This document shows, in pieces, positions 1 through 13,840 of a stretch of 13,840 nucleotides of DNA. How positions within the stretch are numbered: the stretch's first letter is position 1; each line of letters begins with the position of its first letter. The notes under the pieces were generated by a model. That model was not told where the DNA came from. It did no database searches and worked only from the letters and a program-made list of their open reading frames with translations. The stretch lies in UHGV virus genome UHGV-0179107. One strand, 5' to 3'. Origin of the DNA: a virus. The position numbers and the translations under genes are program-made.

Positions 1-432
1 CTGAGCAACCAGAGAGCCATCAAACATGCTGCTGATTCGTGCACTGTTGGCCCCTACACGTGCTTTTCTGTGCTGAACATCTCCAACACTACGATCTAAC
101 AGTTTTTGTTGTCTGGCGGCCTCTCTGGCTTGCTGCTGATAGAACTTGCGCATAGAGTTAAGTTCGGAATTGTTGCCCCCGGTCAGACGGCTGACAGCCT
201 GAGCACGTTGTTTCTTCTGTGCTCTGGCGATCTGCTCTTCCACCTTAGCGCGTGTTCTTTGTGTTCTGAGTACAGCCTGATTAGACTTAAAATCAGCTTT
301 AGCAATATCGTCGGTGGCTTTCTTCCAGGATTTTTTATAATCCTCAAGCCGTTTAACCTCTCTACGCCAGGAGGATTTATCAGAATCCCAGTAAATAACG
401 TTTGTTAGTCTGGCTACTTCCTTCATTGCCAT
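1..432 (-). CDS. Hypothetical coiled-coil-rich protein, N-terminal 144 codons only; gene continues past the window start
   Basis: Hand translation of the reverse complement gives an open frame from ATG 432-430 (MAMKEVARLTNVIYWDSDKSSWRREVKRLEDYKK...GSLVAQ) to position 1 with no stop. GAGG lies 6 nt upstream of the ATG, and the ATG is 1 nt after the TAA of the upstream gene. Not in the ORF track because it has no stop in the window. Overlapping plus-strand ORF 106..408 is low-complexity and judged spurious. Confidence 0.5.
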   Translation of the reverse strand, partial: MAMKEVARLTNVIYWDSDKSSWRREVKRLEDYKKSWKKATDDIAKADFKSNQAVLRTQRTRAKVEEQIARAQKKQRAQAVSRLTGGNNSELNSMRKFYQQQAREAARQQKLLDRSVGDVQHRKARVGANSARISSMFDGSLVAQ

Positions 433-433
433 T

Positions 434-670
434 TTATACCTCGCCTTGTCTTAAAGATTTTGATAATGAAATAGCCCTTTTCAGGGCCTCTTTATCAATA
501 TTATATTTCTCTGCCAGCTCTTCGATTGAGAGGCCTTCTGTGTGGGATCCACTTTTAATAATGGTGGACCCCTCTTTCGCTGACTCTGGCAGGTGACATA
601 CTGTCACCCCTTCGGGCGTGTCTTCGGAGTCCTTAACCAGTTTTTGATAAATCTTTTCGTAGGTATTCAT
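434..670 (-). CDS. Small protein (78 aa) with a probable helix-turn-helix near the C-terminus
   Basis: ORF track; ATG 670-668 sits 1 nt after the TGA of the upstream gene (translational coupling). The segment LSIEELAEKYNIDKEALKRAI looks HTH-like by eye. Function not recognised. Confidence 0.55.
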   Translation of the reverse strand: MNTYEKIYQKLVKDSEDTPEGVTVCHLPESAKEGSTIIKSGSHTEGLSIEELAEKYNIDKEALKRAISLSKSLRQGEV

Positions 671-671
671 A

Positions 672-1061
672 TCATTTACCTTTACGCTTCAGTGGGCACT
701 TATCTCCCACAGACCATACAAAAATATAATGGCGCTTGCTTTCAGCTTTAGGATTTAATAATTCTTTATGCAAATATCCGGCTGAAAGCATTTTATCGAT
801 CAGGTTTTTCACTCTTTGCCCTTCCTCAAATGTTTGTGCTTTAAAATAGAGATTTGGGAAGTTCTGACCTGTATATTTTCCATCTTCATATAAGCGGGTG
901 CATACCCAGCGACATAAATCATCATCGTTAAGATCACTAACGTGTGGTTTATCCTCACTGCTAAATAACGCCTGTTTAAAACGGGAGTATTTAAACTCCC
1001 CATCTTCCAGGAAATCACCCTCATCGAACTCAACTATCATTTCTTCAATATTCATAGGCAT
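672..1061 (-). CDS. Hypothetical protein (129 aa), acidic N-terminus
   Basis: ORF track. AAGGA is only 1-2 nt from the ATG at 1061, so the second in-frame ATG at 1055 (spacing about 7) may be the true start. No family recognised. Confidence 0.55.
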   Translation of the reverse strand: MPMNIEEMIVEFDEGDFLEDGEFKYSRFKQALFSSEDKPHVSDLNDDDLCRWVCTRLYEDGKYTGQNFPNLYFKAQTFEEGQRVKNLIDKMLSAGYLHKELLNPKAESKRHYIFVWSVGDKCPLKRKGK

Positions 1062-1080
1062 ATCCTTTTAGATAAACGTG

Positions 1081-1122
1081 AAAAGTAAGATAAATAAAGG
1101 CACCCCCATTTTTTGAGGGTGC
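1081..1122 (-). terminator. Candidate intrinsic terminator or attenuator inside the leftward operon
   Basis: On the minus strand, a GC-rich 6-bp stem (GCACCC / GGGTGC, plus 1100-1105 and 1117-1122) starts 7 nt after the TGA of the 147-aa gene and is followed by UUUAUUUAUCUUACUUUU. The stem is short, so strength is uncertain. Confidence 0.4.
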
Positions 1123-1129
1123 TTATTAA

Positions 1130-1573
1130 TCATTCAAGATTGACCAGTTTGAGAGGCTTCACCGCCTGCAGCATGGCCTGCATCATTCCTACGCTTATTT
1201 CGAAGAGGTCTGCCATGTTTTGAAGGCTGGCACCTTCTGCCTCAATCATTGATTTGGAGAGCGCCGCGATCACGAATCCATCCTTGGCGTTATCCCACAT
1301 GCTGAGGAGGGGATCATCTCCGTGCTGGCGCATAAGGTCTTGAATCATCCACAATCTACATGCCATAACCACCAAATCGACATAAAAAACATCACCATTG
1401 GCGGACTTGCATTCAGCAAAAGCGTGATGCCTGTGTTTTAAGAAGTGCTCTTTGTCACGGGTAAATGCCAGGGTGTTGGTAAACTTGCCATCTAAAAGAT
1501 CCTGGCGAACTTTTGAATCTTCAGCGTCGATAGCTTTGATAACCTGGGATAATAATTTAGCGATTTGAGACAT
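1130..1573 (-). CDS. Hypothetical protein (147 aa)
   Basis: ORF track; AGGA 8 nt upstream of ATG 1573-1571. No family recognised. Confidence 0.6.
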   Translation of the reverse strand: MSQIAKLLSQVIKAIDAEDSKVRQDLLDGKFTNTLAFTRDKEHFLKHRHHAFAECKSANGDVFYVDLVVMACRLWMIQDLMRQHGDDPLLSMWDNAKDGFVIAALSKSMIEAEGASLQNMADLFEISVGMMQAMLQAVKPLKLVNLE

Positions 1574-1593
1574 TTGGAATTCCTTAAATTAGA

Positions 1594-1671
1594 GCCCCGG
1601 AAGGGGTTAAACTCGTGCAAGTAGCCCTCGTCTCGAGGGTGTTAAAGTGAGTCGAAAATAAATAAATAAAT
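1594..1671 (-). promoter_or_regulatory. Intergenic element inside the operon: two short GC hairpins plus an (AAAT)4 tract
   Basis: Seen directly: CCCC-GGAA-GGGG (1595-1606), CCCTCG-TCT-CGAGGG (1625-1639) and (AAAT)x4 (1656-1671), all within the 112-nt spacer between the 162-aa and 147-aa genes. Role (mRNA processing, stability or attenuation) is unknown. Confidence 0.3.
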
Positions 1672-1685
1672 CGAAGAGATAAAAC

Positions 1686-2174
1686 TTAGGCTTTCTGGGC
1701 CATTGCTTTCTGGACTTTATTTCTATGGCGGCGGTAGATGAATATAAATTCGCGATAAGCACGACTACCGGGCTTAGGCAAACGTTGATTAAGCTCCTTA
1801 CGTGGCAGGATTTCACTCAACAAGCCCCATATATGAAAGCAGGTTACTTTTAATTCTTTTGCTATCTCTTCAATATTCATCCCACAATTCCACATTAAAA
1901 GAGATTTGCGGCGGCGATCTTCGAAGACATTTTTATCTCTATCTATGTCGTTATAGACACTGAGGGGAACTCGACACCGTGGATTCCAGGACTCATTATA
2001 TAGTTTTTGGACTTTCTCAAGTTTAACGCCTGTATATTCCGCCACGAATTCAGGGGTAAAGCCCTCGACTAATAAGTGTTTAGCCTGTCGTGTTGGTTGA
2101 TCATCACTGGGAAGATATTTCTGCAGTGCTACCAGTTTTTCGAATTGAGAATCAGAAAGATTAGATTTGAACAT
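1686..2174 (-). CDS. Putative transcription regulator (162 aa) with two HTH-like segments; C-terminal part resembles Mor/C-family phage activators
   Basis: ORF track; GGAG upstream of ATG 2174-2172. The segment RKSLLMWNCGMNIEEIAKELKVTCFHIWGLL matches, from memory, the W-N-x-G-x-N...E-L-A...V-T motif of phage Mu Mor-type activators. The family call is tentative. Confidence 0.55.
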   Translation of the reverse strand: MFKSNLSDSQFEKLVALQKYLPSDDQPTRQAKHLLVEGFTPEFVAEYTGVKLEKVQKLYNESWNPRCRVPLSVYNDIDRDKNVFEDRRRKSLLMWNCGMNIEEIAKELKVTCFHIWGLLSEILPRKELNQRLPKPGSRAYREFIFIYRRHRNKVQKAMAQKA

Positions 2175-2287
2175 GATTAATTCTCCGAACGTTTAAAAGA
2201 TCAGGGCAATCAATCTAGTTCTAGTTCTATATGTAATTAGTTTATTTAGTTTATTTGGGATAACAGGGGAGGAGTAATAATCAAAAA

Positions 2288-2446
2288 TTAATAATCTTCA
2301 TCATAATCATCGTCAAATGTTCTTAACTCTGCAATATAACCGTCTTTCGCGGTATGCTCATAATATTCTTGAGTCTGTTTATCATAAGCCAAATCATCAA
2401 GATATTCTTTGCTAACAACCATATCGGTTAAATCTAAAGTTATCAT
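2288..2446 (-). CDS. Small acidic protein (52 aa), below the ORF-track length cutoff
   Basis: Hand translation: MITLDLTDMVVSKEYLDDLAYDKQTQEYYEHTAKDGYIAELRTFDDDYDEDY, with AAGGA about 8 nt upstream of ATG 2446-2444. It fills the gap between the 305-aa and 162-aa genes on the same strand. Confidence 0.35.
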   Translation of the reverse strand: MITLDLTDMVVSKEYLDDLAYDKQTQEYYEHTAKDGYIAELRTFDDDYDEDY

Positions 2447-2479
2447 AAGAGTTTTCCTTAATTAACTGAAAGGTAAAAA

Positions 2480-3397
2480 TTATTTATCAAGTAAAACCAT
2501 CTTGCCCTCTCTTAAGCGGCAATTTTGCCATGCTGGGAAGGGGTTCAATAAATCTCCGGGATTGGCTTCAGTGTCCACAATAATTTCTATCCCTTCGTTT
2601 TCTTTTAATAGATTTGCTAGACGAAAGGCTTGATCAGTAAGATGCCAATATTTAGCAGAATTCATTATTTTGCCATCAATGGTGCCTTTAATATTTTTCA
2701 TCACCTCATAGCCATAGATTTCATCACGCAATACGCTAAGTTTTACCCTTCCTTTACCTTTATATTTAGCTTTAGCTGCCAGATATGCCGCCTTTGCTTC
2801 AGAATTCGTCAGAACTGGATAACCGTAAAAATCTTTCTCACGTTTGCCAGCGTCTCTACGGCGTTCTCTGCGTTCTTTTTTAGGTTGGGAAGGGGATTGC
2901 ATTGCCTCGGGCTTTTCAGGCTGCTGTGCGGCTTGTTTTGGGGCTTCCTGAGGCTGTTCTACTTTAGCGGCAGTCTTTCCGAAAGTCTCTAAGATGCCTT
3001 CTGGAATATTTACGCCCTTCTCGATGCACATATCCAACAATTGATCAGGGGTTTTCAGCAATTCGTAATGATTAGATTTGCCTTTTTTAACAATTGAAAT
3101 AAGCCCAGCATTTTCAAGAGATTTAATAGCGCTGGCTATTTTCCCGCGATCCTTTCTGAGTTGAGTTGCCAGTTTTTGCTCTGAAATATAAATTCCCTCA
3201 CCGTTAAAATGAAAGCCCACCATTTTTCCATAAATTAACATTTCAAAGTCTGTTAAATAAAAGCGCTCTTTAACTGTTCCCGTCTTTTTATTAGAGATTG
3301 TTGTTGCTACCGGTTTATCAAAATCATACTGAATAAAGAAATCGAAAGAGGGGGTAAAAGGTGCCCCCAGTCTATTTCCTGCCATAATTTCCCCCAT
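2480..3397 (-). CDS. Putative iteron-binding replication initiator / replisome organiser (305 aa): N-terminal winged-helix domain, Q/P/E/K-rich linker, C-terminal domain
   Basis: ORF track. The N-terminal domain (KERFYLTDFEMLIYGKMVGFHF...ISEQKLATQL...AIKSLENAGLISIVKKGKSNHYEL) has the winged-helix layout of lambda-O / phage replisome-organiser type proteins, followed by a basic low-complexity linker (KKERRERRRDAGKREKD). ATG 3397 overlaps the TAA of the upstream paralog; an alternative start at 3385 gives matching MA-N N-termini in both paralogs. Confidence 0.65.
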   Translation of the reverse strand: MGEIMAGNRLGAPFTPSFDFFIQYDFDKPVATTISNKKTGTVKERFYLTDFEMLIYGKMVGFHFNGEGIYISEQKLATQLRKDRGKIASAIKSLENAGLISIVKKGKSNHYELLKTPDQLLDMCIEKGVNIPEGILETFGKTAAKVEQPQEAPKQAAQQPEKPEAMQSPSQPKKERRERRRDAGKREKDFYGYPVLTNSEAKAAYLAAKAKYKGKGRVKLSVLRDEIYGYEVMKNIKGTIDGKIMNSAKYWHLTDQAFRLANLLKENEGIEIIVDTEANPGDLLNPFPAWQNCRLREGKMVLLDK

Positions 3398-3783
3398 TAA
3401 TATATAAAATATTCTCTAATACCCTGCTCATCGCACATCTTGCCAAGCTGATCAGGGGTAATTAGCAATTCGTAGATATTCGATTTGCCCTGTTCTCGTT
3501 TAACGTTTATCAGACCTGCAGCTTCTAATGTTTTGATTGCCGACCTTACTGTTTTCTCTGTAACATCATAATCGTCTGCTAATGTCTGCGTCGAAAGCTC
3601 TGAGATAATTATTTCTTCACCCTCCTTAAAAGAATAACTTACCATTTCACCATAAATTGTTACCTCCAACAAATTTAAGTGAAATCTTTCTTTATTGGTT
3701 GCAGTTTTTGCAATCGGATTTTTAAAAGTGTATTTGATGAAACGTTTAAAAATGGGAGTAAAATTTTCATCGTTGTTTGCCAT
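3397..3783 (-). CDS. Truncated paralog of the adjacent initiator (about 128 aa): winged-helix DNA-binding domain only
   Basis: Clear paralogy with the N-terminus of the 305-aa protein (NFTPIFKRFIKYTF vs PFTPSFDFFIQYDF; GKSNIYELLITPDQLGKMCDEQG vs GKSNHYELLKTPDQLLDMCIEKG). The track start at 3798 is a TTG that overlaps the SD; ATG 3783-3781 with GGAGG 8 nt upstream is the likely start. Confidence 0.65.
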   Translation of the reverse strand: MANNDENFTPIFKRFIKYTFKNPIAKTATNKERFHLNLLEVTIYGEMVSYSFKEGEEIIISELSTQTLADDYDVTEKTVRSAIKTLEAAGLINVKREQGKSNIYELLITPDQLGKMCDEQGIREYFIY

Positions 3784-3807
3784 AATATGATCCTCCAAGA
3801 TTATTTA

Positions 3808-4017
3808 TCAAAGTAGGTGTTTATATCTTTCCAGCTCACGCTCGATGCGGATAAGGTTAAGTTTTTCTATTGCCGCTTCAATATGTGGGTATTTTCCTTT
3901 GTTACGACGGATAAAAGCATAAACAGAATTTTTATAGAACTTGCCGCTAAGCACGTTCTCTACGATTTCGTCAGTAGTCCAGTTTACCAGGGGGCTGACT
4001 GGCCCGTTGCTCGCCAT
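3808..4017 (-). CDS. Small protein (69 aa), first gene of the leftward operon
   Basis: ORF track; perfect AGGAGG (plus 4025-4030) 7 nt upstream of ATG 4017-4015. The opposite-strand ORF 3817..4077 is low-complexity and rejected. Function unknown. Confidence 0.6.
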   Translation of the reverse strand: MASNGPVSPLVNWTTDEIVENVLSGKFYKNSVYAFIRRNKGKYPHIEAAIEKLNLIRIERELERYKHLL

Positions 4018-4138
4018 AATGAGGCCTCCTATAATTCGAATCAGAATGATATACGGTTAAAAAGAAACGGGAACTAATAGCTCCCGCCAGTTAATTAAGG
4101 AAATCCACTATGATGACTTAGTGTATCCCTATGCTTTA

Positions 4139-4170
4139 TATTTTATCAGACATTCGTCAAATTGTCAACA
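4139..4170 (-). promoter_or_regulatory. Candidate sigma70 promoter for the leftward operon (-35 TTGACA, 17-nt spacer, -10 TAAAAT)
   Basis: Minus-strand reading: TGTTGACAATTTGAcgaatgtctgaTAAAAT. The first 14 nt are identical to the -35 region of the capsid promoter at 8017-8030, and the spacers are similar. About 115 nt of leader would precede ATG 4017. Confidence 0.4.
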
Positions 4171-4340
4171 ATCTTTTTGTATTTATCTATCATTTTTTCT
4201 TCAAGATTGTCGATTGCAGTCACTCCGGCTATGTAGGCAACACCGCACCACAGTACAGCCAGGTTGATGATCGCTATTGCATCAGTAATTTCCACATTGA
4301 CCTCCGGATCTGTTTCTCCCCCTATTTATAATCTTATCAT

Positions 4341-4489
4341 ATTGTCAACCAATTGTCAATGAGAATTATTATCATTTAGGTGTGCTATAGGTACAAGCAA
4401 GTCCACAGCAAAGGGGTAAGCATTATTAATGGCCCCTACCGTGTCAAAACCAAAATCACTTATAGCATTTATTCAATAAGATTGTCAAT
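4341..4489 (-). promoter_or_regulatory. Three further ATTGTCAA(C/T) sites (4341-4349, 4352-4360, 4481-4489), each a TTGACA hexamer on the minus strand
   Basis: Seen directly. With the site at 4161-4169 this makes four same-orientation copies in about 330 bp. Possible -10 elements are weak (TAAGAT, TATAAG), so these may be operators or secondary promoters. Confidence 0.35.
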
Positions 4490-4801
4490 GGCCCACAACA
4501 TGCCTTCCTGCAGAAGGTTTGATTTTAATCAAATCCACGAAGTGGACCACAGGAGGGAGAGCACTTTTTGCCTTAGGCGCTCTAAAATCAATTCTAACGC
4601 GATTTAGAGGTCAGGTAATGCAATTGCACTACTCACCACAGTTAATGCAGCCAGAAGGCCATTTAGGGGCCCTATTTTTGATTTATGAGTGTCATATTAC
4701 GTGCATGCACGCGCGGGAGACTCTTTGCTGCCTCCTTCCGGCGCTGGCAAGCTTTCGGCAGCGGTCCACATTGTGGGCCTCATGCTGACGCATTCGCCGG
4801 A

Positions 4802-4963
4802 CCCACACAGACCCGAAGGGCTTAGCCATGGGCTAAGGTGCCGTAGGCACTCCCACACACAATTGGGTGACGTGTCATGTATGGAATACATTGTCACCCC
4901 ACACACAGGCCGACGTAGTCGGTTTAGCTGTATAGCTAAAGTCACAAAGTGACCCACACACAG
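4802..4963 (+). repeat. Array of about 50-bp units, each beginning with CCCACACACAG and containing different short perfect palindromes
   Basis: Punctuation motif at 4802, 4852, 4898 and 4954. Palindromes: CTTAGCC-ATG-GGCTAAG (4821-4837), GTGCC-GTA-GGCAC (4838-4850), GGGTGAC...GTCACCC (4865-4899), CCGAC-GTA-GTCGG (4910-4922), TTAGCT-GTAT-AGCTAA (4924-4939), GTCAC-AAA-GTGAC (4941-4953). Confidence 0.6.
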
Positions 4964-4966
4964 ATT

Positions 4967-5003
4967 GCCTAAAGAGTCGCTCATGCTCTTTAGGCTTTCA
5001 TTT
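4967..5003 (+). terminator. Candidate intrinsic terminator closing the hairpin array
   Basis: Perfect 10-bp stem GCCTAAAGAG / CTCTTTAGGC (4967-4976 and 4986-4995) with a 9-nt loop, followed by TTTCATTT. The minus-strand side has no U-tract. Confidence 0.4.
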
Positions 5004-5124
5004 GTGGGTTAAGCTTTTCCCTTAGAAAACCTTCCCCACTCTCTGATCCCTCCCCATCCCCCCTTGTTGGGGGATTATAGGGGGAGTTCTTTTTATTGAT
5101 CTATTCTCTTTATCTATTAGTGTG

Positions 5125-5270
5125 GGAAATCCCAGCATATATATGTAGGAAATTCCCGCATATATATGTTGGAAATACCAGCATATCCCTTTCTGTGTAT
5201 GGTTGAATATGCGGGAAATTCCAGCATATCGATCCCTATGCATGTGGGAACATGTGGGAAATACCGACAG
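5125..5270. repeat. Iteron array, candidate replication origin: GGAAAT-N-CC-(A/C)-GCATAT repeats
   Basis: Four 16-bp copies at 5125-5140, 5148-5163, 5171-5186 and 5214-5229. The first three are spaced exactly 23 bp (about two helical turns), the fourth is 43 bp further. Degenerate copies follow (tandem CATGTGGGAA x2 at 5241-5260; GGAAATACCGACAG at 5257-5270; GGAAATATGCAGATC at 5403-5417). Confidence 0.55.
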
Positions 5271-6332
5271 GTCTGTGTGGCTTAATTTGACTTGATATTG
5301 ACTAACAAAGGCCTTCGTAGAAGGTTTGAGATGAGCTCAAATCACCATATGTGACTAACAAACCTCTCTCCTCTCTCTTTGCTTTGATTTTCTCTCATGT
5401 GTGGGAAATATGCAGATCAACACCCTTTGATTTTATCGACAGGTATGTTGACACGCCCTACGGTTGTGAGGCCCGGGCATCATAAGTATGGCCCCTGGGG
5501 CAGTCCATCCTTCCCTCACACAGGACAATGAATACACTCCTTGCAGTCATGAATACATAAAGAACATGAAAGACTGTTCACACCAACACGCCGATAAATT
5601 GCCTGAAGAGGCTTACATGGTGGGATTGTTGTGTGGGTAATAGTGATCATGCTAACAGATTATGTTAATCAGATGTAAATTCCGATTTTGTGGTCTGCAG
5701 ATAGCAAACTATACTGGTTAGATGATCAGGGGAATGACTACAAAACAATCAAAAATGTGGGATATAGACATCTATACTTCTAATGTGCTGTGTGGGGTGT
5801 TAGTGCGTCCTAACCTCTAAGTCATTGATTTTAAGTGTTGGGAGAGATGCATTTAACATAATAGATCTTATCTACACTAATAAAGCGCACTACAAAATCT
5901 GATTTAAAAATCATGATAAGGAGGCCCAGAATTTACGTACAGTCACCTGAATAAATAATGTGCACAACATACAGCAAAGCTTAAGAATTAACATAATAGC
6001 AACGTGGTCAGTAGTGGTGTGATATTTGAGAATTGTTAGAAGAAAAAAGGGAGGTGGGGGAGCGCCTGCCTGGCACCTCAGACGAACATCTGACGGGTAT
6101 TAATACCGCTAATGGATATTTCTGACACCCACACCCAAGACCGCTTTCAGCACATAGCCATACACCGCACAGGATGCAATTGTGATAACAAAAAATGGGG
6201 GTGTAATAGGGTAGGCTGTCTTTCATCAAAATCACTTCTACGACGTTACCAGAGTGATAACAAGAAAACAGGCCTCTAAGATTATCTGTGCCTCGTTTTT
6301 AGCTTTTTGTGTGGTTACCAGGTGAAGAGGAA

Positions 6333-6497
6333 ATGTTAAAAACTGTTCATTTTATGCACAAACTAGTCAGGGTGATACCACAAAATGAGGCGCAAGAAAT
6401 CCAGCTGCAGATAATCTTGCAGCCAGATTTTGCAGTTTTTGAGGGTATGTTAAATTTGACAAAAATAGAGAAAAGGCTTATTAAGATAACTTATTGA
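6333..6497 (+). CDS. Possible small ORF (54 aa from ATG 6333), weak
   Basis: ORF track 6309..6497 starts at a GTG; the internal ATG 6333 has GGTGA about 7 nt upstream. It is the only moderately plausible ORF in the 2.7-kb gap, with no recognisable family. Could be non-coding. Confidence 0.2.
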   Translation: MLKTVHFMHKLVRVIPQNEAQEIQLQIILQPDFAVFEGMLNLTKIEKRLIKITY

Positions 6498-6571
6498 TTT
6501 TATTAGTATTATGAAAAAGGGTTACACCCTCTCTCTTACTCTGTCAACCGGGCGGTTGTGGCATAAAACGG

Positions 6572-6697
6572 ATTAAATCAATAAATAGGCATTAAATACC
6601 CATTAAATACCCCTTAAATAGGGGTTAATTGCTCAGGACTGAAAGGAGTGTAAATAGGGGATAAATAGGGGTTAATTGAGGGATAAATAAAAAGGGG
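6572..6697. repeat. AT-rich direct-repeat cluster: TAAATAGGGGTTAATTG x2 plus shorter TAAATAGG and ATTAAAT copies
   Basis: 17-mer at 6615-6631 and 6662-6678 (47 bp apart); TAAATAGGGG at 6651-6660; TAAATAGG at 6582-6589; ATTAAAT at 6572, 6591 and 6603. Lies just beyond the terminator of the membrane-protein operon. Confidence 0.55.
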
Positions 6698-6710
6698 CCG
6701 TGATGGCCCC
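6681..6710 (-). terminator. Rho-independent terminator of the leftward HTH / membrane-protein operon
   Basis: Minus strand: GGGGCC-AUCAC-GGCCCC (plus 6694-6710) followed by UUUUUAUUUAU, starting 8 nt after the TGA at 6721-6719. Confidence 0.7.
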
Positions 6711-6718
6711 CTGGTAGG

Positions 6719-7237
6719 TCAGAACAGTTTTTTGCTTTTTCTCCAACTAACGCCGCGTTTGCCTATGCTCAGCCAGCCGCCAGCGAATCGGGTACCTGCG
6801 GTAACACTAGCTCCCCTGGTGCCTACATGTGCATAAATACCTGCCCCACTGCTACCACCGCTTCTACGGCTTTTTCCGCCATCGATATCGAGGAGAGCAC
6901 AGATTGCACCCCACAAAAAGCCAACCAACCAATATACATATGCTAAGCCTAAAACACCCCAGGTTACCGCCCACCCCTCTAGACTAGTGGGGAAGTAGAA
7001 AGCATTGAGAACAGCATTTATAGGACGGATCAGGAGAGAATCTATAAAACCAATATCCACATGAAACGGGCCATCACCGAACTTGCTACTGCCAATAAAC
7101 AAGGTAGCAGGGTAAAAACAGATAGCCATTAACCAAGGCCCGGCTATCAAAAACGCTGCAGTGTACTGAAAGAACATTTTTACCAGTTCTTTAAAAAGCC
7201 TTTTATTTACTGATTCTTTGTCTTTCTGGAATAACAT
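6719..7237 (-). CDS. Membrane protein (172 aa) with two predicted transmembrane helices and a Gly/Ser/Arg-rich C-terminal tail
   Basis: ORF track. Hydrophobic segments FFQYTAAFLIAGPWLMAICFYPATLFI and WAVTWGVLGLAYVYWLVGFLWGAICALL; tail GKSRRSGGSSGAGIYAHVGTRGAS...SWRKSKK. A purine-rich SD-like stretch precedes ATG 7237. No family recognised. Confidence 0.65.
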   Translation of the reverse strand: MLFQKDKESVNKRLFKELVKMFFQYTAAFLIAGPWLMAICFYPATLFIGSSKFGDGPFHVDIGFIDSLLIRPINAVLNAFYFPTSLEGWAVTWGVLGLAYVYWLVGFLWGAICALLDIDGGKSRRSGGSSGAGIYAHVGTRGASVTAGTRFAGGWLSIGKRGVSWRKSKKLF

Positions 7238-7294
7238 AGCGGTACCCCTTTGCGAGAAGTTGAATTTAGTTAATAACCTGTTGGACCGTTTACA

Positions 7295-7555
7295 TTACTT
7301 AGCTTTCTTGAATCTCCCGTCCTCCTTTCTTTCGATATTGTGGTAGTCGGCATAGGCTTTCAGCCTTCTGTGCACGGTGGCTATCCCCACACCGAAGGTT
7401 TTAGCAATAACCTGTCGTGGTGTTCCCTCCTCGACCATCTTAAACATCTGTGCCGCTACATCCATTTGTGCGGCTATCTCCATTTGCTTTGCCTTTGCTT
7501 TAACTTCAGCTATCAGCTCTTCCCTCAGTCTCCTGATATCTTTAGCCCCCGTCAT
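7295..7555 (-). CDS. Small DNA-binding protein (86 aa): N-terminal coiled coil, C-terminal resolvase/Hin-type HTH
   Basis: ORF track. The segment TPRQVIAKTFGVGIATVHRRLKAY fits the resolvase-type HTH pattern (IA...GV...TV.R.L). GAGGAG precedes ATG 7555-7553. Confidence 0.6.
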   Translation of the reverse strand: MTGAKDIRRLREELIAEVKAKAKQMEIAAQMDVAAQMFKMVEEGTPRQVIAKTFGVGIATVHRRLKAYADYHNIERKEDGRFKKAK

Positions 7556-7597
7556 AAACTCCTCTCAATGCTGTTCATAAACTCATCTCAATGATGA
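7552..7597. repeat. Tandem 23-bp duplication spanning the RBS and start codon of the HTH gene
   Basis: Plus strand TCATAAACTCCTCTCAATGCTGT (7552-7574) and TCATAAACTCATCTCAATGATGA (7575-7597). On the minus strand the upstream copy creates an 8-codon uORF (MNSIERSL) whose TGA overlaps the HTH start codon. Confidence 0.6.
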
Positions 7598-7656
7598 TTA
7601 ATACAAAATCTAAGACTACCAGACCTATTAAAAATGCTTTGCCTCCTTTGCCCATC

Positions 7657-7779
7657 TCATACCTCCACACACAGAGCTAACATCAGGGCTAACACTCCAA
7701 CCACCTCAATTGCCTTAACCATGTGTGGGTGATGAAACCTAGCCTTTTGCCATGCGCTGGCACTGTTCTTGATACCCAT
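7657..7779 (-). CDS. Possible small hydrophobic peptide (40 aa), below the ORF-track cutoff
   Basis: Hand translation: MGIKNSASAWQKARFHHPHMVKAIEVVGVLALMLALCVEV. Its 5-prime leader shares a 15-mer (plus-strand TTTGCGAGAAGTTGA at 7791-7805 and 7249-7263), within a roughly 26-nt homologous region, with the leader of the membrane-protein gene. Confidence 0.3.
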   Translation of the reverse strand: MGIKNSASAWQKARFHHPHMVKAIEVVGVLALMLALCVEV

Positions 7780-8016
7780 ATCTATAACCTTTTGCGAGAA
7801 GTTGATTTGTTTGCTCGGTTGGGTGCTATCAATGCTCCCCTTCCTTGATTCGAACTATAGCCGGGTAAATCCCCGGAAAACATTGATATTGATCAAAAGA
7901 TATCTATCACGAATGAAAAAGTTATGATAGATGCTATGAGATGACGTATTGATGGGATTGATAGAGGTCTGAAAATACCGTTACCACGCTAATTATTAGA
8001 ATTTATATAATCAGGG

Positions 8017-8047
8017 TGTTGACAATTTGAGAGAATACTGATATAAT
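8017..8047 (+). promoter_or_regulatory. Consensus sigma70 promoter upstream of the capsid genes
   Basis: TTGACA (8019-8024), 17-nt spacer, TATAAT (8042-8047), with an AT-rich UP-like tract upstream (7985-8015). The 14-mer TGTTGACAATTTGA (8017-8030) is identical to the reverse complement of 4157-4170. Confidence 0.6.
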
Positions 8048-8190
8048 ATACATATACACCGTAAATCTTTGGTGAAAGTGATTTGCCGTATTTTCCTCCA
8101 AAGTAAAGGCGACCAGGTAGCGGTGCCGCCTTATAAATAACACTACCCTGATCATCGTTGAGTGGTCGATTAATTCTCCTATTGGGCTAG

Positions 8191-8199
8191 TTATCCACA
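8191..8199 (+). promoter_or_regulatory. Perfect DnaA-box consensus TTATCCACA in the capsid leader
   Basis: Exact 9-mer seen directly. It overlaps the left arm of an 8-bp inverted repeat CCACACAG / CTGTGTGG (8195-8202 and 8221-8228). Only one copy, so a chance match is possible. Confidence 0.3.
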
Positions 8200-8366
8200 C
8201 AGTTTTCTTTTGCGGGTTTTCTGTGTGGGTAGCTATCCCGAAAGGTATTTCCCCGCTGATGTGACCGCAGCCTGAACTGATTCGGGGGAGTGCCTTTCGT
8301 GATAGTGCTCTCAAGCAACCGTAACCATGTGCTATCAGCCAACTTTGTTGGTTTTCCTCATGTGGA

Positions 8367-8396
8367 ATAGCCCCCGCTTGGACGGTGCGGGGCTAT
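8367..8396 (+). terminator. Terminator-like or attenuator hairpin in the capsid leader
   Basis: ATAGCCCC(C)GC / GCGGGGCTAT stem with one bulged C and a 9-nt loop, followed by a pyrimidine-rich but imperfect U-tract (CTCCCTCTTCTTAT). Lies between the promoter and the first capsid-module gene. Confidence 0.3.
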
Positions 8397-8525
8397 CTCC
8401 CTCTTCTTATATCAATCTCCCTTTTAATAGATTTCCGGCATAACTTTTCGGCCCGAGCCTGTCGTAGTTCTAGAGGTTATGCCGGAACTCTTTGAGGGGA
8501 GTTAATTTAAATCGCAGGTGATCAA

Positions 8526-8861
8526 ATGAGAGATATGACTATCCGCACACGCGGACACATCATTTCATACGCCGCAGATGAGCAATTCTCTATTCGTGAC
8601 GTGGAAGTGAAAAATAAAGTTAAGGCTGAGATCCCGGCCGGCACTGTTGTTGTGGTGACTGAGGCTGGCGAGGTTGAGACCTTCGTTAAAGCAACGCACA
8701 CCGGTAAAACTCCGCTGCTGGTTGTAGAACGTGCTGAGGTTGGTGATGCTTTTATCGTTGTTGCCAACAAAGGCTGTTATATCAATCCGGCCTACGTGGA
8801 TAAAGACGGCTTAGCCGCTGTTATCGCTGCCAGCAATGGCGATCTGCGTGTTGCACAATAA
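8526..8861 (+). CDS. Putative head decoration or accessory capsid protein (111 aa), immediately upstream of the major capsid gene
   Basis: ORF track; AGGTG 5 nt upstream of ATG 8526. Codon usage looks typical of highly expressed genes. Position and size parallel lambda D relative to E, but no direct sequence similarity was recognised, so the product call is positional. Confidence 0.55.
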   Translation: MRDMTIRTRGHIISYAADEQFSIRDVEVKNKVKAEIPAGTVVVVTEAGEVETFVKATHTGKTPLLVVERAEVGDAFIVVANKGCYINPAYVDKDGLAAVIAASNGDLRVAQ

Positions 8862-8872
8862 GGAGGTTGAAG

Positions 8873-9919
8873 ATGGCTAAAAAAGAATTCGAAGTTCGCG
8901 ATCTGTGTGGTCTGATTAAAGACATCCCGCTGGATAACCAGATTATTTCAGCAATGGATATCTTTAACACTACTGCTCTGTGCAATACCTTTAAATTTGA
9001 ATATGACAAAGTCCGCCAGGTGAAACAAACCGCTTTCGGTCAGTATCCGCGCTACGGTGAACAGATGGCGACCATTACCGCAGATGAGCGTGAAACGGGC
9101 ACGGGTGATATGGCATTCACTGCCGCATCCAGTGCTATTTATCCTTCTGACTGGCAGGGTATTCGTGTTCCGGGCAAAGATTCCGAAGAGAATTTAGAGT
9201 CTGTTACCGCTCGGCGTGTTATTCAGTTGGGTGAAGGCTTACGCCAGACCCATGAAGAAGCACGCCAGCTTGCTCTCTTTGAGAACAAAATTATCCTCAC
9301 CAAGGGTAAAGAACTGAATGTGTGCGAACTGCTGGGCGCACAGCAAACCACCTCGGAAGTGGATTTAGCTAAAGATATCCTTAAACAGCTGCAGGACCTG
9401 GTTGCACTGAGCAAGATTAAACAGCGTGGTGTCGTTCGCGCTCTTCGTGGTTTCACCCTGTTCTGCCGTGCTGAGCTCTTTGCTGCAATTCAGACTGATG
9501 AACTGTTGAGAAAAGTGCTGTTGTTCGGCAATCAGAATATTACCGACAAAGGTCTGATGTTCCCTGAGGATATTCTGCCGGGCTTCCCGACCTTCCGCAT
9601 TCCGGGCTTAGCCCTGCGTGTGGTGCAAATGGATAGTCTGCCAGAGAATACTGCTTATCTGGTCCCACAATTCCAGCCACATGCGTTAGGCGATATGGTG
9701 GGCGTTTATACTCAATTTTTCGGCCCTTGCGCTCGCAACTTGAAGCTTGCAAACGGCGCTGCACGTGAAGCTTTCATGTATATGGAAGAGTCCAGAGGTA
9801 AACGAGAAATCTTCATTGAATCCTCTTATGCTTTCATGAACATGATGCCTGAGGTTGTGGTTAAAGTGAGTGTTAGTAACTCCGCCGCCGCTGCTCTGGC
9901 AAAAGCCAAGGCTAAATAA
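8873..9919 (+). CDS. Major capsid protein, lambda gpE-like family (348 aa from ATG 8873)
   Basis: Track start 8867 is a TTG; ATG 8873 has a perfect AGGAGG 6 nt upstream. Size and the C-terminal LPENTAYLVP segment parallel lambda gpE (341 aa; LPDNTMVLG), recalled from memory. Confidence 0.8.
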   Translation: MAKKEFEVRDLCGLIKDIPLDNQIISAMDIFNTTALCNTFKFEYDKVRQVKQTAFGQYPRYGEQMATITADERETGTGDMAFTAASSAIYPSDWQGIRVPGKDSEENLESVTARRVIQLGEGLRQTHEEARQLALFENKIILTKGKELNVCELLGAQQTTSEVDLAKDILKQLQDLVALSKIKQRGVVRALRGFTLFCRAELFAAIQTDELLRKVLLFGNQNITDKGLMFPEDILPGFPTFRIPGLALRVVQMDSLPENTAYLVPQFQPHALGDMVGVYTQFFGPCARNLKLANGAAREAFMYMEESRGKREIFIESSYAFMNMMPEVVVKVSVSNSAAAALAKAKAK

Positions 9920-9950
9920 GGTCCTTCTTCGAAGGCCAAATAAAAGCAAA

Positions 9951-9999
9951 GGGAAGAGGTGAGAGATCGGGGATAGGTCTTTCCCTCTTCCCTTTTTTT
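9951..9999 (+). terminator. Strong rho-independent terminator after the major capsid gene
   Basis: GGGAAGAGG (9951-9959) pairs with CCTCTTCCC (9984-9992), followed by TTTTTTT (9993-9999). A small CCTTC-TTC-GAAGG hairpin (9923-9935) sits just after the stop codon. Confidence 0.7.
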
Positions 10000-10033
10000 A
10001 TTATCCCCGTCTTAAGTTTTTGAGGTGTCTTTT

Positions 10034-10285
10034 ATGAAAATTGTTTTATACGGCGACCGTGACGACGTGCCTTTTGATATTATCCATATCGATGACGAGG
10101 ATCTGCCGGAATTCCTGCGTATCTCCACATTTGCCGCCTGCTATGACGTTAGCCGCCAGGCTATGCACAAGTACCGTGAATATAATAAATGCACCTGGGC
10201 CGAGACTTTCGAACATTTTATTGCACGCAAACAAACCCAGGACCGCAAAAAAGCCCTGAATGCGCATAATCGTTTTGCAAAATAA
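10034..10285 (+). CDS. Small protein (84 aa), acidic N-terminus and a possible HTH
   Basis: Track start 10025 is a GTG; ATG 10034 has GAGGTG about 7 nt upstream. The segment LRISTFAACYDVSRQAMHKY looks HTH-like by eye. Function unknown. Confidence 0.5.
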   Translation: MKIVLYGDRDDVPFDIIHIDDEDLPEFLRISTFAACYDVSRQAMHKYREYNKCTWAETFEHFIARKQTQDRKKALNAHNRFAK

Positions 10286-10359
10286 CGATAGATAGCCCTG
10301 TCTTTTTATCAGAATTCACACAGGGCCACCAAAAGATTCAATTTGGAGGCATGTTTAAT

Positions 10360-11163
10360 ATGGCTAGTGATGCTCTGACAGCTGCAAAACAAGCTGAGTC
10401 GAGATCTCCTGCATTCACTGTTATGTGTGGGGGATATTCACAAAACAAAAATATAATGGATGGCTTCAACTATACCGATAATGTGGCTATCTTCTTTGAC
10501 TCTATCTCTGATGTCAGCTATTCGTTCCCTGTTGAGAAATCGAGCTATGCGGTCGAGGATGGCACCACCATGTCAGACCATGCCGTCATTAAAGATAAAT
10601 CTGTCAGCTTTACGGGTATTATTACCTCTTCCCCTCATATCATCCGGAAAGAGAACTACATTGACCGGAACACTGATCCAGATAATCCCCGTGAGTCTAT
10701 GCGCCCTGCTGCCGCTGTTCAGGCACTTATGGAAATGAGAGACAAGCGCCAGCTAGTCAGCCTGGTGAGTGAAGATGCCGGACTCCTTGAGAACTTCATC
10801 ATGACGAAATGTGAAGTTAAGCGTAGCTCTTCCTCTGGCGACTGCATCACTATTGATTGCACCTTTGAAGAATTCCGCACCTTCAAGGTGAAGATGGTCG
10901 AAAATGCCGGAGTCTTCACTAACAGCAAGAAGGTGAACAAAACACAGCAAAAGGGTGCTGTTAACAGTGCTAAAGAGGGTAGTAACGCTGGCAATGCTGC
11001 TACGAAATCCACCAGGGCTAAGCATCGCGGGGAATATGCACAGGGAGAGGCAGCGGGAAAGATTGCCGCAGGTGATAAGTCTGTTGTGTCGAACGAGTTC
11101 CACGAAACGATGATCGATAAGGCCAACATGTTGCTTGATGACATAACGGAGATCAATAAATGA
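10360..11163 (+). CDS. Phage morphogenesis-module protein of unknown role (267 aa), with a Lys/Ala/Gly-rich low-complexity C-terminus
   Basis: ORF track 10351..11163. GGAGG (10345-10349) is 1 nt from ATG 10351 but 10 nt from ATG 10360, so 10360 is preferred. The stop overlaps the next start (ATGA at 11160-11163). Confidence 0.55.
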   Translation: MASDALTAAKQAESRSPAFTVMCGGYSQNKNIMDGFNYTDNVAIFFDSISDVSYSFPVEKSSYAVEDGTTMSDHAVIKDKSVSFTGIITSSPHIIRKENYIDRNTDPDNPRESMRPAAAVQALMEMRDKRQLVSLVSEDAGLLENFIMTKCEVKRSSSSGDCITIDCTFEEFRTFKVKMVENAGVFTNSKKVNKTQQKGAVNSAKEGSNAGNAATKSTRAKHRGEYAQGEAAGKIAAGDKSVVSNEFHETMIDKANMLLDDITEINK

Positions 11164-11618
11164 GTCCTAAAGTCCGGTGCACCATAGACAAGCGCATGAT
11201 GGATAAGCTGCATAAAGAGCTCTCACAGATGGAAGGTGTAGCGGTTGGCTGGGATGACGGAAAGCACTATAGCGGCCTGAATTATGCCACACTGGCAGCA
11301 ATTCATTCTGAGGGGTGGGGTGATTTGCCTAAGCGCTCCTTTATGGAATCTGCACACGCTGCAATGCTCTATGAGAGCCTGAGACACACAAAAGCCCTGA
11401 TTAATGCAATCGTAAAGGGTGGAAGCTCTGAGGCCGTCAGGAAGCGAATTGGCAAGCGATACGCCGACATTTTGGAGACTATCCTGATTAGTGGGCAATT
11501 CAGCAATAACAAGGTATCCCCACAATGGGCAAGCTATAAAGGCTTCAATGATGCCATGCGCCACTATGATGATTTGATCGGTGCAATCAAATACTGGTCA
11601 AATGTGGGGAGAGGTTGA
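11160..11618 (+). CDS. Putative tail-completion / virion-morphogenesis protein (152 aa), HK97 gp10 / P2 gpS-like
   Basis: ORF track; translationally coupled to the upstream gene. The segment NYATLAAIHSEGWGDLPKRSF resembles the YA-x-IH-x-FG motif recalled for these head-tail joining families. Assignment is from memory, not a search. Confidence 0.55.
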   Translation: MSPKVRCTIDKRMMDKLHKELSQMEGVAVGWDDGKHYSGLNYATLAAIHSEGWGDLPKRSFMESAHAAMLYESLRHTKALINAIVKGGSSEAVRKRIGKRYADILETILISGQFSNNKVSPQWASYKGFNDAMRHYDDLIGAIKYWSNVGRG

Positions 11619-11959
11619 AAAAGACAATAGTGTTCTTTTGAGGCCGTAGTGATACACCACAAATCAGCCCCTTTCCACTTCTTTTTCTCGCGATTGGTCC
11701 CTTGTGAGAATCCTTTATCAGGTATGCATTGTCCCGTGCATGAGCGGTCGATAGAGCCAGCCTCTTTCCCGGACTGGTTAGGATTTAGTGCGCTGATTGA
11801 GCGCCGCTATCACTGTTAGCCTGTTTATCGTTGCCTGGTTTGTGCATCACTGCACCCCCTGGGCACCGGACCCGCCTCAAAGGTCGGATCATCACAATTG
11901 GCGGGGCGGTTTTATAGTCGCTTTAAGGTTTATAGGCCGGAGTTGACTTACCTTCCGGC

Positions 11960-12007
11960 AACCTGCTAACATTAGTCTCGCGAGAGGTTGATTTTTGTTA
12001 GCAGGTT
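11960..12007. repeat. Perfect 12-bp inverted repeat with a nested palindrome in the convergent intergenic region
   Basis: AACCTGCTAACA (11960-11971) and TGTTAGCAGGTT (11996-12007), separated by 24 nt that contain the 10-bp palindrome TCTCGCGAGA (11976-11985). Confidence 0.6.
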
Positions 12008-12036
12008 CGCCCCGCATCAAAAGGATACCGGAGAAG

Positions 12037-12067
12037 AGCCCCTTTGTTAACACTTAGGGGCTTTTTT
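12037..12067 (+). terminator. Intrinsic terminator, plus-strand orientation
   Basis: AGCCCCT (12037-12043) pairs with AGGGGCT (12056-12062) around a 12-nt loop, followed by TTTTT (12063-12067). The minus-strand side has an A-run before the stem and no U-tract after it. Confidence 0.5.
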
Positions 12068-12145
12068 CTTGCCTGGAGTTTATCCGGTTAAGCTAACTTA
12101 TTGATTTTGATCACAATATCAGTAAAGCTGCACTATCTTCCAGCA

Positions 12146-13840
12146 TTAGAAAAGCTGATTAGATTCCTGTGTGGCTTTCCAATCCAACTGATCGCTGACT
12201 TCCTTCTGGATCACCCTGGCAATTCCCCCCTCATCAATGGTTATCTCCCATTTGCCGGAGATCTCACCATGAGGCACCACATTAACCTGAGCAGGTTGAT
12301 AGCCGCCATTCTGAATAGCCGTACCCGTGCTAGGAGTAGGACGTGACGGGCTAATTGTTGGATATGGATTAAAGGAAGCTCCTTTGCTGATGTAGCTATG
12401 GTTATAGGCCCCTGGCTTGGTCATAGCATCCTGCTCATCACTGAGAAGGCCTTTAGATTTAGCCCACTCCCCGAACTGATCAGCCTTGCTTTGCATCCAT
12501 CCTCTGAACTTCTCACCTACCGTCTTAGCGCCAAGTGCGCCAGCGACACCAACACCCACACCTGCGGCACTGCCAGCGGCTAATGCTGTTGTTGGGCTTC
12601 CAGCGACTGCCCCGCCAGCACCCTTAACGAGATTGCCCAGACCTGGAATCTTGCCTATCAGAGAAATCAGTTGGGTGACAAGTGAAACAAATCCGGTTAG
12701 AGGGGAAAGCAGTGTAGTAATAACTTTCAGACCAGCTAAGCCAACCACCAGTTTTCCGATAAGCTCGCCAACCTCTGATCCGGTCATGCCGAACTCTTTA
12801 GCCTTAACCTCGATATAGCCCTTAGCGAAGCCTACCCAATACATGATCTCACGCATGGCAGCCCCGACTGCCTCACCAAACTGTTTTGCCGCGCTCCCGC
12901 TGCCGTCCATATCAGTGGTGAGGTCTTCGAAGATGGAGATTAGAGATTCAGATAAGCTAATAACGCCATCTGCAGGATCTACAACACCCATAAACTGAAT
13001 CGCCAGCTCGTTAAAGCTGTTTTTCATGCGCTGCATTGCTACTTCTGGCTGTTTCATGGATTCAGCAAAAGCTTTAGTTTCTTTTGCAGCACCCCAGATT
13101 TTCACCAGAGAAGGAAGAAGCTTGTCCAGGGTGATTTTGCCATCTTTAAGGGCTTTATCGAATTCCTGGGCATTCTTGATGATTCCGGCATCAATAGCGG
13201 CCTGTTGGAAGTCTTGTTGTGAGCCTGCAAAGGCTTCTGCCAGCTGCCCCCGCAGCTCCTCCGCCATGACTTTATTTTTTGAAGCCATTTGTTGGACCGC
13301 AACAAGCGCCCTGTTTTGTTGCTCACCAGTAGCACCCACTGAGCGGCCTTTAATAGCCATAGCCTCAAAAAGAGCCTGCTTATCAGATTCCTTCATGGTG
13401 GGGGTAGCGGCAGCAAAACGCATATAGCCGCCTTCCATCTCACGCTGATCCATCCCGTAGGTGTAGGCTGTGTTCTTGATGAAAGCCATCTGTTGGTCAG
13501 TCTTGGCTTTATCATCCTTGTTCTGGGCCATTAAACCGAAGTAGGCACTGTTGCGATCTGCAAGGCTGCTCATAGCACCACTAACAGCACGCTGAACACC
13601 CCAGCCAGCGGCAGTAAGGCCGATAGCTATCTTGCCTAAAGTGGAATTCAGTTTCCCCAGGTTGTCATGCAGCTTGGCCCCTGTGATCGCAACTTTATCC
13701 AGTCTGCTCTGGAATTTTCCGGCTTCTGCTGTTGCCATCTTCATTTCAGCTCTGAGTCGGGCCATTTTCTGATTATAGGTCTGCAGGTTGATAGCCCCTT
13801 TAGCATAATCAGCATTAACTCTCTGAATTCTGGATTGGAA
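12146..13840 (-). CDS. Tail tape measure protein, C-terminal about 564 codons; start codon lies beyond the window end
   Basis: Hand translation shows the frame is open from 13840 to the stop at 12148-12146; the track's M at 13765 is internal. Contains a TMP-core-like segment (TGEQQNRALVAVQQMASKNKVMAEELRGQLAEAF), coiled-coil N-terminal part, and a Gly/Ala-rich hydrophobic segment typical of tape measure proteins. Confidence 0.8.
   Translation of the reverse strand, partial: FQSRIQRVNADYAKGAINLQTYNQKMARLRAEMKMATAEAGKFQSRLDKVAITGAKLHDNLGKLNSTLGKIAIGLTAAGWGVQRAVSGAMSSLADRNSAYFGLMAQNKDDKAKTDQQMAFIKNTAYTYGMDQREMEGGYMRFAAATPTMKESDKQALFEAMAIKGRSVGATGEQQNRALVAVQQMASKNKVMAEELRGQLAEAFAGSQQDFQQAAIDAGIIKNAQEFDKALKDGKITLDKLLPSLVKIWGAAKETKAFAESMKQPEVAMQRMKNSFNELAIQFMGVVDPADGVISLSESLISIFEDLTTDMDGSGSAAKQFGEAVGAAMREIMYWVGFAKGYIEVKAKEFGMTGSEVGELIGKLVVGLAGLKVITTLLSPLTGFVSLVTQLISLIGKIPGLGNLVKGAGGAVAGSPTTALAAGSAAGVGVGVAGALGAKTVGEKFRGWMQSKADQFGEWAKSKGLLSDEQDAMTKPGAYNHSYISKGASFNPYPTISPSRPTPSTGTAIQNGGYQPAQVNVVPHGEISGKWEITIDEGGIARVIQKEVSDQLDWKATQESNQLF

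Follow-up and report, generated by a model that had tools for sequence, protein, structure and literature searches.

A 13.84-kb E. coli plasmid with capsid and tail genes, most likely a satellite of rV5-like myoviruses

Results

A closed circular plasmid of E. coli

Once its 119-bp terminal overlap is trimmed, contig ERZ27289023:k119_44958 is identical, up to rotation, to the window analysed here (UHGV-0179107, 13,840 nucleotides); the window thus represents an entire closed 13,840-bp circle, on which the tape measure ORF joins in frame across the window ends. The same gene set is present in approximately 18 circularly permuted contigs (13.3-14.0 kb), and close copies sharing it were found in seven of 5,426 complete E. 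coli genomes, each as a separate plasmid of 13.2-13.7 kb and none in a chromosome. PLSDB typing classifies these copies as non-mobilizable. The plasmid occurs in E. coli of human, pig, cattle and chicken, and the cluster of its major capsid protein (MCP) has 441 member sequences, with size and gene set constant across hundreds of isolates. The element was absent from IMG/VR (protein and DNA scans) and from INPHARED.

No integrase, partition, relaxase or conjugation genes were found on the circle. Family profile searches with all window ORFs gave no match to portal, terminase, protease, scaffold, sheath, tube, baseplate, fibre or lysis proteins, and neither a small terminase, a pac or cos site, nor a regulator coupling expression to helper infection was identified on the plasmid. 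Non-coding DNA, highly conserved and strongly structured, makes up approximately 30% of the element, and two divergent sigma-70 promoters with related sequences, both of which look constitutive by sequence, drive its two operons.

The rightward capsid and tail operon

The plus-strand operon encodes, in order, a 111-aa protein, the MCP, an 86-aa protein, a tail tube initiator and a tail completion protein. Its sigma-70 promoter (8019-8047) is a perfect TTGACA-17-TATAAT with an extended TG (12/12 match), and a 46-nt inverted similarity links the region 8005-8050 to that of the leftward promoter (4137-4182). An earlier note had placed the capsid genes directly behind a promoter; the promoter is indeed present, but not directly upstream, as 478 nts of structured leader (8048-8525, plus strand) separate it from the first gene at 8526. 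This leader is 93-96% conserved among 13 copies, folds with an MFE of -171.5 kcal/mol (z -5.47) and contains a terminator-like hairpin at approximately 8372-8400, a second hairpin at 8429-8491 and the longest stretch without any variation in the element (8202-8281). Among 276 paired columns, 22 vary and two compensatory pairs are seen, which is only suggestive.

The 111-aa protein (8526-8861), located just 5' of the MCP gene, is family-specific, with no match in Pfam, PHROG, NCBIfam or PDB. It is under purifying selection (dN/dS 0.086) and has homologues at the same position in loci L017 (46% identity) and L018 (23%). The label "decoration-like" given to it previously is only a positional guess from size and location: comparison with the rV5 decoration protein yielded an hhalign probability of 2.9%, and its AlphaFold model (pLDDT 41) is unusable. 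The MCP of the lambda gpE/Phage_cap_E type (8867-9919; phrog_29, 5.8e-21) likely starts at the ATG at 8873, giving 348 aa. It is 24% identical to the rV5-like MCP over its full length (dN/dS 0.09), its relatives match PF03864, and its family profile matches the solved capsid proteins phi92 gp124 (5e-25) and 9cul_G (1e-24). The next gene (10025-10285) encodes a small family-specific protein of 86 aa (83 aa as called) for which family searches returned no match; its homologue in L017 is 34% identical (dN/dS 0.16).

The two genes further downstream, which had been taken for head-completion genes, encode tail proteins. The Dit-like tail tube initiator of 270 aa (10351-11163; PF21821, 2.3e-25) is 51% identical to proteins that carry the tail tube initiator annotation in Vequintavirus and matches PDB 9cuy_K (1e-34), with a dN/dS of 0.025. 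The tail completion/Neck1 protein of 152 aa (11160-11618; phrog_222, 7.9e-29) is 43-49% identical to proteins of Vequintavirinae, among them MaxTheCat bas57_0011, and has a dN/dS of 0.011. The operon is followed by a gene-free convergent spacer (11619-12145, plus strand), a structured 3' region that ends with an intrinsic terminator-like match at 12036-12070. No other part of the element is as well conserved as this spacer (98-99%; z -5.15; invariant runs at 11937-12007 and 12009-12081), which has no match in phage DNA.

The leftward operon, replication module and variable genes

The minus-strand operon starts from a near-consensus sigma-70 promoter (4140-4168; 11/12 match) and comprises the rep genes, then family-specific ORFs and, as the last gene, the tape measure gene. 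Two winged-helix replication initiator-like genes (2480-3397, 305 aa; 3397-3798, 133 aa) match the replication initiation families phrog_270 and phrog_678 as well as HTH_36. The Rep region (2480-3798) is variable and allele-replaced, with 0-65% conservation between copies, and five plus-strand 23-nt iterons (5121-5278; repeat family D1/D4), the presumed plasmid origin, lie in a region that varies jointly with the Rep alleles.

Downstream of the rep genes lies a 162-aa protein (1686-2174) with two weak HTH-like segments (sub-threshold HTH_40, Sigma70_r4 and KorA; dN/dS 0.135), a candidate regulator or small-terminase-like protein. The adjacent 147-aa protein (1130-1573; dN/dS 0.053) is confined to the plasmid family, in which all five clusters found are located; its low-confidence AlphaFold model (pLDDT 53) is mostly helical and thus not tube-like. 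An acidic 129-aa protein without family match (672-1061; dN/dS 0.13) precedes the tape measure gene and, from its position only, is suggested to be a tail assembly chaperone. A 78-aa protein with an HTH-like C-terminus follows (434-670; weak HTH matches; dN/dS 0.26).

The tape measure gene spans the window ends. Its C-terminal 565 codons (12146-13840; phrog_5255, 3e-149; PF20155) form an ORF open to the window end, and its N-terminal 143 codons (1-432; start ATG at 432-430) are contiguous with 13840 on the circle, yielding a single ORF of 708 aa; the tape measure proteins (TMPs) of related contigs have 699-709 aa. The TMP is 26% identical to the rV5-like TMP and 70 aa shorter (708 vs 778 aa), and it matches PDB 9cuy_W (1e-20). 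A 36-nt stretch in its 5' part (1-432) matches the tmp gene of rV5-like phages at 89% identity.

The minus strand also encodes a variable membrane protein of 172 aa (6719-7237; 172-239 aa in other copies; dN/dS 0.6) and an 86-aa HTH_7 regulator (7295-7555; HTH_7, 1.2e-6). In total, six conserved ORFs of the plasmid received no assignable function from the searches.

With these corrections to promoter distance, labels and tape measure extent, the gene content reported earlier for 8526-13840 holds. As had been noted, no portal, protease, scaffold or terminase gene precedes the MCP gene, and none was found elsewhere in the window. The tape measure gene, ending at 12146, does run on the opposite strand toward the plus-strand genes, the two being convergent with a 527-nt gap. 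Because the circle is closed, there is no flanking DNA to hold portal or terminase genes, and a location of the missing genes just outside the window is ruled out.

Hairpin modules common to the plasmid and rV5-like phages

Positions 4560-5005 (plus strand) contain a modular array of small hairpins spaced by CCCACACA motifs (z -3.7), which matches no Rfam family. A 69-nt unit of this array (4704-4772) is 84% identical to intergenic sequence in 121 phage records, all but one of which are rV5-like by organism name and genome size, and in an alignment reading a 6-bp stem of the array shows three compensatory pair changes relative to rV5. The ORF at 434-670 holds another module, of about 50 nts with three hairpins (573-623), that is also present in rV5-like phages. 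The identity of the two modules to intergenic DNA of these phages (82-88%) suggests DNA exchange between the plasmid and rV5-like phages.

Relationship to the rV5-like lineage and selection

The four recognisable virion proteins (tube initiator, Neck1, TMP and MCP) are all homologous to proteins of rV5-like phages (Vequintavirus), such as MaxTheCat/Bas57 and rV5, with which the plasmid also shares the hairpin modules. For each of MCP, tube initiator and TMP, matching chains are present both in a single solved myovirus virion deposit (9cul/9cuy) and in phi92. The phages, however, have genomes of 135-138 kb and a single collinear module (TerL-portal-protease-scaffold-decoration-MCP-neck-sheath-tube-chaperones-TMP-initiator-baseplate), whereas the plasmid keeps four of these genes in two convergent operons.

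All four structural genes are under purifying selection (dN/dS 0.01-0.19), and the ORFs are intact in 11-13 of 13 copies, with no pseudogenes. Relatives of the MCP with 42% and 30% identity are encoded in the same operon, 110aa-MCP-small ORF-Dit_like(-152aa). A further relative at 26% identity is accompanied by a TMP homologue of 709 aa and by a protein similar to the N-terminal part of the rV5 scaffold, in an island of about 10 kb (48% GC) that adjoins an integrase inside a chromosome of 61% GC. Retention of the operon in distant relatives suggests that the layout is an evolved design. A mosaic element was one of three readings offered earlier; a decaying mosaic is not what we observe, since all genes are intact and show purifying selection, and since the operon persists in relatives with as little as 30% MCP identity.

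Discussion

A probable satellite-plasmid

It is most likely that this autonomous E. coli plasmid is a helper-dependent satellite of rV5-like virulent myoviruses, because it has only four recognisable virion genes and all of them are rV5-related. The actual helper need not be rV5 and could be a relative of it that has yet to be sequenced. Of the three readings in the earlier note, a satellite encoding only part of the virion is the best supported by sequence comparison, in combination with a plasmid lifestyle, which is indicated by the iterons and Rep genes and by the lack of an integrase and of chromosomal copies. Its incomplete virion gene set means that the element does not count as a phage-plasmid in the strict sense.

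Upon helper infection, the plasmid MCP would build a capsid shell suited to the small genome; this shell would have to use the portal, scaffold, protease and terminase of the helper, with an MCP only 24% identical to that of the putative helper. The plasmid-encoded tape measure, tube initiator and tail completion proteins, which line or cap the tail lumen, may substitute for their helper counterparts, giving chimeric tails with helper baseplate, tube, sheath and fibres that would be approximately 10 nm shorter (708 vs 778 aa tape measure). The plasmid would then be packaged and transduced, which would explain how a non-mobilizable plasmid has spread across E. coli of four kinds of hosts. A packaging site may be located in the conserved structured non-coding regions, which may also put the operons under helper-dependent control. 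Several results speak against the satellite reading: the element does not occur in IMG/VR or INPHARED, neither a small terminase, a pac or cos site nor a helper-responsive regulator turned up, both promoters look constitutive, the MCP is distant from that of the putative helper, and six conserved ORFs received no function.

Three other explanations were weighed against this satellite. It seems unlikely that the plasmid is an anti-phage device that uses diverged MCP, TMP, tube initiator and tail completion proteins as dominant-negative decoys, which would co-assemble with rV5-like proteins, abort virions and protect the population without specific packaging of the plasmid itself. The homologues do point to a single group of phages, one that infects the same host, the structural genes are under strong purifying selection, the promoters look constitutive, the variable membrane-protein slot resembles cargo hotspots of defence elements, and defence by disturbing tail assembly has precedents (Tai systems, PMC11364771; Rta of PLE). 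Such poisoning, however, leaves unexplained both the spread of a non-mobilizable plasmid among unrelated hosts and the integrated, integrase-bearing relative; no PADLOC defence family was matched, and full-length MCP and TMP kept over deep divergence fit functional virion parts better. Moreover, known satellites pair interference with their own transfer, so that this explanation overlaps with the satellite and is not exclusive of it.

It is rather improbable that the plasmid is a satellite or defective element of some other myovirus with a gpE-type capsid, possibly temperate or unsequenced, and that its similarity to rV5 reflects shared ancestry only. Identity to rV5 is low for both MCP (24%) and TMP (26%), an exhaustive HMMER search recovered only 29 MCP clusters with no close phage MCP among them, and Neck1 is slightly nearer to phiTE/CR8-like phages than to rV5. 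Yet the best matches of the tube initiator are E. coli Vequintavirus proteins, the two non-coding modules match rV5-like phages specifically, and TMP and TAC of PLE are equally distant (20%) from their true helper, ICP1. A decaying phage-plasmid or prophage remnant, that is, a cryptic plasmid whose leftover structural genes have no current virion-related role, is very improbable. While an incomplete virion gene set in unusual order, the large non-coding fraction and mosaic replication genes would fit such decay, the low dN/dS of intact genes, the constancy of size and gene set, the conserved operon and the fact that the strongly structured non-coding parts are the best conserved all speak against it.

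Comparison with known satellites

The best reading, own capsid shells with chimeric tails, can be likened to PLE and its helper, phage ICP1. PLE encodes its own TMP, TAC and BhuB (20%, 20% and 41% identity to ICP1), and its chimeric tails, 10 nm shorter, have been demonstrated experimentally (PMC12987554). Like PLE, which parasitizes a large virulent myovirus of gpE-type capsid lineage, the plasmid, whose own status is predicted from sequence, has a TMP shorter than the putative helper's (by 70 aa, vs 95 aa in PLE11) and strongly diverged from it (26% vs 20%), together with a baseplate-proximal tail protein moderately similar to that of the helper (51% vs 41%). PLE differs in being integrated (large serine recombinase), in being confined to V. 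cholerae and in having no MCP of its own, instead remodelling the ICP1 coat protein via the TcaP scaffold; the autonomous E. coli plasmid has its own MCP and tail completion protein.

The phage-inducible satellite-plasmids of Vibrio crassostreae, PISP and cf-PISP (Nat Commun 2026, PMC13230959), are likewise small circular plasmids (11-16 kb) with capsid genes but a partial virion set, and their satellite status is also a sequence-based prediction. PISP carries a capsid-E type protein of PF03864, the capsid family of the plasmid MCP lineage. Both kinds, reported in Vibrio only, lack tail genes and carry a protease, a small terminase, ParA and RepA, to which cf-PISP adds portal and connectors; the E. 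coli plasmid lacks those genes but has TMP, tube initiator and tail completion protein. The cf-PICIs also make their own capsid shell and take other parts from the helper. They differ in being integrated, in having an HK97-type MCP (PF05065) rather than a gpE-type one, and in carrying a full head set (portal, protease, connectors and TerS) and stealing tails only, whereas the head set of the plasmid is reduced to the MCP and perhaps the 111-aa protein. Putative tmp genes have been noted in some cf-PICIs (Extended Data Fig. 10, PMC12987554).

A closed circular plasmid of E. coli

The open reading frame (ORF) that encodes the tape measure protein (TMP) is stop-free from its listed ATG to the end of the window, and its match in PHROG begins at profile position 256 of 800, so that the start of the gene must sit elsewhere than the listed ATG. 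Exact-protein look-ups retrieved about 18 contigs (13.3-14.0 kb) with differing start points and an identical gene order, in which a TMP gene of 699-709 aa is followed by genes of 78, 127, 147 and 162 aa and then by the rep genes; terminal overlaps of the assembler type are present in three of them. The window proved to be a base-for-base rotation of an ENA contig (ERZ27289023:k119_44958) once a 119-bp overlap was removed, and joining its end to its start produced a single unbroken TMP ORF of 708 aa. The earlier note had allowed that the missing phage genes might lie just beyond the window, which cannot hold because the window is a closed circular replicon.

Copies with 91-95% identity were detected by megablast in seven of 5,426 complete E. 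coli genomes, all of them as separate circular plasmids (13.2-13.7 kb) and none in the chromosome. The host isolates include those from human, pig, cattle and chicken, and PLSDB typing describes the plasmids as non-mobilizable. PGAP labels on public sequences include capsid, 'baseplate' and tape measure genes. No match was obtained when the whole window was compared with INPHARED phages by megablast, and no tRNA or tmRNA was found in the window. One record deposited as a single plasmid (NZ_CP043822.1, 39.6 kb; 39,610 bp) is a head-to-tail trimer in which some copies have frameshifted genes. This record is probably a long-read assembly artefact and does not speak for concatemer packaging.

The minus strand carries two winged-helix replication-initiator-like genes (133 and 305 aa), and five 23-nt iterons are located at 5121-5278. 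These features and the occurrence of a separate circular plasmid in seven complete genomes indicate that the element replicates or persists independently of a helper, with the replication function predicted from homology. Divergent alleles of the replication module (2200-3800 and 4400-5600), which comprises the paralogous winged-helix Rep-like pair and the iterons, replace one another between otherwise 95%-identical plasmids; this replacement may reflect incompatibility-driven swapping.

Gene map and virion proteins related to rV5-like phages

The gene map was obtained from the ORF listing and family searches. On the plus strand, a perfect TTGACA-17-TATAAT promoter (8019-8047) and a 478-nt leader are followed by a 111-aa ORF, the major capsid protein (MCP) gene, an 86-aa ORF, a 270-aa Dit-like gene and a 152-aa tail completion (Neck1) gene, after which a gene-free spacer of 527 nt leads to the convergent TMP gene. 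The leftward operon on the minus strand has a near-consensus promoter (4168-4140) with a 69-aa ORF first after it, a 52-aa ORF after the Rep-like genes, and family-specific ORFs of 162, 147, 129 and 78 aa ahead of the TMP gene. The map also contains a hairpin array in the middle of the element (approximately 4560-5005) and, on the minus strand, genes for a variable 172-aa membrane protein (6719-7237) and an 86-aa HTH_7 protein.

Clear homologues of four element proteins were found, all in Vequintavirinae, the rV5-like virulent E. coli myoviruses with genomes of about 136 kb. Proteins annotated as tail tube initiator share 51% identity with the 270-aa protein, which also matches a solved tube initiator (9cuy_K) at 1e-34, while the 152-aa protein has 43-49% identity to tail completion/Neck1 proteins. 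The TMP is 26% identical to a 778-aa rV5-like TMP and matches 9cuy_W at 1e-20. End-to-end alignment of the MCP with its rV5-like counterpart gives 24% identity, and the MCP family profile matches the solved capsids phi92 gp124 and 9cul_G at about 1e-24. A tblastn search of every element protein against the whole genome of the rV5-like phage MaxTheCat detected nothing beyond these four homologues.

In rV5-like phages, the genes for TerL, portal, protease, scaffold, decoration, MCP, neck, sheath, tube, two small ORFs, TMP, tube initiator and baseplate form one collinear module, whereas the plasmid has kept four of them, rearranged into two convergent operons. The opposite orientation of the TMP gene described in the earlier note was borne out, but the genes that it faces had been mislabeled as head-completion genes: those lying 3' of the MCP gene are tail genes. 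The C-terminal third of the TMP (12200-12800) is far more variable among plasmids (60-78% DNA identity) than the remaining gene, which may reflect an arms race or a fit to different helper baseplates.

Selection and distant relatives

Pairwise Nei-Gojobori comparisons over 13 copies gave dN/dS values of 0.011 for Neck1, 0.025 for the tube initiator, 0.09 for the MCP, 0.086 for the 111-aa ORF, 0.053 for the 147-aa ORF and 0.11-0.19 for the TMP. The MCP belongs to a very small family. Identity is 82% or more across all 18 word-indexed clusters; those with a named source come from E. coli, and contigs of about 13.5 kb account for most. When 1.84 billion representatives were searched exhaustively with HMMER, only 29 MCP clusters were obtained. 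The nearest outliers (42% and 30% identity) lie in the same operon as in the element, made up of a gene of about 110 aa, an MCP gene (PF03864), a small ORF and a Dit_like gene, with the 152-aa gene in one of them.

A more distant relative (26% identity) occupies an island of about 10 kb (locus L028, 6143-11346; GCA_044011355.1, DAZZAK010000015.1), which lies beside an integrase and has a GC content of 48%, against about 61% for the chromosome around it. The island encodes a gpE-type MCP and a TMP homologue of 709 aa and has an ORF of 112 aa. Also present is a protein of 114 aa that resembles the N-terminal part of the rV5 scaffold protein (PF26210), with 61% identity in its core. The lineage therefore occurs in both integrated-island and plasmid forms. 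Distant relatives were not found in the GTDB species-representative genomes using MCP or tube-initiator patterns; scans of IMG/VR detected neither the element nor distant relatives, and a JGI metagenome scan detected close copies only.

Hairpin modules common to plasmid and phage

In the gene-poor region, blastn revealed that a 69-nt unit (4704-4772) is 84-85% identical, over aligned segments of 63-69 nt, to an unannotated intergenic gap in 121 records, 120 of which are rV5-like phages by organism name and genome size. In the pairwise alignment with rV5 there are 11 mismatches; six of them fall in a 6-bp stem as three compensatory pair changes, and the 24-nt loop closed by this stem is nearly invariant. 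The surrounding region (4690-5000) consists of modular small hairpins separated by CCCACACA motifs, and units have been gained or lost among plasmid copies. In other copies a different hairpin occupies the 4704-4772 site, between flanks (GCGGGAGACT ... TCCACAT) that are the same.

Another module, about 50 nt long and containing three hairpins (CTGGCnATGCCAG, GGTGACnnnnnGTCACC and CACCCCTTCGGGTG), has 82-88% identity between the plasmids and a gene-free 2.5-kb gap of MaxTheCat (90051-92584). Its place in the plasmids is within the 78-aa ORF (window 573-623), and an extra insertion near window position ~7834 is present in five copies, namely L001 (5469-5520), L005, L006, L010 and L015; the module behaves like a small mobile unit. 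The identities of the hairpin modules far exceed those of the homologous genes, which suggests either that exchange was recent or that a strong constraint is common to both, and hence that plasmid and phage have been co-resident in one cell. Rfam searches of the window and the rV5 intergenic region found nothing at gathering thresholds and chance-level matches only at E-values up to 5-10.

A putative satellite-plasmid of rV5-like phages

The MCP, TMP, tube initiator and Neck1 are the only virion proteins that can be recognised anywhere on the circle, and the rest of the virion, packaging and lysis functions are absent. A phage-plasmid, to which one reading in the earlier note likened the layout, is not compatible with a total of 13.84 kb containing no portal, terminase, sheath, tube, baseplate or lysis genes. 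The note's suggestion of a satellite that encodes only part of the virion is the best-ranked reading. The most likely explanation is a satellite-plasmid of rV5-like phages, which we consider probable; helper dependence, packaging and the make-up of the particle are predictions, and no small terminase (TerS) or pac site was identified on the element.

Other explanations, each ranked below this one, should be weighed against the same data. The partial set of virion genes might belong to a cryptic remnant, but the low dN/dS values and the kept operon argue for functional design rather than decay, and the occurrence of the lineage as both plasmid and integrated island matches the behaviour of satellites, unlike that of phage remnants. 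The plasmid might also serve defence only, by poisoning phage assembly, or a different phage might act as the helper.

For a satellite-plasmid of rV5-like phages, the three tail genes suggest a possible mechanism. In myoviruses, tail length is set by the TMP, which occupies the lumen of the tube. Polymerisation of the tube is started by the tube initiator, located on the baseplate hub where the TMP has its C-terminal end, and the end of the tail nearest the head is finished by the tail completion protein. Given these roles, the three tail proteins of the plasmid form a lumen-lining or -capping set. Helper and plasmid tail proteins together would build chimeric tails predicted to be about 10 nm shorter, because the plasmid TMP is 70 aa shorter and each residue accounts for 1.5 Å. 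We propose more tentatively, as a possible but doubtful extension, that the element represents a family of plasmid-borne satellites, the first for a virulent myovirus of E. coli, which supplies its own capsid shell and three tail-lumen proteins and would make the transducing particle a satellite-helper chimera in head as well as tail. Its non-coding regions, which are unusually large, invariant and strongly structured and may include new RNA elements, would serve together with the hairpins exchanged with rV5-like phages as packaging and helper-sensing signals.

Comparison with known satellites

In 2026, the Seed laboratory showed that the PLE satellites of the virulent myovirus ICP1 encode a TMP, a chaperone and a baseplate hub protein of their own, with 20%, 20% and 41% identity to the ICP1 counterparts; these are incorporated to the exclusion of the ICP1 versions, giving chimeric tails shortened by 10 nm (PMC12987554). 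The pattern here is similar (TMP 26%, baseplate-proximal protein 51%, TMP 70 aa shorter). The TMP and tube initiator homologues have diverged from those of the phage to a degree like that of PLE, and a chaperone is a positional guess. PLE is inserted into the V. cholerae chromosome by a large serine recombinase, whereas the present element has no recombinase and is extrachromosomal in E. coli.

The Vibrio satellite-plasmids PISP and cf-PISP were first described in 2026 (PMC13230959). Like PISP, the element is a circular plasmid with an MCP of the PF03864 capsid-E lineage; its relatives match PF03864, while the window MCP itself is under the Pfam reporting limit and matches phrog_29 and solved gpE-type capsids. 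Unlike PISP, no head maturation protease, small terminase or ParA/RepA was detected, and tail genes (TMP, tube initiator and Neck1) are present. The cf-PICI and cf-PISP elements have an HK97 MCP (PF05065), portal, protease, connectors and TerS and no tails, whereas the present element has a PF03864-type MCP and tail genes with no portal, protease or TerS. It also differs from P4-like elements and classical PICIs, since there were no Pfam, PHROG or NCBIfam hits to integrase, AlpA, primase-replicase, Sid/Psu/Delta or Ppi/Rpp/TerS. It resembles capsid-forming satellites in having its own MCP, here of the gpE type, and Vibrio cf-PISP/PISP in its plasmid lifestyle.

A 2025 review listed just one plasmid satellite, for an inovirus (filamentous phage) (PMC12282955), and our literature search found no account of this plasmid family or of any Vequintavirus satellite. 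Phage satellites, satellite-plasmids and chimeric tails are already known; what is new is the combination of a plasmid, its own MCP with no other head genes, a tail-lumen trio, an E. coli host and a putative rV5-like helper. If the proposal is true, an E. coli plasmid satellite would join the plasmid and chimeric-tail ideas in the most tractable host, for which candidate helpers are available in the BASEL collection, and the takeover of tail-lumen proteins would not be peculiar to PLE. It would also explain how a 'non-mobilizable' class of plasmids moves between hosts, provide a minimal system of four structural genes for redirecting capsid size and tail length, and be relevant to resistance to rV5-like therapeutic phages.

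Family-specific ORFs and a possible common operator

Six conserved ORFs are without assigned function. The 111-aa protein, described as decoration-like in the earlier note, could not be tied to that function (hhalign probability 2.9%, no PDB or Pfam hits, model pLDDT 41). Assignment of the 147-aa protein as tail tube and of the 129-aa and 78-aa proteins as G/GT-type chaperones was likewise unsupported, as they have no similarity to the rV5 tube or chaperones. The predicted model of the 147-aa protein is helical and of low confidence (pLDDT 53); the C-terminus of the 78-aa protein is HTH-like, and its ORF is shifted to the +1 frame with respect to that of the 129-aa protein. PADLOC returned generic winged-helix noise only and NCBIfam nothing useful. 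A 66-aa ATG ORF (4131-4331, plus strand) has a dN/dS of 1.46 and is probably not a gene; PGAP instead calls a 49-aa ORF on the opposite strand. The slot of the 172-aa membrane protein varies from 172 to 239 aa among copies, aligns poorly and has a dN/dS of about 0.6; in this it is like the hotspots of satellites for accessory or defence genes.

An inverted similarity of 46 nt links the promoters of the two operons (4137-4182 versus 8005-8050), and ATTGTCAA motifs are repeated around 4341-4490. These similarities suggest that a single regulator, possibly the 86-aa HTH_7 protein, acts at an operator common to both.

Conserved non-coding DNA

No gene was called in any copy in about 30% of the circle, yet this is the best-conserved part of the element; about 4 kb is invariant structured non-coding DNA. 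The leader (8048-8525) between the perfect sigma-70 promoter and the capsid operon has a folding z-score of -5.5 (8055-8530 folded), and contains the longest invariant run of the element (8202-8281) as well as a hairpin near 8372-8400 that resembles a terminator. A possible function of the leader is that of an attenuator or a switch for antitermination. The spacer between the convergent operons (11619-12145) is the most conserved part of the element (98-99%), has no similarity to phage DNA, folds with a z-score of -5.15 (11619-12075) and has a terminator at its end (12036-12070); it is a candidate packaging site or source of a 3'-derived RNA.

Across the set of E. coli copies, variation is much lower in paired than in unpaired columns, and two compensatory pairs were found in each of the leader and the 3' spacer. 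The leaders and other non-coding regions of distant relatives have no detectable similarity, so that covariation can be assessed only inside this 95%-identical set, and the structure was derived from the same low-diversity alignment; the covariation is therefore suggestive only. These two regions may represent a packaging site, a leader for antitermination or new RNAs. A further region of about 1 kb (5600-6700) is 93-97% conserved and gene-free in all copies. A 24-nt segment within it (6021-6044) has a 96% match to the gene-free gap of MaxTheCat (90051-92584), and an array of 11-nt TAAATAGGGG repeats is located at 6582-6689.

Follow-up and report, generated by a model that had tools for sequence, protein, structure and literature searches.

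A conserved structured spacer in a plasmid carrying phage virion genes and its kinship to a putative core replicon of tiny enterobacterial plasmids

The spacer between two convergent operons in the window, the 13,840-nt stretch of DNA that was analysed, is structured and functional and no passive gap; it is a foreign module set between two blocks of phage-derived genes. A conserved module of ~400 nt (about 11660-12075, + strand) makes up most of it. This element is probably the core replicon of a widespread group of tiny enterobacterial plasmids, namely a Rep-independent, transcription-primed origin, as judged from the comparison of sequences. The best reading of its surroundings is that this putative core replicon was captured between two phage-derived operons of a 13.8-kb plasmid.

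The plasmid and its virion genes

The window constitutes an entire circular plasmid of 13.8 kb. An ORF for a tape measure protein spans the window ends: it carries on past the end into positions 1-432, is uninterrupted across the junction and has one stop, at its end, which gives a total of 708 aa (706 aa as annotated in relatives). The plasmid belongs to an E. coli family with at least 10 members of 13.2-13.9 kb; a search of the JGI metagenomes yielded a single additional member. MOB-suite assigned no replicon type to the family, and a literature search found no publication on it. No match was obtained in IMG/VR, using a tape measure search and two DNA patterns taken from conserved spacer blocks, or in the GTDB representative genomes, using a neck-protein profile and a DNA pattern.

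Of virion genes, only five can be recognised (decoration-like, capsid, Dit-like, neck and tape measure), the products of which are related to those of phiTE/rV5-like myoviruses; the plasmid's proteins include no recognised integrase, portal, protease or terminase. The neck protein (152 aa) matches phrog_222 (7.9e-29), which carries the PHROG label 'tail completion or Neck1', and shares 45-49% identity with proteins from Vequintavirinae and phiTE-like phages, in which the neck gene is flanked by adaptor and head-completion genes. Neck-protein homologues on three 7-10 kb contigs (L019-L021) were considered as satellites and ruled out, as these contigs are fragments of large phages. Other parts of the plasmid comprise Rep-like HTH genes, iteron-like repeats and a conserved non-coding stretch (5500-6720) for which megablast and blastn found no phage similarity.

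As it joins five virion genes of lytic-myovirus type to a plasmid-type module, the plasmid is a candidate satellite or assembly-interfering element, apparently an undescribed one. Similar to capsid-forming PICIs, P4 and PLE, it bears a subset of virion genes, here those of a lytic-myovirus group, together with replication functions of its own. Unlike them, it is plasmid-borne, shows none of the four functions named above and encodes a tape measure, a Dit-like and a neck protein. The likeness is one of gene content, a helper phage and transfer being hypothetical here.

Two genes border the spacer, both the last of their operons:

11160-11618, + strand: neck protein gene, last of the + strand operon (phrog_222, phage homologues)
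12146-13840, - strand: tape measure gene, C-terminal 565 codons, last of the - strand operon (PF20155, phrog_5255)

A preliminary description of the DNA had pointed out that the tape measure gene is the last on its strand and had suspected that tail-tip genes are missing. The gene indeed ends at 12146 with nothing downstream on the - strand, and in related phages a Dit-like neighbour comes after the tape measure gene on the same strand. However, a Dit-like gene is present here, on the + strand upstream of the neck gene; comparison of synteny thus finds the gene order rearranged and the Dit-like gene relocated to the other strand, not lost. To regard the window as a phage genome minus its tail-tip genes is wrong, since it is a complete circular plasmid.

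The spacer and its predicted fold

The spacer (11619-12145, 527 bp) lies between the end of the + strand gene at 11618 and that of the - strand tape measure gene at 12146. It holds no credible ORF, only short non-ATG ones; a protein-coding spacer was rejected because relatives have frame-shifting indels in T/C runs and no ORF is conserved, the distant relative L015 included. A tRNA/tmRNA search found none. The spacer is among the best conserved parts of the plasmid, with identities equal to or above those of the flanking genes. In nine complete plasmids the bins from 11700 to 12100 have a mean pairwise identity of 0.97-0.99 and 94-98% invariant columns, while other intergenic regions drop to identities of 0.3-0.6. 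The spacer of the diverged plasmid L016 shows 92-100% identity, compared with 76-92% over most of the neck gene and 66-72% for the capsid and Dit genes. The full spacer folds at -168.4 kcal/mol on the + strand (z -5.15; - strand z -2.9), which bears out the initial view of a structured spacer of ~530 bp between convergent operons. It can be divided as follows:

11625-11713, + strand: 5' leader of the element, specific to the satellite lineages, near-invariant in 8 plasmids except for a T-run indel
11714-11830, + strand: domain A, a predicted three-way junction (covariance model R1, compensatory pairs)
11719-23 with 11819-23, + strand: P1 of domain A, CAGGT with GCCTG
11723-29 / 11736-42, + strand: P2 hairpin of domain A
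11755-62 / 11771-79, + strand: P4 hairpin of domain A, with the conserved loop CTCTTTCCC
11831-11900, + strand: variable domain B, with a hairpin at 11835-11868 and the conserved block ACCCGCCTCAAAGGTC (alignments)
11901-12015, + strand: domain C, closed by helix P7 (11901-11909 with 12007-12015; compensatory pairs)
11943-11972, + strand: promoter-like site with -35 TTGACT, 18-nt spacer and extended -10 TGCTAACAT
11960-12007, + strand: inverted-repeat hairpin with the nested palindrome TCTCGCGAGA and a TGnTAnnAT motif in its 5' arm
12025-12072, + strand: ATACC, terminal hairpin and T run, predicted to mark an intrinsic terminator or the element's 3' end, with a putative RNA-to-DNA transition zone
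12073-12117, no strand assigned: conserved spacer tail (family alignment)
12118-12145, no strand assigned: variable junction patch beside the tape measure stop codon (alignment of relatives)

The fold is supported mainly by helices that are kept while their sequences change. Five helices (P2, P4, P7, the inverted-repeat hairpin and the terminal hairpin) persist on the + strand across lineages despite sequence differences. Between the window and L015, 11 stems are conserved with 13 compensatory pairs, as opposed to 0.2 stems and 0.1 pairs after column shuffling. The consensus fold reaches -32.5 kcal/mol with 56 pairs on the + strand and -13.3 kcal/mol with 37 pairs on the - strand, the underlying MAFFT alignments misaligning some helices, including satellite 3' arms. 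When the whole minimum-free-energy fold of the window was imposed on L015, 26 of the 61 pairs with changes survived, close to the 37.5% expected at random; this test does not discriminate, and the individual helices and the column-shuffle control were therefore used.

In domain A, the blocks TTATCAGGT, AGAGC and GCCTGTTTATC are invariant, P2 and P4 each fold independently in 10/10 sequences with differing stems, and a long-range helix of 11646-11653 with 11809-11816 is retained in L015 via 3 compensatory changes. Domain B is longer in the window's plasmid family than in relatives. Domain C contains a TTAWWGTCG motif (11912-11920), the promoter-like site and the inverted-repeat hairpin, and has four compensatory pairs between the window and L015. 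Its closing helix P7 occurs in ten sequences at the same place in five sequence versions, with its arms 87-102 nt apart; in L016 the arms were read by eye, the automated search having given a different 8-bp pair. P7 also bears on an imperfect GC stem at 11866-11910 that had been proposed as an earlier terminator. This stem finds no support: its z is -1.6, 12/200 shuffles fold equally well, and its 3' arm GCGGGGCG (11901-08) is altered in L015 and pairs instead with 12007-12015, with compensatory changes in every lineage.

For the inverted repeat (11960-11971 / 11996-12007), perfect complementarity is confirmed: its arms, 24 nt apart, pair at 12/12 positions, a value reached in 0/300 dinucleotide shuffles of the spacer (best shuffle, 10), the palindrome TCTCGCGAGA is nested within it at 11976-11985, and folding of the repeat as RNA yields -24.9 kcal/mol (z -5.8). 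A hairpin is predicted at this position in 10/10 sequences, with stems of 8-16 bp that differ in sequence and contain covarying pairs; on these predictions the perfect 12-bp repeat is the form that a hairpin common to all lineages takes in the plasmid family. The promoter-like site is directed toward the terminal hairpin, about 90-100 nt away. Separate predictions for the window, L015, the small plasmid pSUH-6 and a qnrD plasmid place it at homologous positions, with the hexamers and the TG kept and the spacer sequence variable.

The terminator that had been placed at 12037-12067 corresponds to a hairpin of 12031-12043 with 12056-12068 followed by the T run TTTTTTCTT (+ strand, -23.2 kcal/mol, z -4.65); a scan with a terminator consensus missed it solely because its loop has 12 nt. 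Its - strand form is weaker (-16.7 kcal/mol, z -3.0). Hairpin and T run are conserved in position in all lineages, with differing stem sequences, and the preceding ATACC (12025-29) is complementary to GGTAT at 11721-25. Probably, this hairpin also ends late transcription of the + strand. As to a small structured RNA at 11900-12070, the RNA-like structure holds up, but it forms part of the ~400-nt module and is no discrete RNA of 170 nt.

Beyond the element, a 21-bp sequence of the conserved tail (12088-12108) recurs at 6481-6501 with 20/21 identical positions, adjoining an 11-bp repeat array. The junction patch has indels of 0-50 bp among relatives (identity 0.70 in that 100-bp bin), and some relatives have small hairpins there, possible terminators of the - strand operon.

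Kinship with small plasmids and comparison with ColE1

Small plasmids have a ~340-nt element homologous to positions 11690-12075; it is present in at least 291 plasmids of PLSDB, mostly of 1.7-7.6 kb and including Col3M/qnrD plasmids. A profile built from the small-plasmid elements alone matches the window at 11690-11973 (+ strand, E 4.4e-10) and L015 (1e-10) and has no match in phage loci. Covariance model R1 matches 11714-11830 with E 6.8e-17, the window being one of its seven training sequences. In six compared small plasmids of 1.7-4.6 kb, otherwise unrelated, the element is the sole common region; no protein is common to small plasmids and window or to the small plasmids themselves.

The small plasmids sharing the element are presumably the type named Col3M in qnrD plasmids by PlasmidFinder and MOB-suite. 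Col3M-type plasmids (qnrD plasmids of 2.66-2.68 and 4.27 kb from Proteus, Providencia and E. coli) and untyped cryptic ones such as pSUH-6 have a homologous non-coding element with the same invariant blocks, the same helices (P2, P4, P7 and those of the inverted-repeat and terminal hairpins) and the same internal promoter-like site. In the three Enterobacteriaceae relatives checked (pSUH-6, L026 and L027), a ColE1-type primosome assembly site (pas) lies within about 70-100 nt after the element in the same orientation. Further downstream, pSUH-6 (1,718 bp; mobilizable according to MOB-suite) has a bom/oriT-like sequence, as read from its sequence. L027 has a convergent rop gene. In contrast to the small plasmids, the window's element sits amid phage structural operons in a 13.8-kb plasmid, carries a 5' leader specific to the satellites, is longer in its variable domain and coexists with Rep-like genes and iteron-like repeats. 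Moreover, ColE1-type pas and bom are absent downstream of it: the profile match ends at about 12083, and only about 75 nt separate the terminal hairpin from the tape measure stop codon.

Published work has found qnrD, ORF3 and ORF4 of qnrD plasmids to be dispensable (PMC8789287) and terms the replication of these plasmids 'not yet characterized' (PMC3913671), while a review classes a 4.27-kb qnrD plasmid as ColE1-type (PMC6764390). A search of the literature on Col3M replication and on pIGWZ12 found no replication mechanism.

The likeness to ColE1 lies in a predicted structured sense transcript region of several hundred nt, in the small-plasmid order of element, pas and bom (pSUH-6) with a convergent rop (L027), and perhaps in independence from Rep: no plasmid protein is common to the element's carriers, though the window encodes Rep-like HTH proteins and iteron-like repeats. 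Unlike ColE1 RNAII, the element ends in a strong hairpin and T run and has an internal sense promoter-like site, and the G-rich loop and C-rich stretch for hybrid formation are not evident in it. A strong intrinsic 3' terminator is no feature of ColE1 RNAII. RNAI (Rfam RF00106) was detected in the positive controls L023 and L024; the window gave no match, not even with E values of up to 5 allowed, and neither did the six small-plasmid relatives. Homology to RNAII, suspected by eye from collinear short motifs, was rejected: an nhmmer profile, covariance model R1 and alignment compared with shuffles (z about 0) were all negative when applied to the regions of L023 and L024 that are of classical ColE1 type. 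In Rfam 15, including GOLLD, ROOL, HEARO, OLE and the group I/II introns, nothing reached the gathering score, and sub-threshold matches were terminator-like only. A cer/Xer site and an oriT were likewise rejected as identities of the element; the Xer-like core of pSUH-6, read from its sequence, lies elsewhere, and its bom/nic sequence lies outside the element.

A putative origin and competing readings

The element is the only common part of minimal plasmids and is therefore most likely their protein-independent origin. Replication could proceed in the following manner: Transcription of the element's + strand by host RNA polymerase would come first. Near the terminal hairpin, a primer may then be supplied by the folded transcript or by a short one initiated at the internal promoter, and host DNA polymerase would begin leading-strand synthesis rightward from it. 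ColE1-type origins operate in this way, without a plasmid Rep protein. We infer three points here, namely the role as origin, RNA and not single-stranded DNA as the folded molecule, and the route of priming. In the 13.8-kb plasmid, the Rep-like HTH genes and iteron-like repeats could be the real origin, the element having another role.

Such another role might be that of a stand-alone regulatory or structural non-coding RNA, acting in copy-number control, incompatibility or stability or made as a roughly 90-nt sRNA from the internal promoter to the terminal hairpin, and carried for maintenance or host manipulation. The conserved promoter-like site about 90-100 nt before a conserved terminator hairpin, the preference of the conserved helices for the + strand and the separate Rep/iteron candidate origin in the window are in line with it. 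Yet plasmids of 1.7-2.7 kb that share no protein need an origin and have only this region in common, P7 spans the promoter-like site, so that the folded molecule exceeds the short transcript, and no Rfam family matches; overall, such an RNA is rather unlikely. The folded molecule might also be single-stranded DNA, given that covariation cannot distinguish it from RNA: the element would be a single-strand initiation signal or lagging-strand origin (cf. ssi, sso and Frpo of the F plasmid), in which a hairpin restores a promoter and so lets a primer be made on the displaced strand. The TGnTAnnAT motif lies within the 5' arm of a conserved hairpin, DNA hairpins tolerate G-T pairs, and the structure is strand-specific. 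Against this, the -35 hexamer is in a loop and not in a stem, in the small plasmids a ColE1-type pas is already present downstream and a rolling-circle Rep is absent, and plasmids of 1.7 kb would be left without an explanation of their primary origin, which makes a single-stranded DNA signal quite unlikely.

The preliminary description had considered, among other readings, a termination zone and a recombination junction. A mere bidirectional termination zone combined with a recombination scar, joining two phage gene blocks, agrees with the convergent operons, the strong + strand terminator hairpin, which forms on the - strand too, the variable indel patch and the gene order rearranged relative to related phages. 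However, a terminator requires about 40 nt, as against about 400 nt conserved at 97-99%, the long-range helices are maintained by compensatory changes, the T run is missing on the - strand and a homologous element occurs in small plasmids without phage genes; as a full account, zone and scar are improbable. Termination on the + strand is compatible with an origin and probably secondary to it. Similarly, there is a junction insofar as a foreign module with an adjoining indel patch lies between phage gene blocks, but homology to the small-plasmid core speaks against a mere scar. Finally, the element could be a pac, cos or att site for a helper terminase or integrase that permits satellite packaging: the plasmid encodes virion proteins without a recognised terminase or portal, so a packaging site in cis would be needed, and the inverted repeat is a possible protein-binding site. 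However, a comparison of the spacer with 50,697 phage records in both the near and the distant mode (megablast/blastn) gave no similarity, which leaves an att, cos or pac reading unsupported, the two conserved-block patterns did not occur in IMG/VR, hundreds of tiny plasmids without phage genes have the same element, and the repeat arms, 24 nt apart, covary like a helix. Such a site is very improbable.

An origin of the kind proposed might go beyond ColE1 in two respects. The element could represent a second class of protein-independent plasmid origin, with a structured transcript of ~350-400 nt that has no sequence relationship to ColE1 RNAII/RNAI, and, as phage-type late genes immediately precede it and no terminator lies between, late transcription of a phiTE/rV5-like helper phage could enter it and boost satellite replication. 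This combination is speculative and, in our estimate, unlikely; if true, it would couple helper infection to satellite amplification. The origin assignment by itself replaces a vague 'structured spacer' by a specific proposal, the replicon core of a large and mechanistically unstudied family of tiny plasmids, which includes resistance (qnrD) and cryptic plasmids and gains a model of conserved secondary structure that points to distinct sites for mutagenesis. If true, it would account for the maintenance of the 13.8-kb element between infections and may offer a compact origin for vector design, possibly one that is compatible with ColE1.

A circular plasmid of rearranged virion genes

Among 50,697 phage records the window found no nucleotide match, and its matches (92-98%) are five PLSDB plasmids and seven complete E. 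coli assemblies. These relatives, circular plasmids of 13.2-13.9 kb, come from human, chicken, cattle and pig sources on five continents; the family comprises at least ten E. coli plasmids, with one JGI metagenome contig as a further member. The tape measure open reading frame crosses the right end of the window and runs stop-free into positions 1-432 (708 aa in total), so that the window represents the whole circle. NZ_CP043822.1 (plasmid p3RM10740, 39,610 bp) matches the family at three places and looks like three related ~13-kb units joined as a multimer or cointegrate.

Genes of the two convergent operons
Plus strand: small decoration-like protein, assigned by size and place upstream of the capsid gene, without family hit
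Plus strand: major capsid protein (phrog_29)
Plus strand: 86-aa protein
Plus strand: Dit-like protein (PF21821)
Plus strand: neck protein (phrog_222)
Minus strand: Rep-like HTH genes, followed by four small genes and the tape measure gene (PF20155, phrog_5255)

The only virion proteins encoded by the family are the decoration-like, major capsid, Dit-like, neck and tape measure proteins, with relatives in phiTE/rV5-like lytic myoviruses; portal, terminase, sheath or tube genes were not recognised in the family. Compared with proteins of Vequintavirinae and phiTE-like myoviruses (~140-150 kb), the neck protein shows 45-49% identity; the gene order in those phages is adaptor, neck homologue, head completion, terminator, sheath, tube, chaperone and tape measure. 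In related phages, the Dit-like homologue (35% identity) is encoded directly after the tape measure protein and in the same direction. The preliminary description was thus right that the gene order around the tape measure gene is unusual; the explanation is that a small plasmid carries some virion genes in rearranged order, not that a phage has lost its tail tip.

The plus-strand operon ends at 11618 and the minus-strand tape measure frame at 12146, leaving a 527-bp spacer with only short, non-ATG reading frames. In a whole-plasmid alignment of nine plasmids, the bins of 11700-12100 show a mean pairwise identity of 0.97-0.99 and 94-98% invariant columns, which equals or exceeds the conservation of the structural genes; identity falls to 0.3-0.7 in the Rep region, at the C-terminal end of the tape measure gene and in intergenic sequence elsewhere. 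In a diverged plasmid of the family (L016), the spacer is 92-100% identical to the window, as against 76-92% for most of the neck gene and 66-72% for the genes of capsid and Dit-like protein. Homopolymer-run indels in relatives break the frame of every candidate reading frame in the spacer. Judged from these alignments, the spacer is under selection and non-coding. A second, distant satellite lineage (L015) has the same synteny and a neck protein 50% identical, and its spacer alternates between blocks of exact identity and altered sequence. It is represented by ENA ERZ27303200 k141_759421 (1-5650); its cluster members derive from E. coli assemblies (contigs of 13.9-15 kb).

Two further regions stand out. 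The C-terminal third of the tape measure gene (12300-12800), where megablast alignments are interrupted, is hypervariable (identity 0.45-0.68) among plasmids otherwise 93-97% identical, which suggests diversifying selection or recombination. In the ~900 bp at 5600-6500 none of the relatives has a gene annotated and no reading frame is convincing, yet the sequence is 92-97% conserved; GC and AT skew are positive, there is no match among phage records, and the stretch could be another non-coding functional region.

Fold and anatomy of the spacer element

The spacer as a whole folds unusually stably on the plus strand (z -5.15, versus -2.9 on the minus strand). The observation made in the preliminary description is real and its coordinates are correct; its interpretation held only in part. 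The perfect 12-bp inverted repeat (11960-71 / 11996-12007) was confirmed; a repeat of this length was reached in 0 of 300 dinucleotide shuffles of the spacer (maximum 10), and the hairpin 11960-12007 has -24.9 kcal/mol (z -5.8). Likewise, the hairpin 12031-43 / 12056-68 and the T run behind it make a good intrinsic terminator on the plus strand (-23.2 kcal/mol, z -4.65); on the minus strand the fold is weaker. The earlier terminator proposed at 11866-11910 did not survive: it folds no better than chance (z -1.6), and its 3' arm is changed in L015.

Parts of the element (plus strand)
11714-11830: domain A; invariant TTATCAGGT and GCCTGTTTATC pair as helix P1
Within domain A: hairpins P2 and P4, the latter with invariant AGAGC and a CTCTTTCCC-type loop
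11831-11900: variable domain
11901-09 / 12007-15: long-range helix P7, closing domain C
Within domain C: TTAWWGTCG motif, promoter-like -35 / TGnTAnnAT site (11943-72) and the inverted-repeat hairpin
12025-29: ATACC, complement of GGTAT at 11721-25
3' part: terminal hairpin and T run

Sequence versions of P7
GCGGGGCGG / TCGCCCCGC
GCTGATA / TATCAGC
TGCAGATAT / GTATCTGCG
TGCAGATGTC / GGCATCTGCA
GTGCATTTG / TGAATGCAC

The five sequence versions of P7 keep the distance between the arms constant (87-102 nt); for L016 another pair came out of the automated search, and the P7 arms were identified by eye. P2, P4, the inverted-repeat hairpin and the terminal hairpin were each predicted separately in 10 of 10 sequences, with differing stems. 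Comparing the window with L015 alone gave 11 ungapped stems, each 7 bp or longer, that can form in both sequences and contain 13 compensatory pairs (column-shuffle control: 0.2 stems, 0.1 compensatory pairs). RNAalifold found double changes in 17-18 pairs, and the wide alignment folds with -32.5 kcal/mol and 56 pairs on the plus strand, as against -13.3 and 37 pairs on the minus strand. The promoter-like site was called separately in four lineages at a homologous position, with the hexamers kept and the spacer between them variable. Since P7 spans this site, the folding molecule must exceed a short transcript starting there, and would be single-stranded DNA or an RNA that reads through or is initiated upstream. 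In this family the predictions place no terminator between neck gene and element, so that late-operon transcription could read into the element, the basis of a reading of low probability.

A candidate replicon core shared with small plasmids

The L015 spacer matched E. coli small plasmids of 1.7-7.5 kb, the starting point for a wider homology: about 11660-12075 aligns to their ~340-nt non-coding element.

Carriers of the element
pSUH-6 (1,718 bp)
Klebsiella, Citrobacter and Enterobacter plasmids (3.4-4.6 kb)
Col3M-typed qnrD plasmids of Proteus, Providencia and E. coli

A profile built from small plasmids alone matched the window at 11690-11973 on the plus strand (E 4.4e-10) and other satellite lineages (E 1e-10 to 2e-9), and no phage loci. 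The covariance model of the 5' domain gave E 6.8e-17 on the window, itself one of its seven training sequences. A 256-nt core occurs in at least 291 PLSDB plasmids (coverage of at least 80% in 236), mostly of 1.7-7.6 kb.

The best explanation, and a moderately probable one, is that the spacer represents the replicon core of a small plasmid, captured and independent of Rep, whose folded plus-strand transcript is conserved; our confidence in an origin derives from the shared region, the layout and the literature. In an all-against-all comparison, the element was the sole region common to otherwise unrelated small plasmids, none of whose proteins has a relative in the window. In a 1.7-kb plasmid most of the sequence must serve essential functions. 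The other recognisable parts of pSUH-6, typed as mobilizable by MOB-suite, are two small unrelated reading frames, an Xer-like site and a ColE1-type bom/oriT sequence (the latter two read from the sequence). In pSUH-6 and two further small plasmids (L026, L027), a ColE1-type primosome assembly site (pas) lies ~70-100 nt past the terminal hairpin in the ColE1 orientation, and L027 has a convergent rop gene; taken together, the layout reproduces the ColE1 order RNAII/ori, pas, bom, rop. In a 2.68-kb plasmid, qnrD, ORF3 and ORF4 are deletable (PMC8789287). The replication of the 2.68-kb qnrD plasmid has been termed not yet characterised (PMC3913671), and a review lists one 4.27-kb qnrD plasmid as ColE1-type (PMC6764390). 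As a kind, the element is already known and poorly studied.

Direct homology to ColE1, suspected by eye from collinear short motifs, was unsupported by comparisons with RNAI and RNAII. Rfam RNAI is absent from the window and six small-plasmid relatives but was detected in control ColE1 replicons, and classical RNAII regions gave no match by nhmmer profile, covariance model or alignment against shuffles, so that the element is not demonstrably a member of the ColE1 family. From its context we infer that it may nevertheless work like a ColE1 origin, although the downstream pas (in three small-plasmid relatives) and bom (in pSUH-6) are missing in the window. Two small plasmids, NZ_CP048315.1 and NZ_CP123200.1, combine a pSUH-6-type copy of the element with a classical ColE1 replicon, in which RNAI was detected; the two modules thus coexist in cointegrates, which would fit their compatibility.

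Other replication candidates and the nature of the plasmid

Besides the element, the window encodes Rep-like genes of its own and carries two repeat arrays (5121-5278 and 6582-6689), so that it may possess two replication systems. In one array a ~23-26-nt unit (TGTGGGAAATCCCAGCATAT...) occurs five times at spacings of 23 and 43 bp; the other consists of 11-bp TAAATAGGGG/TAAATACCCC units. Both look like iterons for the Rep-like HTH proteins, and their surroundings differ among plasmids. A 21-bp sequence at the right edge of the spacer (TTAAGCTAACTTATTGATTTT, 12088-12108) recurs beside the 11-bp array (6481-6501, 20/21 identical) and may be a protein-binding site common to the two regions that links them. 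Two adjacent HTH_36-type genes (2480-3397 and 3397-3798) share a diverged 73-nt repeat (3015-3087, 3422-3494); the second is missing from most relatives, and variation within the family is greatest in the Rep region as a whole. A 46-nt inverted repeat (4137-4182 / 8005-8050; 74% complementary, 3.8 kb apart) carries TTGACA...TATAAT-like sequences at the heads of two divergent gene blocks, and its arms may be matched promoters or operators.

No paper on the plasmid family was found. The plasmid is a candidate for a phage satellite carried on a plasmid or for an assembly-interference element, and a small-plasmid element inside a plasmid that consists mostly of phage virion genes seems to be a new observation.
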